This document shows, piece by piece, positions 1 through 59,839 of a stretch of DNA of 59,839 bases. The position numbers and the translations under genes were made by a program. The notes beneath the pieces are model-generated. The model searched no databases and was not told the origin of the DNA. It saw nothing but the letters and a program-made list of their open reading frames with translations. Every line of letters begins with the position of its first letter. The stretch's first letter is position 1. Where the stretch lies: IMG/VR virus record IMGVR_UViG_3300019487_000018, positions 133,459 through 193,297 of that record. The stretch is one strand, 5' to 3'. This DNA is from a virus.

Positions 1-378
1 CGCTCTGTTGAACACGATCACGGCAAAATCATCGTCAACTTCACGAATGGCAAACGTCACGAAGGCTATGATAAGGACTACGTGTACAAAAACGGTCGGA
101 TCTACGCACCAGTATTCGTTGGAGAACCGCTGGTCACGTTTGAGGAAGGCTACTATCTGGATCGATCAGTTGAGTGGAACACAGACAATCTCGTTGAGTT
201 TGAGAATCGAATGACCGTAGAAAGCTTTGAATATCTGCCACAAACACAACACTGTGCTACCTGCGAATTTGCGAATGCGTGTGTTGCTCGTGGTCTTACC
301 AAGTTGATGAAAACCTTGAAAGTTACGGACTGCTTGGCACCAAAGCCGGCTTTCACGTTCTTGAGGCAGGTTGCATGA
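1..378 (+). CDS. Radical SAM/SPASM protein, C-terminal part (5' end outside the window)
   Basis: Frame is open from base 1. Ends in a SPASM-like CxxCxxxxxC motif (CATCEFANAC). Stop overlaps the next ATG (ATGA). Confidence 0.65.
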   Translation, partial: RSVEHDHGKIIVNFTNGKRHEGYDKDYVYKNGRIYAPVFVGEPLVTFEEGYYLDRSVEWNTDNLVEFENRMTVESFEYLPQTQHCATCEFANACVARGLTKLMKTLKVTDCLAPKPAFTFLRQVA

Positions 379-1517
379 GTCCAATCAAATTCTACCGCAC
401 GAGACCTGAACTAGAGTTCGTGCCTGATAATCGGCACATGGAATTGATCATCAAGCCTACAGAGGCATGTAACTTCAAATGCACGTTCTGCTCGAGCACG
501 AACATCACAGACGAAAAAGCTAAAGTCCTCGACTTAGAGTCGATCTACGCCTTCCTCAAGCGGTTCCCCAACACACACTCAATCATTGTCAATGGTGGAG
601 ATCCATTGATGGTCAAGCCATGGTATTACTGGGAGATCATCAAATACTGCGACGACAACAACTTGCCGACAAACCTTAGCTTCACCACGAACCTATGGGC
701 ATTCTATAAGAAACCAGAGATGTGGGTAGACCTGTTCCGACACGATCGTGTCGGTGTCACAACGTCTTTTAACTACGGTAACACACGGCGAATTACAGAT
801 GATGAAGTATTCACAGAAGATATTTTCTGGAAGGTCAGCGATAAGGTGCTAGAGTATATTGGTTATCGACCAGATTTTATCTCAGTGATTACAGACGAGA
901 ACGAAGATACGGCAATAGATAATGTTCGTCTTGCACAGGCTATGAGTGTCGAATGTAAGCTAAACTACGCAATGGCAAGCGGAATACAAAGTGCACCATA
1001 TCAATTGTCAAAGATTTATCGCACATATACAGAGATCTATGAACTAGGACTCTGGCCGTGGGAATATAATACCAAGCAGATGATGCAACGTTTGGACGGC
1101 AAAGCATCTAGCTGTCCACAACTACGTTCCTGTGATGAAGGCATTCGATGCTTACAACCAAGTGGTGATTATTACTCATGTGGCGCATTTGGTGATGATC
1201 GAGAATATCCAATCAACTTCCAACAAGAAGTGATTGAAGGTAAGTTCTTCACACCGCTTCAATCAGCACCAGAATTGCTGTCACTAAAAGAAGAATGTCA
1301 CACATGTCCGATGTTCAAAATTTGCAATGGATGTCGTAAGACGATCACAGACATGAAACGTCATAATGTCGTTGAGGAACATTGCACATTGATGAAGACA
1401 ATCGCGAAAAAGATCATCAATATCAATGACGAATCGGCTAACTTACTAATTGATCGCACGTTAAAGAAGGGAGCTCGCAAGTATGAGCCTTGTACACTAA
1501 ATACCGTTCTCGCATAA
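375..1517 (+). CDS. Radical SAM protein with SPASM domain
   Basis: CNFKCTFC (CxxxCxxC), GGDPL, and a C-terminal cysteine cluster CPQLRSC...YYSCG...CHTCPMFKICNGC. Start at the ATGA overlap at 375. Confidence 0.92.
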   Translation: MSPIKFYRTRPELEFVPDNRHMELIIKPTEACNFKCTFCSSTNITDEKAKVLDLESIYAFLKRFPNTHSIIVNGGDPLMVKPWYYWEIIKYCDDNNLPTNLSFTTNLWAFYKKPEMWVDLFRHDRVGVTTSFNYGNTRRITDDEVFTEDIFWKVSDKVLEYIGYRPDFISVITDENEDTAIDNVRLAQAMSVECKLNYAMASGIQSAPYQLSKIYRTYTEIYELGLWPWEYNTKQMMQRLDGKASSCPQLRSCDEGIRCLQPSGDYYSCGAFGDDREYPINFQQEVIEGKFFTPLQSAPELLSLKEECHTCPMFKICNGCRKTITDMKRHNVVEEHCTLMKTIAKKIININDESANLLIDRTLKKGARKYEPCTLNTVLA

Positions 1518-1544
1518 ATGAGCGTCGAGCCTTGGAGGACTGAT

Positions 1545-2042
1545 ATGAAGCTAACAGAAAAACAGAAAGAGGTTCGGCGACGTTATTACAAAGAGAACAG
1601 AACTGAGATTCTGGAACATCAAAAGAACCGACGCACTGCCCAGAAAAAACACATTACACAGCTCGGAAAAACATGGCGTGAAAACAACAAAGACAAAACG
1701 AAGCGATACGGGGAAAATCACTACAAGAATCACAAAGATGATTACACCACACGCTCCAGAAGGTGGCGCGAAAACAACCCCGAGCGTAAAATATTGGCCC
1801 GGCTGCGGGCAGGAGCGAAGAAAGAGCATATTCCATTCAATCTAGAGTTGGAAGACGTCAAGATACCGAATATATGTCCAGTTTTAGGCATTGCACTTGA
1901 AAGAGGAAGGGAAGCTTTTAAGAAACTACAATGTCCGTCGGCCGATCGAATTGTTCCAAAACTTGGATACGTTCGTGGTAATGTGCGATTTATAAGTCTT
2001 CGCGCCAACTTGATTAAATCGAACCGTCGGCTGAAGAACTGA
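1545..2042 (+). CDS. HNH-type homing endonuclease, probably frameshifted near the C-terminus
   Basis: Basic helical N-terminus, then CPVLG...PSADRIVPKLGYVRGNVRFISLRAN. GGAGG RBS; TAAATA at 1498-1503. Confidence 0.85.
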   Translation: MKLTEKQKEVRRRYYKENRTEILEHQKNRRTAQKKHITQLGKTWRENNKDKTKRYGENHYKNHKDDYTTRSRRWRENNPERKILARLRAGAKKEHIPFNLELEDVKIPNICPVLGIALERGREAFKKLQCPSADRIVPKLGYVRGNVRFISLRANLIKSNRRLKN

Positions 2043-2087
2043 TAAAAGTATACGAGTATATTGTACGAGAACGAGCGAGAATGACTG

Positions 2088-3185
2088 ATGAACCTTGCAC
2101 AGCTAGTACTGCAACGCAAGCGTGATACCGATCAAGAATACACGATTCACTTGTTTGAGAAGTGCAATCTAACGTGTAATTTCTGTTGGCAAGATCACAC
2201 TGCGAATATTGGTCTGGATACTGTTCGACAAAAGATTCCAATCTTATGTGAGATGCTTGATGAAGATCCACATCACAAGTATACAATCAACATCATGGGT
2301 GGAGAGGTTTTTGCTGATGATATCTTCACGGAAAAGATGTGGGGGGATTACTACGCTCTATGCTGGTGGTCACATAAACATGTTGAGAAACTAGGGAAGG
2401 ACATTACGTTCAATTTCGTAACCAATCTCGTCACCACGAAGACAAAAGAAATTTTTGATTTGCTCCACGCATTGCGACGGGAAGGTGTTAAGGTTAAACT
2501 GACAACGTCTTACGACGCAAAGGGTCGCTTCAATAAAGCTCAACTAGCAACGTTCAAAGAGAACATTGAAGTATTTCGTAATGAGCTTGAAGGAATCAGC
2601 ATGTTGCTCACAAAGCCAGTAATCAAGCAGCTTGTTGAAGGAAAGGACGAATATTTCAAGTATCTGTACGACCAGGGGTTCTACATCTACTTCGACTACT
2701 ATTCACCAGAAGACGACTATCTGTTGGTCGGTCCATCTGATAAGGATCTGCTTAAGGCGTTCTACTTCCTGGTGGACAACTACCCGAATGTACATCCGAT
2801 CAAAGAGTGGATTGAGAACCACACAAACTTCATGTCTTGTAGAAGCTCCAAACTGATCAACCCTGATGGTACGAAGTGCATGTGTGGGAATTTGCTGTTA
2901 GATAATAAGCACGTTGTAACGTTCTTTAAGGCAAAGATACAAAAGGCTGACAACGATGAAATTGAGAACAATTTTTTGAACAGATGGGATTGTTTGTCGT
3001 GCGAATATTTCAGTCGTTGCACGTTGGGATGCTTCGTCCAACACGATTTCATGAAGCGCGGACAGATGAAAGAGTGCCCTTTCAAGCTGACTTTCGATAA
3101 AATCACCAAGGGAACAGAAGTTGACATCGATCTCTTGGAAACATATTATGGGGAAGACCCTACAACTGACAATCGGGTACAGTGA
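2088..3185 (+). CDS. Radical SAM protein with C-terminal auxiliary Cys cluster
   Basis: CNLTCNFC, MGGE, and CLSCEYFSRCTLGC. Confidence 0.9.
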   Translation: MNLAQLVLQRKRDTDQEYTIHLFEKCNLTCNFCWQDHTANIGLDTVRQKIPILCEMLDEDPHHKYTINIMGGEVFADDIFTEKMWGDYYALCWWSHKHVEKLGKDITFNFVTNLVTTKTKEIFDLLHALRREGVKVKLTTSYDAKGRFNKAQLATFKENIEVFRNELEGISMLLTKPVIKQLVEGKDEYFKYLYDQGFYIYFDYYSPEDDYLLVGPSDKDLLKAFYFLVDNYPNVHPIKEWIENHTNFMSCRSSKLINPDGTKCMCGNLLLDNKHVVTFFKAKIQKADNDEIENNFLNRWDCLSCEYFSRCTLGCFVQHDFMKRGQMKECPFKLTFDKITKGTEVDIDLLETYYGEDPTTDNRVQ

Positions 3186-3615
3186 TCTATATATTGCACA
3201 AGTACTCCAGCACAGTATTCGTCGTCGTGCATCAATTGGCACAGATTTTCGTTTTGTGTTGCGTGTGTCGAATGTAGTAGAATCACCGCTTCTGTGGAAC
3301 TATGAGGGAGATTGGTCAATCTTCCTCGACGCGAAAATGCTTTGTTTGTGCGACATAAAGGAACTTACGGAACATTTCGACCCGCAATACGCCGTTCAGT
3401 TTGTTAAGTTCGCTGAACAACCATTGGCTGTAGTTGTATTCAATCACAACAAATTTGGCCGAACACCCGATCTCCATGACAAAGAAATTGGAGACCTGCC
3501 TTCAGAGTTTAACAGCGAATTCCCAACAGCAAAAATTCTTCGGTACGACAACGACCCATACAACTCTCAACTTTGGAAAGATGAACTCGATGACATGCTC
3601 CGAACTTACAGTTGA
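3148..3615 (+). CDS. Hypothetical protein in the radical SAM operon
   Basis: ORF overlaps both neighbours; no recognised motif. Confidence 0.6.
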   Translation: MGKTLQLTIGYSDLYIAQVLQHSIRRRASIGTDFRFVLRVSNVVESPLLWNYEGDWSIFLDAKMLCLCDIKELTEHFDPQYAVQFVKFAEQPLAVVVFNHNKFGRTPDLHDKEIGDLPSEFNSEFPTAKILRYDNDPYNSQLWKDELDDMLRTYS

Positions 3616-4450
3616 GAACTTCATCTCCCAGCAATGGATCCATAAAAATCGCTACGTACTTAACGCAAGAACAGTGACACCTGAATGTGTTGAGTCCTTG
3701 AACGCACAGGCATTCAAACGATTCCAGTTATCAAATCATCAACGCAAATACTCGAAGTCGCCAATTCGAATCGATATCTGTGAGTGGCTAGAACGTCGGG
3801 CGTCATTCTCTCTACATGAATACGACTACACAATTCCACCAGGGTATGTAACGCCAATTGAGTTTTTTAGCGAGGCGCAGCCATGGCGAATGCTGTTGCT
3901 TTCTTTCGATCCATATGCGTCAATCCTGCAGCGAAAGCTGTTCACCGATGCACGATTCGTTGAACGTGCATACGAAGAAAAGGACGATATGTATTCACCG
4001 AAATCGTTCCTGTTGGAACAGATTGAACTTGGATGGCTTGGCTACAGCGAATTTGAAGACTGTATTTTCATTCACCACATACAAGTGCGAGGTGCACTCA
4101 AAGAAGGAATGCGATACAATGACCTTGTTTGGTTCTATAGATACTTGGTTCGTGCATTTACGCAGATGTTGCCCGAAGGGAAGTTGAAGCATGTGTACGC
4201 ACCAGATGCAGCAACGTTGTCGCTGTACAGCGAACGTCTGGTCGGGAATGCGTCAATAGTACTTCCGTATTCGCGGCATGTGCTACGAAAGAGCGACTTT
4301 CATACGGTTGGCTGGGACGCGTTTGCAACACAATCACCAATCGCGGCGGCTAAATGCAAGATGCGTGATGTGTTACTGCCAGACGAGATAACACTTTGGA
4401 GATACGATTATAATGATCCACACACTTTGGCACGACAGAATTCTGATTGA
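3581..4450 (+). CDS. Hypothetical protein in the radical SAM operon
   Basis: Long ORF filling the gap and overlapping both neighbours; start uncertain. Confidence 0.65.
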   Translation: MNSMTCSELTVENFISQQWIHKNRYVLNARTVTPECVESLNAQAFKRFQLSNHQRKYSKSPIRIDICEWLERRASFSLHEYDYTIPPGYVTPIEFFSEAQPWRMLLLSFDPYASILQRKLFTDARFVERAYEEKDDMYSPKSFLLEQIELGWLGYSEFEDCIFIHHIQVRGALKEGMRYNDLVWFYRYLVRAFTQMLPEGKLKHVYAPDAATLSLYSERLVGNASIVLPYSRHVLRKSDFHTVGWDAFATQSPIAAAKCKMRDVLLPDEITLWRYDYNDPHTLARQNSD

Positions 4451-5015
4451 AGACGATTTGCTTGACCCGCAAGGCTGGAGTAATTTTCGAGACTGGGTCG
4501 GAGTGGAATTTGGTCGTCGACAGACAAAACCAATTATGTCAATCGACCATCTCAACTTGCCACCTGAACTCGGTTACTACGCAGCCATGCTTGACGGTGC
4601 CGTGACAAACTATTGCGAAGCTTGTGGCATAGACTATGCAATGGATATTGTAAACCTACAGGCAACTTGGGTTGAGAATTACAACGAAACAAGTCACCAT
4701 GAATTCGTACATGAACCACATCACGACCTTTCGGAAGGTGGCTATCTTGTTGCTGTGTATTATGTATGTACAGATGTGAATTCACTAACAAGATTTGTTG
4801 GGGGAGACCTGGCGATATACAAGGCACTGACATATAGTGAATACCCCGAGGGAATGGTTCACGTTCGTGCAATACCGAACCGGTTGGTTGTTTTTCCTGC
4901 TATGCTTTACCATCGCATCAAACCATACTTCGGTCGTTCCCCACGAATTGCATTGTCGGCTGTGTTGTCTAAATCAGCCGACACAGTTCAAAACAAGAGA
5001 GTTTGCACACTATGA
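4413..5015 (+). CDS. 2OG-Fe(II) oxygenase
   Basis: HxD (HHD), GGDL, NRLVVFPAMLYHRIKP and RIALS: the HxD...H...RxS pattern. Confidence 0.85.
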   Translation: MIHTLWHDRILIEDDLLDPQGWSNFRDWVGVEFGRRQTKPIMSIDHLNLPPELGYYAAMLDGAVTNYCEACGIDYAMDIVNLQATWVENYNETSHHEFVHEPHHDLSEGGYLVAVYYVCTDVNSLTRFVGGDLAIYKALTYSEYPEGMVHVRAIPNRLVVFPAMLYHRIKPYFGRSPRIALSAVLSKSADTVQNKRVCTL

Positions 5016-5647
5016 ACTTCTACAAATTGTGGGCGTATCCAATTTACACATGCGAAAACGTTCTCCTCGACACCGAACGTCAGCAGGTGGCCGACTATGT
5101 GCTACATCGATTCAAAGATCTGGACGACGACAAAATAGTCAACGTTCACGTTGCTGTTGATGGCGAGTTGGACAAAATTCCAAGCGATCTAAAGCTGTTG
5201 TATTACGCATTGTATGTGAAGTTTTCTCAATATGTCTTCGAATGCGGAAATCCTCTTGAAGAGTACTTTCTTCACAGGATTGCTATGAATAAGACTCGCG
5301 CATTCGTTCCAGGACGAGACGAAGGTGTGATTTATGAATTGCACGCGGACGATAGCGTGAATGACATTACATGCGTCTACTACGCTCAAATCGATACAGT
5401 ACACGCTAATGGTGGTAGTGCCGGCGGCGACCTGCGAATCTACAACCGAGCGGTGCTCGACACAACCGATGATACACGCGAAGCGTATGTCACTTGCAAA
5501 CCAGTTGACAATAAAGCAGTAATGTTCCCGGGCAGTTTGATTCACGAGGTTCGTCCATATTTTGGTGAGCGTCCTCGAGTTAGTCTAAACTACAAGTTTC
5601 GTCGTTACCGCAGGAACATCTCTTTGAAACCAAAGCTGGTAATATGA
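5012..5647 (+). CDS. 2OG-Fe(II) oxygenase
   Basis: HAD, GGDL, NKAVMFPGSLIHEVRP, RVSLN. Paralogous to the upstream gene; ATGA overlaps. Confidence 0.85.
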   Translation: MNFYKLWAYPIYTCENVLLDTERQQVADYVLHRFKDLDDDKIVNVHVAVDGELDKIPSDLKLLYYALYVKFSQYVFECGNPLEEYFLHRIAMNKTRAFVPGRDEGVIYELHADDSVNDITCVYYAQIDTVHANGGSAGGDLRIYNRAVLDTTDDTREAYVTCKPVDNKAVMFPGSLIHEVRPYFGERPRVSLNYKFRRYRRNISLKPKLVI

Positions 5648-6588
5648 AACCAGTCACTCTATCAATCAATCCACTGTATCTGTGCAACTTTCGGTGCAAG
5701 TTTTGTTATCTAACACCAGAACAACTTGCAGACAAGAAGAAAATCGATCATGTCCGTCTTGACCAAATGCTCTCTGAGGTCACAATGGTTACGGCAATCC
5801 AACACGTTGACTTGTACGGTGGAGAAATTGCACTGCTTTCCGATGAGTACTTTGATGATATGAAGCGGATCATCCGACAGTACTACTACAAGCCGATCAA
5901 CGTTGTCACTAACCTGTCGAGAGTTCCGAAATTTTTCATGCCACCTGACATTCAATTGTCCGTGAGTTTTGATTTCGATTGTCGCGAACGGTACGAAGAA
6001 GTGTACAGAAACATGGCAACTGTTCAGAAGCCGCTGCATGTTCTGGTTTTAGCTAGCAGGTGCTTAATCGACAAAGACGTCGACTACATGATTATGATGC
6101 TGAACACATTACAAAATGTTCGGACAGTTGAGATCAAACCGTATAGCACGAATCAAGCAAACCAACATACCGTGTCGCACGCAGACTTCGAACGATTCGT
6201 TAAACGTTGGTTGACGAGTCGGATTCCAAAACGATTTGCGTTTATCAACGAGCAGAAGATTATCGAAGCGCTTCGCGGATCGTACAACGCATTTAGTGAT
6301 GACCATGTCTATATCACCCCTAATGGCAAGTTTGCGGTGCTTGATTTCGACGAGAGCGATCACGAGAAGTTCACAGAGCTCGACCACTTTGTGGACTATG
6401 TCCGGTGGACAGAACATGAGAAACAACTAATCGGAAGCAATTCATACTGCCAAACCTGTCCATATTTCGGTCACTGTTTGACAGAACACTATCGTTGGGT
6501 GAAAGATCTCGAAAACTCGTGCAATGGTTACAGGTTCCTTTTGGATTGGTGCAATGAAAGAATGGAAAATCCGGCAGCAAATCTATGA
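5644..6588 (+). CDS. Radical SAM protein with C-terminal Cys cluster
   Basis: CNFRCKFC, YGGE, and CQTCPYFGHC...C. Confidence 0.9.
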   Translation: MKPVTLSINPLYLCNFRCKFCYLTPEQLADKKKIDHVRLDQMLSEVTMVTAIQHVDLYGGEIALLSDEYFDDMKRIIRQYYYKPINVVTNLSRVPKFFMPPDIQLSVSFDFDCRERYEEVYRNMATVQKPLHVLVLASRCLIDKDVDYMIMMLNTLQNVRTVEIKPYSTNQANQHTVSHADFERFVKRWLTSRIPKRFAFINEQKIIEALRGSYNAFSDDHVYITPNGKFAVLDFDESDHEKFTELDHFVDYVRWTEHEKQLIGSNSYCQTCPYFGHCLTEHYRWVKDLENSCNGYRFLLDWCNERMENPAANL

Positions 6589-6982
6589 TCGTACGTGGCA
6601 CGACCACGATGACTTGGTCTGCCATTCAAAGATCATTGACACCAGTGAACTGGGATTTGATCCCAGCTTTGCAGGCAAAGTTGGTTCATATTTTATGTGG
6701 GAATGGGATGTTCTCGTCTATCCGGAGAAGTCGTATGCAGTTGCAATGGTTTACGCAAAACTGCTCGAGAAATACTTCGGTGAGAACTTCTATGAGGTGT
6801 TAGACGATCAAGATTTGTTGCTTGGCGACAAGTACTTTGTTCGCTACAGCAAAAACAAAGAATGGTACGACAAGTTGATCGCAACTATGGACGAATGGAA
6901 ATTGTGGGACTTTGAAAACAGCAAGTTACCGCAGGTTCAGGCGACCATCACGTACTTTAAGAAGGAGTTTCAGCTGATCTAA
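6554..6982 (+). CDS. Hypothetical protein ending the radical SAM operon
   Basis: ORF overlaps the previous gene; rich in aromatic and acidic residues. Confidence 0.7.
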   Translation: MKEWKIRQQIYDRTWHDHDDLVCHSKIIDTSELGFDPSFAGKVGSYFMWEWDVLVYPEKSYAVAMVYAKLLEKYFGENFYEVLDDQDLLLGDKYFVRYSKNKEWYDKLIATMDEWKLWDFENSKLPQVQATITYFKKEFQLI

Positions 6983-6999
6983 TCGGGTAGGGAAGTCCA

Positions 7000-7007
7000 T
7001 ATAAATA
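7000..7007 (+). promoter_or_regulatory. T4-like late promoter TATAAATA
   Basis: Exact T4 late consensus just upstream of the HNH start. The core TAAATA recurs before many genes. Confidence 0.65.
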
Positions 7008-7024
7008 AGCGTTTATGGAAAACC

Positions 7025-7603
7025 ATGAAACGCTGCACTTGCTCACTACACGAGGGAACAAATCCTCTCCCCATTTCATTCTTCACCAAAGACGCATCGA
7101 CCTCTGATAGCCTATCCCGACTGTGTCGACTTTGTTCTCAACGACGCTCCGCGGAAATACGAAATAGACGCAGAAAGAAACAACAAACGCTCACGAGAGA
7201 GCGATACAAAAACGATCCAATGTTTCGAGCGAAAGCTTTGGCTAGCTCTCGGTCCTACCAGCGCAGAAGACTTGCTGAAGACCCTATGTATGCACACAAA
7301 TTGGAGATGTGGAGGAACGCACGATCGCGCGCTGTACGAAAAGGTCTAACATTCACAATAACAGTCGACGACATAAGCATCCCTCAGCGTTGCCCCATTC
7401 TTGATCTTCCGTTGACGCGAAATCAGGGCAGGCGAGGTCCAACGGAGGAATCTCCGACACTCGATAGAATTGATCCAAAGCACGGCTACGTTCCTGGAAA
7501 TGTCATCGTGATCAGCATGCGGGCGAACACCATCAAAAGTTTTGGTACGCCAGAAGAACACTTCAAGATTTACCGGTTTCTATCACAGTTGACTCAGAGA
7601 TAA
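7025..7603 (+). CDS. HNH-type homing endonuclease
   Basis: N-terminal Cys pairs, then CPILD...SPTLDRIDPKHGYVPGNVIVISMRAN. Confidence 0.85.
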   Translation: MKRCTCSLHEGTNPLPISFFTKDASTSDSLSRLCRLCSQRRSAEIRNRRRKKQQTLTRERYKNDPMFRAKALASSRSYQRRRLAEDPMYAHKLEMWRNARSRAVRKGLTFTITVDDISIPQRCPILDLPLTRNQGRRGPTEESPTLDRIDPKHGYVPGNVIVISMRANTIKSFGTPEEHFKIYRFLSQLTQR

Positions 7604-7606
7604 ATA
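7601..7606 (+). promoter_or_regulatory. Late promoter core TAAATA for the structural operon
   Basis: TAAATA about 22 nt upstream of ATG 7629. Confidence 0.55.
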
Positions 7607-7628
7607 CTGCAAAGTACAAGGACTTCCG

Positions 7629-9920
7629 ATGGCTGATTACATCATTAACTTCACCGACCCTATGAATGGTTCGTTCCTCATCAAACCGATGACGACGAAC
7701 GGACCAGCGTCTCCGGCAGCAGTTACACCCCTCGACCCACAAGCGACTTCAGCAAATACATCGATTGTTCTACTCGGTAAAGGGATGTTTGAATATGGCG
7801 AACGTGTGGCAGAATCGTTCGTTCATATGTTGGAACATTTCGCGTTTCCGACGCCCCCAGCATATCCGATTCAGGGTCAAATTTGGTTTGATAATGGAAC
7901 TCCTGGTCTGTTCGTCTATGACGGTGCAGTATGGAATCCAATTCTTGTTGGCAGTTTTCCGATTGCCGGCGATCTTGATATGGGTGGATTCAAGATCGAG
8001 AATCTTGGCGATCCTGATAGCGCCGACGATGCCGTTAACTTAGGATTTGCTGACACTCGATACGTGAACGTAACTGGTGATACAATGACAGGTACGTTGA
8101 CTGTGTCGTCAGCAGACATCGTTTTGACAGGAGCAGGTTCGCAAATCACATTACCAAACGCACCTGTTGCTGCTACCGATGGTGTTAATAAAGCGTTTGT
8201 TGATGCATTGACTTTGGACAGTTTGGTAGATGTTATCATCACGGTTCCTGTTCTTAACCAATTGTTGCGTTATAACGGTGTAAACTGGGTCAACGCAACA
8301 GTTCTCATTCCAAGTGTTCTTGATGATCTGTCTGATGTTGCGATCACCGCTCCTGTTGTTGGTGATGTTCTGACATTCGACGGCTTGGTGTGGATTAACC
8401 AAGCGCCAGCTGCGTTTACAGATCGATATGTAACGGCTGGTGCAATGATCGGAACAACTCTGCAATTGTCGTTCTCAACAGCTGTCCCTTCACCAACGAT
8501 CAACATTGCTGGCATTGCGCCGGACGGTCATACTCATCTTGCACCACAGGTGCTGTACAACACGAATCAGCCAGACCCAACATGGGTCGGTCCACCACCA
8601 ACATATCCGTATCCGTTCTACAACGACAGCTACCTACGCGAATTGCTCATCACGACCGCAACGGGCTATCCAAATCCACAATTTCCGTATGGCCTCAACT
8701 TGCAGACAATCATCAACACAACCGACCAGGCTCTATATCAGCTTGTGGATATTGATCGACAGGAAATTCTGCAGGGGGATGGCGCAACATCGCTGTTTAC
8801 GATGCGGGGCCAGTATTTGGTCGGTCGTAACAAAGTTAAGATTTTCAACAACGGCGTCAAACAATACGCAAGCCAGCGCGCTGTTCTCAACGTGGAGTTC
8901 GAAACACAAGTAGCACCAATTCAATCAATTAACGTTGGATCTGATACTGGTCTTGCCGACGGTACGTATTCATTTGATATCATCGTCAATGGTACATTGT
9001 TCACAGGTGTTACTGCACCAACTGTTACTGTTGCAGAGGACAGGGACGTTACGGCAGTTGATGGAACAGGAGGACCGTTAGGTCCTCTCACCACGACCGG
9101 AACAACTTGGACGATTACCGATCCACTCGGCGATTTCGCTGACACACTTGGAATAGGTACAATTTTCACTGTGACGGGAGCTGGTCCGGGTAGCGGCACC
9201 TACGTTGTTTTGACAGCAACGTGGGATGGAATTGGCGAGACAGACATCGTCATTGATCCGTCGGGTCTTGGAGTACCTGGCATGTTTACAACTATTCCAA
9301 TTGGCACAACGGTCACGCTCGGTGTCACTACACTACGCAAACCATACTACTTCCAACAACTAAAAGAAGATCTCGATGTTAGCTTTGTGGCCAATGCGAT
9401 TCCGGCGATTGTGTCATTTTACAACAGCACTCTATCGTTCGAATCAGAAGTTGTTGGAACCGGCTCGACTGTGTTTTATGTGCCCGTGGCGAATGACTTG
9501 TTTGACGAAATGCTAACAGCCGGTGTTGTAACTCCAGACTTTGTTTACTCGGGTAGTATGGTGAGTATTGACGCAGCTGACAACACTGTCAGCCCAGACG
9601 AGTTCCAAGTAATTGGTGATTACACTGGTGCCTTTCCAACTGGTGTTCGCTTCATTGTGTTCGGTTCTACAGGCAATGACAATGACGATGAATACGTCAC
9701 AGTAGCCAACGCAACTTTTGCTGCCGGTTTTACAACAATCTATGTGACCAACGGAGCGATTTCTGTCAACGAAGCAAGCGGCGCCGGTACGGGAGATATT
9801 TTCTTTGAGCGCACACTTGCATATGACGAAGTTGGTACACCGAATAACAATTCCGATCAAATTCAGTTCACTGTTGCACCAGCCACCGGTGATCTAATCG
9901 AAGTATTGATTGCACCATAA
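7629..9920 (+). CDS. Virion structural protein (tail fibre/baseplate-associated)
   Basis: N-terminal LLGKG..EYGE...LEHFA...P..GQIWFD motif seen in large-phage fibre proteins; L..L.DV.I repeats; T/G/V-rich beta modules. Confidence 0.75.
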   Translation: MADYIINFTDPMNGSFLIKPMTTNGPASPAAVTPLDPQATSANTSIVLLGKGMFEYGERVAESFVHMLEHFAFPTPPAYPIQGQIWFDNGTPGLFVYDGAVWNPILVGSFPIAGDLDMGGFKIENLGDPDSADDAVNLGFADTRYVNVTGDTMTGTLTVSSADIVLTGAGSQITLPNAPVAATDGVNKAFVDALTLDSLVDVIITVPVLNQLLRYNGVNWVNATVLIPSVLDDLSDVAITAPVVGDVLTFDGLVWINQAPAAFTDRYVTAGAMIGTTLQLSFSTAVPSPTINIAGIAPDGHTHLAPQVLYNTNQPDPTWVGPPPTYPYPFYNDSYLRELLITTATGYPNPQFPYGLNLQTIINTTDQALYQLVDIDRQEILQGDGATSLFTMRGQYLVGRNKVKIFNNGVKQYASQRAVLNVEFETQVAPIQSINVGSDTGLADGTYSFDIIVNGTLFTGVTAPTVTVAEDRDVTAVDGTGGPLGPLTTTGTTWTITDPLGDFADTLGIGTIFTVTGAGPGSGTYVVLTATWDGIGETDIVIDPSGLGVPGMFTTIPIGTTVTLGVTTLRKPYYFQQLKEDLDVSFVANAIPAIVSFYNSTLSFESEVVGTGSTVFYVPVANDLFDEMLTAGVVTPDFVYSGSMVSIDAADNTVSPDEFQVIGDYTGAFPTGVRFIVFGSTGNDNDDEYVTVANATFAAGFTTIYVTNGAISVNEASGAGTGDIFFERTLAYDEVGTPNNNSDQIQFTVAPATGDLIEVLIAP

Positions 9921-9929
9921 GGATAGGTC

Positions 9930-12900
9930 ATGACATCATCATTTGACATCATCAAAGCGGACGGTTCAACATTCACGATCTACGCGTTAGAAGGCGACGG
10001 CTCGAGCAATCTTTCACTCCCACGACAAGTACTCAGTGCGGTGCTGTCTGGTGGCGCAGGTGTAAACTACTTTGAACTTGGTGATGATCTCACGTACCGA
10101 TTTGTACCAGGGTTCACCTTCAACGTTATCATTCTTGATCCACTGTCCTTCCCACCGACCGCAAACGAAGGAACGTATACGGTCGTAACATCATCATATG
10201 TTGGGAACGTTACACGAGTTACAGTTGCTCAAACGATTCCTCGCGGATTCTTTACAATCAACGGAGTGACAATCGGTTCCCAAACATGGCGAATCAGTGG
10301 TAATCATGCTGCTGAATTTGGCGCTGGTACAAGTATCATTGTCACAAACAACTCTGGTAATGGGAACAGTGTATATACTGTTGTATCGGCAACGGTTGTT
10401 GGTCCGAATACTGAAATCGTAGTATTGCAAACAATTCCTGGTGCTTCAGCTGGTGTTGCCGTCGTACAATTTTTTGCGGCTCCTGTTTTCACACCTGCCA
10501 CAACACTCGGAATTACTGCTGGTTTGTATGATATCCGTCTTGCTATCGACGGTGGTGCTTCCTCGATATATACAGTGACCGCCACGGGCACTGACACTAT
10601 GGCGTCAATGGCTGCTCTTCTAACAACAATAACAGGTCTGACTGTTACTGTTGCAAATAATTACTTCACATTTACAAGCGGTACAACAGGTACTGGTTCG
10701 TCTGTTGCTGTCGTAACACCAACTGCTGGCATAAATCCGGACTTATTCGCTGCTATTGATATAGCAAAAACAGCAACACATACGTCCATTAGTACACAAG
10801 GCCGCGCTGCATCATCTGGTGATGGTTTACTAACTGTTAACTCCTACGACATTGTTGGCGTTGTTCCAGGTGTTGGAGGCACTTGGACTATAGCCGGCAA
10901 CACCGCATCACGATTCCCGATTGGCTCTGGATTTGCCGTTTCTGGCAACTCTGCAGGGGATGGTAACTATTCTGTGGCATCAGCAACCAACGTTGGCGCA
11001 GACACGGATATTGTTGTCACGGCAACTATTCCATTGTTGTCCGACACGACAGGTGCAGTTCTTGTTGGAAACATTCCACTTGGTCATATTCAATATCACT
11101 TGACCGTTGCCGATGCTGGCATCAACACGTCGTTCGACCTGCTTGGTAAAGGAATGCCAAACTGGGGCGCAACATTCCAAGGTGACATTGTTCGAGCTCT
11201 TGAAAACCATGCCGCTTCAACGCCACCTGCAGCACCTATGTCTGGTCAATTATGGTATGACACTGGCGCAGCAACCTTGAATCTGTTTGCATCAACGATC
11301 TATGATATTGTTGCCGTCGACACCGTAGGTCCTGTATATGTGTGGACAATTTCTGGTAACCATGCTGCTACTTTCTCGACACTTAACGCTCGATTTGCAG
11401 TGTTTGGTAACACTGGTATCAATGAAGCAAACATCGCCGTTCCGGGCACATATTCCGCTTCGTCGGTGTATCAGATTTTGTCTGCTGTAAACGTTGGTCC
11501 AAACACAGAAATTACAATCAATACAACTGTATCTCCTCCTCTTTCAAACTCGATCCCAAGCGATGCAACCGGTGACGGTAAGTTATATTTGATGAGTGAT
11601 TGGCACGAAATTGCGTTGACGGAGAATGTTCTAACGTTAGATTGGAAAAATTCTGTCCGCGCAGCAACAACAGCAGCACTGCCAGCAGTGACATACAACA
11701 ACGGACTTTCAGGTGTTGGTGCAACACTTACAGCAACCGCTAACGGTGCTCTCCCCGCACAGGACGGTGTTTCTCTTGCTTTGAACGAACGATTGTTGGT
11801 TAAGAATCAAGCAAGCGGACTGCAAAATGGTATCTATACCGTAACACAACTCGGCGATGGCGGCAATCCTTTCATTCTCACACGAGCTGTAGATGCTGAT
11901 ACAAATGCTGATGTAACAGCTGGAATGGCGATGGTTATTGAAGAGGGAGCAACATATAATGATGCAGCTTTCTTCTTGGGAACAAACAATCCAATCACCG
12001 TCGGCACAACCGCATTGATGTTTGTTCAGTTGACAGCATCAATTGCTGCGCCAGTCAATGAGATTGTTTACGGCACTGGCGTCGGTGTGACATCTGAGGC
12101 AGATTTCACGTGGGATCCGACGACAGACACCTTGATGCTTGGAGGTGTTGGTGATTTAGGCACAATTACTAACGGTGATGGTGGAACAATTGAATTCGAC
12201 GCTGGCGTGATTCGCCTAACGGGCGACAACGGCGATTTCATCGAAATTGGCGCAAGTATCAATCTTACCGGTGTTGCAGGCACAACCGGTTCAACAATCA
12301 CAATTGCAGCCGGAGATTCGTCCGTTGCTGCTGGCGGAACAGTTGCCATTGTTGGTGGTGATGCAACACTTGTTGCAGGTGGTCCTGTAACGATTACAGG
12401 TGGTACTGGTGGTACAAGTCTTGGTACCGGCACTGGTGGTGCTGTATCGATTACTGGTGGTACAGCAGGCGCTAACTTGACAAATGGTGGCGCTGTCAAT
12501 ATCCGAGGTGGTTCAGGTGGTGTAGTTGGCGTTAGTGGTGGTGGTGCTGTTAACATCACTGCGGGTGATGGTGTCGGAGCAACCGGAGGCGGCGGTGGTT
12601 CTGTCGTACTTACTGGTGGTACGCCAACCATTCTTGGTATTGGAGGTGGCGTTTTAATTCAAGGAGCACAAGGTCTTGGCCTTGGAAATGGCAGCGGTGG
12701 TGTTGTACTTGTTGGTGCTAATGGTGCTGTAGCAGGCGGTAACGGTGGCTCTATTTCGATTACAGCTGGCACAGCAACAAGTGTATTCACAGCCGGAACT
12801 CTCTCTTTGACAGCAGGCGGTGGGGGAACAACAACGGTCGGTGGTGCAGTAACAATCACTGGTGGTCCAGGCGGTACAGTGTCAGGCACTGGCGGTGCAG

Positions 12901-14264
12901 TAACAATCACTGGTGGTATACCAACAAGTGGTGCCGGTGGTGCGGTAACACTACAAGGTGCTAACTCAGCAACTGGTTTCCAAGGAGGCAATGCAACACT
13001 GCAAGGTGGACGAGGTGGTTCAACCAATACCGGTGGAAACGCTGTAATCACAGGCGGCCTTGGTGGTACGACAAGTGGTGCAGGTGGCAACGTTCTCATC
13101 ACTGGTGGTACACCAACAAGTGGTGCAGGTGGCCTTGTCGTCATAGCAGCCGGTAACGCAACTGGTTCAGCAACTGGTGGAGATGCTTCGCTAGCGGGTG
13201 GTACAGGTGGTACAACCGGCACTGCCGGAACTGTAACAATCATTGGCGGTGCAGGTGGATCAACTTCAGGCAACGGTGGTAGTGCTACTCTTCGTGGTGG
13301 ATCTCCGAGCAACGGTAACGGTGGTAGTGTTATTATTCTTGGTGCAACAGCAGCGGGAACTGGTGCTGGAGGCGATGTATCGATTACAGGTGGCAACGCA
13401 TCGACAACCGGCGAAGGTGGTGACATCACACTCACAGCGGGCAACGGTGCTACATCAAGAGGTGGCATTGTTACTCTCAACGGTGGTACAAATCCATTTG
13501 CTGGCACCGTCAATGCCATCTCAATCAACGGAGGATCAGCAACAAATGCTGGTTCTCTTGGAAACGCTGTTCAAATCAACGGTGGCTCACATACAACCAA
13601 TCAAGGTGGTACGGTAAGCCTTACTGGTGGCACAGGTGGTACATCTGGAACAGGTGGAACCGTAAGTTTGACAGGTGGTACACCTGGTTCAACGTCAACA
13701 GGTGGTGCGATATCGATTGCTGGCGGTCCTGGTGGATCGACATCCGGTGCAGGTGGATCAATTACACTTATAGGTGGTATTCCGACTGATGGAAACGGCG
13801 GAAGTATCACAATCACTGGTCGAAATGCCGTTGGTACAAACCGTGACGGTGGTAACGTCACACTTACACCTGGCACTGCAACAGGCTCAGGAACAGCTGG
13901 TAGAGTGATTATCAATGGTCCTGCTAAGCTTGGACCATTTGCTGAAACGTTTGCAAGTCCATCAATTTCTGCTGGTACGTTGACATTGGATCTCACCACA
14001 GCAAATACGTTTAGTGTGTCACTGAACCAAAACATTACCACACTCAATATCAACAATCCACAAGCATCAAGTGCACATGGCTTTTCAATCATCTTCACAG
14101 CTGACGGAACATTGCGAACAATTACATGGCCGGGTAGTGTCAAGTGGGCAGGAGGTACTGCACCAACCATGACTGCGACAGCAGGAAAGGTTGATATTTT
14201 GACATTCTTTACGGTTGATGGTGGAACTAACTGGTACGGTGTGGTCTCCGGTCAAAACTTTTAA
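9930..14264 (+). CDS. Long tail-fibre-like protein with Gly-rich repeat shaft
   Basis: LLGKG..WG...LENHA...GQLWYD motif; RLLVKNQ...NGIY module; long GGxVxIxGG repeats; C-terminal WPGSVKWAGGTAP...DGGTNWYG domain. Confidence 0.8.
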   Translation: MTSSFDIIKADGSTFTIYALEGDGSSNLSLPRQVLSAVLSGGAGVNYFELGDDLTYRFVPGFTFNVIILDPLSFPPTANEGTYTVVTSSYVGNVTRVTVAQTIPRGFFTINGVTIGSQTWRISGNHAAEFGAGTSIIVTNNSGNGNSVYTVVSATVVGPNTEIVVLQTIPGASAGVAVVQFFAAPVFTPATTLGITAGLYDIRLAIDGGASSIYTVTATGTDTMASMAALLTTITGLTVTVANNYFTFTSGTTGTGSSVAVVTPTAGINPDLFAAIDIAKTATHTSISTQGRAASSGDGLLTVNSYDIVGVVPGVGGTWTIAGNTASRFPIGSGFAVSGNSAGDGNYSVASATNVGADTDIVVTATIPLLSDTTGAVLVGNIPLGHIQYHLTVADAGINTSFDLLGKGMPNWGATFQGDIVRALENHAASTPPAAPMSGQLWYDTGAATLNLFASTIYDIVAVDTVGPVYVWTISGNHAATFSTLNARFAVFGNTGINEANIAVPGTYSASSVYQILSAVNVGPNTEITINTTVSPPLSNSIPSDATGDGKLYLMSDWHEIALTENVLTLDWKNSVRAATTAALPAVTYNNGLSGVGATLTATANGALPAQDGVSLALNERLLVKNQASGLQNGIYTVTQLGDGGNPFILTRAVDADTNADVTAGMAMVIEEGATYNDAAFFLGTNNPITVGTTALMFVQLTASIAAPVNEIVYGTGVGVTSEADFTWDPTTDTLMLGGVGDLGTITNGDGGTIEFDAGVIRLTGDNGDFIEIGASINLTGVAGTTGSTITIAAGDSSVAAGGTVAIVGGDATLVAGGPVTITGGTGGTSLGTGTGGAVSITGGTAGANLTNGGAVNIRGGSGGVVGVSGGGAVNITAGDGVGATGGGGGSVVLTGGTPTILGIGGGVLIQGAQGLGLGNGSGGVVLVGANGAVAGGNGGSISITAGTATSVFTAGTLSLTAGGGGTTTVGGAVTITGGPGGTVSGTGGAVTITGGIPTSGAGGAVTLQGANSATGFQGGNATLQGGRGGSTNTGGNAVITGGLGGTTSGAGGNVLITGGTPTSGAGGLVVIAAGNATGSATGGDASLAGGTGGTTGTAGTVTIIGGAGGSTSGNGGSATLRGGSPSNGNGGSVIILGATAAGTGAGGDVSITGGNASTTGEGGDITLTAGNGATSRGGIVTLNGGTNPFAGTVNAISINGGSATNAGSLGNAVQINGGSHTTNQGGTVSLTGGTGGTSGTGGTVSLTGGTPGSTSTGGAISIAGGPGGSTSGAGGSITLIGGIPTDGNGGSITITGRNAVGTNRDGGNVTLTPGTATGSGTAGRVIINGPAKLGPFAETFASPSISAGTLTLDLTTANTFSVSLNQNITTLNINNPQASSAHGFSIIFTADGTLRTITWPGSVKWAGGTAPTMTATAGKVDILTFFTVDGGTNWYGVVSGQNF

Positions 14265-14273
14265 TGGTGTAGC

Positions 14274-16499
14274 ATGACAATTGCTCGGTCATTCTTCAGG
14301 CAGGCTACAGGAAATTTACAGGGAGCAATGTTGTTTGGCTGGGGAAATGCTACCACAGCAGAAACAGGCACTGGTCTGGGATCAATCACAGGCATATTTG
14401 GTCAGTGGGCAATGGCACCAATTTTTCCAATTGATAATCTTAGTTGGAACACATTGAGTGTCGGTGCTGCACACACCCTTGGAATTAAATCAGACGGCAC
14501 GTTGTGGGCGTGGGGTGAAAATACAAACGGAGCACTTGGTGATGGAACTATAACATCAAGATCGTCCCCTGTGCAAATTGGAACGTCAAGTTGGTTATCT
14601 GTTAGTGCTGGTAATGCTAATAGTTTCGGTATTCGTCTTGACGGTGCATTATTCGCCTGGGGGACAAACACAAGTGGTCATCTAGGTACCGGCAACACAA
14701 CAAACTTTTCATCGCCAGTGCAAATTGGAACATCAAGTTGGTCAATGGTTAGTTCTGGTGAACTTTGGACTGCTGCACTTCGCAGTGATGGAGTTTTGTT
14801 TACCTGGGGCAACGCTGGAGACGGTAAACTCGGTGACGGAACAATCACTAGTAAATCATCGCCCGTTCAAATCGGTGCATCAGTCTGGACGTCAGTTAGT
14901 GCTGGTTCACACCACGGTGCATCTATTCGCTCAGATGGAGCTTTATTCACATGGGGTCGAGGCGTAAACGGACAACTAGGTGACGGAACGTCGGTTAGTA
15001 AGTCATCGCCAGTGCAAATCGGAACATCAAGTTGGAGCATAGTAGACGCTGGTCAAGATCACACAATGGGCATTAAAATAGATGCAACGCTTTGGGCTTG
15101 GGGTGCAGGCACAAACGGAAAACTTGGTGATGGAACAACCGTTTCTAAATCTTCCCCTGTTCAAATTGGTACGTCTAGTTGGAATGCTGTTGCGGCTGGT
15201 CGTGAATTCACTTTCGCTATACGGTTAGATGGTATGCTGTTTTCTTGGGGTGAAAACGATAGTGGTTTGCCTGGACAACTTGCGAATTTGACATTCACAA
15301 ACACTTCCTCCCCTGTTCAAGTTGCTTCAACAGCTAGTTGGACAATGGTGTCGACTGCTAGAACGACAAATGGAAACTCAGGCATGACTGGTGGAAAACG
15401 AACTAACGGTCAAATTTACATTTTTGGTAACGGTCCTGGTGGTGAGGAATTCGGATTCACCTATTGGGTCCCTGCTACTATTAGTCAAACACTGCCGTAT
15501 CCATCCGCCTATGCTGAACATCCAACATCTAGTGCACAAGCACGAAGCTGGAGTGTGATCAGCTCCGGTGACAACTGGAGTGTTGGCATTCGTTCTGATG
15601 GTAGTCTTTGGTCGTGGGGGACAAACACTAACGGGCAACTTGGAAATGGAACAACCGCTGCTACGTGGCCGCCTACACAAATCGGTGCGTCTAGTTGGAC
15701 TGCTATAGCGGCTGGACCGAGTCATGTAGTTGCCATTCGTTCGGATGGTGGATTGTTTACCTGGGGTGCTAACGGTCAGGGACAACTTGGTGATGGATCA
15801 ACAACAGCAAGATCCTCACCAGCTCAAGTTGGTACTGAGAGTTGGGTTGTTGTTACTGCTGGAGGACATGGAACATTCGGTCATTTCTCTGGTGGCATAA
15901 GGGTTGGTGGAGCCTTGTTTATGTGGGGCAGAAACAGCGAAGGTGCACTTGGTGATGGCACAACAACAAACAAATCGTCACCTGTGCAAATTGGAACATC
16001 GAGTTGGAATGCTGTTGCTACTGGTGATTTCCACACGGTTGCAATTCGATCAGGCGGCTCACTATTTGCATGGGGATTTAACGGCAGTGGACAAGTTGGT
16101 GATGGATCAACAACAAACAGATCATCTCCTGTGCAAATTGGAACATCGAGTTGGAATGCTGTTGCAGCAGGCGAATCATTTACTGCTGCAATCCGAAACG
16201 GAGGTAATATTTTCACATGGGGCAACGGTGGAAATGGTCGTCTTGGTGATGGAACTATCGTTTCCAAGTCATCACCTGTGCAGATCGGAACCTCGGTGTG
16301 GACACAGATTACGACCGGTTTCGCATATGTGCTTGCTATACGAAGCGACAACGCTCTCTTTGCATGGGGCAACAACGCAAGCGGACAACTTGGTGATGGA
16401 ACGGTCACAAGCAGATCGTCCCCTGTACAGATTGGTTCTTCCTACCAATGGTCAAGAATTTCCGGTGGTATTGATAGTTCGCTTGCCGTTGCAACTTAA
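14274..16499 (+). CDS. RCC1-repeat beta-propeller protein
   Basis: About a dozen repeats of H..AIRSDG.LF.WG.N..GQLGDGT....SSPVQIG..SW, in two blocks. Confidence 0.92.
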   Translation: MTIARSFFRQATGNLQGAMLFGWGNATTAETGTGLGSITGIFGQWAMAPIFPIDNLSWNTLSVGAAHTLGIKSDGTLWAWGENTNGALGDGTITSRSSPVQIGTSSWLSVSAGNANSFGIRLDGALFAWGTNTSGHLGTGNTTNFSSPVQIGTSSWSMVSSGELWTAALRSDGVLFTWGNAGDGKLGDGTITSKSSPVQIGASVWTSVSAGSHHGASIRSDGALFTWGRGVNGQLGDGTSVSKSSPVQIGTSSWSIVDAGQDHTMGIKIDATLWAWGAGTNGKLGDGTTVSKSSPVQIGTSSWNAVAAGREFTFAIRLDGMLFSWGENDSGLPGQLANLTFTNTSSPVQVASTASWTMVSTARTTNGNSGMTGGKRTNGQIYIFGNGPGGEEFGFTYWVPATISQTLPYPSAYAEHPTSSAQARSWSVISSGDNWSVGIRSDGSLWSWGTNTNGQLGNGTTAATWPPTQIGASSWTAIAAGPSHVVAIRSDGGLFTWGANGQGQLGDGSTTARSSPAQVGTESWVVVTAGGHGTFGHFSGGIRVGGALFMWGRNSEGALGDGTTTNKSSPVQIGTSSWNAVATGDFHTVAIRSGGSLFAWGFNGSGQVGDGSTTNRSSPVQIGTSSWNAVAAGESFTAAIRNGGNIFTWGNGGNGRLGDGTIVSKSSPVQIGTSVWTQITTGFAYVLAIRSDNALFAWGNNASGQLGDGTVTSRSSPVQIGSSYQWSRISGGIDSSLAVAT

Positions 16500-16513
16500 A
16501 TTGTGTAGGCTGT

Positions 16514-17584
16514 TTGAAAAACAACTACAACCCTATGCACCCCATTGACAAACAACTTGATCACATGCTTCACGGACGTTTTGGACGTGGATGGCAAATT
16601 TCAGAAAACCTCGACAAAACAATGCCCGATGATGCACGACATCTGTTTAATCGAGGTTGGTTCCTACTCAATCAAGGGAAATTTCAAGAAGGCTATCAGA
16701 CTCTCGAAGCTGGTCGCTTTTTGAATGTCTACGGTTCTGGACATATAGGCACACAAAAACCAATCTGGAATCCTGCAGAAATGTCCCTCGCAGGGAAACG
16801 TGTGATTCTGGCTCTCGAGGGCGGCTATGGTGATGAGTTAATCAATATTCGATTTGCAACACCACTTGCGGAGCGAGGTGCAACTGTTATAGTTCGTGCA
16901 AGTGAAGCGGTCCATTGTTTGATTAAACGTGTCAAGGGCGTTTCGGAAATTATTACACCTTATCAAGTTCGAGATGTTCATCACGATTGTTGGATTCCTG
17001 GATTCAGTGCTGCTTGGTTGCTCGGTTACGATTACTCAACCTTGATCAATGCTCCGTACCTTACACCACATCCTCAATCGGTTGAAATTTGGAAGAACGT
17101 GATTAAAACCGATAAACTCAAAGTTGGCATTCGATGGAGCGGAAATCCAAAGTTTGAACATCAGCAATTCCGTCGGTTTCCTGTTGAACCTCTACTTGCA
17201 TTGTCTGCATACCAAAACGCACAGTTATACAGTCTTCAACGTGATAATGACTTGTTGGACCTTCCGAACAACATTGTCGATTTGCAACACTTGTTAATAT
17301 CGTGGGAAGACACAACTGCTGCAATTGCGAATATGGATTTGGTGATCTCCTCGTGCACAGCAGTCGCTCATCTTGCGGCAGCAATGGGTAAACCAACATG
17401 GGTTCTTGTTCCAATTCTACCGTATCACATCTGGACATATAAAGCACCAGAATCACGTTCTTCTCCATGGTATGGAGACAACGTTCGGCTTTTCCGACAA
17501 GCAAAGTATGAGTCGTGGGAAAAGCCGTTTAAGATGCTACACAAGCAGTTTGGCCAATGGATAAATACGACGAAATCCTCATAG
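16514..17584 (+). CDS. Glycosyltransferase, GT-B fold/family 9-like, with N-terminal TPR-like helix
   Basis: EGGYGD, KVGIRWSGNP, and DLVISSCTAVAHLAAAMGKPTWVL. Start may be ATG 16535. Confidence 0.85.
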   Translation: MKNNYNPMHPIDKQLDHMLHGRFGRGWQISENLDKTMPDDARHLFNRGWFLLNQGKFQEGYQTLEAGRFLNVYGSGHIGTQKPIWNPAEMSLAGKRVILALEGGYGDELINIRFATPLAERGATVIVRASEAVHCLIKRVKGVSEIITPYQVRDVHHDCWIPGFSAAWLLGYDYSTLINAPYLTPHPQSVEIWKNVIKTDKLKVGIRWSGNPKFEHQQFRRFPVEPLLALSAYQNAQLYSLQRDNDLLDLPNNIVDLQHLLISWEDTTAAIANMDLVISSCTAVAHLAAAMGKPTWVLVPILPYHIWTYKAPESRSSPWYGDNVRLFRQAKYESWEKPFKMLHKQFGQWINTTKSS

Positions 17585-17594
17585 GCTGACCATT

Positions 17595-18278
17595 ATGCAA
17601 CCACCAATTTCATTAGCACAAATCGACGTTGATCCACTTCGTGTAGGACAAACCCACACTGTTGAAGCTCAAACCAAAACAAACACATTCCAAGAAGTGT
17701 TTATCAACGGTCAAAGTTTTGAGATCGACTCTGCGGAGAATACAACAAATCCTGACAGATTCACCATTGCTGATGATTTCACAGACATCTTCACGACAGG
17801 CACAACGTTCTTTGTTAGCGGATCCGCCGGCAACGATGGTACGTATACCGTTGTTGAAAATGCAACGTTTGCGGCTGGGTTTACAACAATCTACGTAACA
17901 AATGGGTCGATTACTACAAATGAAGGCGCTGGCCTCGGCACGGGATTCATCAATACAGGAGAACGGTTGGTCCTTCCGAACAACTCTGCAACACTTATTA
18001 ACGTCTTCTTAGTGGGCCGTGACACAGTAGCCTCGCCAGGCGAAGGCGCTGGTTTCATTACGCGGTCGGCGTTCGTTCGTGATGCAACAGCCGCATCCGT
18101 TGTACGTATTGGAGGCCTCGTTGACAGCTTTTCAAGAGAGAACATGGCTGGAACACCAGATGTCGACCTGACAGCAGATACGACCAACGGCTCGATTAAA
18201 CTCGAAATCAAAGGATCCACCTCTGGTAATGTGGTTGTATGGAGTGGTGTTGTTCTCTTGCAACAGATTGAAACGTAA
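17595..18278 (+). CDS. Virion structural protein
   Basis: TAAATA at 17562-17567; shares NATFAAGFTTIYVTNG with the 7629-9920 protein. Confidence 0.7.
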   Translation: MQPPISLAQIDVDPLRVGQTHTVEAQTKTNTFQEVFINGQSFEIDSAENTTNPDRFTIADDFTDIFTTGTTFFVSGSAGNDGTYTVVENATFAAGFTTIYVTNGSITTNEGAGLGTGFINTGERLVLPNNSATLINVFLVGRDTVASPGEGAGFITRSAFVRDATAASVVRIGGLVDSFSRENMAGTPDVDLTADTTNGSIKLEIKGSTSGNVVVWSGVVLLQQIET

Positions 18279-18293
18279 TGGTACAATGTCCTA

Positions 18294-18884
18294 ATGGCTG
18301 ACATTGATATTGACTTTCGTACCGACTTTGATCCAAAGCGCGTCTTCAAACAGATCATTCCTGCTTCGATCATCAAGAACGATGATCTCGAGAAGCACAA
18401 CTGTGGACACTATTTTCAAACGATTCCTGTTGATCCTGTCACAGGGTTAGCAGCTATTCCTTATGAAGAAGCAGAGGTCTTGGGATACTTTAAGATTGAC
18501 TTCTTACATCTGGCTGTGTTAGACAACTTCACAAGCAAAGACGAAATTCGAAAGCTGATTCGTCAATCACCTGATTGGACCCTTTTATTACACGAGGAAC
18601 ACGTTTCAAAACTCTTCCAAGTCCATAAACGAGCCGACTTGTTGAAACGAATTCGGCCAAATTCAGTTCAGGAATTGGCCGATTGTATTGCATTGATTAG
18701 ACCATCAAAGAAATATCTCATAAATAGATATGTAACAGAGATTAACAATAGAGAAACAATACAAAGAGAATTATACGAAAAACCAACAGAGGGTGGTAGT
18801 AAATGGTTTAAAAAAGCTCATGCGATCAGTTACGCGTTGACAATAGTGCTTCAGTTACACCTTATCCAACAAGGAAAGTTGTAG
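18294..18884 (+). CDS. Miniature DNA polymerase III alpha (DnaE)-like protein
   Basis: DIDIDF, GYFKIDFL, ALIRP and FKKAHAISYA match the DnaE motifs PDxDxDF, KxDFL, ALxRP and FNKSHxxxYA. Confidence 0.75.
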   Translation: MADIDIDFRTDFDPKRVFKQIIPASIIKNDDLEKHNCGHYFQTIPVDPVTGLAAIPYEEAEVLGYFKIDFLHLAVLDNFTSKDEIRKLIRQSPDWTLLLHEEHVSKLFQVHKRADLLKRIRPNSVQELADCIALIRPSKKYLINRYVTEINNRETIQRELYEKPTEGGSKWFKKAHAISYALTIVLQLHLIQQGKL

Positions 18885-18981
18885 GAGCAAACGAAACACG
18901 CCGTCTAAAAGCAGCTTCAACATTCACTGATAAAGCCAACGTTGTCCACAGTAAGAAATTTTTACCGAAAGGCTTTCCTTT

Positions 18982-19446
18982 ATGAAAACACTTGCCACAA
19001 TCAATTTGAGCGACAACCAAAAGCGCGTTATGGCGAAAATTCTTGCTGCGCCAACACCAAAAGTAGCACTTGACAGCATCAGTAAGAATCAAAGCTTGAT
19101 CGCAGCTCGTGACCAGCTCGCAAAGATTGGAATGGTTTCACTGAATCCCAATGGTGCATCGGTAACAGACAAAGGTACAAAGGTGATGCAAGACGAAGCA
19201 CTTGTTGATGAGGGTGGACAACTAACGCCAGATGGTGAACAACTTGCACACACGGACGTGGATGGCAAGCCAGAACAAGACAAAGCCGCTTCTCCCACGC
19301 CGACTGATATGATGGGACAGCCAGAACAACAGCCACAGGCACCGGCTCCAGGTACTCCGCCACCTCAAAGCCAACCAGATCAACTCCAGTTGCAAAGTGT
19401 CAACTGGGAACGATTCAAGTTACTTCGGGAACTGCTCAAAGGGTAA
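18982..19446 (+). CDS. Hypothetical protein with Pro/Gln-rich tail
   Basis: 154-aa ORF with ATG start. Confidence 0.65.
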   Translation: MKTLATINLSDNQKRVMAKILAAPTPKVALDSISKNQSLIAARDQLAKIGMVSLNPNGASVTDKGTKVMQDEALVDEGGQLTPDGEQLAHTDVDGKPEQDKAASPTPTDMMGQPEQQPQAPAPGTPPPQSQPDQLQLQSVNWERFKLLRELLKG

Positions 19447-19896
19447 TACTGTAGTTGAGTATCGAATCTCGACACCCGCAGGAAGAGCCTTGCGTCGTCG
19501 ACGCTTGATACTTTTCACCTGTGCCATGGGAAACTTTGGCACAGGACCAATCACTCTAGAGATGAATTCAACGTTTAACGAACGATAGATTCGTGACGTT
19601 TCGCTAGTCATTCCACGGCGAGAGAATTCAACCGAGACAGGGAATCGGGAGCGATTCTCGAAGTACCAATCCGCTGCAGCAACAATCAAAAATTCTTCAT
19701 TAACACTTTCAGCGCCGCAGTAATCAAGAACGAACGCTTTAATTGTTTCGTCGTCAGCGTTGTCAACAATCGCAAGCATTGGCTGCTTGCGATAGACGAT
19801 CATGGTTACGAATGGATAGCCTTTGTATTCTTTCGGGTGTGCTTCAATGATGAGCGGAACGTTGGTTTTCTTTGCTGTCTTCTTTTTGACCGTCAT
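19420..19896 (-). CDS. Hypothetical phage protein
   Basis: GGAGG RBS before ATG 19896; minus-strand TAAATA at 19917-19922. Confidence 0.7.
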   Translation of the reverse strand: MTVKKKTAKKTNVPLIIEAHPKEYKGYPFVTMIVYRKQPMLAIVDNADDETIKAFVLDYCGAESVNEEFLIVAAADWYFENRSRFPVSVEFSRRGMTSETSRIYRSLNVEFISRVIGPVPKFPMAQVKSIKRRRRKALPAGVEIRYSTTVLPFEQFPK

Positions 19897-19978
19897 TACA
19901 ACCTCCAGAGTGGGGTTATTTATCGGATGGGTACCACGCTTAAAACACAAAGTAAATATGTCAAAGGAGGGGCAAAAT

Positions 19979-20188
19979 ATGTGCGTTGTCAGTGTGATTA
20001 CCGAATACGGTCGCGATAGAATGAGTGCTCCCTGGACGCCAGAACAGTTACAAGCATTCAAAGTTCTGATCGAGCAGGCGCAGAAATTTGACAAGTTAAC
20101 CGATCAACCGAACTGCGAGGATCCTGCAAAAGCTGTGTGGATTGCAGGTGTTGAAGAATCAGTTGGAGCCATCAAGAATGACGTTTGA
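19979..20188 (+). CDS. Small hypothetical protein
   Basis: AGGAGG RBS; TAAATA at 19953-19958; overlaps the SOD start. Confidence 0.6.
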   Translation: MCVVSVITEYGRDRMSAPWTPEQLQAFKVLIEQAQKFDKLTDQPNCEDPAKAVWIAGVEESVGAIKNDV

Positions 20189-20780
20189 ATGCCCGCCACT
20201 CAAGTTCGCTCACGACGCGCTTGAGCCATATCTCTCGAAAGAGAATGTTGCACTCCATTACGAGAAGCACACAAAAGGGTACTTCAAAAAGACGAATGAG
20301 TTGATCGAAGGCACTGACTTTGCAAAGGCCAAGTCGCTCGAAGACCTTCTAACAAAAGACAACTTGATGAAGGCGGACAGCAAACTATTCAATCAAGCTG
20401 CACAAGCGTGGAACCATACATTCTGGTGGGAAAATCTTGCAGCAAATGGCGGTGACAAAAATCCATCACATGAATTGATGGAAGAGATTGATAATCACTT
20501 CACCGACTTCATAACATTCAAGAAGAAGTTTGTTGAAGCCGGAATGGGCCAGTTCGGTAGTGGTTGGGTGTGGCTTGTTTGGAAGAACCGATCGCTGTCA
20601 ATCGCAACAACACCAAATGCAGGTACGCCACTTACAACACATGCAAAACCATTGCTTGTTGTTGATGTGTGGGAGCATGCTTATTATCCGACATACTTTA
20701 ATGATCGCGAGAAATATTTGAAGAAGATTTGGACCATTGTAGACTGGGGCACGATCAATGAGCGATTCGGAAAACTTTGA
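20178..20780 (+). CDS. sodB: Fe/Mn superoxide dismutase
   Basis: ALEPY, HYEKH, WNHTFWW, FGSGWVWL, DVWEHAYY. AAQAWNH suggests the Fe type. Confidence 0.93.
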   Translation: MTFECPPLKFAHDALEPYLSKENVALHYEKHTKGYFKKTNELIEGTDFAKAKSLEDLLTKDNLMKADSKLFNQAAQAWNHTFWWENLAANGGDKNPSHELMEEIDNHFTDFITFKKKFVEAGMGQFGSGWVWLVWKNRSLSIATTPNAGTPLTTHAKPLLVVDVWEHAYYPTYFNDREKYLKKIWTIVDWGTINERFGKL

Positions 20781-21540
20781 AAGTGTAGAGATCGAAAAGT
20801 CGGGTAAGAATCCAAACCGACGTGGTCGCAAGCCAAATCCAAACTGGCTGCCGTACAACGAAGCAAAAGAGTTCATTCGCAACGAGCTGATTCCTTCTCG
20901 CGCAAAATATATCGAGTGGTGGGATGCGAATAAGCCAAAAGCTTTACCGCGATTCCCTTACCGTGTGTACAAAGAGTGGGTATCTTGGAATGAATTTCTT
21001 GGAACGAACAACAAGTTCCAAGAACAGGGCAAGAAATGGCGCTCAATCGACGAGGCTATTCTTTGGGCGCACAGTCTCAAACTGGGCTCTTACAAACAGT
21101 GGATGGACTTTTGCCGAGAGAACAAGGACAAACTACCTCCTGATATCCCTGCGCGTCCAGATCTTGTCTACGAACGTTGGCGGAGCTGGAGTCACTGGTT
21201 GGGTAATAAACCGGTCGAAGCAGTTGAAGCAAAGAAGGAAGCTGAGAAACGTAAGATTTTCTACATCATCCGTATGCCAGAAGTTCCAATGAATGTTCTG
21301 AACTTTGGCACGGAGGAGTTTGGGTTGTCTGGTATGAAAGAACGGTGGGAACGAGATCATTACCACCTAGTGAAATTCTATTGGTACAATCCTGAGAAAG
21401 CGATTGAGATCAAACGATGTGTTGACATGCTGACAACACCTTACAAGGAAGACGATCGTCAGCGAATTGTCCCGAACGTTTTCGAGGTAATGTACTATCT
21501 CGATATGCTGATGGATTCCGTTCGAGATCTTAATGCTTGA
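20758..21540 (+). CDS. Protein with phage 'integrase repeat unit'-like repeats
   Basis: Two repeats: LPRFPYRVY.EWVSWNEFLG and IPARPDLVY.RWRSWSHWLG. Confidence 0.6.
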   Translation: MSDSENFESVEIEKSGKNPNRRGRKPNPNWLPYNEAKEFIRNELIPSRAKYIEWWDANKPKALPRFPYRVYKEWVSWNEFLGTNNKFQEQGKKWRSIDEAILWAHSLKLGSYKQWMDFCRENKDKLPPDIPARPDLVYERWRSWSHWLGNKPVEAVEAKKEAEKRKIFYIIRMPEVPMNVLNFGTEEFGLSGMKERWERDHYHLVKFYWYNPEKAIEIKRCVDMLTTPYKEDDRQRIVPNVFEVMYYLDMLMDSVRDLNA

Positions 21541-21943
21541 TCAACAACCAAGAGAACTCACCAAGCCATAACGTCTTTGGTTCCGAAAACTCGTAGTACG
21601 ATACTCCTTCGTCGATCGCTGTCGCAACACGCTGCAACGCTTTCATCGTTGCTGCTTCATCAATTGTCGCCACATCCAAAACAACACGAAAATGTCCGTC
21701 GATCAACTCAACGCATTCACAGGTTGTTGTTTTGTTTTCGTTATGAATGTCGAGAAGTGCAAGAGAAACACCATCAGCGGTGTCAGGGATTACAGCTTGG
21801 TTCTTGTTGGTTCGATCTAGGAGTTGCTGGAACAGTGCATCGATATAATCGACGCGTGTTGTAACGATTTCAATGTCGACGTATTTGTCAGTTTTACGTA
21901 CTTGGTTGGGATAGCTCTGTATTTGTGTTATTTGTGTCTGCAT
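21530..21943 (-). CDS. Hypothetical protein
   Basis: GGAGG RBS upstream; 137 aa. Confidence 0.65.
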   Translation of the reverse strand: MQTQITQIQSYPNQVRKTDKYVDIEIVTTRVDYIDALFQQLLDRTNKNQAVIPDTADGVSLALLDIHNENKTTTCECVELIDGHFRVVLDVATIDEAATMKALQRVATAIDEGVSYYEFSEPKTLWLGEFSWLLIKH

Positions 21944-22271
21944 TTGTTATTATAACCTCCGCTTGTGTTGCAGCCGGCTCTTCCTCACCTGTTGGACTTC
22001 TTTCAGATGGTGGTCCGAGCCGTTGTAGTGTTACAAGCATCTGAACGGCCTGCTCGCTAATGTTCTTCAGCTTTTTCTTGTAGAACTTCTTCTTGTACTC
22101 TGTTTTTGCAGAGAGGATCTTTTGGCGATGTGCTTGAGCTTGCAACATGAGATGCTGGAGTTCGGCTTGAACAGTCGCTCGCATTTGTGCCACGCGAGCT
22201 GCTTTTAAATCCGCTAAGGAAATTGTGAGTGTTCCGTCTTCGTGTTTTGTTTGGAGTTCGTCCGGTGCCAT
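21894..22271 (-). CDS. Hypothetical coiled-coil protein
   Basis: AGGAG RBS; 125 aa. Confidence 0.6.
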   Translation of the reverse strand: MAPDELQTKHEDGTLTISLADLKAARVAQMRATVQAELQHLMLQAQAHRQKILSAKTEYKKKFYKKKLKNISEQAVQMLVTLQRLGPPSERSPTGEEEPAATQAEVIITNADTNNTNTELSQPST

Positions 22272-22347
22272 GAAAGCTCCTTGTTATCCTGCTATTTCCC
22301 AACCGTTTTGTTAAAAGGTCAACAGTTATTTAACCTTACCCTAACGA

Positions 22348-22836
22348 TTAGTTCGGAAGGCCGGTGATATGGAGCAGTTCTGCATTGCCAGCGGACCAAA
22401 TATCATAGGTTTGACGACCGTCCGGCGAAGCCATTTTGTTTGTAGGAATGTCAGTACCGGCTAGGATTGCTTTGCGAATCTTCAATTCATCCTGCAATTT
22501 TCCGATGTTGTAGATCCACAACTCTTCGTACATTCCATTATTTTCGCGTTTGTAGATCAAGTGTGCATCTTTGACCGTTCGGATCAACCCTTGTTTGTCA
22601 GGGTCCTGAGTTGCGGCTTGATCGACCATCGAATCGAGTTGTTGATCTTGATCGCTTTCGTCGTTTTGATTAGCTGGTTTTTCCTCGGTTTGGCCTTGTT
22701 CTGAACCGCCTAGAAGATTGCCAATGCCAGTTGGAGTGCCTTGATCGTCCTTTGGTTGTGGGCTTGATTGGCCGCCCAGCAAGTGGCCGATATTGTCTTG
22801 ACCAGGCTGTTGTTCAAAAATACGAAGCAGATCCAT
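22348..22836 (-). CDS. Hypothetical late protein
   Basis: Minus-strand TAAATA at 22860-22865; GGGGGT RBS. Confidence 0.65.
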   Translation of the reverse strand: MDLLRIFEQQPGQDNIGHLLGGQSSPQPKDDQGTPTGIGNLLGGSEQGQTEEKPANQNDESDQDQQLDSMVDQAATQDPDKQGLIRTVKDAHLIYKRENNGMYEELWIYNIGKLQDELKIRKAILAGTDIPTNKMASPDGRQTYDIWSAGNAELLHITGLPN

Positions 22837-23239
22837 TAGTTACCCCCTGTTGTAGAGGGTATTTATGGCGTTTGTACACCATCCACGTTGAAGATCGTGT
22901 TCGATGAATGCACACGAAGCCAACACTCTTGTAGAGATGAACAAGACCCTCTTGATTAAGAGTGCTGCCTTTGTACGGTTGTGCTTGAAGGATGATGTTC
23001 GCGTTCATAGTTTTTGCACGACGAATTACATCACGCAGGAGAACTTTACCGAATCCCTTGCCGCGATGCTCTTTGTATACATGAAACGTATGCAGGTAGA
23101 GCCAATTTTGGGAAGTCTTTACAAGATTGCGCGCAGTTCGTGTCAATGGACCAAGCGTATAGTCTCCAACTGGTACGTAGTGCTCATTGATTGCCGTCAC
23201 ACGGATTCCAGGCCGATCAAGTGTGAATGACGTTACCAA
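22814..23239 (-). CDS. GNAT-family acetyltransferase
   Basis: FHVYKEHRGKGFGKVLL (acetyl-CoA motif A) and LYKSVGF. Probable TTG start after AGGAG. Confidence 0.75.
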   Translation of the reverse strand: MVTSFTLDRPGIRVTAINEHYVPVGDYTLGPLTRTARNLVKTSQNWLYLHTFHVYKEHRGKGFGKVLLRDVIRRAKTMNANIILQAQPYKGSTLNQEGLVHLYKSVGFVCIHRTRSSTWMVYKRHKYPLQQGVTNGSASYF

Positions 23240-23874
23240 ACAATTGTCTCCTTCCCGTGGGAGACAAGGTAAGCATTCGTTTTTGAAAACGGCTTGCTGC
23301 CAAAGAACCCGCGATGTGCGGACAGTGGTGATGGATGAGCCGAGATCAGGATATTGTGCTTTTCTTCGTCGATAAGGTGAATCTTTCCTGCGGCATGGTT
23401 GCCCCACAAGATGAATACAACAGTATCGCAGAACTCACTAATGACTCGGATCGCTTGGTTGGTTACGGCGCTCCAACCTAGATTTGCATGCGAGCCCGGT
23501 TGTCCAGCCAACACTGTAAGATGCGTGTTTAGCAACAACACGCCCTGTTGTGCCCAATCTGTCAGATCGCCGTTTGTTCGGACGATGCCAAGATCTGATT
23601 TCAGTTCGGCGAAAATGTTCGCGAGTGATTTTGGAAGCGGGTGGGTGCCTGCAGGAACGCTAAACGACAAACCCATCGCATGTTCATAATTCGGATACGG
23701 ATCTTGTCCGAGTATGACAACGCGCACTGTATCGAGCGGAGTTAGAGCAAATGCGTTGAGGATATTCTCTTTTCGAGGGAGAACTTGATGCCCTGCTTTT
23801 CGGATCGTTGCTAGATCCTCGCAGATTTGGGCGAACCGTTCTGATTTGAAAATCGGTAGGTCATCCCAGTTCAT
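23233..23874 (-). CDS. ung: Uracil-DNA glycosylase, family 1
   Basis: GQDPY, GVLLLN and HPSPLS motifs. Confidence 0.95.
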   Translation of the reverse strand: MNWDDLPIFKSERFAQICEDLATIRKAGHQVLPRKENILNAFALTPLDTVRVVILGQDPYPNYEHAMGLSFSVPAGTHPLPKSLANIFAELKSDLGIVRTNGDLTDWAQQGVLLLNTHLTVLAGQPGSHANLGWSAVTNQAIRVISEFCDTVVFILWGNHAAGKIHLIDEEKHNILISAHPSPLSAHRGFFGSKPFSKTNAYLVSHGKETIVW

Positions 23875-24353
23875 TCACTCTTTCCAGTTACAAGAAGGTT
23901 GTGTGCTGCACATGCACGCCAAAACAAATCAGCCATCAACGGTCCACCAATCTTCACTGACTGAGGTTTTTGCTTGAACTCGCTCCTAAACACGATTTCT
24001 GTTCCGATGAGATATTGGTACGTTAGCCGCTTGAACAATCTTCGTTCGCAGTCGAATCGCACGCGATGAATCACCGCATCGACATCACCATCATATCCTT
24101 CGGCATTCATTTTTCCGACGAGCTTGTAAGTGAGAAATGTGTCTTCTTCGTCGATTCGGTATGCATTGATATCGATGTAGTATCGAGCTGTTTCAGGACC
24201 TTTGAAACGAACCCATACAGTCGTATTGCACACGCCTTTTTCGCAGATGTTTTGTTTGTGTGCATCTTCGAGAGGCATGTCGACGATCGAATCATCTGCG
24301 AACGCAGTGGTGAATAGGAAGAGAAGACTGACGATGGCGTAGCGAAAATTCAT
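23871..24353 (-). CDS. Secreted/periplasmic hypothetical protein
   Basis: Signal peptide ending AFA; paired cysteines. Confidence 0.6.
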   Translation of the reverse strand: MNFRYAIVSLLFLFTTAFADDSIVDMPLEDAHKQNICEKGVCNTTVWVRFKGPETARYYIDINAYRIDEEDTFLTYKLVGKMNAEGYDGDVDAVIHRVRFDCERRLFKRLTYQYLIGTEIVFRSEFKQKPQSVKIGGPLMADLFWRACAAHNLLVTGKSE

Positions 24354-24392
24354 AGCTTTTCCTTCAAGAAATCAAGTTGTAGACACCAAGCG

Positions 24393-25439
24393 TTAACGTA
24401 AGCCCCCAGGAATTCCTTTTGAAACAACAGCCGTTGCTGACCAAGGATGAAGCGACTCAAGGTGTTCAGTAACAACACTGAAGTCTAGAATCTTACCCTC
24501 ATCGTACATCATGTCAAGGCCTTGATACAACAGACGTGATGCATCCTCTGTGAACAGAAGGTTTGATCCGTTAAGCTCAGCGAACGCTTGTTCATCACGC
24601 CGCTTACAGATTACAACAACTTCGGTTGGGACTTGACGACGAGCCACCTCTACAATATCTTCAATCCACACAACATGTTTGTCAGGATTAAACTGAACGG
24701 TGATTTTTCCGAGCGATCGTTGTGAGTGTCCGTTTGCAGCCTTACCGCGTTTGCGTGTTGCATGCTGCGCAAGTTCAAACGAACATGGACAGGTTGAGGA
24801 ATACAGATAGTCAACAGTCAGAAGGAATTTGTATGTGTCCCGTCCCGCTCTTAAATAAGGAGTATCCGTTACTTCTCTGTGCAATTGACCTTCCAATGTG
24901 CAGTCATAGAAAATGTATCCAAGCATCTTGTCATGGCTCAGTTCTACTCCTTCGACTGTCTTGAATGTACGACCTAACGTTTTCTCTTCGTCCGAGGCCT
25001 CGCGTCTAGTTCGGAGCGCTGGCTGCGTCCAAGGATATTTGAAACGCAACTTACAATACACGTGCTTCGATCCTTGCTTTTCTTGAAGTCTTTTAAGAAT
25101 CCCCTTCAAGCCGTCGAGTGAGAGATGATTTGCAATCTCTTCATGCATCAGGATTGGGAATCGAGACAGGTTTAATCCTTTGGCTTCTGGATTGTCCAGT
25201 GAACCATACAATGAAGCCTTTACATGTAGATTTTCGATGGAACCATCTCTGCGTAAAAACTTTATTGGAAGATCAACACCAGTCACACCAACCTTGTCCA
25301 GTCGTACCTTCGACCCTGGAATTACAGGATTGACTTGTGGGTCTGGAAGATCGCCGTCGTCTGGATAAAATTTGTCATCGTATGTAAAGTCCAAGTGCGG
25401 CATGTGTGCACTGTAATCGTTATTTCGGAATTTGGTCAT
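24393..25439 (-). CDS. folE2: GTP cyclohydrolase IB
   Basis: STCPCS, HSQRS, KRRDEQAFAE, FTEDASR and ESLH motifs. Confidence 0.9.
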   Translation of the reverse strand: MTKFRNNDYSAHMPHLDFTYDDKFYPDDGDLPDPQVNPVIPGSKVRLDKVGVTGVDLPIKFLRRDGSIENLHVKASLYGSLDNPEAKGLNLSRFPILMHEEIANHLSLDGLKGILKRLQEKQGSKHVYCKLRFKYPWTQPALRTRREASDEEKTLGRTFKTVEGVELSHDKMLGYIFYDCTLEGQLHREVTDTPYLRAGRDTYKFLLTVDYLYSSTCPCSFELAQHATRKRGKAANGHSQRSLGKITVQFNPDKHVVWIEDIVEVARRQVPTEVVVICKRRDEQAFAELNGSNLLFTEDASRLLYQGLDMMYDEGKILDFSVVTEHLESLHPWSATAVVSKGIPGGLR

Positions 25440-27154
25440 TATAACTCTCGTTGTTCATACGTTGCCAGTATTTGTGCATCTATCATTTCTGCACGCAAAT
25501 CTGCATCAAGTACATCAATGATATTCAGTCTGTTCGGCTGTGTCATCTGTGCGGTGAAATCATACATTGTGAGATCAACCATCCGTCCGTAGTGTTGGTT
25601 TACTGCAGCACGGTTGGGATCCATTACAATGGGGAATTTTCCACCTTTGACGTAGTATACAGCATCATAGCTTTGTTGAGCACGAAGACATTTCATGTAG
25701 TACTCGTTTAAGTACTGATCGAAACGGTTTTCTCGACCAAGCCAAATCACAGCATAAGCAAAGAGGTCAGCATATGTTCTTTCAGTGAACACAACACCTG
25801 TTCGTCTTTGATATTTGCGATCGTTACTTGATGTGTGTAGCACTCTTTCTGCGTCATGCTCATCTTTGTATTTTCGAGCAAGAATTTCGTTTTGGAATTT
25901 TACGACGAGATCGGGATCTTTAATGATGTCTTCAAGAGACATTCCCCACTCACTTTGAATTGACCGTGATGTTTTTCGTTCGATTATGCGATAGCCTTTG
26001 GCCTCAAGTCTTTTTAGAATTGTTGTGTTGTGCGTAACGATGTAATCGTCCGTGATGTATAAATGTTCAGGATCGTCGATTGCTATACACCACACCTCTT
26101 CTTTACCTTTGTAAGTAATGTCTGAAATCCTGCGTGTGAGCAGTAAACTTCCGTTTTTGTGTCCTTCAAAGTGAGAGGAACGACAACGATCTTTTTTTCT
26201 GGGGAGTGAAAATACACTAGAAGGATTTGGCAACTTTAGAGCAATTTCATATGCAATGAGACCACTGTGAAGCTTGTCTTTGTACTTGTACACAGGGTGT
26301 CTTTCACTAATCGTTGCTACTCCGCCGAGCGACCAAACAATGTCCTGTACGTCTCTTGCGAGTGCATAACTAGTTGTGGTAAACGTTGTAGAGGAGCCAT
26401 TACTACTCACAGTTCCGTCTGTGTCCATCAACCCTTGAAGTAATTTCAGCCTATCGTTTGGTGGTCCATTTTTATATGCATTAGGAACAAACTTTTCTGG
26501 CGACTTTTTCATCAGATCGTAGTTCTCAAATGCACGTATATACTTGTTATTATGTTTTCCCTCATGACCAAGTCGATACGAGATCGATGTACCTTGTTGA
26601 ACAAAGTTATAACCAGAATCGAGTAACTTACTGCACTCATGTAAAATATGTGTATCTGTTGTTGTAAGAAGTACAGATTCCGATGTTAAAGACCCGTCTC
26701 CAAGAAGACACCCCAACAAATAGGGAGGTATGTCATATTGATGATTATTGTCGTTCAAATATGGTGTAACCAGTGGTATTGACAGATTTGTCCCCCACTG
26801 CTTTCTTGTTTTTTGTCTCTGCATGTAAGCACTCATGCTGAGTGTGGTCATTACTTCTTGTTTCAATCGATAAAATGATTTGTTGTTTTTTTTCGTGTAT
26901 TGACCATACGAACACTTCCACAAATGATCTCCACACGCCTCTGTTTTCCCGCCATCGTGTGTGGTAATAATGTACACATCTTTCACACCTTGAGGGAAAA
27001 TTCCAATGATAGGTGCAGAATGACCATTTGGTGTAATCACTCGATCTTTACAGGTAAGCTCCCCTATACACTTCCATCCTGTTTCACATAGTACTTTCGA
27101 GTGTAGAGGTTGAGCCTTGCCTGACCCCTGTGAGCCAGAAATTGCCACCAGCAT
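25439..27154 (-). CDS. P-loop nucleotide kinase/NTPase interrupted by an intein
   Basis: The spliced product reads GSQGSGK|TT (Walker A). The C-extein has the kinase-like ERTYAD motif. Confidence 0.85.
   Translation of the reverse strand: MLVAISGSQGSGKAQPLHSKVLCETGWKCIGELTCKDRVITPNGHSAPIIGIFPQGVKDVYIITTHDGGKTEACGDHLWKCSYGQYTKKNNKSFYRLKQEVMTTLSMSAYMQRQKTRKQWGTNLSIPLVTPYLNDNNHQYDIPPYLLGCLLGDGSLTSESVLLTTTDTHILHECSKLLDSGYNFVQQGTSISYRLGHEGKHNNKYIRAFENYDLMKKSPEKFVPNAYKNGPPNDRLKLLQGLMDTDGTVSSNGSSTTFTTTSYALARDVQDIVWSLGGVATISERHPVYKYKDKLHSGLIAYEIALKLPNPSSVFSLPRKKDRCRSSHFEGHKNGSLLLTRRISDITYKGKEEVWCIAIDDPEHLYITDDYIVTHNTTILKRLEAKGYRIIERKTSRSIQSEWGMSLEDIIKDPDLVVKFQNEILARKYKDEHDAERVLHTSSNDRKYQRRTGVVFTERTYADLFAYAVIWLGRENRFDQYLNEYYMKCLRAQQSYDAVYYVKGGKFPIVMDPNRAAVNQHYGRMVDLTMYDFTAQMTQPNRLNIIDVLDADLRAEMIDAQILATYEQREL
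26027..27115 (-). mobile_element. Class-3 (Ala1, WCT) intein with LAGLIDADG homing endonuclease, 363 aa
   Basis: Starts AQPL; block B HLW; block F VWCIAI; ends VTHN|T. LAGLIDADG-like motifs LGCLLGDG and LQGLMDTDG. Confidence 0.9.
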
Positions 27155-27168
27155 TTACTCCCTCCATT

Positions 27169-27369
27169 TTATTGATTTTGTTTTAGTCGTCTTTCAAGGT
27201 CGCGAATCTCGTCGTGCATTGGTGAATTCTTTGCTTCCTTTGCCTGTCTACGAAGGTCTTCGAGGTATTCTTGTTCTGAAATGTTGATGTTGTAACCACA
27301 ATCAAAGCAGTACTCAGTCCAGTCTTGGACGTTCTGATGTGGGCAATCTAGGTATGAGTATTTTTCCAT
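27169..27369 (-). CDS. Small Cys-containing hypothetical protein
   Basis: AGGAG RBS; CPH...CFDCG. Confidence 0.6.
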   Translation of the reverse strand: MEKYSYLDCPHQNVQDWTEYCFDCGYNINISEQEYLEDLRRQAKEAKNSPMHDEIRDLERRLKQNQ

Positions 27370-27397
27370 TTTCTTCTCCTTAATAGAAGTAAATGGT

Positions 27398-27608
27398 AGA
27401 GGAGGAAAGTCGAAAAATCAACAAGTGCCTTTACAATCCTTCAAGATGGCAATTACATGCCCTTGACAACAAACAACGTTTGCTCTAGGCAGGGGTCAAC
27501 GAACAACCAACAAAGGTCTAAGTTTAAATCCCTGCAAACAATCGCAGTCCATGTTTTGTGATCTATTTTCTGCACCAGTTTGTGTGCAGCACGAAGTGTG
27601 AGTTCCAT
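27398..27608 (-). pseudogene. Deleted remnant of the 28912-29490 gene fused to the 3' part of its associated RNA
   Basis: 27608 onward encodes MELTLRAAHKLVQKI with a matching leader (CTCAACTCAAGGA). The 3' part resembles the 3' end of the 28672-28913 element. Confidence 0.7.
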
Positions 27609-27742
27609 GGATACTTTTCCTTGAGTTGAGGAGGTCTATACTACGGGGTAAAACCTAATCAGACAACTTTTTACAAACGTGAGCGTCTGAGATTGTTGAA
27701 GATCTGCTGTGTTGCTTCCCTCTTTGAAGGGACAAATTCCAT

Positions 27743-27819
27743 TGGTCGGAGTGGCAGGATTTGAACCCGCGTCTTCCACGTCCCAAACGTGGCCGTCTAC
27801 CAGACTGGCTTACACTCCG
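27743..27819 (-). tRNA. tRNA-Pro(UGG)
   Basis: Cloverleaf CGGAGTG...; anticodon arm CCACG-TTTGGGA-CGTGG; GGTTCAAATCC; encoded CCA. Confidence 0.93.
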
Positions 27820-27829
27820 ATGGTCAAGT

Positions 27830-27894
27830 AACAACCAAACGAGACCAATCGTCTGTAGGTGTTTTGCTAATGGATTTAGTCGTTACCGACTTTT
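27830..27894 (-). ncRNA. Partial copy of a candidate structured ncRNA
   Basis: Homologous to 30365-30430, with compensatory changes in its hairpins. Confidence 0.55.
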
Positions 27895-27900
27895 ATCCCT

Positions 27901-27939
27901 TTTGCCGCACCCGTGCGAGCCGGAAATAGCTACGAGCAT
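27901..27939 (-). pseudogene. 13-codon fragment of a second kinase allele (MLVAISGSHGCGK)
   Basis: 11 of 13 residues identical to the N-extein at 27154; differences mostly at third codon positions; RBS retained. Confidence 0.8.
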
Positions 27940-27948
27940 TGTTATCCT

Positions 27949-28659
27949 TTAGTCAATGTACGCGAAACGCGTCTCTAAGAGTGTTGGTCGTTGCACAACC
28001 GAGGTTAGAAATTTCAACGCTTCACCATTGCACATTTTATATCCGTATGATCCATATTTGACTGCCCGAGACAACGATGCGGCTGGAAACGTTAGTTTGT
28101 GAACTGCAAGTTTCTTATTGGCGATATCAAGCAATGTATAGTCCCCGACGATAATCGTCTCACCATCTGTTGCCAGCTGACAAATCGTGTAATCGAAACT
28201 ATCAAGTAAGTGTTCCACTGAGTCGTGGAAAAAATCACCGTGAATCAGCTGAATGTTGTACTTGTTTTTGTCTTAGGTGAAGTCAAAATTTGTAACGTGG
28301 CTAGTTTCGAGCGTTTTTGTAAACAATCGCTTGTTATCTTTTAGACGAAGAACAGGAAAAAGAACAGGAAAGATATTGTCCGCAATCTCATCCACACCTG
28401 ATCCTTCAATCATACGGTGTTGAAAGATTTCATGTTGGTCTGCATTTTTGAAGAAGATGTCGAAGTCAGTTTCACACGATTTTCCTTCAACAGCTTGCCG
28501 CAGACATCCGCCGCCAAGCCAAGGACCATTCTCCAACGAAAATTCAACAGCTGTTTGGCGTTGCAAACTACCAAGCAGATGCTCGATATGTGCAACGATG
28601 CTGGTTACCTTGTTTGGATGTAAGTGTTGAATTAGTTCGTATAGTGGATATTTGATCAT
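27949..28659 (-). pseudogene. Nucleotidyltransferase (CCA/poly(A) polymerase head-like) with one in-frame TAA
   Basis: LGGGCLR...DFDIFF, then in the same frame IQLI...SFDYTICQ. TAA at 28273-28275. Confidence 0.75.
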
Positions 28660-28671
28660 ACGAAAATCATA

Positions 28672-28913
28672 GAGGAGCGGAGTAAAAAGTTCAACAGAAC
28701 CGTGACAATCCCTCAATCCTTCAACCAGCAATACGGTCTTGCGAGCCCAATCCTTCAACCAGCAAAATAGGGTTAATTGTATGGCTCGCCTTCAATGACC
28801 AATCCATCAGCTGTATGAGGTTTAGACCTCGATCTTACGCTGAACATCTCACCAGCAAGCTGGTGAGATGACGTTGTAAGGTGGTTTGTCTCCCTTCTTA
28901 CTCGCGCCGCCTC
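28672..28913 (-). ncRNA. Candidate ~240-nt structured RNA downstream of the coiled-coil gene
   Basis: 5' GAGG..GAGTAAGAAG pairs with 3' CTTTTTACTC..CCTC; perfect hairpin CATCTCACCAG/CTGGTGAGATG; 18-nt direct repeat at 28714-28731 and 28748-28765. Confidence 0.6.
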
Positions 28914-29490
28914 AAATCAGCTTCTCGTCCGACAGAACAATAACGTGAGTCTGTGGTAGCACGAGAGTGTTCGCAAGATTCTTGTGAAGAAGCGCATCTT
29001 CGATGGTTTCTGCTTGGCGACGGTATCCAGCAATCTCATGCTCCATACGTTCACGATTGCTGATGAGCGAGAAGTTCACGACATCAGCACGATAGCTCTC
29101 ACCAGCGGCTTCTTGGGCGCGCGCGATTTGACGTTGAAGGGCTTCTGGTGTTGACACATACTGCTCACGAAGGACAGACACGAGCCGTCCCAATAGCTGA
29201 GCACGATCAACAACATCTTTGCGTTCTGAGACAAGTTGGTTGATCCCTTCGCGCTCATTGATTGCGCGAATGGTGTCGCGAATAAACGTGCGGATAGTCA
29301 TCAGATCTTCAACGCGAGCGATCTTGTCTTCGAATTCTTGCATCCGATCTTGGTACAGGTGTTCGACAACGTCGCTATCATTATCAACGTCAAACACGTT
29401 GATCGTAGCGATTGGGTTGATTTGGATTGCGTGGATTTGTTGGGTGATCTTGTCAACCAACTTGTGTGCAGCACGGAGGGTCAGTTCCAT
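28912..29490 (-). CDS. Coiled-coil protein, possibly a distant DIP1984/DUF6847-like member
   Basis: AGGAG RBS; helical heptads with the pattern LxxAxKL...IRxxIxxxNxxxGI...IEDxLxxxN. Family link is from memory of the pattern only. Confidence 0.7.
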   Translation of the reverse strand: MELTLRAAHKLVDKITQQIHAIQINPIATINVFDVDNDSDVVEHLYQDRMQEFEDKIARVEDLMTIRTFIRDTIRAINEREGINQLVSERKDVVDRAQLLGRLVSVLREQYVSTPEALQRQIARAQEAAGESYRADVVNFSLISNRERMEHEIAGYRRQAETIEDALLHKNLANTLVLPQTHVIVLSDEKLI

Positions 29491-29531
29491 GAAATGTTCT
29501 CCTTGAGTTGAGGGATTGTATCCTACAAGGG

Positions 29532-29798
29532 TCAATGAAGTTCGACAACAGCGTATCGAGTTTTTTCAAGCAACTCGTCAAACGCGGCGTTAACAGTAGT
29601 GCTGTCTAGACGGAAACCAGCTCCTTCTTGTGGTCGTCCGTCATCGTCACAAGGCACACAATACATGCCGTTTCGACCTTCCATTACTGTAAAGCCAAAC
29701 AATGCAATCAGGCGCTTTTTTGCTGTCAACAGACAATCGACGTTGTCAAGGACGAGTTGGTCCTCTTCAAAATCAAGGTTCGTTGCTAGGTACTTCAT
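29532..29798 (-). CDS. Hypothetical protein
   Basis: 88-aa ORF in the minus-strand run. Confidence 0.55.
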   Translation of the reverse strand: MKYLATNLDFEEDQLVLDNVDCLLTAKKRLIALFGFTVMEGRNGMYCVPCDDDGRPQEGAGFRLDSTTVNAAFDELLEKTRYAVVELH

Positions 29799-29819
29799 CG
29801 TGTGTTTTCTTCGTATCGC

Positions 29820-30044
29820 TCACGAAGCGTTGGTTGGTCCATTATCTTCTCGAATAATTGTTAGAGCCTGCGATTTCTGAAGATCAGGCAGAAGACCTTC
29901 AGACACTGTTAGGCGCCACGTTCCGTCGGCAAGTGGGTCGAAGTGGAGAAATTCATTCTGGATCTTTAGAATCGTAAACCTTGAGATCTCTATTGTACGA
30001 CCTGTTCCTTCAAAACGAAACGTTCGACGAACGTTATTGGCCAT
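29820..30044 (-). CDS. Hypothetical protein
   Basis: ORF starting MANNVRRTF, in the minus-strand run. Confidence 0.5.
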   Translation of the reverse strand: MANNVRRTFRFEGTGRTIEISRFTILKIQNEFLHFDPLADGTWRLTVSEGLLPDLQKSQALTIIREDNGPTNAS

Positions 30045-30179
30045 ACTTAAGTACCACACGGCACTTCGAACAAATGAAGCACCACATCTTCTTGATTAGT
30101 TCTCCAACGTGGCCACATTGGTGGCATTTGACCGTGTTTTGATCTTGCGTCACCATTTGACGCCTCTTTTGCATGAATA

Positions 30180-30256
30180 TGGTCGGCGATGGAGGATTTG
30201 AACCTCCGGCCTCTTGCTCCCAAAGCAAGCAGTCTACCAGGCTGACCTAATCGCCG
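30180..30256 (-). tRNA. tRNA-Pro(UGG)
   Basis: CGGCGAT acceptor; anticodon arm CTTGC-TTTGGGA-GCAAG; GGTTCAAATCC; CCA. Confidence 0.93.
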
Positions 30257-30261
30257 AAACG

Positions 30262-30356
30262 TTCTTGAAATTCACAGCGTGTACTGCAGCGGCTTAGGCT
30301 CCCAATCGTAGCGATCTACTTGTGCACTTTCGATCTACCTTCGCTTGTTTCAAGAG
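30262..30356 (-). ncRNA. Candidate ~95-nt structured RNA between the tRNAs
   Basis: Terminal inverted repeat TCTTGAAA/TTTCAAGA with inner AGCG/CGCT; no credible ORF. Confidence 0.35.
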
Positions 30357-30360
30357 TTTC

Positions 30361-30484
30361 AAACAACAACCAAATCAGGATCAATGATTTGTGGACGTTT
30401 TGCTTACGGATATAGCCGTTACCGACTTTTTCGTCCGTTCGCTAAGGACGTGTCTTACTTCACCCTAGGAGGTCCATTGTTGTT
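30361..30484 (-). ncRNA. Candidate ~125-nt structured RNA directly 3' of tRNA-Ala
   Basis: Closing stem AACAACAA/TTGTTGTT; TGGAC/GTCCA; CGTCC/GGACG; AGTCG-GTAA-CGGCT; CAAATCA/TGATTTG. Confidence 0.6.
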
Positions 30485-30558
30485 TGGTGGAGGATGAGAG
30501 AGTCGAACTCTCGAGTACGCCGTGCAAAGGCGTCAGTTTCCCACTAGCTTAATCCCCC
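30485..30558 (-). tRNA. tRNA-Ala(UGC)
   Basis: GGGGGAT/ATCCTCC acceptor with G3:U70; anticodon arm ACGCC-TTTGCAC-GGCGT; CCA. Confidence 0.92.
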
Positions 30559-30766
30559 AAGGTCCATATTCCAGCATGTAATGACAAATTGCACATAAGA
30601 CTACACACTTTTCAATTTCTTGCCTAAGTTTCTCAAACGCTATGAACCAGCGTGAAGAAACAGCAAATTCTCCTATTTAAGGAGAGTGTAAAGCGAATTC
30701 GGGTCTGCCGCCTCCACCAGTTAGTTTTACGAAACTAACAAACTATTTAGGGATGTTACAGAAATA

Positions 30767-31048
30767 TCATTCAAGGGACAACGGGGTATTGTCAATCTGC
30801 CACTGAGTGTACAAAACAATTACCTTGAGTTCGACGTCTTTTTGATCCAAACTCGTGTAGACTAGCACGTCGAGTTTGTCTGTCTTGTGTTTGATTCGGA
30901 AGATGATTCGTCCGAAATCATCCTCGTGCTGCTTCCACATAGAGATCGATTTGCGGCTGATATCCTTACACGCCAGGATTGTTTGCTTGCCAGGAGCAGT
31001 GTCAAGGATCGCGCCAAAGGTGAAGAAATCGCTCATTTCAAATCGCAC
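30767..31048 (-). CDS. Hypothetical protein
   Basis: ORF coupled to the macro-domain gene. Confidence 0.55.
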   Translation of the reverse strand: MRFEMSDFFTFGAILDTAPGKQTILACKDISRKSISMWKQHEDDFGRIIFRIKHKTDKLDVLVYTSLDQKDVELKVIVLYTQWQIDNTPLSLE

Positions 31049-31503
31049 ACGTAGAAGGTAACTTTCTCATATCGATTTGCAATGTCTTCAAGTAGTGGAC
31101 CTACATCAATGTCCCATATAAGTCCACCAAGACCGCAGCCAAGACGCGGCATGGATACAGGAAGTTGATGAGCATCGGCAAATGCTGCGGTACCGAATAG
31201 AGTTTGTTTGATCGCGTCGCAGTTTGCGTAACGTTTTCCATCATTGCCGTAGTACACTTGCGTGTAGAGATTTCCAACGAACAAGTTTGGGGCAACTTTG
31301 ATAAAATGGAAACTTCCGAGCAGGCTTGCTTTTTTATCGGTTTCGATGTTTTGATCAACGGCACGGTAACGGTCGTACACCTCTGGCCACTTGTTCCGGA
31401 TCGCTAGTGCAACACCAGAGCCCATTCGTCCTTGACAGTTAACGCCGTGAACAACAATTCCTGTCTCAACTGTTGTCAAATCTTTAATTACGTACTCGAT
31501 CAC
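31033..31503 (-). CDS. Macro domain protein (ADP-ribose-processing, Poa1p/DarG-like)
   Basis: HGVNCQGRMGSGVA and MPRLGCGLGGLIW motifs. Confidence 0.88.
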   Translation of the reverse strand: MIEYVIKDLTTVETGIVVHGVNCQGRMGSGVALAIRNKWPEVYDRYRAVDQNIETDKKASLLGSFHFIKVAPNLFVGNLYTQVYYGNDGKRYANCDAIKQTLFGTAAFADAHQLPVSMPRLGCGLGGLIWDIDVGPLLEDIANRYEKVTFYVCDLK

Positions 31504-31584
31504 GTTCTTTCCACCTTTCGATTCTTGCTTGAGTGTCTTTCATCACAACTGTTCCTGCTGGGTGAGCTAGTTCGCCTAGTTTCA

Positions 31585-31974
31585 TTAGCATTCAACTACA
31601 GCACCACCTTCACCGTCCTCGTTTACTTCACACGTATCAAGTTTGAACTGTTTCAACAGTTCAGTGGCAAGCATTTCACAGCTCTGGGAGCCAAACAGCA
31701 AACACTGGTACTCTTTCGAAAAATATCTCTTATGTAAAAACTTCTTCATTTGATGTGCCAATTTGATAAATTCAATGTCCCTATCATTATGATAAACGGA
31801 TTTTGTTGCTATTACAAAGAACTGATGTCTGTGCAAGTTCTTCAAATACATTACTTCATCAATATCGCAGTTTGTCCAGCAATGAAGTCCTTCTACCTGA
31901 AAGCGAACTATAATGCGAGTACTCAATGTCGTTCTATTTCTTACAAAAGCAGTTTGATTCAAATTTTGTTTCAT
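31585..31974 (-). CDS. Putative T-fold QueD/6-pyruvoyl-tetrahydropterin synthase-like protein
   Basis: H...HRH metal-ligand pattern, DRDIEF, SCEMLA and VNEDGEGGA. Confidence 0.55.
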   Translation of the reverse strand: MKQNLNQTAFVRNRTTLSTRIIVRFQVEGLHCWTNCDIDEVMYLKNLHRHQFFVIATKSVYHNDRDIEFIKLAHQMKKFLHKRYFSKEYQCLLFGSQSCEMLATELLKQFKLDTCEVNEDGEGGAVVEC

Positions 31975-32333
31975 TTTATTGATATCCTTATTGCGGCCAA
32001 CTGTGGATGGCTTCGAATTGAACTTTACAATACACTGTTGTCAAGGCGTTAGACATTGTTTCTCCCCATTATCGATTTTATATGTAAATACGATTGTACC
32101 ACTTAACACGAGGACTGACAAGTGACGAAACAACCTACTGTCCACACTCGCATCAAACCACGCAGCAACGGTACATCTTCTCATCAACGCGAAAAGAGAG
32201 TCCACGCAACAACGAAGCATTACGACTGGGTTGCAAATACCTGTCAGAAGTTAAATGTCAAGCAGTTCGTATCGTTTTGACGGTTATATGTTATCGTAAG
32301 ATTTGGAATACAAAATTTGATACCGCTTGGACC

Positions 32334-32684
32334 CTATGCGGAGAAGGAGGACCCGCATCCACATGTTGAAGTAGCATTCGGATTGTGAATAGTGAATTGA
32401 GCGCCATTGAGATCTTCAAGATACTCAATAGTGGCACCAAGAAGATATTGAAAGCTCATCGGATCAACCAAGAACTTCACGCCGTCCTTTTCGATCACGG
32501 TATCGTCGTCAGCGATCTCTTTATCGAGCGTGAATCCATACTGGAAGCCGGAACAGCCTCCGCCTTGAACGAACACGCGAAGCATCAAGGAAGGATCCCC
32601 TTCTTCGGCGATCACTTCCTTGATTTTGTTAACAGAGGTAGGTGTAAATGTTATGAGATCCATATCTGTATTTATGAGATCCAT
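32334..32684 (-). CDS. erpA: A-type Fe-S cluster carrier (ErpA/IscA/HesB)
   Basis: [11 protein letters not shown] and [14 protein letters not shown]. Confidence 0.92.
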
Positions 32685-32692
32685 ATCTGTAT
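32651..32692. repeat. 21-bp perfect tandem duplication covering the erpA promoter/start
   Basis: TTATGAGATCCATATCTGTAT occurs twice in tandem. Confidence 0.9.
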
Positions 32693-33202
32693 TTAGTGAG
32701 CCAAGCTGGCGGCGTTCACCGCTTGGATCAGAGCAAATTCAGCGAATGTGAATACGCCCTCGCCCACGGACAGCAGTCGGGTTTCACCGTTTGTCGGAAC
32801 AACGATGACATTGTGGCGATTGGATCCCGCATGTCTTGTGATTACCACCGTCTCTGGTTTGCGTACAAGCGCAGCGGCTTCGTACAGCCGTTCCGGTAGA
32901 ACCATTCCCACGCAAGTAATCGCTCGGTTGAGTGACTGTTCGTCTTCACTGAACGACGTGAAAGGAATTTGAGCTTCGTTTGCCAACTTTTCAAGTGACA
33001 CAACCATGTTGTTTAGATCGGCGGAATTACCACCGTTCAACACGATCATTGTCTTGTGACTCGTTGCCCACTCCCATAACAACGCCGACGCTTCGTCGTG
33101 GTTAATTGGATATTTCACGAACAACTCATGCAGGCAGTGCGCGGACTGAATCCCTTGCTGAATTGACGACAGGTAGAAGTTGCAGAAGAAGTAGGCACGC
33201 AT
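32693..33202 (-). CDS. Peptidyl-tRNA hydrolase 2-like phage protein
   Basis: IQQGIQSAH...W...KTMIVLNGG...F.EDE.SLN.AIT pattern. Confidence 0.55.
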
Positions 33203-33297
33203 AGTGAACTCCATGTATGGAAGTCGCCATGTTACTGGACTATCAAATTTAGGTCAACAACATAGTAACCCATAAATACTTGAAAAGGAGTAACCCT

Positions 33298-33732
33298 ATG
33301 GCCGCAATCACGTTTTACAACAAGTTCAAAGAAAACCAAATCGATGGCGATGCTGTTATAGATTTCGACACCGACACAATCAAGGTCATGTTGGTATCAA
33401 GCGCATATGTTCCGAACGTAGCCACGCACGATTTCAAAGATGACGTTACCAACGAAGTTGCTGGAACGAATTACGTTGCCGGTGGTGTTGCACTTGCCTC
33501 AAAAACAGTTGTTTTGGCAGGTAGCGTGGTCACGTTTGATGCGGCTGATGCAACATGGTTGCAGAGCCTTGCAGGATTCTCGAATGCACGTTACGGCGTC
33601 ATGTACAAAGACACAGGCGTTGCAGCAACAAGTCCTCTTATCGGTTATTTGAACTTCGTTACCGATAAAGGCAACGTGAGCGGTGATCTAGTAATTCAAT
33701 GGAGCGCGTCGGGCATCTTCGCGCTGTCATAA
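33298..33732 (+). CDS. Virion structural protein
   Basis: TAAATA at 33273-33278, AGGAG RBS; DTIKVML...EV.GTNY.AGG motif common in phage tail proteins. Confidence 0.7.
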   Translation: MAAITFYNKFKENQIDGDAVIDFDTDTIKVMLVSSAYVPNVATHDFKDDVTNEVAGTNYVAGGVALASKTVVLAGSVVTFDAADATWLQSLAGFSNARYGVMYKDTGVAATSPLIGYLNFVTDKGNVSGDLVIQWSASGIFALS

Positions 33733-33750
33733 TCTTGCTGGGGGCAAGAA

Positions 33751-34878
33751 ATGACTGTAATTGCGCAAGCGACGACGCAACCGCGCCATGCACATATCAG
33801 TTCATTGTGGCACGGGGAAGAAACCGTCTTCACCTCCACATCAATTATCCGTGCTGTTGCAACGGACAATGATTACTTCAAGCTAGACAACTTCGTTCTC
33901 GACATTCCTGTCAATACAACGATTAAAGGAATCGTCCTTGCGATTAACTACCGAATCGTTGGTCGTTGTGAAGTAGCCTTTGAAACGATTCAACTATTAA
34001 AGAACGGAATCCCAGTTGGATCAAATAAAGCCGATCCAACCAGTGCGCTCCCACCTCGAACAACAAGCGCGACCCCACCGGCCCGTTTTGGCAGTACCGC
34101 TGATTTGTGGGGGACAACTTGGACGCCGGCAGAAATAAACGACAACGAATTTGGCGTGCAAATTCGTGCTGTGGCACTAGCTCCATTGTTACCATCACTG
34201 TTTATTGACGGCGTTGACATTACGGTCTACTACGAAGGAAGTAGTCAGGCTGCTTTGGATCAATATACGATTCCATCGACAGCCGAGTTAAGCTTTTCCA
34301 CTGAAGAGCATAACGTGATTTCGTCGATCGCTGTTGACATGGCTAGCTTAACTCTGACGTCGTTTGAAGTTACAACTCCGGAATTAGTCACACTTGCTGT
34401 TTTGCAGCTTCAACCACAAGACGCAAAGATTGATGATCTCGTTTCGCCTGATACGGCGGCCTTGACTCTTAACTCGTTTGCCGCTGTTGTCGGCGGAATT
34501 GTTTCCGTCCCGGTACCTGCAGCGTTAAGCTTAGGAACTTTTAACGCTTTAATCGATGATCTAGTCGCACCTGACCTAGCTACACTTGCTTTGACTTCCC
34601 CACAAGCTAAGATCGACGATAGAGTCCTTGCTGTTGTAGGCAGTCTGGTTTTGGTTAGTTACGATGCTGCCGTGCTCTATCCCGAAATCATTTCTGTGGA
34701 AACAGCTGAACTGTTCCTACAAACGTTTGAGGTGAATACACCAACGATCATTCATGTCGCGTCGCCAGGAGCATCACTGACGCTGACGTCCTTCGAACAC
34801 GAAATTGTTGGTACAACACGCGTGTTTCCGGATCTTGGCACTCAAAGTTTTGAATCAGGTGACCACATAATTACGTAA
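33751..34878 (+). CDS. Virion structural/fibre-like protein
   Basis: FGSTADLWGTTWT.AEIN...FGV module followed by L.L.S repeats; co-transcribed with the previous gene. Confidence 0.65.
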   Translation: MTVIAQATTQPRHAHISSLWHGEETVFTSTSIIRAVATDNDYFKLDNFVLDIPVNTTIKGIVLAINYRIVGRCEVAFETIQLLKNGIPVGSNKADPTSALPPRTTSATPPARFGSTADLWGTTWTPAEINDNEFGVQIRAVALAPLLPSLFIDGVDITVYYEGSSQAALDQYTIPSTAELSFSTEEHNVISSIAVDMASLTLTSFEVTTPELVTLAVLQLQPQDAKIDDLVSPDTAALTLNSFAAVVGGIVSVPVPAALSLGTFNALIDDLVAPDLATLALTSPQAKIDDRVLAVVGSLVLVSYDAAVLYPEIISVETAELFLQTFEVNTPTIIHVASPGASLTLTSFEHEIVGTTRVFPDLGTQSFESGDHIIT

Positions 34879-34889
34879 TTTACTTACCA

Positions 34890-35123
34890 CTATTCGCCAC
34901 CGCCTCCGCCATCACCACCACCGTTACCACCATTGCCACTGCCATTACTACCACCTGGCATGCCCCAGTAGTAACCGCCAAAGCCACCAAAGCCACCAAA
35001 GCCATAGAACGTACCTGTGCGTGACTTCTTACGTCGTGAAGCAAATGTTAGGACTTTTGGCTTCCTACGCTTCGAATGTTTCTTCTTGCGCTTGCCTTCT
35101 GTAAGAACGTGTTCAAGCAACAT
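34890..35123 (-). CDS. Small basic, Gly-rich protein
   Basis: K/R-rich segment, then FGG repeats and a poly-Gly tail; coupled to the upstream gene. Confidence 0.6.
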   Translation of the reverse strand: MLLEHVLTEGKRKKKHSKRRKPKVLTFASRRKKSRTGTFYGFGGFGGFGGYYWGMPGGSNGSGNGGNGGGDGGGGGE

Positions 35124-35365
35124 TATTTGTCCCCTGCACGCTTACCAGATTTTGTCATATCGAACCACATGTTGCCAGCGACGTAAGATGGCTCTTTTGG
35201 TTCTTTCATGAATGGAACATCCTTCTTGGTGAGAGTAACTTTTGCTGCAGCCTTGCCACCACGCTTAGCTTTTTTCTTTGGTGCTTTCTTTGCTTTCTTT
35301 TTTGCAGCTTCTACCAATTGTTCCTGCTTTTCGTTGATGTCCAGCAGTTCTTTCAGGATGCTCAT
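35123..35365 (-). CDS. Small Lys/Ala-rich (histone-like) protein
   Basis: AAKKKAKKAPKKKAK; AGGAG RBS; TAAATA at 35390-35395. Confidence 0.7.
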   Translation of the reverse strand: MSILKELLDINEKQEQLVEAAKKKAKKAPKKKAKRGGKAAAKVTLTKKDVPFMKEPKEPSYVAGNMWFDMTKSGKRAGDK

Positions 35366-35423
35366 AGCTTTCTCCTTGTTCTCAGGAGATATTTAGTCAA
35401 CCAACGGGGTAAAATACGAAAGA

Positions 35424-35654
35424 TCAGTGTACAGATGCGGTTGCATGGGCTTCCAACCCAGCAAGAACGTCGTCTTTGTGGGCAAGAAGCTTGTCTGTGA
35501 TTTCAAAAAGTGTATCCCAATCTTTGTCGTCCGGAGTAAGACCAAGATCGAGCAAAAGTTGTCCAAGACAAAACACACGCTCGCCTTGTTCATATTGTTC
35601 GAGGACTGTTTTCAGGATCAAATACTGAACCAGAGCATCACGCTGCGTCTCCAT
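35424..35654 (-). CDS. Hypothetical protein
   Basis: AGGAG RBS; coupled ORF. Confidence 0.55.
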   Translation of the reverse strand: METQRDALVQYLILKTVLEQYEQGERVFCLGQLLLDLGLTPDDKDWDTLFEITDKLLAHKDDVLAGLEAHATASVH

Positions 35655-35910
35655 CAAGTTTCACTCCTAACTCAAGAGCACGCAGATGCATGTCTTGCAT
35701 GTCAACCTCAAGCTGAAGCAGGATGGCCGCCGCGTGGTCATAATGTGTAGTTGCCACACGAGCGTTAGCCGGATCTTCACGCATTGCGGCGTAATAGTTG
35801 ACCCGTTTCCTTGCCTGAGCTAATCGAATAGCAGCTTGTCGGTAATCCGACAAAAGCTTCTCACGTTCTTGATGTTCATTGCGTTCACGTTGGAACGAAT
35901 GTAGTTTCAT
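35638..35910 (-). CDS. Hypothetical protein
   Basis: TAAATA at 35932-35937; helical ORF. Confidence 0.6.
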   Translation of the reverse strand: MKLHSFQRERNEHQEREKLLSDYRQAAIRLAQARKRVNYYAAMREDPANARVATTHYDHAAAILLQLEVDMQDMHLRALELGVKLDGDAA

Positions 35911-35943
35911 AGGTTCACCTTTCGATGAACCTATTTACGTGAT

Positions 35944-36162
35944 TTACTTGTCGTCTTTCTTGAGAACAGCACCGTCTTTGTACTCTTGGACGATGACGTA
36001 ACCTGCTGGGAATGGCTTGACGTTTGTGATCAGACGCTTTCCTTCAGAATTGACAAGAACGTACACGTGTGGCGTATATGTTTCGTTGTTGACGATTGGG
36101 TCGTGGTTCGCTGCAAACGTGAAAGTTGGAACGAGAGCAAGCACGGCAAGTAGGGTTTTCAT
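35944..36162 (-). CDS. Small secreted protein
   Basis: AGGAG RBS; signal peptide MKTLLAVLALVPTFTFA. Confidence 0.6.
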   Translation of the reverse strand: MKTLLAVLALVPTFTFAANHDPIVNNETYTPHVYVLVNSEGKRLITNVKPFPAGYVIVQEYKDGAVLKKDDK

Positions 36163-36592
36163 AGGTAAAGTCTCCTTTATGAAATACTACGACGGCTTTT
36201 CAAGTTTGTCAAGCAGGCGATCCAGCTCCTGCTTGAAACGTAACGCACGAGCCTGTTCACACACTGCGTTTTCCAATGCGTGCTGGATTTTTGTACGCAG
36301 AATATTCACAGGAGGATGATCAATGATTTCGTACTCAGTGCCTCTGTACTTGTCGGAGTATGAATGATCTTGATCGATTTGCGTCAGACGTTCTTCTAGC
36401 TCATTCATTGAATACACTTCAATGTAGTCTGGATGGTTCTTGGTTGTCCACCACGCCCAGGTGGTCCAAACTTTGGCCCAAATCATACGATCACTGCCAC
36501 GACGGCGATGACAATCAGTACGGCAATAACGCCGAGCAATATCTTCACAACAGCGGTAGGCTCTTTTCCATAATTGTAGTCCATGATTATCC

Positions 36593-37207
36593 TCAGAACG
36601 GTTGAGTAGGTGGTTGATGTAATGCGCGCACAAGTTCAACTTGTGACATCAACACGTGTTTGATGTTTTCGTATGCCGGCTCTTGTTGTGGAAATTGTCG
36701 TCGAGCAATGCGCAACATTGGAAGAATGTACTCTTCCACTTCATCACAATAGTTTGTTTGTTTCTCTGGTGAGAATACTCCAACCATTGTTTGGACATTG
36801 TGGATTCGATCTGCGCCTTTACAAACCGAAGCAATTGGATCGGTAGCCATTGCAGCATAGTATTCAGTATTTGATTTCCCTTTCGTTTTCGTCAACAAGT
36901 CAACGCTAGCTCCAATTCTGTCGCCAAACATTTTGTAGATAGCATCGAGCGGCACAGGATGATCCTCAACAACGTCGTGCAGAAGTGCCGACGCAACAGT
37001 TTCCTGTGGCCAAAGAAGCGATGTGTGAATCGTTCGCAAATAGTGAGCAATTCGAATCTGATGTTCGAATTCGGGCGTAACTCTGTCTTTGCGAAATCCA
37101 ACATGTATCTCTGCTCCATATTCAAGAGCCTTGATTGCTGTGTACCACTGCCGTCCGAGCATCCAGTAACGCAACGTCAGTTTGAGTTTGTTGAAGTGGC
37201 CTCGCAT
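36593..37207 (-). CDS. HD-domain hydrolase, RelA/SpoT small alarmone hydrolase (Mesh1)-like
   Basis: H.G.RKD..P...H, ALLHDVVED, LLTK and KGADRIHN. Confidence 0.85.
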   Translation of the reverse strand: MRGHFNKLKLTLRYWMLGRQWYTAIKALEYGAEIHVGFRKDRVTPEFEHQIRIAHYLRTIHTSLLWPQETVASALLHDVVEDHPVPLDAIYKMFGDRIGASVDLLTKTKGKSNTEYYAAMATDPIASVCKGADRIHNVQTMVGVFSPEKQTNYCDEVEEYILPMLRIARRQFPQQEPAYENIKHVLMSQVELVRALHQPPTQPF

Positions 37208-37625
37208 ATTACCTCCAGTTCAATCCGTACACGTATTGAACGTTCGTGAACTGTCGCGATAGTGAAGACATGCTGCACAATTGTAGATCAGATCTTCGAT
37301 CATTGTTGGTGCTGGACGACACGCAAACAGCGTTTCGGGTGGTCCGAGATTGTCCGGATAAACTTCGAGGTCCTCAGCAGACGCCGTCGAGAACATGAGA
37401 ACCATGGCAATGATTGTTCTCATTTTTCCTCCATTAACACTTTGTGACGATCTTGAACAGACATCTTTGTCCAAATCTCTCGAAGCCAACCGTCAATTTC
37501 AGCGACCTCGGTGTCGTCTAAAATTCCCGATAGTTGCCCTTGTTCCAGATCTCGCTTCAACATTTGGTATTCTTCAACGAGCGTCAATTCTGCTGTCGGT
37601 TGAAAAACAACCTTCGTTTCTTGAC

Positions 37626-38030
37626 TCACATGACCTCCGTTTTCGGTCCTTCAAAAACAAGATAGTTGTCGCGAAGAACTCGCTCAACAGCAACTCCAAC
37701 AAGGTACATTTTGTTCGAATTGAGAGCGTTTGCACGTTCGAGTGGCTCGTAGGTTCCCTTTAGCCGTTCGTTAAAATCTGCAATGCGAAGTTGCGGAAGA
37801 AAGTACACAGTGATCTTCTCAGGATCTTCAACACGAACACTCACGCCAGTAGGCGACGGTGCAATGATTACATTGTTGTTATCGTCGATCAACGCAGCTA
37901 ACGCTTTGTGGAGGTTGAGAGCAAGTTGTTCGATCTCACCGACCTCTGTTCCTCCGAGGACAGTCATTGTCATTCCTGGGAATTGAGTTTTAAGCGCACT
38001 AACAACAGCATCAAGATCAGTCTTGTCCAT
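37626..38030 (-). CDS. Hypothetical protein
   Basis: GAGG RBS; 134 aa. Confidence 0.6.
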   Translation of the reverse strand: MDKTDLDAVVSALKTQFPGMTMTVLGGTEVGEIEQLALNLHKALAALIDDNNNVIIAPSPTGVSVRVEDPEKITVYFLPQLRIADFNERLKGTYEPLERANALNSNKMYLVGVAVERVLRDNYLVFEGPKTEVM

Positions 38031-38261
38031 TTAGTCCTCGAATTTCACTTTGAAACATACTCTGTCTTTCCAGCTTCGCCACACAAGCGCGGGAAACGAT
38101 TGTTTCTTCTTGTTTTTAACTTTGAAAGGGTTCTGATACAACTATAATGAAGAGGACCGTATGTGTTTGCAAGACGAAAATGCAACGACTGAGATTTCAT
38201 GTTACCCTCATAGGTTGACTTTCAGTATACATCAACCATTTCACCCAACCAACTCTGAACA

Positions 38262-38933
38262 CTATTGTTGAGGGAAGTTGGCACATGACTTGACGATTTC
38301 ATCACGGACCTTCATGATAAAATCGGTGCTGTGATAAACGTTCCACAGCACTTCACCCATACCTTTTGTAATGTCTTTGAATTCTGGATCGCAGTGGTGT
38401 TTGCGCGTTGGGTTGTAGGTCGCCTGTTTGTGATTCCAGTCGAACTCTCGCATGAGAAACAAGTAATGCGTTATCTCATGTCCAATCGCCCACGTCACAA
38501 GCAGACGATCTTCCATGTCAACTACTCGCGGAGCAATGCTGATTTGAATCGGATAGTTTGGCTCCTGTACCGTTGGATATTGCATTGCCATCCGAGCGAT
38601 TCGCGGCACTTCCCAATCGAGTGTGATTGGTGGGGGAGGAAGATCGTCTGGAGCACCAACACGCTTCTTTCCGTACTCCCATAGTCTGTTCACCAACTCG
38701 AGATCAATTGGAACAGGCGGAACAACGATCTGCTCGATTTGTGGCCCTGCAAAACATACCGTTGAAAACAGTGTGGTGATTATCGTGCAAACAGCATGCA
38801 CTGCTCGACGACAACTGTCCCTTGTGCAACTCCATACGGCGAGTCTTCTTTGAAGTAGCATTTTCCACTTGATGGTTCGTACCACAGGGTCCATAGCGAC
38901 TGCTCCTTCCATGTGATGTTGATCAGTTGCCAA
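38262..38933 (-). CDS. HExxH-containing hypothetical protein; true start probably near 38790
   Basis: GHEITH motif. The upstream part overlaps the lipoprotein gene. Confidence 0.5.
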   Translation of the reverse strand: MATDQHHMEGAVAMDPVVRTIKWKMLLQRRLAVWSCTRDSCRRAVHAVCTIITTLFSTVCFAGPQIEQIVVPPVPIDLELVNRLWEYGKKRVGAPDDLPPPPITLDWEVPRIARMAMQYPTVQEPNYPIQISIAPRVVDMEDRLLVTWAIGHEITHYLFLMREFDWNHKQATYNPTRKHHCDPEFKDITKGMGEVLWNVYHSTDFIMKVRDEIVKSCANFPQQ

Positions 38934-39046
38934 CTCGGATCTGGTTTGTTAAGACTTGCCGTGCCCCCAAAGCGCGCCATGTTGTTATCCGTACATCCAC
39001 TGACGAGCAAAGCCAGCGCAAAAACCAAGCCAAGTGTTGCTTTCAT
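38780..39046 (-). CDS. Putative lipoprotein
   Basis: Lipobox LVSG-C; AGGAG RBS. Confidence 0.7.
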   Translation of the reverse strand: MKATLGLVFALALLVSGCTDNNMARFGGTASLNKPDPSWQLINITWKEQSLWTLWYEPSSGKCYFKEDSPYGVAQGTVVVEQCMLFAR

Positions 39047-39269
39047 CGTTGATCTCCTAAGTATCGATTCAACTTAGTCGTTCTCTAGGGGAACGTCAAC
39101 GCATGTTTTCTTATACTCGTCAAATGCTGCGCGAATCACGGCGCCTTCATCAAGCGCCGTACGAATCGCGTTAACAACTTTTGAGTCTGAGGTGTTGATC
39201 CCGACCTCGCGCAAAGCGTCACAGAACTTCCAGTGTGCTCGGATTTTCTGCTCGGTGTTGTAAATCACT

Positions 39270-39794
39270 TCACACATTTTCATCAGGGAGATCCTTAAAC
39301 GCTGCTTCAAGATCCTCTTGACGTTTAGCGCGAAGGCCAGCCATCTCAGTGATCCGATTATACACGGTTCGATTTGGCTGATACACACCTTGTGCAGCAA
39401 ACTCACGAATTCGACGAGTTTCGTCAACAAGGCCAAGAATGTCTCCTGCAGCTAAAGCAACAGCTGGTGAACGTGAGTATCCAGCGTCGCAATGGACAAT
39501 CAGACAATCTTTGTCAGCATGTTGGCGGACGAAGTCAACAATTGTCTGTGCTTCCCATTCAGTAATTGGCTGAATTAACTCTCTCAGACCGTTGCCAGAC
39601 GCCCAACGCATCAGATCGTCATTATCCTCAACGTCCGCAAACTTGCGGTAAAGGATGTCTTCGAACTCTTCGCGAAACTTCAGCGGCTTAAAGTTCTTGT
39701 ACGAGGTGATCCGGATGAGTACAGTCCGCCCCAGCCCCTCCGATTTCGGACTGACTTCGCGAATTGCATTTCTGTTTGAGATCAGGAGTCTCAT
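39270..39794 (-). CDS. Protein-tyrosine/dual-specificity phosphatase-like protein
   Basis: VHCDAGYSRS (HCxxGxxRS) and PN motif. Confidence 0.8.
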   Translation of the reverse strand: MRLLISNRNAIREVSPKSEGLGRTVLIRITSYKNFKPLKFREEFEDILYRKFADVEDNDDLMRWASGNGLRELIQPITEWEAQTIVDFVRQHADKDCLIVHCDAGYSRSPAVALAAGDILGLVDETRRIREFAAQGVYQPNRTVYNRITEMAGLRAKRQEDLEAAFKDLPDENV

Positions 39795-40155
39795 CTCTTT
39801 TCCTCGGAACAAACAAGTGTTCTTGATCGTCCCATAATGGATTGGTGATTTCAAGGTCTTGGAAGAATGACAACTCTGCAAGACCACATACACTGTACCC
39901 TAACATTGTGCAAAAGGTCAAGTAGTCGTCTTGAGAGAACATCTCTTGGTAATACATGCGAGCGAGCATATTCAGTCCCATCGGTTCAGGACAATCATGA
40001 GAGGTGTAATCGTCCCAGTCACGATACCATCGGTCACACACAACACGAAGAACTCCGTTCTCGCGGAATCGTTGTACACCGTAGTCGTCGATTATTGTCT
40101 CGAACGTACGAGTGCCAACTTGAACACGAATGACATCACCGATGTAGTACTTCAT
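39688..40155 (-). CDS. Hypothetical protein
   Basis: GAGG RBS before MKYYIG. Confidence 0.55.
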   Translation of the reverse strand: MKYYIGDVIRVQVGTRTFETIIDDYGVQRFRENGVLRVVCDRWYRDWDDYTSHDCPEPMGLNMLARMYYQEMFSQDDYLTFCTMLGYSVCGLAELSFFQDLEITNPLWDDQEHLFVPRKRDETPDLKQKCNSRSQSEIGGAGADCTHPDHLVQEL

Positions 40156-40380
40156 CCTCGTTTCTCCGCTCCTGGAAAGTCGCCAACAATCGAGCGACAA
40201 TCAAGACAAAAGTGAAACTTGACGTAATCACCACCACCAATTCCAAGATCATGGGGAACGTATTCCTCTATGTACTCAACATCGATCTTGAAATGATATT
40301 CGTCAAGGACAGGCTTGACGATATGGCACCTGTCGTCACATTTAGCGGAAATATAAGCGACGTTTTCGCTTTCACACACA

Positions 40381-40632
40381 TCACAACAGGTGATTTCGCA
40401 CCTTCTTCTTTCCAGGGCCACGCTTTGGCGTGTAGCCACTCTTACGAGGGCCAAGCCAATGATCCGGACCACGAGTGACGACCCAGTCAAGAACTTCTTT
40501 CCCATCCTTGTCCTTCTTGTTGAGAGAGCGACGCTTGATTTTTGCGTCAGGCTTCTTCGTGAAGAACACAGGCTTACCATCTTCGAGGTACAATCGGCCG
40601 TTAACGTCGGCTAACGCGAACAAGTTACTCAC
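40381..40632 (-). CDS. Small basic hypothetical protein
   Basis: GGAGG RBS; GTG start. Confidence 0.55.
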   Translation of the reverse strand: MSNLFALADVNGRLYLEDGKPVFFTKKPDAKIKRRSLNKKDKDGKEVLDWVVTRGPDHWLGPRKSGYTPKRGPGKKKVRNHLL

Positions 40633-40743
40633 AGGCAGTGCCTCCTAACTTGGTTTGAATTCAACAGTTTTCTACCGTACGCAATAACAAAGGGGTATGA
40701 CAACAATTCAAGGTAAATACGTGGAACCTCTGAGGAAACAACT

Positions 40744-40977
40744 ATGTTGCTACAAGAAATTGTCGATGTCCGTTCACGATCGATCCAGTCATATGCCGAA
40801 CTTCGAAGCAAACTATTTGACGTGCTTGGGCCACAGGCGATTCGTGGACTTGATCGAGATGCTGCAACGGCTCGAGCACACGAACTTCTTCGCAACGCAA
40901 CATTCCTTGATGACAGACTGAAAGCAAAACTAACCGCGGACGTTATCGAACAACTATATACTCATGAAACTCAATGA
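40744..40977 (+). CDS. Hypothetical late protein
   Basis: TAAATA at 40714-40719; GAGG RBS. Confidence 0.6.
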   Translation: MLLQEIVDVRSRSIQSYAELRSKLFDVLGPQAIRGLDRDAATARAHELLRNATFLDDRLKAKLTADVIEQLYTHETQ

Positions 40978-41344
40978 AATTACTGGCATTATTCGTCGTT
41001 CGTACATTCATCTGTACAACCATTATGTTGATGCTGCGTTGACGATCCATGATCAGATGGTGCACGAATACAATAAGCACGAATCATCTGATCCGGAACA
41101 AGCCAACAGAGACTGGCACCGCGAATGGGAACGGATTGCAGCAAAGATACCAAAAGTTGAATATTATGATATGGCTGAATTTCTTGAATATCAAGACGAG
41201 ATACCTGACGTGCTTTCGTACACGCTGTATTACTGGAAACACTCACCACACGCCGACGAATTTTTATCAGCATTCCACAACGCACACACTGTTGGCTACC
41301 AATTTTGGATCAGACGATCTGGAATGCCTTTGACGTCGCTTTGA
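40964..41344 (+). CDS. Hypothetical late protein with C-terminus formed by a captured rIIA fragment
   Basis: MKLNEI start; the last ~9 codons lie in the 83-bp repeat. Confidence 0.6.
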   Translation: MKLNEITGIIRRSYIHLYNHYVDAALTIHDQMVHEYNKHESSDPEQANRDWHREWERIAAKIPKVEYYDMAEFLEYQDEIPDVLSYTLYYWKHSPHADEFLSAFHNAHTVGYQFWIRRSGMPLTSL

Positions 41345-41398
41345 TCGTGAACGATTTCTTAACGACGTCGCCGCTGGTTTCGACAGCGGGTCGATCGA
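41316..41398. repeat. 83-bp copy of the rIIA 5' coding region (55294-55376)
   Basis: Direct repeat with 2 mismatches. Confidence 0.9.
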
Positions 41399-41492
41399 TG
41401 AAACTAGTTGAGATTATAGACAATGATCATAACGGTTACTGCAATTACGCCAGCAATGTTGGCAAGTTCACACCAATTTACGCCACACATTT

Positions 41493-41921
41493 TTAACTCC
41501 CACAATGATAACCACACTTTGTTTCCGGTTTTTTAACCCGTAGGCGGGCAAAATTTCCATTCGTCCGAAACTGGACGTTCGACCCTTTTTCACGCAAGAA
41601 GTAGTTCTGGATAATGATAGCCTCTCCCTCCAGCTTGTCTCTTTCTTCAATAGTTGCAACACCTTGGCACAGAGTTTGGCGCCAGTGAACCAGCTCATGA
41701 ACAACAATCGATCTACCAACAATGTCTGATTGATCTATATCTTTGCCAATAACAACATCACCACCGTAACACACCGCATAAACTTTCCTGTGGTGTTCAT
41801 TGGCAATTGTTTGCAAAATCACTTGATCGACAACAACGACGTGAGGCATCGTGTCTCGCTGTGGGAGATCAGTGTTTTCAACCAACCAATTTAGCAGCGA
41901 GGCAATCATAATGTCCATCAC
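41493..41921 (-). CDS. HExxH metallopeptidase-like protein
   Basis: RSIVVHELVHWRQ...E.EA..IQN; paralog of 46419-46871. Confidence 0.65.
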   Translation of the reverse strand: MMDIMIASLLNWLVENTDLPQRDTMPHVVVVDQVILQTIANEHHRKVYAVCYGGDVVIGKDIDQSDIVGRSIVVHELVHWRQTLCQGVATIEERDKLEGEAIIIQNYFLREKGSNVQFRTNGNFARLRVKKPETKCGYHCGS

Positions 41922-42429
41922 AATCCCCTTGTAAGTTGGTCAAACTGAAATTTCATTGTACAGTACTATTAGGGTCAAAACTACTTGTTCGAACGTGCAA
42001 AGGCAGAACCTTTCTGATAGTGAAAGTTTACTCGACCGCCATTTGCTTTGATCGCTGCAACTTCCTTTTGCGTCAAGCAGATGTGATATCGCCCTGTGTC
42101 GATGTTCCGCTCGTTGCGCACCTGTGCTTCACTGTGACAGAACTTTGCTGTGTTGAAGTCAGCCTGTTGCAAGAAGCTAACGTGCGTGATTCCGATTGTG
42201 ATCATGAAAAGTGTAATCATGCGCCTTCCAACATCACACGAAAGAAGCAATCATCGATCTCTTGATTTTGTTCCTTGTATCCTGTAAACATACAAAAAAC
42301 CTTGTGATCTACTAAAAATCTTACGATAACTAATCTTTGTACAAAAATCACTAGATGATTTGGTACCCTAATTCCGGAACGTCTTTTTCGGAAAAATTTG
42401 GTTGGACGTATAGTCGATGTTTCAGTGCG

Positions 42430-42933
42430 TCAATTTGTCGTGCTTGTCTCATTGTGTTTCACAAAAGTATGGAAGATTCGTTCGATTATCTGAGAAAACT
42501 CCTTGGTTGTCAATCCCGATTTCATCGTGTTAATTTGAGCACAACACAGAACAACATTTTCTGGAACATAACCGAGTGTGTTATCTTTGCGATCAACACA
42601 AATGCTCATTCCTCCATTCCGCTGCCGGGTCATTGACTCTCCGCTATAGAAACACCGACCATTTTGCATCTCGAACAATTGCTCTAGATGTTGCTTATCA
42701 ATAGTGCATGGGAGATTGGCCGCCATTGCGCGTTCTCTTGCTTGTAGATACCTATACTGGAAGATATTTTCATCTTGCCAGCGACTTGAACGATTGCGAT
42801 ATTCTGTTTTGGCTTCTTCCGATAGACCGTCGTATCGACGTTTTACTTTATCGATCGTACATTGTTTGCATCGAGATTTGTTGCTTTTGTAAAATTGCTG
42901 TCGATCAACACATTCACATTGTACACATTTCAT
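42430..42933 (-). CDS. HNH-type homing endonuclease
   Basis: QNGRCFYSG...VDRKDNTLGYVPENVVLCC..IN; TAAATA at 42956-42961. Confidence 0.85.
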   Translation of the reverse strand: MKCVQCECVDRQQFYKSNKSRCKQCTIDKVKRRYDGLSEEAKTEYRNRSSRWQDENIFQYRYLQARERAMAANLPCTIDKQHLEQLFEMQNGRCFYSGESMTRQRNGGMSICVDRKDNTLGYVPENVVLCCAQINTMKSGLTTKEFSQIIERIFHTFVKHNETSTTN

Positions 42934-43249
42934 AATAATTACTCCCCAAAAAACTTATTTAGATTTTTTTGTGGAATTGCTTTTGGGTGAATTTTCGGCT
43001 TAAAAAATTTCAACGGCGGTTTTGACAAACACCAAACCTATATTACACCGGCGCCGAGCATCGCCACCTCAAAGATTTCCTTTCGCCTACGCCTTAGAGG
43101 ACTTCGTTTGTTGTCAAACGTTTAGGGGAGCCCGATGCTTAGACCTTGCGGCCAGCGGCCAGCGGTCTTGATGTCAATACCAGTGATCATCCTTCGTACA
43201 CTGCTCCCTGTGCCGGTGGCGTTGCCTTTCAGCTGAACGATCCGTGTCA

Positions 43250-43438
43250 TTACTCGGCCGGCTGCTGGTGGGTGCGCTCCAGGCAGCTGCCGAACTTCGA
43301 GTTCGCCATGCTGGAGGCGAACAGGCCGACGGCCTTCGCCTCACACTTCGATGTGCCATCATCCGCCTTCAGCGTGATCTGGGACATGGCACAGCCAGCC
43401 AGAAGGATGGTGATGGCAATGATCATTGCTGCTTTCAT
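43250..43438 (-). CDS. Small lipoprotein
   Basis: Lipobox LLAG-C; lies behind the promoter at 43466-43494. Confidence 0.65.
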   Translation of the reverse strand: MKAAMIIAITILLAGCAMSQITLKADDGTSKCEAKAVGLFASSMANSKFGSCLERTHQQPAE

Positions 43439-43461
43439 TTGTTTATTCCTTGTTCCAGTTG

Positions 43462-43533
43462 GGGTATTGTACGCCGATCGGACTTAGTTGGCAACTACAT
43501 CTCGCCAGCCGTCCGTTTCTCGCAGGCTAGTCG
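43462..43533. repeat. 72-bp perfect direct repeat (second copy 44689-44760) containing a gene end plus promoter
   Basis: GGGTATTGTACGCC...AGGCTAGTCG is identical at both sites. Confidence 0.92.
43466..43494 (-). promoter_or_regulatory. Sigma70-like early promoter TTGCCA-N17-TACAAT
   Basis: Direct read; one of about 15 similar minus-strand promoters between 43.4 and 58.9 kb. Confidence 0.75.
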
Positions 43534-43905
43534 TTCTTTCTGGAACGCTGTCGCTGGGTCGCTGTATTCGTCGTACACTCGCAGGACGAAGTCCCACAGC
43601 CCTTCTTCGCCGATCTTGTTGAACCATGCTTGCACGACTGGGCCCAGGATGTCGCTCTCGACGAACTCAGCTTCCGTTGTCGACATCCACAGCAGGTCAA
43701 ACGCGACTAGCGTGATGTCACGAGAATGCCCCTTGCTTTTCCACTGCACGACGTGGTTTGCGGTCAGCCCGGTCACGCCACACTCGTTCACCAGGCCGGT
43801 GGGGATCTCCCCGTCCGCATGCGCTCGAGGCATCAAGATCAAGCACAGCGCCCCAACCAAGACAAACGCAAGCACGAGCACGATTGTGTTGACGATCCGT
43901 TCCAT
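43495..43905 (-). CDS. Membrane-anchored/secreted hypothetical protein
   Basis: N-terminal hydrophobic segment ending AHA. Confidence 0.6.
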   Translation of the reverse strand: MERIVNTIVLVLAFVLVGALCLILMPRAHADGEIPTGLVNECGVTGLTANHVVQWKSKGHSRDITLVAFDLLWMSTTEAEFVESDILGPVVQAWFNKIGEEGLWDFVLRVYDEYSDPATAFQKERLACEKRTAGEM

Positions 43906-43906
43906 A

Positions 43907-44377
43907 CTACTTCGCCTTGCGCGCATTGTACACGTACGTGCGGGCGCCGGCTTCCGTCATGCCGAGTTCTTTCTGGAACAGAGTGGTCAAGTCCTTGTTG
44001 CTCATCGTCGGGTTGGCCCGTACGAGTTCCTTCGCGCGCTCGGTCTTGCTCTTGGGCTTGTCTTCGACAGGGTGCGCATCGGCCTCAGCTTCCGCTTTCG
44101 GAGTGAACACCTCGCACAGCCACTTGCTGGTGAGCAGCGAGTCGAGCTGCTGTTGGTCGGTATTCGTCACGTTCATGGGAGCTCCTTCGAAGGTCGATAA
44201 CTTGGTACCACGGGCGCCGATCGCTTTGTCCTTCATCCAGTGCAACTCTTCGGCGTGCGCGAACAGGATCGGCTCGTGTTCGAACTCCTCGAAGATCATT
44301 CCGTCACGATGGCTCCACTTACGCTCCGGCGCCACCCGATTCAGGTACTCGACTGCGTCTTGCGCGGTTGGTTTCAT
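43907..44377 (-). CDS. Hypothetical protein with C-terminal ELxM..GAxTY.YN domain; possible internal start at 44176
   Basis: Shares its C-terminal domain with 47881-48534 and 55850-56440; GAAGGAG RBS before ATG 44176. Confidence 0.6.
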   Translation of the reverse strand: MKPTAQDAVEYLNRVAPERKWSHRDGMIFEEFEHEPILFAHAEELHWMKDKAIGARGTKLSTFEGAPMNVTNTDQQQLDSLLTSKWLCEVFTPKAEAEADAHPVEDKPKSKTERAKELVRANPTMSNKDLTTLFQKELGMTEAGARTYVYNARKAK

Positions 44378-45101
44378 TGTTGTCCCAACAGATAGAGCAT
44401 TATACCCTATTGGATTTGCCAACACGCGACCGACGCCTGCCGAGTGCGTGCGGGATAGTTTTCATCAATGCACCATGAAAGGTTTGTACGTCGCAACGAG
44501 CCGCATCAGATGTATTCCGATGATCCACATGCACAGTAGCTGCCATCCTGCGACTTGATTGAACCGCTGCTTGACGATCGTGTTGATGAGGCAGCCGTTA
44601 ACCAGGAGCAAATTGAACGACCAGATCATCACTGCGAACATGTCCGATCTGAAGAAATCCACTTCAAGCTCCTGTTGTCACACTGATAGGGTATTGTACG
44701 CCGATCGGACTTAGTTGGCAACTACATCTCGCCAGCCGTCCGTTTCTCGCAGGCTAGTCGCTCCTTCTGGATGATCTTCATCTTACTCCCCTGCGACGAA
44801 CTTCACGATTTCGACTTCATCGCCGTCGTTGTTGCAGATCACAGCATGCAGCTCATCTTCATTCGTGACGAAGTAGCTGAGATACTGCTCATCTTCGTCC
44901 GTGAGCACAGTCGAGTCGTCGACCATCTGCATCTGAAAGTCGCGCACGTTCTCGTGGAACCGATCGCCGACACCGAAGTCAGGCGTCTCTTCCGCCAACG
45001 GCATGGCATCGTACCAACGCGTGACAAGTATGAGCTGCTTGTAGCTGTCTTTCGGAATCTGCACTTCACGCATCACGTCTCTCCCAACTGATGATGAGCC
45101 C

Positions 45102-45131
45102 ATTATACACTGATGGGCTCAAATTTGGCAA
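45102..45131 (-). promoter_or_regulatory. Early promoter TTGCCA-N18-TATAAT
   Basis: Direct read; the -35 box abuts the upstream TAG stop. Confidence 0.7.
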
Positions 45132-45407
45132 CTACATGCTCCAATATGATTCGCAGCTGGGATCGCAGTAGTGCGGCGTGTTGACAGGTATGACGACGTC
45201 TTTGCCGCTGATCAGGTTCTTCACGGTTTTCGTCTTCTCGATGTGCTGCGCGAAGTGCTTCGCCTCGGCAACATCGTACTGAGCGAGATCGAGAAGGTGC
45301 TTGCCACATTCGCGTGTCATCCCGGCTTTGGCCGCCCGCTCCGTGGCGTAGCCATCTCGTTTGCCGAGAAGCAAAGTACTGTCCTTGTGGAAGATGACGT
45401 ATCTCAT
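45132..45407 (-). CDS. Hypothetical protein
   Basis: ORF ending NTPHYCDPSCESYWSM; RBS upstream. Confidence 0.65.
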   Translation of the reverse strand: MRYVIFHKDSTLLLGKRDGYATERAAKAGMTRECGKHLLDLAQYDVAEAKHFAQHIEKTKTVKNLISGKDVVIPVNTPHYCDPSCESYWSM

Positions 45408-45453
45408 CCTTGCACCTCGCTGAATTCACTGTTCTCCTGCCGAAGCTTCACCT

Positions 45454-45861
45454 TCACGCTTGTACTCCTTTCGTAGCTTTCGCGACGGCGATCTCGTTCA
45501 GTTGATCGGCGTACTTACAAATGCGAGGATACAGGATTTGGTCGGTTCCTTCCACATCTCCGGTCGGATTCACACGAGTCTTCTTCGCACGAATTCGCAT
45601 CCACTTCTCGATCTGCCAGTCGAGCAGAGTCTTGTGCTTGAGGAAGTACTTCGCGGTCAAGCTACCGCTCTTCGCATCAGCGCCGCTGAATCCCGCACCG
45701 TTGTGGAGGTGGGTGTTGTTCGTGCTTTGCTCGCTCTCGGTTTGACGCTCGAATAGCGCAACCAATGCGCGCCCGAGAATCTGGATCTGCTTCTCTTTCG
45801 GAGCGGCGACCAGCATCAGGTGCAGGCTCTCTTTGGTCACGATCGGTTGTTGGGCGCTCAT
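45454..45861 (-). CDS. Hypothetical early protein
   Basis: Behind TTGACA-N16-TACAAT at 45890-45917; RQT..EQ...NG.GF...DA motif. Confidence 0.7.
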   Translation of the reverse strand: MSAQQPIVTKESLHLMLVAAPKEKQIQILGRALVALFERQTESEQSTNNTHLHNGAGFSGADAKSGSLTAKYFLKHKTLLDWQIEKWMRIRAKKTRVNPTGDVEGTDQILYPRICKYADQLNEIAVAKATKGVQA

Positions 45862-46418
45862 CTTCTATCCTGGATCAACTGATGAGGACATTGTACACAA
45901 GTTTGGCAAATTGTCAACCGTCATCTTTAGTCCACTCTGGCTGCAGCAATTTCAGTGAATCTATGATGTCCGTCTCACTGAGGGTTGATGACAAGCCAAA
46001 CTTGGCTAACGTTGAGACTTTCGTCGGATCGAAATATGCTTCGACCTCATCAATTATCCACTTCGCTTGAAGAAGCGAAGGATGTGGATATGCAACTCGT
46101 AACGCTCTCATTGCATCAATTTTGCTGTTTTTTCGCCAAAGTGCATCCGCGACGAGCGCATGCCAAGGCTCGTAATTGGCGTGCGAGAATCCACACCCTC
46201 GATGTTTTACTGCGGCGTAATGCTCAGGCTGCGTAGTCGAATTGGGAATCTTTGCATACTCAGCCCTCCCACTCCCCGATCTGCGCCTCTACATGCAGAG
46301 CATAATGGACTAACGCTCGGCGTTGCTGTGCGTTCATGTTGACATGATAGCCAAACCTCACGATCACATCAACGTTGATCTTTGCGATCTGGCTATTTGA
46401 CAATCCGTGTGGTCGTGT

Positions 46419-46871
46419 CTATTCAGCACGTTCAGAGAAAGAGTCATCCTTTCGCTGCACTGGTCGAAACGGTAGCACATCTTCTGTTCGCAGTGCTGGT
46501 TTGAACAGATCCATATAGAACGGATTTGGCACACGCGACTTCGATCCGATCGACTCCAAGTACTTGTTTTGGATCTCGTAGGCGATTGCTTCTCGCTTCG
46601 CGAGCACGTTCGCTTTGGCTCGAGGGCACTTGTCCTGTGTGTAATGTACGAGCTCGTGAACAAGCGTTGAACGACCGAGCTCGGTCTTGAGATCAACCAT
46701 TGGTCCGAGCATTACGTGTCCGTGGAGACAGATCGCGACAGCAGGTTGCTTGTACAGCCTCTCAATCCGTTGAGATGATTCGTAGGTGACGACTACGTCC
46801 TCATCGGACACGTGGATCCCAACACTCGCGATGAACGCGAATAGTGCGTGGATCAGAGCTTGGTCGACCAT
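46419..46871 (-). CDS. HExxH metallopeptidase-like protein
   Basis: RSTLVHELVHYTQ...REAIAYEIQN. Confidence 0.65.
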   Translation of the reverse strand: MVDQALIHALFAFIASVGIHVSDEDVVVTYESSQRIERLYKQPAVAICLHGHVMLGPMVDLKTELGRSTLVHELVHYTQDKCPRAKANVLAKREAIAYEIQNKYLESIGSKSRVPNPFYMDLFKPALRTEDVLPFRPVQRKDDSFSERAE

Positions 46872-46945
46872 GGCGTGTTTACTAGTAATCTAGAACGAAC
46901 TTGGCCATGATAGTTCCTCACCTGGCATGAATCGCGCTAGCATTG

Positions 46946-47275
46946 TCATTCTCCTTTGTACCAATTCGACAGTTCAGACATTGCTGCACCAGACGACCAA
47001 TTTGCAGCACGTACCACGTCATGGGCCCGCCGGCGGTCATTTGCAGACAGTGCCTGGTGAAAGAGGTGTTGCGTGCGTTCGTAGTACACGATGCTCTTGA
47101 TCTCCTCTTCCATCGCCTCAGGGTCGTCGACTTCGATCCTTGTCAGGAGCTCAGAAATGAAAGCATTTACGACGTCATCGAACCGACCGCGTACGAGGAA
47201 GGTTCGAAGGGTGACCGAGTCACGTTCTTCTTGGGTGATTGGGGCGAAAATGATCTGTTCGAGGCCTGTAGTCAT
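46946..47275 (-). CDS. Hypothetical protein
   Basis: GGAG RBS before MTTGLEQ. Confidence 0.5.
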   Translation of the reverse strand: MTTGLEQIIFAPITQEERDSVTLRTFLVRGRFDDVVNAFISELLTRIEVDDPEAMEEEIKSIVYYERTQHLFHQALSANDRRRAHDVVRAANWSSGAAMSELSNWYKGE

Positions 47276-47288
47276 AACGACTCCGTTA

Positions 47289-47807
47289 TCAGACGATTGG
47301 ACGTTCGTAGACGAGCTGTTGACCGATGACCATCGAAATGATGTTCTCGATCTTGAATGTCCGAACTTTGATCTCTTTGTCAACAGATTGTTTCGGAGAT
47401 CCACGATAAACTGGCATCCAAGGAGCGATGTCTTGCAGGGAGATTTCACGTTGTCCATGCAAGTAGACGGGCTTCGCTTCCTTCGAAAGTTCGATTGTTT
47501 TGATGTAGTTACGACTTTCGTGTTCGACGACGATGTTGTCGTGACACTCACCCCACCGAAGATTTTCCGCTTGGAAATCATCGGTTTTGCCTTCGATTCG
47601 ACGTTGCTGATTCACACGACGTTCATAGTCGGCGTTGATCAACACACGAATCGCTTGAACTTTCAGGACATTTCCGAAGTACGGATTGCCAGTTTTCCGC
47701 ATCGGAACTTCGGTCACTGTCGTCAGTTGGACTTCACCTGCACCACGAAACGACCTGAGAAAGCTGATGAAGTCAGCTTCGGTCGTGTACAGAGGTTTCG
47801 TGTTCAT
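47289..47807 (-). CDS. Hypothetical early protein
   Basis: 172-aa ORF behind a promoter-like element at ~47845-47875. Confidence 0.7.
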   Translation of the reverse strand: MNTKPLYTTEADFISFLRSFRGAGEVQLTTVTEVPMRKTGNPYFGNVLKVQAIRVLINADYERRVNQQRRIEGKTDDFQAENLRWGECHDNIVVEHESRNYIKTIELSKEAKPVYLHGQREISLQDIAPWMPVYRGSPKQSVDKEIKVRTFKIENIISMVIGQQLVYERPIV

Positions 47808-47880
47808 CGCCTTGACTCAACTCTGTTTGTTTGACGGTAGAGTCATTGTCCCTCATTTTGCCAAACTGCTCAACAGATAC

Positions 47881-48534
47881 TCATTGACAATTACTTCTCG
47901 TTGCTTTCCGACCTTTCTTCGACTTCTTCATGCCACCGACAGGTTCGCCAAGAGCTTTCTTGCAGTTGTAGGCGTAAGTGGTCGCACCAGCTTTTGACAT
48001 GTCGAGTTCTTTGATCAGAAGTTTGATAAACCCCTGATTGTCGAGAGCATCTTCGGGCTTGACTTCCAAGACGAACTTCTTGTACAGTTCGCGTGCGAGA
48101 ACTTCCTTGCCACCCTTCTTCATCGAACCGTTGGTCTTGACTTCGACTTTTGTCTCGACGAGCTCAGACACTTGTTTCTGTTCCGTCGCAACCGCTTGAT
48201 ACACTTGCGGTTTCGCGAAATGCCACGGCTCCGCAGCCATGAACTTGTCGATCCGAACTTCGCAGATCTTGAGGATTTCTTCCTCATTGGAGATCTGATG
48301 ATTCGCCTTCCAAGCTTCATCGGCGACCGCTTTCGCGACCAGACGAGCTTTGTCGGCGTTGTCGTACACGACTTTGATCCCGATGATCTGGAAGATCAGA
48401 TCTTGAGCTTTCTCCTGCGGCTGTTCCGCAGTTTCGATCGCCGCTTGTACTGCTTGGACAGCCGCGAATCGCGACGTTCCAAGGTCAAGGCGTTCGAAAA
48501 CGAGTTGTGTGTTCACCACTTGCTTTTGCTCCAT
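47881..48534 (-). CDS. Hypothetical early protein, paralog family with putative DNA-binding C-terminus
   Basis: KKGGK...FIKLLIKELDMSKAGATTYAYNCKK. Confidence 0.75.
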   Translation of the reverse strand: MEQKQVVNTQLVFERLDLGTSRFAAVQAVQAAIETAEQPQEKAQDLIFQIIGIKVVYDNADKARLVAKAVADEAWKANHQISNEEEILKICEVRIDKFMAAEPWHFAKPQVYQAVATEQKQVSELVETKVEVKTNGSMKKGGKEVLARELYKKFVLEVKPEDALDNQGFIKLLIKELDMSKAGATTYAYNCKKALGEPVGGMKKSKKGRKATRSNCQ

Positions 48535-48798
48535 CCGTTGTTGTACGGTAAGAACATTATACGCGGATTTGGCAAAATGACAAGCGTTCTAACAACCTCG
48601 AAACAACCTCAAACTACTTGATGGTGACCGGCGTTCTGTTCAATTCACTCGTGACCACGAGTTCACCATGCCGCGCCTGCACGCTGGCGACATGGTACGT
48701 CCCATCCTTCGCAAGCCATGCCACCGAGAGATGATCGCCGTTCAGGAGCTCGACCGTTGCGTTCTCCGTCGACACTTCCTTACAGCCGCCTTTGAAGA

Positions 48799-49098
48799 TC
48801 ATATCATGCCTCCGTTCTTGAGGAGCCAGTATGTTACACCGACCCACACGAGGGCGCCAACAGTCACGCTCGTGTAGTCCCATCGCCACAGCGCCCACAG
48901 GAAGCGCTGCCAGATATTCTGAACGTAAAATCTTCGCATCTTGAACACCCGTTTCTCGAGCCACCGATGGAACATCATGACGATCAGGCCGACGATGGCG
49001 CCTGCGATGATGACGAAGAAGTACGTGCCGGTCTCGCCGCCCATCATGTTCCATAAAGCAGCTTCCGCTGGGTTGCGGTAGACGATGATCTCTTGCAT
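48799..49098 (-). CDS. Membrane protein
   Basis: GGAGG RBS; two hydrophobic segments. Confidence 0.6.
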   Translation of the reverse strand: MQEIIVYRNPAEAALWNMMGGETGTYFFVIIAGAIVGLIVMMFHRWLEKRVFKMRRFYVQNIWQRFLWALWRWDYTSVTVGALVWVGVTYWLLKNGGMI

Positions 49099-49597
49099 GA
49101 TGCCTCCGTGTTTACTAGTCGACGTACAGGTCGACGGGCTTGAACTTGACGTCGTTCATCTTGAGAATGGTGAACAGTTGTTGGCGGACGTGATTGGCTT
49201 CGCTGATCGTATCGTACGCCCATTCGAACACCACCTTACCGCCAGGAGCACCTGGGTCGGTTTGATTCAGAGTGAGACTGCGAACTGCTACATTGTTCTG
49301 GACTTTCGCCCATTCGTTCGCGTCTACGACCAGTGTGACGGAGGCCATATCATCCTTACGGGAGGTAGAAGGTACCGCTGTCTTTCTTGATGTTGCGAGG
49401 CCGACGCATCTTCGCGGATTCTCTCGCAATTGTCCACAGCTCCTTGAACAACGTCGTGAAGGTGCCTTTCTGCACCTTCATGTCGATCGACATCAGGAAC
49501 CCGAGGAGCGCAGCCACCCAACCGAAGTGATACCAGAGGGCGACAATCAGGCCGAGTTGATACAGTCCGCGGACGGGACGGAAGGTGAATGTCATGA

Positions 49598-49885
49598 TCA
49601 CTCCGGATAGGGCCGCACGCCGGCGGAGACAACGCGGGGTTGTTCGACGCACAGGCCTTGGAACAGGAACGCTGGGATCTCTTGGCTCCAGATCGTTTCC
49701 GCTTCGGATTGCGTCATTGTGTAGGCGAGAATGTCGTAGGCGAGATGTCCGCCGGCTTCGAGAGACAGGAAGCGAGGATCCTGGCCTGGGGTGTTCGTGG
49801 TGTAGAAGACGTTCTTGTCGCGAATGCCTCGAAGAACGACATACTTCGCGTTGTGGTTGCCAACTGCAGGCTTGTTCACATTCAT
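49598..49885 (-). CDS. Hypothetical early protein
   Basis: AGGAG RBS; promoter-like element at ~49910-49940. Confidence 0.6.
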   Translation of the reverse strand: MNVNKPAVGNHNAKYVVLRGIRDKNVFYTTNTPGQDPRFLSLEAGGHLAYDILAYTMTQSEAETIWSQEIPAFLFQGLCVEQPRVVSAGVRPYPE

Positions 49886-50146
49886 GAGTGGCTCCTTGAA
49901 GGAGCACGCACCTTACCCTAGTTATCTTGATTTGGCAACTTGAATGAGATATCTTGTTCCAAAGCGATGGCTAGCCGGGCTAACTTAAGCCCACTGCACC
50001 TTTGCTTTCTCTATCTCGTTTTGAATGGTTGCACTCACGGATATTGTTGACGGCAGTAGCGATCAGCACGTCGAACCATCTTTCCATCACTCGCGATGAA
50101 CGCGAATAGTGCGTGGATGGGGTATCGATCAGATCGTCATCGACCT

Positions 50147-50602
50147 CTATGAAGGGTTATTCTTCGGAAAATTTGCACTTTGGTTCCACCAGAACTTATG
50201 AGCAGTCTGCCATAGTGCGTGGAACACAGCTTCGAATTTCCTTACATCAGACCACAACGGCCAAAACTCTTCTCGTTTTGGTAACGGCACCCCAGTAAAT
50301 CCATCGATAAAATCGGAAATCTTTTCATTTGTTATATAATCAAAAGGTGCTTTGAGCTCATCGAACGCCAGGTCATGGCGACAGCCGTGTGAAATCAACC
50401 AGTTTTGATAGTCATCGAACATTTGCATCCGTAGTGCAAAGAACTCATCAAACAGATGATTGATACGATGTACGTACGCCGCACTTACTCTGTCTATTAA
50501 CTTGGCTTCGAACGCTCGTTGGTGCGAAGACCGGTATGCGTTCAATCTCCTTGAGAGTTGTGTTAGCTGGCTGGGATCCAGCATTCGTGCAGATCTGTAC
50601 AC
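50147..50602 (-). CDS. Hypothetical protein
   Basis: 151-aa ORF in the minus-strand run. Confidence 0.5.
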   Translation of the reverse strand: MYRSARMLDPSQLTQLSRRLNAYRSSHQRAFEAKLIDRVSAAYVHRINHLFDEFFALRMQMFDDYQNWLISHGCRHDLAFDELKAPFDYITNEKISDFIDGFTGVPLPKREEFWPLWSDVRKFEAVFHALWQTAHKFWWNQSANFPKNNPS

Positions 50603-50811
50603 GAGTTTTCCTCGATAAACTATAACACATTGTCTCTACAGCTTTTTCCAGACGTACTTCTGAACTTCTGTGAATTCGGTACCCGCACAGCAATTTTGGA
50701 CCGTGCGGTCGGCTGGCTCACCTTTCGGGAGCTCATCACCAATTGTTCGTGCATCTTACCCTTATCTAGGGTAAAGTCAACTACACATCTCCATATCTTC
50801 CACACTTCGTT

Positions 50812-51072
50812 TCAGATGCTCCGATAAGGAGAAGTACGATTGACTTGGGATTGTTTCGGAGCGACGATTCGTTTCGTTCCTTGAGGAACGGGAGCGCCAT
50901 AGTAAAGCTGAACTTCGCCGCTATGTCCGTTTGCGAGTGCCAGTGCACGAGACTTGCTTTTGAACACTGAAGCAAATCGCAGATTCTCGGTCCATTGGAT
51001 GTCGTAATCCTTAGGACCATTCGGAGCGATCACGAGGTACTTGTTGCTGCGCTCGATGACGTATTCGTTCAT
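50812..51072 (-). CDS. Hypothetical early protein
   Basis: Behind TTGCCA-N17-TAAAAT at 51080-51108. Confidence 0.55.
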   Translation of the reverse strand: MNEYVIERSNKYLVIAPNGPKDYDIQWTENLRFASVFKSKSRALALANGHSGEVQLYYGAPVPQGTKRIVAPKQSQVNRTSPYRSI

Positions 51073-51120
51073 GGAGAGCATTTTAACCTAGCGTGCTTGA
51101 TTTGGCAACACGAGTTGACC

Positions 51121-51369
51121 CTAGTAGCCTTTTAGTACGATAGTGTCGTCACTACGCAGAGCGACCAAGATCGCAAGCGGATGCCAATTTGCCATGATCA
51201 TACTTTCTTCCTTTTTGGTAGGTGAGTTTCGGGACTGGCCATATGGCCTCCGATTGACCTTGCCGTGCTTCGGCTGCGTCTTCACAGGCCCTTTGCCGCC
51301 ACCTTTGCGGCGAGCGCTCCACTCTCTCGCTTCACGAGTCTTGCGCGCCATCTTACTGTTTCGAGACAT
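51121..51369 (-). CDS. Small basic protein
   Basis: AGGAG RBS; R/K-rich. Confidence 0.55.
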   Translation of the reverse strand: MSRNSKMARKTREAREWSARRKGGGKGPVKTQPKHGKVNRRPYGQSRNSPTKKEESMIMANWHPLAILVALRSDDTIVLKGY

Positions 51370-51695
51370 TGCTTCTCCTTGAGAAGTTTGTGTTTACTAG
51401 GAAACACTGTATCCTGATTTCATTTCAGGGTCAACGTTTTACAAAAGATCGTTATCTTGCATCCAGGTGACCGTTTGTTGACTGACACGGTGCCAATGTC
51501 GAGCACGATTTTCGGCACGACGTTGAATCTGTTGCTTGACGAGACGTGCATCGCGTTGCTCCTGCGTTTCGCCTTTGTTATTCTTGCGTTTGAATTTCCC
51601 ATGTGCCATTGTCAAGTCCACCTCTGTCTAATGCGTCTAGTGCTTTCGGGCACCGCTTGTTTGAAGTCGTACAGGCACGTGTTATTCTCTAATGG

Positions 51696-51727
51696 AAAAG
51701 AAAAAGGGGCAACACTCGGTTGCCCCT
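51696..51727 (-). terminator. Rho-independent terminator after rIIB
   Basis: AGGGGCAAC-N5-GTTGCCCCT followed by a T-run on the minus strand. Confidence 0.75.
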
Positions 51728-51792
51728 ATCGCCACAGCCAGGCGAAATGGTGGAGGAGGGAGTCACTGGTGAGCTCCCTCCTCACTACATCT

Positions 51793-52821
51793 TTAGATCG
51801 AAGTCGCGTCGTTGAAGAACTGGCGCGACTTGTGACCGCGACCGTCCTTGTAGCCGGCGATGTAGCCGTTCTTGAACTCGCTGTCGGCGTGTTCCTTCGA
51901 GGCGTCGTCGAGCTTGCTTCGGCCATCGACGTAGCCGGCGTTGTAGCCAGCTTCGAAGCCGTAGCTCGGTGTTGAGATCAACCATTGGTAGTCGAGCAAG
52001 TCCAGATCGTCCTCGAACTCGCGATCGGCGTCGTCTTGGTCAGGATCGTAGTCGGTTACGACCGACGTGTTCCAGATTGTCTTGCCACCAGTCGCTTGCT
52101 CGACCTGCTCGTGCGTCAGCTCACCGACGACTTCGTAACGACACGCACGTCCCTTCGTGTTCTTGTAGTCGGTCGGGATCGACACGACATCACGAGGGTT
52201 GATCTTGAGAACGACGATCTTCTCGCCGCTATACGACTGCAGGTAGCCGACAGAACAGAAGTGCAAGCCGTTGGAGCACGTCTCATCCTTGTTGCCGTTG
52301 ACTCGATTGCGAGGCATCTCGACGATTGCACCGAGCGAGTTGTCGGTTTTGCCATCGTGCACCGACTTGTAGTCGTTGCGAACGCGCTTGTACGCGAGGA
52401 ACTGGCCGTCTTCGGTCAGAGGCATCTTGCCGTACTCGAGGAAGCTGTACAGCTCGTCCACTGCACGCTTGGACGGATTCTGCATCAGGTTCTCGAGGAA
52501 CTTCACCATCGGATCGACGTTGAAGCCTTCCTCCATCATCGTGAGGATTCGGTCGCAGATGTAGTTGTGAACGACTTCACCGTTGAAGCTGATCGTACCT
52601 GCGTCTTGATCGACGGTGATCTTGCCTTCCGTGAAGATCGCGACGCTCTTGGCGATGTTGATCAGGTCGGGAATCAACGCGATCTGTTCGGGATCGCCCG
52701 ACTTGGCAGCTTCGACGACAGCCAGGAAGTTCGGGTGCGCAGCTTGGACGACGTACGGATGCACGCCGATCACAAGCGAGAGCACTTCGCCTGGTACGTA
52801 GATCATGCTGAGGTTGGACAT
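51793..52821 (-). CDS. rIIB: rIIB-like protector from prophage-induced early lysis
   Basis: FLENLMQNPS, LTEDG.FLAYK, CS.GLHFCS..Y, INPRDVVSIP.DY...KGR.CRY.V; adjacent to rIIA. Confidence 0.9.
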   Translation of the reverse strand: MSNLSMIYVPGEVLSLVIGVHPYVVQAAHPNFLAVVEAAKSGDPEQIALIPDLINIAKSVAIFTEGKITVDQDAGTISFNGEVVHNYICDRILTMMEEGFNVDPMVKFLENLMQNPSKRAVDELYSFLEYGKMPLTEDGQFLAYKRVRNDYKSVHDGKTDNSLGAIVEMPRNRVNGNKDETCSNGLHFCSVGYLQSYSGEKIVVLKINPRDVVSIPTDYKNTKGRACRYEVVGELTHEQVEQATGGKTIWNTSVVTDYDPDQDDADREFEDDLDLLDYQWLISTPSYGFEAGYNAGYVDGRSKLDDASKEHADSEFKNGYIAGYKDGRGHKSRQFFNDATSI

Positions 52822-53151
52822 ACAAACTCCTTGAAGTGAGGGATGCCTGTTGTCAGGCTCGCTGAGCCTACCCTATCGTGATATGTTTGGCAACAACTAT
52901 TTGACGGCAACCAGTCTCGGCTGAATTGCACCACCTTCCTCGAGTGCTTCGAGGAGAATTGTTGGCAGCTCCATTTCGAAGCCGTCAGCGTAAATGACCG
53001 TCGTGTTATCTCCGTTGATCGACTTCACCTTGAACTGCCGTGTTCCTTGGCGGCTTTTGATGATGTAGTGACCTTGTACTTGCATGGCTAGCTCCGAAAA
53101 AAGAGAGGGGAAGCGACGCGGCCGACGTTGGGTCCACTCCCCTCTCACCCC

Positions 53152-55389
53152 CTAGTTATTACGTGCCTGTTCGCACGTGTTGATGTAATTGACGACGAGC
53201 TGAGCGTGCTTCTCAGTCAGGTTCGACCAACTGATTAGCGAGAACATCTCATACATCTCGAGAACTTTATGCCACATCGCCATCGTGTCATCAACTTCGT
53301 GGGTGACGTACAGCGATACATCAATAATTCTGAAATGGTTGTTCAGCTTGACGATGTGAGCCGTATCATACTTGTGTTGGGAGTAACCAACGACTCGTTC
53401 CATCACCTGAGCAAACGGACCTTCAGCAACTTCGCTTCGCCATTTTCTACGCCACTGAGCGATGATGTTCGCGGTCATTCCCTTGCCGAATCGCTCGACG
53501 AGGTTATGGATCACAAGACAGTTGTCAAGCTCGTGATTCGTGTTCATCGCTACGAACTTGGTGTGAATGTGCGAGAGAATGTTCGTCCATTCCCCACCAC
53601 TATCCTTGGCACGCTTCACATCTTTTTCGTTCATTGCCACCAGACGTTTCGTGTCGTCTTCCTTGATCAGACCGAACGCAACCGCACTTTCGAGAATCTC
53701 GTCGAGATACGACTGCTCGCGACCATTCCACACAATGGTGAACTTTTCGCTCGGAAGATACCATCCACCATCCGACAACTCGATCTCTTGTGCCTTGAAG
53801 CACATCTTCGAGAATGTCCGGCGAAGTTGGTTCTTTCTGTAACCACCGTTCTTTGCAAAGCCAGTCCACACGTTCAGGACGTTTTTGTCTTTCTTCTTAT
53901 ACTTGTACAGTTTCTTGGTTTTCACGAATCCAAGTTCACTGATCAACAGTGGATCAGGCGTGCCAAGATCAGCGAGCAATTTGACAATCTCGCTCTTTGC
54001 TGTCTTCTCTACATCCTTCGAAGTGGGACGAAGAACAAGTGCATAACGATCCCAACGATCGTGGGTTTGATCGAGCTTCGCTTGCAGGAACTGACGCACG
54101 ATGTCGTTCGTGCCGTTGTTGTACATGTCGTCGATCAGCACAGGCATCGCAGGGTGAAGGTTGAACTCGAACTGGAACTTTTTCGCTTTGTCGTTCCAGT
54201 GCTTTTGGCGGTTGGTGACTTCGTATGCGCACTGACGCTGCAGAGTTTTGGTCGATTTTGTCTTGAAATACAGCACGACATCAACGTTCGCAACGTTCGT
54301 CATGTCGAGCGTCAGCTCGTCTGTGAGTTTCTTACCCTGATACGTGAAGGGTTTGGCCTTCTCAAGCTCAGCGAAAATCTTCGTAAGAGCATCGGACTTG
54401 TTGTTTTCGAACGACTTGAACTTCATTCGAGCAACCCACAGCGACGTGCACTTGTCAAACTCTTTCTGCACAGTCGTGTGCATGTCGTGTGCGGCTGCTT
54501 CGAGGATCACAGCGAGATTTGTCACGGTTGCTTTCGTGTACTGCAAAGCTTCACGCGACGCTGCGACGTCAACGTCGCCGATTGGCACGACGAGATTCAC
54601 ATCGAGATCGAGAACCTTCCGAGCACCTGCCGACAGTTTCGCATTCGACAGTTGTGCGACATCGATCGGATACGCAACGTTGCCTTGAACAACGTATGCT
54701 CCGAACTGTGCGTAATCGGTTTCACGCACCATCCAGTTCTTGCCCGAAATCGTGTACTTGAGATCGAATGGCTTGAACGTCTTGCGGCCAACGATGTTGG
54801 GAGTCGGTTTGAAGTACATGAACACGTACTTCGCTTCATTCTCGAAGATCGTAACATCTTCGCGACGGACTTGCAGGGAAACCGTCAGTCCGTTCGGTTC
54901 GTCGGTCGGCACTTGGAGTAAACGAGAGATCGCAGGAGTACCAATGTCGTCGATGAACGCAGTGTACGTGCTCTTCGTTCCGTTCCACCGAGCTTCGACG
55001 TTGAACGACTGTGTATAGCTGAATGGCGACTTGCTGCCAAGCCCCAACGCACCGACGAAGTCGTTCGAGTCTGCTTTTGTTGATTCGAAATACGTCGTGT
55101 ACAGTTCAGTCACGCCTGCGTCGTCGAGACCGATGCCGTTATCCTTGACGTAAAACGTCGGATCGAGAGCGGTCGGCAGATGGACTTCGATGGGAACGTT
55201 CTCTTTGCCGGCGGCTTTGTGACTGTCCCATGCATTGCAGGAAAGTTCGCGAATGATCGCACGGATCTTGTTCGCGTACAAGCCAGATGAAAGGATCTGG
55301 AATGCTTTTGACGTCGCTTTGATCGTGAACGATTTCTTAATGACGTCGCCGCTGGTTTCGACAGCGGGTCGATCGACACTGATTTTCAT
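53152..55389 (-). CDS. rIIA: rIIA-like protein with N-terminal GHKL ATPase
   Basis: LY.NKIRAIIRELSCNAWDSH, DNGIGL, GALGLGSKSPFSY, SREAL.Y. Confidence 0.92.
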   Translation of the reverse strand: MKISVDRPAVETSGDVIKKSFTIKATSKAFQILSSGLYANKIRAIIRELSCNAWDSHKAAGKENVPIEVHLPTALDPTFYVKDNGIGLDDAGVTELYTTYFESTKADSNDFVGALGLGSKSPFSYTQSFNVEARWNGTKSTYTAFIDDIGTPAISRLLQVPTDEPNGLTVSLQVRREDVTIFENEAKYVFMYFKPTPNIVGRKTFKPFDLKYTISGKNWMVRETDYAQFGAYVVQGNVAYPIDVAQLSNAKLSAGARKVLDLDVNLVVPIGDVDVAASREALQYTKATVTNLAVILEAAAHDMHTTVQKEFDKCTSLWVARMKFKSFENNKSDALTKIFAELEKAKPFTYQGKKLTDELTLDMTNVANVDVVLYFKTKSTKTLQRQCAYEVTNRQKHWNDKAKKFQFEFNLHPAMPVLIDDMYNNGTNDIVRQFLQAKLDQTHDRWDRYALVLRPTSKDVEKTAKSEIVKLLADLGTPDPLLISELGFVKTKKLYKYKKKDKNVLNVWTGFAKNGGYRKNQLRRTFSKMCFKAQEIELSDGGWYLPSEKFTIVWNGREQSYLDEILESAVAFGLIKEDDTKRLVAMNEKDVKRAKDSGGEWTNILSHIHTKFVAMNTNHELDNCLVIHNLVERFGKGMTANIIAQWRRKWRSEVAEGPFAQVMERVVGYSQHKYDTAHIVKLNNHFRIIDVSLYVTHEVDDTMAMWHKVLEMYEMFSLISWSNLTEKHAQLVVNYINTCEQARNN

Positions 55390-55467
55390 TTTCTGTCTTC
55401 GTTTGTTCAGGGGGTTGAACAACCACAAAGGACATTGTCCCTCACGGACAGGTTAGGGTCAACCGGT

Positions 55468-55824
55468 TCAGTGCACCGGCCCGCTGCCTTTCATTTTCTT
55501 CAAGACTTCGGCATATACATCATCAGCCTGACTGAGCTGAGTGTCTGGAACGTCCACGACAGGTTCGGGCGGCTGAATTTCAAATACAACCGCTTCGAAG
55601 ATCATCGTCGGGTTCGTTTCACCAGCCTTCGAGTACTCGATTCGAATCTTCGTCTCGTTGGAGTCGGCAATGTAACTGGTGAGGACGTGCTTTACACCAG
55701 TCAAGATTGTCTGAACAGCGAGCACGGTGTCGGATGTGTGCCACAATTCAGCGACTGAAAGAACAGTCCCTTCCTTCGAAGTGCCTGTAGGCACGTGAGT
55801 GGCCCTGACTTGGTATGCTTTCAT
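55468..55824 (-). CDS. Hypothetical protein
   Basis: 118-aa ORF in the minus-strand run. Confidence 0.6.
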   Translation of the reverse strand: MKAYQVRATHVPTGTSKEGTVLSVAELWHTSDTVLAVQTILTGVKHVLTSYIADSNETKIRIEYSKAGETNPTMIFEAVVFEIQPPEPVVDVPDTQLSQADDVYAEVLKKMKGSGPVH

Positions 55825-55849
55825 ATTTGTAAAGTGAACTCAGATCGGT

Positions 55850-56440
55850 TCACGACTTGCTCGCACCTTCGTGCTGTTTCTTGCAGTTGTACGAGTACGT
55901 CGTCGCACCAGGCTTGCCCATGTCGAGCTCCTTCATCAACAGCTTGATGAAGTCTTGGTTCTTCGTGATCTTACCCAACACGACATGCTCGAGGTACAGT
56001 GCGTACGCCGCTTCCTGTTTGCCGCCTTTCTTGATCTTGCCATCCTTTTTGACGACGACCTTCTTCCCCGCAATCTCTTTGGTCTTCTCGTCCGGATTCA
56101 CAACAGGCGCAGAACCTTCGGCACCAGCACTGAACAGCCAAGCCATTGCGGCATTCGCACGCAGCTTGTTCGCGCTGTCTTCCGCATCCTTGATTGCGGC
56201 GGAAGGATCGAACTTGTCACCTTGCTTCAATGCACGCTCGACAACTCCTTGTGCAACGTGCAGAGCGAGTTTGGCGTCCTGATACAGCGACTCCAAACCG
56301 GTGACATCGTTGATGATCTTGATCGCATGCGCGAGAGGATCGTTCGACGCATCGACAGCCGTGCGAACATCTTGCACAGCTTTCAGCGCCGACTTCGTAT
56401 CGATGTTGTATCGATCGAGAACGGTCACCACATCCAGCAT
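55850..56440 (-). CDS. Hypothetical early protein, paralog of 47881-48534
   Basis: KKGGK...FIKLLMKELDMGKPGATTYSYNCKK; behind TTGCCT-N17-TACAAT at 56473-56501. Confidence 0.75.
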   Translation of the reverse strand: MLDVVTVLDRYNIDTKSALKAVQDVRTAVDASNDPLAHAIKIINDVTGLESLYQDAKLALHVAQGVVERALKQGDKFDPSAAIKDAEDSANKLRANAAMAWLFSAGAEGSAPVVNPDEKTKEIAGKKVVVKKDGKIKKGGKQEAAYALYLEHVVLGKITKNQDFIKLLMKELDMGKPGATTYSYNCKKQHEGASKS

Positions 56441-56656
56441 GTTATCTCCTTGAGTTGAACTAACAGATGATCATTGTACACTACCACACGGGATAAGGCA
56501 ACTACAGATCGAGATTGAGGAACTGTTCAACTTCATCGAAACCAGCTTTGTGTGCCTGCTCCGTCGAGACGGTACTCGATTGTCAAATTGTCGGCACCGC
56601 TGGTGGCGAGAACATGAACGTTGCGATTGGCAAATTGCTGCTGCAATTTGCCGGCT

Positions 56657-56905
56657 TCATACTGTCGGCACCTCAGCCTTGAGTTCCTCGATGAGCTGGC
56701 TCATCGGCATCGGAGCGCTGTACTCTGCTTCACCATCGGTGGTGATCTTGACGAGAGAACAGTAGTCCTCGGTTCGAGGGATCTGCACGTGAATGTCCGG
56801 CGTGATTGAAACCGAACCTTCTTCGTACGCGGTCGGTTCGATGACCTCGTAAGGATGGTAGCCCGCTTTGATCAGCTGGCTCTCGACCCATTGAGCTTGT
56901 GTCAT
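56657..56905 (-). CDS. Hypothetical protein
   Basis: AGGA RBS before MTQAQW. Confidence 0.6.
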   Translation of the reverse strand: MTQAQWVESQLIKAGYHPYEVIEPTAYEEGSVSITPDIHVQIPRTEDYCSLVKITTDGEAEYSAPMPMSQLIEELKAEVPTV

Positions 56906-56907
56906 GT

Positions 56908-57096
56908 TCAGTTCCTGTGCGACCGACGCTCGGCGCGCTGCCGGTCTTCGATCGCGGTGAAGTCGATCTCGTAACCGTGCAAGTGAGCACCGCATGTGGG
57001 GCACGGAGGCGGATTGACGAGTCCTTTGGAGTCGGCTTTGACCTCGGTGTGGTACGCGTGGCCGTTGCGACATCTTGCTGTGACAGGGGTTGCCAT
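56908..57096 (-). CDS. Small Zn-ribbon-like protein
   Basis: CRNGH...CPTCG; GAGG RBS. Confidence 0.6.
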   Translation of the reverse strand: MATPVTARCRNGHAYHTEVKADSKGLVNPPPCPTCGAHLHGYEIDFTAIEDRQRAERRSHRN

Positions 57097-57327
57097 TTGT
57101 TCACCTCTTCAGGATCAAGCCGCCAGAACGATTGCACGAAACCGAAAGCCGAAGATCGCGAGCGCATCTTGCACGGTCACGCCCTTGGCCTTCAGCCATT
57201 GAGCAGCCAGGAAATGGCCGACCTTTTGCGCGAGCATCTTCGCATGCATGCCCAGCTTGCACAGCGTTTCGAGATTCATGTTGAACTCCTACTTGAATGT
57301 GACTACACATTACCCTAAATCACACGA

Positions 57328-57681
57328 TTAAGGCAACACGACCGCTTTCGCGACCAGACGAGCTTTGTCGGCGTTGAGACCGACTTCGTAGAGCTCGGCC
57401 GATGTCCACCAACGGCGATCTTCCGGCATGCGGAACATCAGCTCGAACGTATCCTCATCGCGGTGGTGGATGATCAGACACATGCGGCCGTTCGTGCGGT
57501 CACGCGTCTGGTAAACAGAATCGTTCCCATTCATCTGCAGGAACTCGACGTGTTGATTGGTGAACTCGCCCTTGACCGCCTCGGAGGCCAGGCGCCCAAC
57601 AGCGGCATAGTCGGAACGGGCAACGTGGCGTTCTAACTCGCGCCGGTTGAGAAAATCGAGATCGGCGTGTGATGCTTTCAT
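57328..57681 (-). CDS. Hypothetical early protein with captured C-terminus
   Basis: AGGAG RBS; near-terminal residues NADKARLVAKAV are identical at DNA level to part of 47881-48534. Confidence 0.65.
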   Translation of the reverse strand: MKASHADLDFLNRRELERHVARSDYAAVGRLASEAVKGEFTNQHVEFLQMNGNDSVYQTRDRTNGRMCLIIHHRDEDTFELMFRMPEDRRWWTSAELYEVGLNADKARLVAKAVVLP

Positions 57682-57829
57682 TTCTGAGCTCCTGACAACA
57701 CGATGATGAGAAGACAGTATTATACCCCAAATCGCTCTTATCATCAACGTGAACGGATAAGAGAAGGAGATCACGGAGCATGTCGACCTCATGTCTTTAG
57801 CTGCTTCAATGCTCCGTGATCTGACTTCG

Positions 57830-58492
57830 TTACCGCGGCACGTAGAGTCCGGTCTTCTCGCCGCTGCCGTACTGGTTCGCCCAGCGAACCACGCGGTAGC
57901 GAGGAGCCTTTGCAAGCTGGTTCGCTTCGGTGTTGTATCCGTACTTGCGCAGGAGCTCGACCATCTTGTTCACCACGTCGATCGGTTGGGGTGTCCAGTT
58001 TTCGTCCTTGTCGTAGTAAGCGAGACTGAACAGTTGTTCGGACTCCTTCAGCGAGATGCCGAAGAACTTGGCGCCGGCCCCGAAGTACTTGTATGTGACC
58101 TTGCGGCCGCTGGCGTTGCGTGTGGTGTACTCGACCCACGTTTCGCCGATCTCACACCATTCCTCCTGCCAAGGACTTTTGATGCGGACCACGTCGGCGA
58201 ACAACTGCAACCCTTCGGCGATGTTATCCGGAATCGAGCCGGCGTATCCGAGAGCACATGCAGTCGTGCCGCACGAGTGAGCCAACATGTCGCTCGTGGG
58301 AGCGATCTTTGTGTGAGTCGAATACTGACCGTCTTGGAATTGCATGTTGGCAATGCCAAGGACCTTCTGATCTTTGGCGTCGATCTCATCGGCGTGGTCA
58401 GCCCACGAGCTCAGATCGAACTTCTGCGGTGGGATTGTCGCAAGGAAGAATCCGGTCCGCAGGATGCGGGCGACGTTGAAAGGTGTTTTCAT
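57830..58492 (-). CDS. Hypothetical protein
   Basis: GAGG RBS; CGTTACALG motif. Confidence 0.7.
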   Translation of the reverse strand: MKTPFNVARILRTGFFLATIPPQKFDLSSWADHADEIDAKDQKVLGIANMQFQDGQYSTHTKIAPTSDMLAHSCGTTACALGYAGSIPDNIAEGLQLFADVVRIKSPWQEEWCEIGETWVEYTTRNASGRKVTYKYFGAGAKFFGISLKESEQLFSLAYYDKDENWTPQPIDVVNKMVELLRKYGYNTEANQLAKAPRYRVVRWANQYGSGEKTGLYVPR

Positions 58493-58510
58493 GATATCCT
58501 CTTAAGGTTG

Positions 58511-58541
58511 AAAGCGGGCCTGTCGTTCCGACAGGCCCGTT
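58511..58541 (-). terminator. Hairpin terminator candidate
   Basis: CGGGCCTGTCG/CGACAGGCCCG stem followed by CTTT on the minus strand. Confidence 0.6.
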
Positions 58542-58567
58542 GTTCATCGCCACCGAGCGGTTTGCGA

Positions 58568-58765
58568 TTACTTCTGGGTGACGTTCAGCGAGATGCCGAC
58601 GCTGCCGTGGTCGCCTGCATCGACGAAGTTGTAGCCGCGGCTGGACGCGATCAGCTCGCTCTTGCCGGTCGAGCTCTTGCCGAGCGACTTCGACAGATCG
58701 ATCTCGATCGTCATCTTCGAACCGGCGACGGTCACGACGGCGTTGTTGTCTTTGGAGTTCAGCAT
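58568..58765 (-). CDS. Small hypothetical protein
   Basis: AGGAG RBS; IDLSK..G.SSTGKS.LIASSRG. Confidence 0.7.
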   Translation of the reverse strand: MLNSKDNNAVVTVAGSKMTIEIDLSKSLGKSSTGKSELIASSRGYNFVDAGDHGSVGISLNVTQK

Positions 58766-58875
58766 GAATGATGCTCCTATGAAGGTTGGTGGATGGAAAG
58801 CGCCTTGAGAAGGCAACGAACACTCTATACCATACAGCGTGGTTAGGTCAACCTGACCAGGCGGACCTGGGAGAT

Positions 58876-59235
58876 TTAGATCTCCCTTAAGAGGGTCAAG
58901 CAGTCCACATCCTCATTTGTGGCAACTACAGGATTGAGGTTGAATGCAGGAATCGAACACGTTGATAGTTGAAGGAACGAATCGTATTTCACAATGTGGA
59001 CTGCAATGTCGGGATGGTTGGCTTCAAACCATTCACGAATCGGCTTAACGTATGCCTTGCCACGACCCCGCCGAGATTGACCATCTCGTATGTGCACATT
59101 TAACACGCTGACGATTTCGTTTCCGAAAACCGATTGGATCGCACAGTGAAAACCGAGAGAGATCAAATGCTTCTTCAGCTCAAGGCCATTCCACTGCGTG
59201 ACGCCAGACGTTTGCATGTCAGGCCTTCTCTCCAC
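58876..59235 (-). CDS. Hypothetical protein
   Basis: ORF in the minus-strand run. Confidence 0.5.
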   Translation of the reverse strand: MERRPDMQTSGVTQWNGLELKKHLISLGFHCAIQSVFGNEIVSVLNVHIRDGQSRRGRGKAYVKPIREWFEANHPDIAVHIVKYDSFLQLSTCSIPAFNLNPVVATNEDVDCLTLLREI

Positions 59236-59521
59236 GATACAGAGGAGATACCTCAGGCCAAACGGCCAGATAATTCAATAGCCGTTTGTCACTAGCTTCG
59301 AACTCCCCCAAGTGGGTACACGCGATGGCGCACGAAATGTGCCACTTCTTACCTGTCCAGTAGATGTATTCGACTTCGTGTTCACGCTCCCACCAGTCAC
59401 CAACGTTTTCATCATCGGTGAAAGTGACTCGGCATCCATTAACAGGTACGTACATGACTTCGATATGCATGTGTGTGGCGATTTCGAAGTACTGGGCAAT
59501 CTCAGCAGGCAATGGACGCAT
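59219..59521 (-). CDS. Hypothetical protein
   Basis: AGGAG RBS before MRPLPAE. Confidence 0.55.
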   Translation of the reverse strand: MRPLPAEIAQYFEIATHMHIEVMYVPVNGCRVTFTDDENVGDWWEREHEVEYIYWTGKKWHISCAIACTHLGEFEASDKRLLNYLAVWPEVSPLYRGEKA

Positions 59522-59839
59522 GTGAACTCCTATTGATAACGTGACATGCACAATACACCACTTCAATTAAAGCGTCAATAGAAACGATGTACTTCGCCGT
59601 GATGTTGCAAGTGGATAATTGATGTCGAAGCATATTTCGATCCGACGAAAGTCTCAACGTTGGCCAAGTTTGGCTTGTCATAGGTAAGCAAGCCTTTCTC
59701 TTTCGCTCGCCTGTGGAGACCAGATTCGCCTCGTCGCGGACTTTTACGAAAAACTCTTGACGGTCGGACCCTAATGTGAGATAATGGGTACATCGTGGTT
59801 GCAAAAGACGAGCGAGAAGGTATGGAGTTTGTCTTTACA

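Follow-up and report, generated by a model that had tools for sequence, protein, structure and literature searches.

On the minus strand of an uncultured jumbo phage genome, the first 13 codons of an intein-free kinase allele stop at the position where a second copy of the same kinase carries a predicted class-3 intein, and the sequence following this stub belongs to a diverged version of the same genomic region. We consider it probable (roughly 70%) that the locus is the scar of aberrant, one-sided intein homing between two diverged co-infecting jumbo phages, an event for which we infer the cleavage, the co-infection, and the route of repair. The window, that is, the whole stretch of DNA analysed, comprises 59,839 nt of the IMG/VR record IMGVR_UViG_3300019487_000018 (positions 133,459-193,297).

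Two diverged units and the junction between them

The locus consists of an upstream unit (A) and a downstream unit (B), and reads as follows from upstream to downstream, with L025 denoting a related locus:

30485-30558, minus: tRNA-Ala(UGC), upstream of unit A and single-copy (ARAGORN; Rfam tRNA, 52.1 bits)
30359-30484, minus: spacer element copy A, full length, non-coding, conserved (79.9% identity to L025 4447-4583)
30180-30256, minus: tRNA-Pro(UGG) copy A (ARAGORN; Rfam, 65.6 bits)
29532-30174, minus: three small ORFs of 46, 74, and 88 aa, unit A only (ORF list)
28912-29490, minus: MELTL gene copy A, full length, 192 aa (47% identical to L025 ORF 5175-5756)
28664-28911, minus: non-coding region behind MELTL copy A, with two TTGAAGGATTG repeats; a second copy of its final ~53 nt lies in unit B
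27949-28659, minus: nucleotidyltransferase-like gene, unit A only (PHROG 1614/18122; orthologue L025 6001-6717)
27901-27939, minus: kinase stub, covering codons 1-13 (MLVAISGSHGCGK) of an AAA_28 kinase allele without intein; ATG at 27939, Lys13 ending at 27901
27895-27905, minus: novel junction; kinase-A sequence stops and spacer-B sequence starts at 27901/27900
27824-27894, minus: spacer element copy B, 5' truncated (first ~54 nt of A and L025 absent)
27743-27819, minus: tRNA-Pro(UGG) copy B (ARAGORN; Rfam, 53.6 bits; 70.5% identical to copy A)
27453-27608, minus: MELTL copy B, a 51-codon remnant whose first 12 codons give the copy A peptide
27169-27369, minus: 66-aa Cys/His-rich ORF, unit B only; the repeated block 27444-27391 stands before it
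27116-27154, minus: N-extein of the copy B kinase (MLVAISGSQGSGK), the same as the N-terminus of P0001, an intein-free homologue
26027-27115, minus: predicted class-3 intein, 363 aa, from Ala1 to THN/T, with LAGLIDADG endonuclease domain, between the Walker A Lys and Thr
25439-26026, minus: C-extein of the AAA_28 kinase, 195 aa (42 intein-free homologues of ~200 aa, best 78%)
24393-25439, minus: GTP cyclohydrolase FolE2, downstream neighbour of the kinase (Pfam PF02649, E 1e-50)

BLASTN of unit A against unit B, together with a repeat search, recovered four collinear blocks that are present twice on the minus strand at 70-78% identity: part of the spacer element (30430-30359 and 27894-27824; 78%, E 5e-11), the tRNA-Pro block (30257-30180 and 27820-27743; 70.5%, E 2e-8), the start of the MELTL gene (29535-29438 and 27652-27552; 73.5%, E 1e-13), and a promoter-like block (28716-28664 and 27444-27391; 72%, E 4e-4). 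The initial annotation had described a four-part order of ncRNA, tRNA-Pro, MELTL gene, and kinase occurring twice (30484-27901 and 27900-25439). This order was recovered as the four collinear, diverged blocks plus the kinase start, but the repeats are partial. The spacer (the annotated ncRNA) is duplicated over its 3' ~70 nt, while the rest of it is single, and the MELTL gene is duplicated at its start, alignable over ~16-20 codons, while copy B is a remnant. Nor are the units alike in content: A alone has the three small ORFs and the nucleotidyltransferase-like gene, and B alone has the 66-aa ORF.

No Rfam family was found for the spacer element, the three small ORFs of unit A had no reliable match in Pfam or PHROG, and the one Pfam match of the 66-aa ORF was sub-threshold. 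The non-coding region behind MELTL copy A holds a sigma-70-like candidate site, TTGAAC-17-TATGAT, at 28694-28666. In the nucleotidyltransferase ORF, the in-frame TAA of the window (28275-28273) reads GAA in both read-derived contigs described below (A>C at 28275).

The stub starts 9 nt behind the nucleotidyltransferase stop, just as the full-length kinase of L025 starts 9 nt behind the orthologous stop, and 11 of its 13 residues match codons 1-13 of the intein-bearing kinase (27154-27116; six-frame search, E 2e-4). The claim that the first kinase stops after 13 codons holds for the kinase sequence, which ends at Lys13, but the ORF itself continues for five codons (RDKSR) to a TAA at 27885-27883. 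The position given for the junction, 27900, where copy B carries its intein, proved exact: Lys13 of the stub ends at 27901, and in copy B Lys13 is the last residue before the intein, which starts straight after it at 27115. No remnant of the C-terminal part of kinase A was found anywhere in the 193-kb record, which fits a crossover with replacement and not the insertion of a cassette.

The sole novel junction (27901/27900) falls on the point at which the neighbouring allele carries its intein, a match that is exact or, with a 6-nt microhomology, holds to within those 6 nt. In the corresponding part of the spacer, copy A reads AGCGAACGGA and L025 reads AGCAAGGGGA, and the junction reads GGCAAAAGGGA. 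A GCAAAA microhomology (27905-27900) of up to 6 shared nt is possible, as deduced from the spacers of A and L025 and not from the donor, and with it the exact crossover point is ambiguous by up to 6 nt. Functional elements are truncated on both sides, with 13 of ~200 kinase codons left on one and a spacer lacking ~54 nt on the other. As one-sided homing would leave it, the recipient sequence ends at the intein insertion (putative target) site, Lys13 (27901), and behind the stub comes ~0.8 kb of flank of the B type (27900-27116), joined non-allelically inside the spacer element.

The same arrangement could have come from an endonuclease-independent, illegitimate crossover of two diverged co-infecting phages that matched the insertion codon by chance. 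Phage genomes are mosaics made by illegitimate recombination, at least one other short dispersed duplicate lies in the window (41316-41398 and 55294-55376), and among the roughly 60 further P-loop intein loci that we surveyed no second example of such a stub was seen, so that the event is rare and rests on one case. Even so, we regard a chance match as unlikely: the breakpoint lies on the insertion point itself, whereas by our own calculation a random breakpoint in the ~2.6-kb unit A falls within 3 nt of that point in about 0.3% of events, and, with kinase B intact, there would be no selection for truncating kinase A at that particular codon.

Divergence of the units, relatives, and contig support

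The stub and the start of the copy B kinase differ at 9 nt, of which eight are third-position and one second-position (binomial P 0.001), in line with the initial annotation that the two starts differ mostly at third codon positions. The first 12 MELTL codons show six differences between A and B, all synonymous; over the 25 shared codons of both truncated genes, 13 of 15 differences are third-position and 12 codons are purely synonymous (P about 3e-5). In the tRNA-Pro alignment 97.6% of pairs are kept, with double changes in 13 of 21 pairs, and the stems of A and B differ by compensatory changes. The tRNA-Pro of L025 shares 97.4% identity with copy A but 78% with copy B; since copy A is closer to L025 than to B, B branched off before A and L025 split. 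The predominance of synonymous differences and the compensatory tRNA changes indicate that, until they were joined, units A and B evolved in different lineages as functioning genes, and the synonymous bias together with the kept tRNA pairing indicates that both were under purifying selection until recently. The earlier view of A and B as diverged alleles was thus borne out in the truncated genes as well as in the tRNA-Pro stems.

Relatives carry the region once. L025/L026 have the single arrangement tRNA-Ala, tRNA-Pro, MELTL, and nucleotidyltransferase, followed by an intact, full-length, intein-free kinase and FolE2, and three further lineages (L009, L081/82, and L091) are single-copy too. 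The position of tRNA-Ala is kept in L025, L009, L081, and L091, weaker homologues of MELTL copy A occur in L009, L081, and L091, and kinase and FolE2 are adjacent in most related loci (about a dozen). Relatives with each single arrangement had been proposed as a check, and the recipient-type order was found intact in L025/L026, but neither parental genome, donor or recipient, was found, and we therefore infer both.

The synonymous bias, the tRNA compensation, the closer relation of tRNA-Pro A to L025 than to B, and the single-copy relatives together point to donor and recipient as distinct genomes and not in-place paralogues. An old in-place tandem duplication, diverging within one lineage and followed by intein invasion of copy 2 and deletion of the rest of copy 1, would account for units that are adjacent and collinear, but we find it very improbable. 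A dead stub should change at all codon positions, whereas 8 of its 9 changes are third-position, and likewise for the MELTL remnant; tRNA-Pro A has 97.4% identity to L025 against 70.5% to B, and L025 and four other relatives are single-copy; and the endpoint of the deletion would have to strike the insertion codon by chance.

The 27901/27900 junction is real DNA, since in each of two cave-metagenome runs a single Logan contig spans the whole of 24500-31000 (depths 38 and 11.4). The assemblies represent two runs, two samples, and two studies, either run of which may be the source sample, and the support across 27900 called for in the initial annotation is thereby provided at contig level. At 27900 the Logan contigs of both runs are free of loose ends and of alternative joints. 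Because the two contigs disagree at 30822, and both disagree with the window at 28275, they are not copies of one assembly; the longest exact match between units A and B is 14 nt (repeat search and BLASTN), so such matches could not cause a misjoin in a k=31 graph. That two metagenome strains were wrongly joined at 27900 is the least credible explanation, even for a metagenome-assembled viral contig rated 56% complete and with contig-level support from runs that may include the source sample, because independent assemblies carry the interval whole, the join links non-homologous positions sharing at most those 14 nt, and the window's own protein is found on a 351.8-kb contig too.

The kinase intein and its predicted endonuclease

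The intein insertion point lies between Lys13 and Thr14 of the kinase, with the boundary set by the intein-free homologue P0001 (MLVAISGSQGSGK/TTILK). The kinase has the Walker A motif GxxGxGK[ST], and PF13521 was found in 42 homologues of ~200 aa, which places it in AAA_28 (PF13521); the C-extein alone scores under the Pfam AAA_28 cut-off (18.7 vs 27 bits) because the P-loop sits on the N-extein. Position 1 of the intein is without a Cys/Ser/Thr nucleophile: it begins with Ala (GK/AQP), and all of 12 kinase homologues with an intein have this Ala14. Invariant in the same 12 are W79, C356, and T374, which align with the Trp/Cys/Thr of Msm DnaBi1 (6BS8), and at the C-terminus (THN/T) H375, N376, and the +1 nucleophile T377 are conserved. 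Class 3 inteins have a Trp-Cys-Thr triplet at blocks B:12, F:4, and G:5 (PMC5050341, PMC6195587), and by these sequence criteria the kinase intein is assigned to class 3. It shares Ala1 and the Trp/Cys/Thr in blocks B, F, and G with known class-3 P-loop inteins (Tori & Perler 2011; Kelley et al. 2016, PMC5050341; 6BS8, PMC6195587) and, like those of phages and actinobacteria, occupies the "classic" P-loop site, the invariant Walker A Lys followed by Thr/Ser. Its host protein, however, is absent from the host lists of these papers: it is a small kinase of the AAA_28 family, encoded beside FolE2 in jumbo phages.

Whereas Msm DnaBi1 is a mini-intein (PMC6195587), the intein described here keeps a full LAGLIDADG endonuclease domain. 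Both motifs are retained (LLGCLLGDGS and LLQGLMDTDGT), with G152-D153-G154 and D244/D246-G247 invariant in the 12 homologues. With a Pfam LAGLIDADG_3 match (E 4.9e-12) and a profile match to the PI-SceI endonuclease domain (E 5e-9), the intein is predicted to bear a PI-SceI-like LAGLIDADG homing endonuclease. As a point against cleavage of the A allele, its left half-site departs from the B-type one at 3 of the 12 nt adjoining the putative cut.

A proposed one-sided homing route and its implications

The spanned junction, the recipient-type relative, the allele-like divergence, and the intact intein motifs all support the footprint of aberrant homing suggested in the initial annotation, and for cleavage, co-infection, and repair we propose the following course. 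Phage A would have carried each element once, in the ancestral order (tRNA-Ala, spacer element, tRNA-Pro, MELTL, nucleotidyltransferase, intein-free kinase, and FolE2), and phage B a diverged version of the region plus the class-3 LAGLIDADG intein between kinase Lys13 and Thr14. Protein splicing would have freed the intein endonuclease, which would then have cut the intein-free A allele at the homing site. The upstream broken end would have found no homology, because the A and B flanks are only ~70-78% identical and the adjacent gene differs (nucleotidyltransferase vs the 66-aa ORF). It may instead have been joined illegitimately, possibly via GCAAAA, inside the phage B spacer ~0.8 kb upstream of the allelic position. 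Everything rightward would come from B (3' spacer, tRNA-Pro B, MELTL B, 66-aa ORF, N-extein, intein, and C-extein), and the product would be the 13-codon kinase stub of A adjoining a second, partial B-type unit, with most of the body of MELTL B lost later or already absent. Against homing, the right-hand homologous crossover is invisible, and if the C-exteins diverged like the upstream blocks, homologous invasion on the right side would be difficult too.

In the laboratory, one-sided homing of the T4 td intron yields junctions that are illegitimate and lie at microhomology (Parker et al. 1999, summarised in the review PMC2988022). The proposed route resembles the case summarised there in the cut of an element-free allele with one flank devoid of usable homology, and in the gain of element plus donor flank via an ectopic junction, which lies at microhomology there and at a candidate microhomology here. 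The td case is a laboratory assay of an intron with engineered plasmid donors, whereas the locus described here is a natural product involving an intein and two diverged phage genomes; its imported flank also holds a tRNA gene, and the cut end would have undergone hardly any resection. PMC2988022 also reviews how phage homing endonucleases bring about marker exclusion and the co-conversion of flanking markers. The donor flank is likewise transferred along with the element in co-conversion, but ordinary co-conversion replaces the recipient flank by homologous exchange without duplication, whereas here the recipient flank was kept and the donor flank added.

Behind FolE2 in L025, a free-standing homing endonuclease gene is directly flanked by two nearly identical FolE2 3' ends. 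Free-standing homing endonucleases insert beside a duplicated end of the target gene in fungal mitochondrial genes as well, for example rps3. The kinase locus is similar to such inserts in having a partial target-gene duplicate beside an insert bearing a homing endonuclease; unlike in the L025 FolE2 insert, it shows a divergence of about 23% between its copies, a duplicated tract several genes long, and an endonuclease that is part of an intein.

The usual picture of homing is one of clean gene conversion, for which the flanks must be homologous, and the ways in which inteins and introns cross diverged genomes or reach new sites are known mainly from engineered T4 and lambda assays. We found no literature report of a natural intein footprint of one-sided illegitimate homing, and the locus may well be the first sequence-resolved natural record of it, in which the endonuclease broke an allele too diverged for normal homing and brought in ~0.8 kb of cargo. 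The A-type and B-type GK/T sites would form a defined pair of substrates on which a new class-3 intein endonuclease could be tested, and an extein stub ending at the insertion codon could serve as a search pattern for further scars. If the homing reading is correct, the illegitimate route works in wild phage populations, for inteins as well as introns, and it makes gene duplications and carries cargo such as tRNA genes. Here the cargo would comprise a promoter-like block, small ORFs, and another tRNA-Pro whose structure is intact. Intein endonucleases would then act as carriers by which genes next to the intein are moved between unlike phages and duplicated.

Organization of the duplicated locus

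The locus lies on the minus strand and consists of two diverged collinear copies of one gene order, unit A (30484-27901) and, behind it, unit B (27900-25439). In BLASTN the units aligned in four collinear blocks with 70.5-78% identity (E 1e-13 to 4e-4), and a six-frame search with the 13-residue N-extein recovered the kinase stub that ends unit A at E 2e-4. The duplication with its kinase stub is real and above chance. MELTL denotes a gene named by the start of its peptide, and the kinase is an AAA_28 P-loop kinase.

Features of the locus (window coordinates, in minus-strand order)
30558-30485, minus strand, tRNA-Ala, single-copy
between tRNA-Ala and tRNA-Pro A, minus strand, non-coding spacer of 228 nt
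30256-30180, minus strand, tRNA-Pro(UGG) A
30174-29532, minus strand, three small ORFs, unit A only
29490-28912, minus strand, MELTL gene A, 192 aa
between MELTL A and the nucleotidyltransferase-like gene, minus strand, non-coding stretch of ~250 nt
28659-27949, minus strand, nucleotidyltransferase-like gene, unit A only
27939-27901, minus strand, kinase stub, MLVAISGSHGCGK; frame continues via RDKSR to TAA at 27885-27883
27894-27824, minus strand, 3' part of the spacer element, unit B
27819-27743, minus strand, tRNA-Pro(UGG) B, unit B
27608-27453, minus strand, MELTL remnant of 51 codons, unit B
27444-27391, minus strand, repeated promoter-like block, unit B
27369-27169, minus strand, 66-aa ORF, unit B only
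27154-25439, minus strand, kinase, 571 aa, of which residues 14-376 are an intein
25439-24393, minus strand, FolE2 (Pfam E 1e-50)

The initial annotation placed the junction at 27901|27900, which proved exact to the base, and had the first kinase copy ending after 13 codons; homology does end at 27901, but the open reading frame runs on through RDKSR to its TAA. A gap of 9 nt separates the stub from the nucleotidyltransferase stop before it; in the related metagenome locus L025 the orthologous stop is followed, after the same 9 nt, by a full-length kinase. The nucleotidyltransferase-like ORF has an in-frame TAA in the window (28273-28275), which is an assembly error or a rare variant: Logan contigs of both sequencing runs read GAA there, and the 236-aa gene is therefore intact in the population.

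The spacer element behind tRNA-Ala (30359-30484; L025:4459-4583) is non-coding, ~80% identical between the window and L025, and present as a part-copy in unit B (27824-27894). It has a conserved AGTCG-GTAA-CGRCT hairpin with a TTTGGTTGTT tail, matched no Rfam family and was not found in the related loci L009, L081 and L091. Across 24000-32000, Rfam gave no family besides the tRNAs; a wcaG match at 30652-30747 was sub-threshold and was dismissed. The sequence TTGAAGGATTG occurs three times in the 60-kb window (28758, 28724 and 27444, minus strand), each time behind a MELTL copy. In the region behind MELTL (28664-28911 and 27391-27452), the last ~53 nt are common to A, B and L025 and carry, in copy A, a promoter-like site (TTGAAC-17-TATGAT) ahead of the next gene. 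Elsewhere, 41316-41398 and 55294-55376 form an 83-nt dispersed duplicate (97.6% identity, same orientation), a putative fragment of the rIIA 5' end, which may be another small recombination scar.

The source is an uncultured jumbo phage. The parent is a 193-kb IMG/VR viral record (CheckV completeness 56%; the window is its bases 133459-193297), and the window's kinase protein is also present on a 351.8-kb contig. The phage is possibly T4-like; the window holds a putative rIIA gene and putative TAAATA late-promoter-like motifs. The two runs containing the region are cave metagenomes from two samples and two studies. Among 50,697 isolated phage genomes nothing resembled the region: tBLASTn with the kinase and MELTL gave no match, and BLASTN of the region against phages matched tRNA-Pro only. 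In IMG/VR, the C-extein, MELTL A and the nucleotidyltransferase, each used singly as a protein query, gave no close relative, and a degenerate pattern for the stub peptide had no match.

The intein and its kinase host

The intein boundaries, GK|AQP...THN|T, were set by intein-free homologues such as P0001 (MLVAISGSQGSGK|TTILK...), the closest intein-free kinase (78% identical over the C-extein). The insertion falls between Walker A Lys and Thr, a classic P-loop intein site (PMC5050341). Position 1 of the intein is Ala, and W79, C356 and T374, invariant in 12 intein-bearing kinase homologues, line up with the Trp/Cys/Thr triplet of Msm DnaBi1 (6BS8), a class-3 intein; these are defining features of class 3 (PMC5050341, PMC6195587). 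Pfam LAGLIDADG_3 (E 5e-12) and PI-SceI (E 5e-9) both match the endonuclease domain, and the two LAGLIDADG motifs retain their acidic residues. As a class-3 P-loop intein the element is of a kind already known, here with a new protein as host. Related inteins sit in PhoH, clamp-loader, helicase, RecA and terminase P-loops across many viral contigs. A profile scan of IMG/VR gave such inteins in other P-loop hosts and no other intein-bearing kinase. The intein and C-extein are slightly AT-richer, and composition does not separate the readings considered below.

A second P-loop intein seems to be present in this phage, in a PhoH-like gene (P0081, a related intein, 39% identical). It is on the 351.8-kb contig and outside the 193-kb record, in which no second intein was found. 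The AAA_28 kinase is immediately upstream of FolE2 in most related viral contigs (about a dozen; window 24393-27154, loci L005-L024), often near QueD, and this neighbourhood suggests a role in a phage 7-deazaguanine/pterin-related pathway.

Single-copy relatives and divergence of the units

A metagenome scan with the nucleotidyltransferase gave L025 and L026, with the order QueD, macro domain, small ORF, tRNA-Ala, spacer element, tRNA-Pro, full-length MELTL, nucleotidyltransferase, kinase, FolE2; their kinase is intein-free (200 aa; this is P0002). In the loci L009, L081/82 and L091, tRNA-Ala, tRNA-Pro, MELTL and the kinase each occur once, the kinase beside FolE2, and the nucleotidyltransferase is lacking, which is the B-like order. 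Since the relatives are single-copy, the doubled state of the window is derived. The tRNA-Pro of L025/L026 is 97.4% identical to window copy A versus 78% to copy B, and their spacer element is 79.9% identical to that of A over 139 nt, including 54 nt missing from B. Unit A is orthologous to the L025 arrangement, except that its kinase is truncated. The parental genomes of the event were not found.

The proposal that the units are diverged alleles held up. Over the 13 shared kinase codons there are nine differences, eight at third positions and one at a second (six codons purely synonymous; P 0.001), and the first 12 MELTL codons differ at six positions, all synonymous; taken together, third positions account for 13 of the 15 differences (P 3e-5). 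The two tRNA-Pro copies differ at 23 of 77 positions with pairing kept: in a six-sequence alignment 97.6% of stem cells pair, with double changes in 13 of 21 pairs. Both units are thus diverged functional alleles; a stub left dead by an old duplication in place would not carry such a pattern. At stub residue 9, Gln is replaced by His; the site never varies among ten aligned intein-free homologues and hardly varies among twelve intein-bearing ones, and the change may be drift after truncation. MAFFT, when forced, aligned the stub with the opening 54 nt of spacer A through a shared AACAATG; this was rejected as chance, since identity outside the heptamer is ~40%.

Directly behind FolE2, L025:8300-10100 (also L026) holds a gene for a free-standing homing endonuclease of 500 aa (phrog_3339, E 7e-100). 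On each side of this gene lies a ~95-nt copy of the 3' end of FolE2, at about 8335-8428 and about 9985-10079 in L025; the two copies are almost the same. This repeat is a second homing-endonuclease-associated partial gene duplication in the same neighbourhood and phage group.

Origin of the junction

The simplest account, the one proposed in the initial annotation, is cutting by the intein endonuclease followed by one-sided repair; we assign it a probability of about 0.7. During co-infection, the endonuclease of phage B would have cut the intein-free kinase of phage A; the downstream end would have been repaired from B, while the upstream end, with homeologous sequence only, would have been joined to an ectopic point in B, lying ~0.8 kb upstream of the allelic one, thereby duplicating the interval. 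Viewed from the other genome, a cut A-genome end would have been captured by B, and copy-synthesis or break-join would fit the sequence alike. Functional elements are truncated on both sides of the junction, which points to illegitimate joining, as a modular cassette boundary would not give that. No C-terminal remnant of kinase A was found in the 193-kb record, arguing for crossover and replacement rather than insertion; the right-hand crossover left no visible trace. The spacer site that is homologous to the junction has the sequence AGCGAACGGACGAAAAAGTCGG in A and AGCAAGGGGACGAAAACGTCGG in L025, and the window junction is GGCAAA|AGGGATAAAAGTCGG. The B-lineage spacer may have read ..GCAAAAGGGAT.. 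there; if so, it would have shared as many as 6 nt (GCAAAA) with GGC AAA A(CN) of kinase A, a possible microhomology at the join.

Illegitimate recombination by chance, independent of the intein, is the strongest competitor, albeit an improbable one: by our calculation a breakpoint drawn at random along unit A has a ~0.3% chance of lying no more than 3 nt from the insertion point, and, with kinase B intact, selection would not prefer truncating kinase A there over any other codon. Duplication in place with later divergence would also give two collinear units, but is very improbable, being contradicted by the codon-position pattern, the tRNA identities (97% versus 70%) and the single-copy relatives.

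An assembly chimera at 27900 is very unlikely, and slightly more so than duplication in place, as independent Logan contigs from two runs (one of 17.5 kb with depth 38, the other of 20.6 kb with depth 11.4) each span 24500-31000 unbroken, with no joints or loose ends at 27900, and the joined positions are non-homologous, the longest exact A/B match being 14 nt. Support across 27900 thus comes from assembled contigs rather than raw reads, and the record may itself derive from one of the two samples. The contigs are nevertheless not copies of the window's assembly, since they disagree with one another at 30822 and neither agrees with the window at 28275.

The laboratory precedent is the T4 td intron, whose one-sided homing leaves junctions placed ectopically at microhomologies (Parker et al. 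1999, summarised in PMC2988022). The present locus differs from that system in being a natural case and in involving an intein. The literature searched held no natural footprint of the one-sided route for an intein in which cargo was imported and an extein stub retained, and among about 60 related P-loop intein loci screened for N- or C-extein stubs there was no clean second case (the window, as positive control, scored E 2e-4). If the reading holds, what is new here is a natural one-sided-homing footprint for an intein, left by a route itself known from intron experiments.

Follow-up and report, generated by a model that had tools for sequence, protein, structure and literature searches.

A structured RNA 3' of a helical-protein gene in mostly large phages: a candidate protein-RNA module

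The locus described here raises the question of whether a phage protein and the structured RNA that follows its gene belong together. In the window, by which we mean the whole stretch of 59,839 nt of viral DNA that was analyzed, the stop codon of a gene for a helical protein opens directly onto some 240 nt that can fold into an elaborate RNA. A previous sequence-only reading had suggested that an oligomeric protein binds periodic UUG motifs of this RNA, its cognate partner. To our knowledge, few phage-encoded structured RNAs have been characterized, and large phages carry many genes and intergenic regions without known function.

The protein and the RNA element in the window

The protein gene and its translation signal were located as follows:

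28912-29490, minus strand: helical-protein gene P0001 (open reading frame; 192 aa; begins MELTLRAAHKLV)
8 nt upstream of the P0001 ATG, minus strand: Shine-Dalgarno sequence AAGGAGA (read from the sequence)

P0001 belongs to a viral protein family of 363 cluster representatives (E<=1e-3), all of about 190 aa, for which no annotation was found in Pfam, the PDB or the literature. A sequence search of the PDB with the family profile gave no match, and no fused or longer versions of the protein were found, which is weak evidence. Likewise, neither a tblastn search of the phage collection with P0001 and P0014 as queries nor a related-loci scan seeded with the single P0001 protein retrieved a relative. 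The AlphaFold model of P0001 is all-helical, with a pLDDT of 95.7. Further, a homodimer was predicted with an ipSAE of 0.66 vs. 0.01 for the best control, with at least 96% of contacts agreeing between runs and a partner pLDDT of at least 88; in the calibration of the tool, this mark is reached by 20 of 30 proteins solved as pairs and by 1 of 23 solved as single chains, and the oligomer prediction covered the dimer only. The most conserved residues of the family are arginines, lysines and asparagines (R6, K10, R71, N78, R90 and N171), and the list of dimer contacts in the model includes R71 and omits R6 and K10. The family is not basic (median pI 6.2; 5.3 for P0001 itself), and profile and structure searches found no recognized RNA-binding domain or fold in it.

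Immediately 3' of the gene and on the same strand, the following features make up the RNA element:

28672-28913, minus strand: structured RNA element of ~240 nt, from the 5' arm to the 3' arm of P1 (MFE; CM R1, 175.8 bits; P1/P2 covariation)
28883-28913, minus strand: 5' arms of the closing helices, P1 at 28913-28894 (overlapping the stop codon) and P2, GACAAACC, at 28890-28883 (fold and covariation)
28672-28703, minus strand: 3' arms of the closing helices, P2, GGUUCUGUU, and P1, CUUUUUACUCCGCUCCUC, the latter at 28689-28672 (fold and covariation)
28845-28856 and 28859-28870, minus strand: perfect hairpin with 12-nt arms, 100% complementary (repeat/inverted-repeat search and fold)
28735-28800, minus strand: conserved core P3-loop-P4-P5 (recurring in the folds of 8/8 close copies, with compensatory changes)
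28800-28797 with 28738-28735, minus strand: P3, GGUC with GACC
28789-28783 with 28747-28741, minus strand: P4, GCGAGCC with GGCUCGC
Within the core, minus strand: P5, AACC/GGUU, with a UUG-rich loop; the internal loop of the core carries AUUGAAG
28765-28748 and 28731-28714, minus strand: two exact 18-nt repeats, UUGCUGGUUGAAGGAUUG, 34 nt apart (direct-repeat search)

The element is predicted to fold into an end-paired, multi-branched structure with an MFE of -91.1 kcal/mol vs. -71.8 +/- 4.1 kcal/mol for 200 dinucleotide shuffles, none of which folded as well (z -4.8). In P1, GAGG.GGCG.GAGUAAGAAG (28913-28894) is paired to CUUUUUACUCCGCUCCUC (28689-28672), and the G and A of the TGA stop codon (28914-28912) are already paired within the closing helix. 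The earlier observations that the element starts at the TGA of the gene and has complementary ends were therefore borne out by the computed pairing, and the GCGAGCC/GGCTCGC stem and the two exact repeat copies described at that time were also recovered. The same holds for the perfect hairpin, given previously as 11 bp, which is located in the variable 5' half of the RNA (28845-28870). Together, P1 and P2 form a duplex of ~20 bp whose P1 arms lie ~200 nt apart, and within the close clade no block of sequence is better conserved than their 3' arms (28672-28703).

Each of the 18-nt repeats, which on the opposite strand read TTGCTGGTTGAAGGATTG (28714-28731 and 28748-28765), contains three UUG units, 7-8 nt apart. 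In total, the window RNA contains 11 UUG units vs. 7.3 +/- 1.9 expected (z 1.9), with values of up to z 3.8 in close relatives, and the strand bias is pronounced, with 11-15 TTG vs. 1-4 CAA per copy. Measured from start to start, a UUG spacing of 7 nt was the commonest (28 cases), followed by 3 nt (18) and 8 nt (13); the units come in clusters of three or four, with 4-5 nt between units. Heptad runs were found in separate clades (UUGUUGG-UUGUUGA-UUGU in one; GUUGAUA-GUUGAUA-GUUGACU in another). Thus, the UUG repeats noted by the sequence-only reading are conserved, with a preferred spacing of 7-8 nt, and the motif in common is UUG alone.

Conservation of the RNA and its linkage to the gene

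In the covariation analysis of the closing helices, 83% of P1/P2 was paired and 11 of the 18 pairs were changed on both sides; none of 500 shuffles reached the observed score, and slid controls scored lower. According to our own count from the covariation table, ~28% of the paired P1/P2 cells are G-U. Since closing helices that covary with many G-U pairs would have A-C mismatches on the other strand, we read the element as a sense-strand RNA. In line with this fold, z-scores ranged from -2.3 to -7.1 in the three closest homologs (shuffle controls) and amounted to -4.3 in the Vibrio phage and -3.9 in L036.

The inner helices vary in a compensatory manner. P3 reads GGUC/GACC or, in L017, GGCU/AGCC, and P4 was found as GCGAGCC, GCAGGC, GAUGAG, GUGAGC, GUGCAGC and GCAGGG, each with its own complement; for P3, P4 and P5, covariation was read from single-sequence folds rather than from an alignment with statistical testing. 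In the CM-based alignment these helices are poorly registered (45-60% paired), and a MAFFT alignment analyzed with RNAalifold recovered P1/P2 only. The weak matches of the distant-clade model R2 fall on the P3-P4-P5 core.

No described RNA or protein family matches the module, as the sequence-only reading had also recognized none. In a scan of the whole window against Rfam 15, three tRNAs alone reached the gathering threshold and no family did so at the element; with permissive filters, the region 27300-29600 gave chance-level miRNA/lncRNA matches far below threshold. A blastn search of the locus against the phage collection matched tRNA-Pro genes and nothing else, and the conserved 3' block, used as an exact pattern on viral contigs, had no match beyond the genome of the window itself. 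Our survey of the literature on DIP1984, DUF6847, phage UUG-repeat RNAs and jumbo-phage structured RNAs did not find the module described. Among sequencing runs, the locus is present in just two DNA runs, both cave metagenomes and perhaps its source, and no RNA run was listed. We therefore propose the RNA as a candidate family absent from Rfam, defined by the R1 clade through P1/P2, the P3-P4-P5 core and the position 3' of the gene.

The linkage of gene and RNA extends far beyond the window. An ORF-free stretch of 200-430 nt follows the gene in almost every lineage sampled, down to ~25-30% protein identity. It is present in the window, L013, L006, L010, L011, L016, L017, L036 and Vibrio phage 2.275.O, and in 9 of the 11 distant-clade viral contigs examined (L022, L024-L029, L031 and L032). 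Common to these stretches are a closing helix close to the stop codon, the P3-loop-P4-P5 domain and clusters of UUG, most often 7 nt apart. In L033, R2 matches with 179 bits directly after a partial gene, and in L021 gene and RNA are ~260 nt apart. In four viral records (26-193 kb), matches to the RNA model were found only beside each copy of the protein gene, one per gene. The claim that gene and RNA travel together consequently holds for many phage lineages and one-to-one within genomes. The carriers are mostly large phages.

The gene on the other side of the RNA varies and includes a nucleotidyltransferase, an AAA_28 kinase with FolE2, ClpS-like, PTH2-like and HNH-like genes and a tRNA-like sequence, the last four labels being our reading of the ORF sequences and not the result of a tool. 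A distant homolog of the downstream nucleotidyltransferase in L007 has no RNA, and a small gene abuts there; such homologs (at least that of L007) indicate that the RNA goes with the upstream gene. An assignment of the RNA to the downstream nucleotidyltransferase or kinase/FolE2 genes, for instance as a riboswitch, was thus rejected, as the next gene varies while the upstream gene is constant. Conversely, the homolog gp304 of Pseudomonas phage PA5oct, detected in virions by mass spectrometry, is followed by a gap of just 71 nt without structure, and in the P0070 clade a gene apparently lies 10 nt downstream of the protein gene, which together imply that the protein can exist without the RNA.

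In the window, the downstream gene was assigned as follows:

27949-28659, minus strand: Gad2-like nucleotidyltransferase gene (start from homolog alignment)

It is interrupted by an in-frame TAA at 28273-28275, where a Logan contig has GAA. PF26128 is listed for P0003-P0008 in precomputed tables; an hmmscan of P0003 against a local Pfam copy gave no match, and the C-terminal piece matches phrog_1614 (nucleotidyltransferase). A 161-aa ORF starting at TTG 28758 (a 269-aa gene in one assembly) was rejected as coding, since the alignment with homologs does not extend upstream of the ATG at 28659 and the 34-nt spacing of the two 18-nt repeats is out of frame.

The window also carries a second, decayed copy of the module:

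27367-27628, minus strand: decayed copy of gene and RNA (direct repeat, protein and RNA profiles)

Here, the upstream region and the first ~22 codons (27543-27608, matching residues 1-22 of the protein profile) are joined to the 3'-terminal ~160 nt of the RNA (27380-27541, matching positions ~100-260 of the RNA profile; nhmmer E 2e-11, CM 37 bits), and P4 is kept through the compensatory changes GCAGGG/CCCUGC. The remnant itself had been recognized correctly, and it had been taken to show that gene and RNA move together. The linkage holds across phages, as described above, whereas mobility explains the remnant less well than a tandem duplication that diverged and then underwent an internal deletion.

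Possible roles of the element

The reading that we favor, at slightly less than an even chance, is that of a new phage protein-RNA module in which the helical protein has the ~240-nt RNA as its own ligand, either in a ribonucleoprotein or at a 3'-UTR operator. A ~190-aa helical protein, probably a homodimer, is encoded with a structured RNA immediately 3' on the same strand. Since most lineages leave no room for a separate promoter, transcription of the gene presumably runs on into this RNA, which would form the 3' end of the mRNA; the intrinsic-terminator-like hairpin and U tract that follow it in Vibrio phage 2.275.O and L025 fit such an arrangement. P1/P2, a long purine/pyrimidine helix that starts at or a few nt from the stop codon, closes the RNA, and within it variable 5' hairpins accompany the conserved P3-loop-P4-P5 core and single-stranded UUG clusters spaced 7-8 nt. 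The protein may bind these clusters while it is translated from the same mRNA, and the outcome would be feedback control through an operator in the 3' UTR or, instead, a stable ribonucleoprotein whose site of action lies elsewhere.

In several lineages the module is found among tRNA genes and translation-related auxiliary genes, a location that may point to host translation or tRNA biology as its target. As a tentative and rather doubtful extension, the module could represent a new class of phage ribonucleoprotein, in which a dimeric helical protein of a DUF6847-related superfamily is loaded in cis on tandem UUG heptads of the ~240-nt RNA in its own 3' UTR, giving a particle that acts on host translation or tRNA biology, e.g., by decoying defence enzymes that attack tRNAs or anticodons. 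This would explain the tRNA/ClpS/PTH2/nucleotidyltransferase islands of large phages.

Alternatively, the element could act in cis, as a 3'-UTR or intercistronic structure independent of the protein: a site for RNase III or other processing, a 3' stabilizer, a retroregulator as in lambda sib-int, or an insulator of an embedded promoter. We regard this as unlikely; one observation in its favor is a promoter-like site:

28666-28694, minus strand: putative sigma-70-like promoter TTGAAC-17 nt-TATGAT (consensus match)

The spacer of this promoter is the 3' arm of P1, and the predicted -35 element, which contains one UUG (TTGAAC), coincides with part of the conserved 3' block. With 6 nt between the end of the -10 hexamer and the ATG at 28659, a leaderless mRNA for the downstream gene would be possible. 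L013, L006, L010, L017 and the remnant have a site of this kind at the homologous position, so that the 3' arm is overlapped in six of the nine close copies. The ~20-bp P1/P2 duplex beginning at the stop codon, which terminating ribosomes would open, the terminator-like hairpins after the element in two lineages and the protein without RNA-binding features are also consistent with an action in cis. Nevertheless, a stabilizer or processing site needs neither 240 nt nor a P3-P4-P5 core nor conserved single-stranded UUG heptads, and it would leave unexplained why the element follows just one gene family across very different phages and neighbors.

Less likely still, the RNA might act in trans as an independent small RNA or decoy that merely shares its transcription unit with a separate protein, serving as a sponge for a host RNA-binding factor or as a U-G-U/UUG anticodon-loop mimic that diverts tRNA-targeting enzymes or nucleases. 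The neighborhood of tRNA-related and translation-related auxiliary genes would suit such a role, as would the PA5oct homolog, which has no RNA and is found in virions. Many loop units read UUGU(C/U/A), which may resemble U33-G34-U35-N36 of the Asp/Asn/Tyr/His anticodon loops; the window copy, however, has mostly UUGA, UUGC and UUGG rather than UGU. A CsrA sponge acting through GGA motifs was rejected, given that GGAUUG is not conserved in L013 and L010 and GGA is not conserved across clades. That gene and RNA are adjacent in a strict one-to-one manner also speaks for a functional connection between the RNA and the protein.

It appears highly improbable that the element works at the DNA level, be it as a cluster of -35-like TTG promoter boxes, as iterons recognized by a DNA-binding protein, or as an origin or packaging site. 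The TTG(A/T)nn boxes do resemble -35 hexamers, one of them forming a good promoter with TATGAT, and the opposite strand of the element also folds well alone (z -4.2). However, the frequent G-U pairs of the covarying helices would become mismatches if the other strand or a cruciform were the functional form, the P1 arms are ~200 nt apart, TTG and CAA are strongly asymmetric, and L011, L016 and the distant clades keep the RNA structure without having the promoter-like site. Finally, a type III toxin-antitoxin-like pair of repeat RNA antitoxin and protein toxin (ToxIN, CptIN, TenpIN), which the two exact direct repeats beside the gene might evoke, is hardly credible, as an 18-nt core alone is duplicated in place of tandem full-length RNA repeats, the sequence between the repeats is not itself repeated, homologs have not kept the exact repeats, the gene precedes the RNA instead of following it with a terminator between, the protein is a helical bundle unlike endoribonuclease toxins, and PADLOC gave no credible match (best E 0.004, 14 bits, 45 residues).

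This work supplies a candidate RNA family in one-to-one association with an uncharacterized viral protein family of 363 representatives, together with a model of its secondary structure, UUG units 7-8 nt apart as a candidate recognition motif, and Vibrio phage 2.275.O (2.275.O._10N.286.54.E11) as a cultured carrier. If the favored protein-RNA module proves to be a ribonucleoprotein, it would provide a new RNA-binding fold, a new type of phage RNA-protein particle and a function for a DUF-level protein superfamily of phages with structural look-alikes in giant viruses. If the RNA acts in cis alone, it would represent a 3'-UTR element of unusual complexity with a promoter inside it.

Comparison with known systems

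The best structural match in the PDB was 3KDQ, an uncharacterized protein of Corynebacterium diphtheriae that we take to be DIP1984 (Foldseek probability 0.95, E 0.15, TM 0.42-0.54); aligned by VIA, it gave a Z of 9.7 and an rmsd of 6.6 A over 142 residues, a weak likeness within the range of unrelated helical bundles. The nearest named neighbor was an Atlas cluster of 149-aa, mostly viral proteins that are partly annotated as DUF6847 (score 0.91, TM 0.54-0.66). With the HMMs of the DIP1984/DUF6847 family (NF038048 and PF20935), P0001 gave no match, and one of 60 members of its own family gave one at E 0.0046-0.0047, below the cutoffs. Of the suggestion that the protein is oligomeric and possibly DIP1984-like, the first part agrees with the predicted homodimer, and the second is left with a best PDB match that is weak.

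Lambda sib and the RNase III sites between phage T7 genes resemble the element in their place directly behind a gene on one transcript and in the long closing duplex, a potential substrate for processing. Those sites are single hairpins of ~60-100 nt with no multi-helix core and no repeated single-stranded motifs, in contrast to the element described here, which has both.

TRAP (MtrB) with the Bacillus trp leader, to which the sequence-only reading had loosely likened the system, shares short triplet units that are regularly spaced and single-stranded, and the candidate partner is likewise predicted to self-associate. TRAP assembles 11 small beta-sandwich subunits into a ring, which reads 9-11 (G/U)AG triplets with 2-3 nt between them. 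In the present case, by contrast, the protein is a ~190-aa helical bundle, and the UUG units lie 4-5 nt apart, three or four per cluster, in a large folded RNA; there is no relationship in sequence or fold (no Pfam match, all-helical model).

The arrangement of a structured RNA beside the gene of one protein family, with which it is inherited, recalls Ro60 and Y RNAs, OLE RNA with OapA/B/C, and IscB/TnpB with omega RNA, and in Y RNAs, too, the 5' and 3' ends pair to close the molecule. The RNA and protein described here show no homology to those RNAs (Rfam) or proteins, and the partner in this case is small and helical, with no nuclease or known RNA-binding domain.

Genomic setting of the module

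The window forms the terminal 59.8 kb of an IMG/VR viral record that is 193 kb long and has a CheckV completeness of about 56%, and the virus is therefore a large phage. The same sequence is present in Logan contigs from two cave-metagenome DNA runs. Every gene surrounding the protein-RNA module is carried by the minus strand, as listed below.

Features around the module, in 5′ to 3′ order
tRNA-Ala and tRNA-Pro(UGG), minus strand
Two small ORFs, minus strand
28912-29490, minus strand: gene for the 192-aa protein, with an AAGGAGA ribosome-binding site
28913-28672, minus strand: the 240-nt element
27949-28659, minus strand: Gad2-like nucleotidyltransferase gene, ATG at 28659
About 27900-27940, minus strand: AAA_28 kinase stub of 13 codons, MLVAISGSHGCGK
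Second tRNA-Pro(UGG), minus strand
Remnant of a second module copy, then a 66-aa ORF, minus strand
AAA_28 kinase with a LAGLIDADG intein, minus strand
24393-25439, minus strand: FolE2-type GTP cyclohydrolase (PF02649, E 1e-50)

The complementary ends, hairpins and TTG repeats that the sequence-only reading had listed for the element were all confirmed, position for position. The minus-strand RNA folds at -91.1 kcal/mol, compared to -71.8 ± 4.1 kcal/mol in dinucleotide shuffles (z -4.8), and two stop-codon bases, G and A, form part of the closing helix.

A 161-aa ORF entering the element from TTG 28758, the start chosen by the gene caller in one assembly, was rejected as a real coding sequence, as homologs align only from ATG 28659 (MIKYPLYELIQHLHPNK vs. 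MFKYSLSDLVNHLHPNK). The nucleotidyltransferase gene also contains an in-frame TAA at 28273-28275 (minus strand), whereas Logan contig L004, identical in all other respects, reads GAA at this site; the TAA may reflect a nonsense polymorphism in the population, a pseudogene or an assembly error. FolE2, together with an ORF at 31585-31974 (minus strand) that by eye we take to be QueD-like, suggests a 7-deazaguanine pathway. Within the close clade of relatives, the module lies immediately upstream of the kinase and FolE2.

The remnant retains the first ~22 codons together with about 60 nt upstream of them, and then jumps to RNA positions ~100-260. It lies in a diverged tandem duplication (25439-30484) of a block comprising a small RNA, tRNA-Pro(UGG), the protein gene with its RNA, and the AAA_28 kinase, whose two copies are the 13-codon stub and the intein-containing gene. 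The duplicated tRNA-Pro(UGG) and the kinase stub point to tandem duplication, divergence and internal deletion as the origin of the remnant, which is no evidence of mobility but shows once more that the gene was copied together with its RNA. Beside the tRNA-Pro copies there is a short direct repeat (GGTCAAGTAACAACCAA-like; 27822-27894 and 30361-30484, minus strand), and a terminator-like hairpin (27836-27855) adjoins them.

The protein family and its linkage to the RNA

A word-indexed search with the 192-aa protein yielded one relative (46% identity), and an exhaustive profile search extended the family to 363 cluster representatives (E ≤ 1e-3). Nearly all are full-length (184-210 aa), and they share the N-terminal motif (T/S/N)LR(Q/K)A(H/R)KL. 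The family has neither a Pfam nor an NCBIfam assignment and matches no PDB sequence; its one match is phrog_25230, a family of unknown function. A search for fused forms gave none, and with a median pI of 6.2 the family is not basic.

The AlphaFold model (pLDDT 95.7, pTM 0.79) is a helical bundle with short strands at the N- and C-terminus. Close structural matches were uncharacterised proteins of Caulobacter phage CcrColossus, Erwinia phage pEa_SNUABM_47 and Vibrio phage Vp_R1, and further matches occurred in two giant viruses, Catovirus CTV1 and Yasminevirus. The DIP1984 likeness suggested earlier is weak. The top PDB match, 3KDQ, an uncharacterised Corynebacterium diphtheriae protein, is itself weak (Foldseek E 0.15, VIA Z 9.7), scoring no better than helical bundles often reach against unrelated proteins. 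Among named Atlas clusters, the nearest consists of 149-aa, mostly viral proteins, 19% of which carry DUF6847. A homodimer was predicted with an ipSAE of 0.66 vs. 0.01 for the best control (contact agreement at least 96%, partner pLDDT at least 88); in the calibration of the method, 20 of 30 true pairs reached this mark, as did 1 of 23 single chains.

Loci of relatives were then compared across many distances from the window protein. Throughout the close clade (the window, L013, L006, L010, L011, L016 and L017; protein identity 30-47%), 233-277 nt without an ORF directly follow the protein gene. Beyond this gap, three lineages continue with a Gad2-like nucleotidyltransferase gene, three go straight to the AAA_28 kinase, and one has a gene for an unrelated 302-aa protein. 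A distant "NLRKARKLE" clade (L022, L024-L029, L031, L032) has an ORF-free gap of at least 200 nt, mostly 200-430 nt, preceding genes that we read from their ORF sequences as ClpS-like, PTH2-like or HNH-like, or tRNA-like sequence; the element is also present in L033. By eye, tRNA-like sequences with GGTTCGATTCC-type T arms lie 3′ of the element in L028 (about 2360-2440) and L031 (about 2380-2420). In the cultured 349-kb Vibrio phage 2.275.O, the protein gene sits inside a tRNA cluster, and 3′ of it come a 190-nt end-paired, UUGU-rich RNA (z -4.3) and an intrinsic-terminator-like hairpin. In L036, which belongs to a clade more distant still, the RNA is likewise end-paired and contains GUUGAUA-GUUGAUA-GUUGACU (z -3.9).

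Three exceptions were found. The homolog gp304 of Pseudomonas phage PA5oct (L034, NC_071039.1, 107445-108008), flagged ESI-MS/MS in its record and hence detected in virion preparations, is followed by a 71-nt unstructured gap with no RNA element; in the P0070 clade the next gene appears, from the gene call, to lie 10 nt downstream; and the RNA of L021 lies displaced from its gene by ~260 nt. More distant nucleotidyltransferase homologs have no protein gene beside them, and L007 at least has no RNA either. Across four viral records (26-193 kb), the close-clade covariance model R1 matched once per module and so did the protein profile, always adjoining, the sole extra matches being the decayed copy in the window's genome. 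With one RNA per gene in these records, and adjacency across many lineages whatever the next gene, the proposal that gene and RNA travel together is supported.

Covariation and UUG units of the RNA

All seven close homologs share a common fold outline. Helix P1 begins 0-12 nt past the stop codon; in P2, GA(C/U)(A/G)G(A/G) pairs with (U/C)(C/U)(U/C)GUU; next are one to three variable hairpins, then a core of P3, an internal loop with UUGU or UUGA, P4, and P5 with a UUG-rich loop, from which a UUG-rich strand joins back to P2/P1. On a covariance-model alignment of nine copies, P1/P2 were 83% paired with 11 of 18 pairs changed on both sides, a covariation score reached by none of 500 shuffles and higher than in every slid control. 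About 37 of roughly 130 paired cells, counted manually, are G-U, which agrees with a sense RNA but fits neither its complement nor a cruciform in the DNA; a DNA-level feature is unlikely.

The inner helices were only 45-60% paired on this alignment and were mis-registered by MAFFT and by a MAFFT-seeded model. Folded one by one, the copies show the same P3/P4/P5 with compensatory changes, including GCAGGG/CCCUGC in the remnant; support for these helices comes from single-sequence folds. Model R2, seeded with four distant-clade sequences, has the same layout (P1, hairpin, P3, UUGUC loop, P4, UUUGUU.AUUGU loop) and recovered the unseeded L033 directly 3′ of its gene at 179 bits. Its cross-clade matches at L006, L029 and L031 are weak (9-13 bits), and each lands on the P3-P4 core in the expected orientation, which is suggestive, though not proof, of homology.

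Dinucleotide shuffles contain fewer UUG units than the RNAs do (z up to 3.8 for close-clade copies and 1.9 for that of the window), and CAA is several-fold rarer than UUG. The commonest distance from one UUG to the next is 7 nt (28 cases), followed by 3 (18), 8 (13) and 4 (11). The exact 18-nt duplication of the window is one instance of this heptad pattern, UUGCUGG-UUGAAGGA-UUG; the pattern is conserved, the exact repeat is not. We conclude that the element is a real, conserved, structured sense-strand RNA, without counterpart in Rfam, tied to an uncharacterised viral protein family.

A possible embedded promoter and candidate functions

The most conserved block of the element is TTGAAC-17 nt-TATGAT (28666-28694, minus strand), the sole minus-strand promoter-like site in 2.4 kb, with the 3′ arm of P1 as its spacer. 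In the window, 6 nt separate the end of the -10 box from the nucleotidyltransferase ATG; the arrangement recurs in L013 (TTGAAC-17-TATAAT-6-ATG) and L010, with 5-6 nt between box and ATG across the three and a gene devoid of a Shine-Dalgarno sequence. L006, L017 and the remnant also have the site, with a leader carrying a Shine-Dalgarno sequence 3′ of it; in L006 that sequence is enclosed in a perfect 9-bp hairpin. The site is absent from L011, L016 and the distant clades. These motifs suggest that, in the close clade, a promoter of the downstream gene is embedded in the RNA gene and that the mRNA may be leaderless, which would account for part of the element but not the whole.

The linkage is strict, ancient and independent of the neighbouring genes, which a functional tie to the upstream gene alone explains. 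We therefore favour, at slightly under an even chance and with the mechanism inferred, the reading that protein and RNA are cognate partners: they would form a ribonucleoprotein, or the RNA would be a 3′-UTR operator, with the UUG heptads as putative binding units. Clearly less probable is the leading alternative, an element that acts purely in cis in processing, stability or insulation; an independent decoy or small RNA ranks next, as a rather improbable reading. A toxin-antitoxin system is unlikely. As to known systems, the TRAP analogy drawn from the sequence is loose, the module departing from TRAP in each feature tested.

Follow-up and report, generated by a model that had tools for sequence, protein, structure and literature searches.

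The window, by which we mean the whole stretch of DNA analyzed here, is the final 59.8 kb of a 193-kb IMG/VR virus record (CheckV completeness, 56%; G+C content, 46.5%). It encodes rIIA and rIIB, and gp32 and a RecA/UvsX-type gene are present in the nearest metagenomic relatives, which together identify the source as a large T4-like phage. No close relative of this phage was found in GenBank, where the best match to its rIIA is ~34% identical. The whole contig carries three tRNA genes, all on the minus strand and all called by ARAGORN and by the Rfam tRNA model: tRNA-Ala(UGC) with an encoded CCA at 30485 to 30558, and two copies of tRNA-Pro(UGG), copy A at 30180 to 30256 and copy B at 27743 to 27819, which are 73% identical to each other. 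Directly downstream of tRNA-Ala on the same strand lies the 124-nt element that is the subject of this report (copy A, 30361 to 30484), which scores 143.9 bits against a covariance model of the family (R1). Its first base, 30484, is the base immediately following the encoded CCA, just as the original prediction, made from the DNA letters of this locus, had placed it.

A consensus scan matched a sigma-70-like promoter, TTGACA-18-AATGAT, upstream of tRNA-Ala at 30766 to 30795 on the minus strand (10 of 12 positions), and the relatives described below carry TTGATT-17-TACAAT just before their tRNA-Ala; both are motif matches only. A simple scan found no terminator between tRNA-Ala and tRNA-Pro in the relative. 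Because promoter-like sites stand upstream and no terminator was found between the tRNAs, the element most likely forms part of a shared precursor. No convincing match to a MotA box or a late promoter was seen by eye inside the element. Separately, positions 30652 to 30747 (minus strand), between the promoter-like site and tRNA-Ala, match the Rfam wcaG RNA over its full length below threshold (26.3 bits against a cutoff of 42; E = 0.004 in a local search), with three hairpins and the UAGUUU and UGGUG motifs retained; the relatives have just ~50 nt at that place and therefore lack the match.

Orthologues and the shortened second copy

Five DNA patterns searched against IMG/VR, and two each against JGI metagenomes and GTDB genomes, gave either no hit or chance matches within coding DNA; the early ones demanded GCAAAAC and AAAGTCGG, which was too strict, as the real relatives have GCAAAAU and AACGUCGG. 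In blastn against GenBank phages, tRNA-Pro was the sole match, and no close protein relatives were found in IMG/VR. The orthologues were reached through a 192-aa protein encoded downstream of tRNA-Pro (starting MELTLRAAHKLV), for which a relative at 46% identity and the members of its cluster led to five contigs (L042 to L044 from JGI, L045 and L046 from ENA). All five contain a full-length orthologue directly after tRNA-Ala-CCA. Their gene order is tRNA-Ala-CCA, spacer, tRNA-Pro, MELTL gene, Gad2-like nucleotidyltransferase (NTase), kinase, and FolE2, and no duplication of the unit was seen in any of these contigs.

Copy A is orthologous to L043:5285-5408 and L045:2569-2692 at 77.6% identity, and the two variants found in the relatives are one base apart. 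Between the window and the relative, tRNA-Ala is 70% identical, the neighboring genes are 61 to 64% identical in nucleotide sequence, and the remainder of the spacer between tRNA-Ala and tRNA-Pro is 45% identical. The zero-base spacing between CCA and element is also conserved in the relatives, and the suggested link to tRNA processing, which had been put forward on positional grounds, would seem to be strengthened on those same grounds.

The second part of the spacer (30257 to 30360, minus strand) was aligned with the relatives, and its overall identity is just the 45% given above. It contains a conserved block, UUGGGA..AAGCC.CUGCAGUACACGYUGUG, at 30257 to 30330 (minus strand), with its counterpart at L043:5505-5601, where ARAGORN, run at a relaxed threshold, reports a weak tRNA-like structure; this block could represent either a decayed tRNA or another structured element. 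The tRNA-Pro that follows (copy A, 30180 to 30256) is 97% identical to L043:5602-5678, against 70% for tRNA-Ala and ~46 to 55% for the proteins, and this high identity reflects either uneven conservation or recent exchange.

The R1 model detects copy A, the relatives, and copy B. In the contigs reached via the NTase and MELTL proteins (L030 to L041, L047 to L050, L057, and L058), R1 and nhmmer found no element. Two of these, the complete records L040 and L041, keep the tRNA-Ala/tRNA-Pro/MELTL neighborhood, with 406 nt between the two tRNAs that are not alignable with the element, and one relative has tRNA-Pro without tRNA-Ala or the element. At L040:8683-9088 (equivalent to L041:3758-4163), the tRNA-Ala lacks an encoded CCA and the MELTL protein is 29% identical; the first ~150 nt of that spacer can fold into a closed multibranch domain with a GAAA hairpin, although with a z-score of −1.3 for a single sequence this does not amount to evidence. 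As far as the searched collections and methods show, the family is narrow and belongs to one clade of environmental phages.

A second copy of the element (copy B) occupies 27824 to 27900 on the minus strand and comprises the 3' two-thirds, that is, helices P2, P3, and P4 and the 3' strand of P1 as defined in the next section. The original prediction described two diverged copies sharing a core at 27830 to 27894. Two diverged copies do exist (27843 to 27894 versus 30379 to 30430 at 79% in a repeat search; 30430 to 30359 versus 27894 to 27824 at 78% in sensitive blastn), and the similarity at the proposed core is present, but the true extent of copy B is 27900 to 27824, and the copies differ in makeup, a kinase remnant (27940 to 27902) having replaced the 5' third of copy B. 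The homologue in the relatives includes the 5' half that copy B is missing. Copy B was left out of the R1 model, which nonetheless scores it at 62.1 bits (E ~1e-11). The proposed tRNA linkage holds for copy A, downstream of tRNA-Ala, but takes another form in copy B, which lies just upstream of a tRNA-Pro, ending 4 to 6 nt before tRNA-Pro copy B; that tRNA begins ~16 nt after P4. A candidate 5' strand of P1 for copy B (AUAACAA) was set aside as possibly fortuitous, being intergenic between the NTase and kinase genes, where the relative's sequence is different. A T-box-like pairing between the P4 loop and the 3' end of tRNA-Pro, seen in copy B, was likewise rejected, as it is not conserved in copy A.

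The 39 bases of the remnant (27902 to 27940, minus strand), which stand in place of the 5' third of copy B, form 13 codons for MLVAISGSHGCGK, the start of a P-loop kinase whose intact, intein-bearing form begins at 27154. By manual count, the differences between the remnant and the intact kinase start fall mostly at third codon positions (9/10), and 9 of the 13 third codon positions differ. The relatives have a single, intact, intein-less kinase directly after the NTase gene. From the third-position differences and this single kinase, we infer that the two units diverged as working genes and were joined later, and the sequence comparison indicates that they most likely diverged in different phages. 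Third positions are near saturation between the units, and the core identity of 75 to 78% therefore indicates constraint. The junction between the remnant and copy B falls between GGCAAA and AGGGA (27895 to 27905, minus strand) and points to microhomology, since the kinase codons GGC AAA resemble AGCAAG/AGCGAA in the element. Its sequence suggests that illegitimate recombination took place here through microhomology, at the codon that bears the intein in the intact kinase. Copy B is thus probably a fragment of an orthologue from a diverged third lineage, recently shortened and fused to a truncated kinase through illegitimate recombination.

Fold, strand, and covariation

The element folds into a closing helix, P1, and three arms, namely P5, a long P2/P3 arm capped by GUAA, and P4, which meet in a four-way junction (all coordinates are on the minus strand). 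This extends the original prediction: the element includes the 5' half of the long copy as well, and its two ends pair with each other. The 5' strand of P1, AAACAACAAU (30476 to 30485), makes ten pairs with 30361 to 30370 (GUUGUUGUUU). The helix takes in A76 of tRNA-Ala (30485), and the RNAalifold consensus adds C75. Across the lineages, pairs in P1 change from A-U to G-C on both sides, from C-G to U.G or U-A, and from U.G to C-G. P5 (30445 to 30466) pairs AGGGUG with CGUCCU around the loop AAGUAAGACA in a hand alignment; there, the relatives have UAGGCG/CGUCUG and the loop AAGUAAGGUA, with two pairs changed on both sides and AAGUAAG conserved within the loop. P5 is the least secure helix because it was picked after the relatives had been seen.

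In the long arm (30402 to 30442), P2 (GC..ACGGA/UCCGU..GC) encloses P3 (AGUCG-GUAA-CGGCU), with the GNRA loop at 30419 to 30422. P2 shows a C-G to G-C change on both sides. The P3 hairpin, proposed earlier as AGUCG-GUAA-CGRCU, does keep its pairing through a change from U.G to U-A, and its outermost pair is broken in the relatives. P4 (CAAAUCA-UUGAUCC-UGAUUUG, 30371 to 30391) directly adjoins the 3' strand of P1 and retains seven pairs in all lineages, three of them changing on both sides. Between copies A and B, 5 of the 14 stem bases of P4 differ and all 7 pairs are kept; the compensatory changes noted earlier between CAAAUCA/UGAUUUG and CAGACGA/UCGUUUG are confirmed, two pairs being altered in both bases and a third in a single base. 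The unpaired stretches GGAC, GAAGUAAG, UAGC, and AGCAAAA are conserved.

Several tests bear on whether these pairings exceed chance. When copy A was mutated at random with the observed number of changes, only 0.1 to 0.2% of trials preserved the 12 pairs that make up the GUAA and 3' hairpins while also producing two or more compensatory pairs. The hand alignment, which was built by coordinates and on which P5 was defined, covers 35 pairs; 7 changes affect both sides, 6 affect one side and remain compatible, and 3 cells are broken. These small counts come from three independent lineages, two of them in one genome, with P5 chosen with the sequences in view. In a model-fitted alignment, 97% of cells pair, versus 27 to 51% when the 3' partners are slid by 1 to 3 columns; changes on both sides occur in 7 pairs, versus 0 to 2 when slid; and none of 500 shuffles reached the observed values. 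The model-fitted alignment leans toward structure, and a less biased single-fold test was therefore added, in which the minimum free energy (MFE) fold of copy A alone was compared with random mutation, giving p ~0.007 on the relative and ~0.002 on copy B. The MFE folds of the individual sequences have P1, P2/P3, and P4 in common, RNAalifold recovers P1, P2, P3, and P4, and the folding z-scores are modest (−2.6, −1.1, and −1.4). The covariation first noticed between the two copies thus extends to a larger set, to which the orthologues add changes on both sides in P1, P2, P4, and P5. The sequence and the secondary structure of the element are conserved over three diverged lineages, which support five helices in all.

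Each sequence contains 4 to 7 G-U pairs that would become A-C mismatches if read on the other strand; this supports a minus-strand RNA, as had been proposed, and excludes a plus-strand one. Substitutions in the element are distributed 10/8/12 by codon phase and show no three-base period, a 1-nt indel separates the lineages, and the only short frame lacks its ATG in one relative. The indel, the absent periodicity, and the loss of the ATG rule out protein-coding sequence on either strand. The element is real, conserved, structured, and noncoding, and it represents an RNA family that is new, though of a general type already known.

It is conceivable that P4 and the U/G-rich tract behind it (UUUGGUUGUU) act as a weak terminator or attenuator that blocks or tunes read-through from tRNA-Ala into tRNA-Pro and the downstream genes. 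The tract is U-rich and invariant, and a simple terminator scan flags P4 of copy B as terminator-like. We consider this highly improbable, however, since P4 has just 2 to 3 G-C pairs, copy A and the relatives are not flagged, and the tract covaries as the 3' strand of P1. Moreover, the short distance from P4 to tRNA-Pro in copy B leaves no room for a separate promoter, so that this tRNA needs read-through, and the conserved 5' half of the element would go unexplained.

A cis-acting module that processes or insulates the tRNAs deserves more weight, although we still think it unlikely. The element would then set the 3' end of tRNA-Ala and keep the two tRNAs folding independently, and the excised RNA would have no function; pairing of the CA of CCA and the next bases in P1 may present a site to RNase E, RNase III, or RNase P. 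Such a module is consistent with the conserved zero-base spacing, the reach of P1 to the terminal CA of the tRNA in the RNAalifold consensus, the further conserved blocks throughout the spacer, and the fact that copy B, too, adjoins a tRNA. Yet a simple spacer needs no conserved unpaired stretches, GNRA loop, or four helices; L057 manages without the element; L040 has an unrelated 406-nt spacer; and in T4-type tRNA dimers, processing takes place with just a few bases between the tRNAs. The closed fold of four helices, its GNRA loop, and its invariant unpaired stretches favor an RNA that folds as a discrete unit over a passive spacer. A compact tertiary structure that might bind a protein or another RNA is suggested by the GNRA loop and the conserved unpaired stretches.

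Comparison with catalogued and phage-encoded RNAs

Scanning the window with Rfam 15 at gathering thresholds yielded no family matching the element, and a scan of 27600 to 30800 at E ≤ 10 with permissive filters yielded the three tRNAs and the weak wcaG-like match, which lies outside it. Consistent with the earlier failure to place the RNA in a known family, a scan of L043 from 5100 to 7000 gave tRNAs and chance-level hits only, the best of these being tmRNA_permuted (20.8 bits versus a cutoff of 47), which spans the T-arm and CCA of tRNA-Ala.

Two small RNAs of phage T4 resemble the element in size and placement. T4 rnaC (species 1, 139 nt) and rnaD (species 2, 119 nt) lie on the tRNA strand directly behind tRNA-Arg in a T4-type phage tRNA cluster, and the element is likewise placed; rnaD begins 1 to 2 nt after tRNA-Arg, the element 0 nt after the CCA of tRNA-Ala. 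Like the element, rnaC has a closing helix, with the last hairpin adjoining its 3' strand. However, MAFFT alignment showed no meaningful sequence similarity between either T4 RNA and the element, and R1 found no match in the T4 tRNA region (L010). T4 rnaC also has a tRNA-type T-arm (GGUUCGAAUCC) that the element lacks, and the partner tRNA differs (tRNA-Arg for the T4 RNAs, tRNA-Ala for the element). No function is known for rnaC or rnaD.

Topologically, the element also resembles a tRNA, with a four-way junction, cloverleaf connectivity, and a last arm that sits on the closing helix as the T-arm sits on the acceptor stem. It differs from a tRNA in its length (124 nt), in the size of its closing helix (10 bp) and last arm (7 bp), in the GNRA tetraloop at the place of the anticodon loop, and in the absence of a D-loop or T-loop signature. 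The cloverleaf-like topology (closing helix, three arms, last arm adjoining the 3' strand), along with the weak tRNA-like call that relaxed ARAGORN makes in the relative's neighboring spacer, might be taken to mean that the element, perhaps once a tRNA gene, is now decaying and functionless and owes its structure to its ancestor. We regard this as the least probable reading: with synonymous sites near saturation, the element is still more conserved than tRNA-Ala, three lineages show compensatory changes, and neither ARAGORN (default or relaxed) nor the Rfam tRNA model (RF00005) finds anything consistent within it.

Theta ribozymes are minimal HDV-like ribozymes located 3' of phage tRNAs in Caudoviricetes, for which a role in tRNA 3' maturation has been proposed (PMC10879173). 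In 77% of the tRNA-associated examples they cleave at a tRNA 3' end to within ±1 nt, just 4.5% of the associated tRNAs have an encoded CCA, and most come from gut phages, according to the 2024 paper describing them (PMC10879173). In the window and in L043 and L045, the element likewise starts at a tRNA 3' end; what it shares with the theta ribozymes is this position only. The theta fold is a nested double pseudoknot (P4, a J4/2 catalytic C, and a P2 3' strand after P1) with G1 as its first base. The element has no double pseudoknot, an A rather than a G as its first base, and no identifiable J4/2 catalytic C; its last conserved segment is the 3' strand of P1, and in copy B the tRNA-Pro follows within ~6 nt. 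HDV-type Rfam models gave no match on the element. The tRNA upstream of it has an encoded CCA, which most theta-associated tRNAs do not, and its phages come from environmental metagenomes, whereas theta ribozymes are mostly from gut phages.

Could the element nevertheless be a self-cleaving ribozyme of a new class, cutting at its own 5' boundary to make the 3' end of tRNA-Ala, as a functional parallel to the theta ribozymes? Its position matches theirs (PMC10879173), its compact multihelix fold has conserved junction bases, and phosphatase-like and nucleotidyltransferase genes lie close by. We judge this very unlikely all the same. No Rfam ribozyme family matches at E up to 10, the topology and first base are not those of a theta ribozyme, the encoded CCA is a feature of few theta-associated tRNAs (4.5%; PMC10879173), and charging would be blocked if the CCA ended in a 2',3'-cyclic phosphate. 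A broader version, in which the element is a catalytic or enzyme-guiding RNA that sets the CCA 3' end of tRNA-Ala in one step, either as a self-cleaving ribozyme or as a tRNA-shaped mimic recruiting RNase P or RNase III of the host to that end, has in our estimate a slim chance of being correct. If true, one-step definition of the CCA end would mean that the task proposed for theta ribozymes has been solved a second time, by an RNA of unrelated structure.

Proposed origin and role of the RNA

On balance, and with moderate confidence, we take the element to be a gene or gene-like module for a ~124-nt structured noncoding RNA of an uncatalogued family, carried by a narrow group of T4-like phages, all uncultivated, in their tRNA-Ala/tRNA-Pro transcription unit. 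An early-type promoter upstream of tRNA-Ala would drive a precursor containing tRNA-Ala, the element, and tRNA-Pro, and the cut that matures the 3' end of tRNA-Ala would also make the 5' end of the element. P1 would then protect both of its ends, with the consequence that a stable RNA may accumulate, like T4 rnaC and rnaD behind tRNA-Arg. We accordingly rank a stable processed RNA first, followed by the cis-acting processing module, the ribozyme, the terminator or attenuator, and the decaying tRNA remnant.

As to what such a stable RNA might do, the genes adjoining the element look like counterdefense and tRNA repair genes. Given these neighbors, one may speculate that the RNA acts in trans as a decoy or scaffold; this is a guess, and the data do not favor a trans-acting over a cis-acting role.

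Ever since T4 rnaC and rnaD were described, phage tRNA clusters have been known to contain small stable RNAs, and the theta ribozymes are proof that an RNA located immediately behind a phage tRNA can have a function. The element is a third, unrelated RNA at the position held by these two. It is located among likely counterdefense and tRNA-related genes. Because it is known from so narrow a range of phages, its general importance is uncertain. Its defined fold of four helices and its natural sequence variants make it a concrete candidate for structure probing, cleavage tests, and pulldowns.

Three further observations concern the surrounding genes. The Gad2-like NTase gene (28758 to 27949, minus strand) carries a nonsense change, GAA to TAA, at 28275 in this assembly; L007 and L008, which represent the same phage (99.97 to 99.99% identical), have G there, and their 269-aa NTase frame is intact. 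A noncoding stretch of ~250 nt in the interval between the MELTL and NTase genes is common to the relatives (28672 to 28911 on the minus strand; L043:6583-6839; L009:680-923). Finally, 27494 to 27510 on the plus strand, within a MELTL gene remnant, is a third copy of the 17-mer GGTCAACGAACAACCAA that forms the 3' tail of the element, and it is 88% identical to 27822 to 27838.
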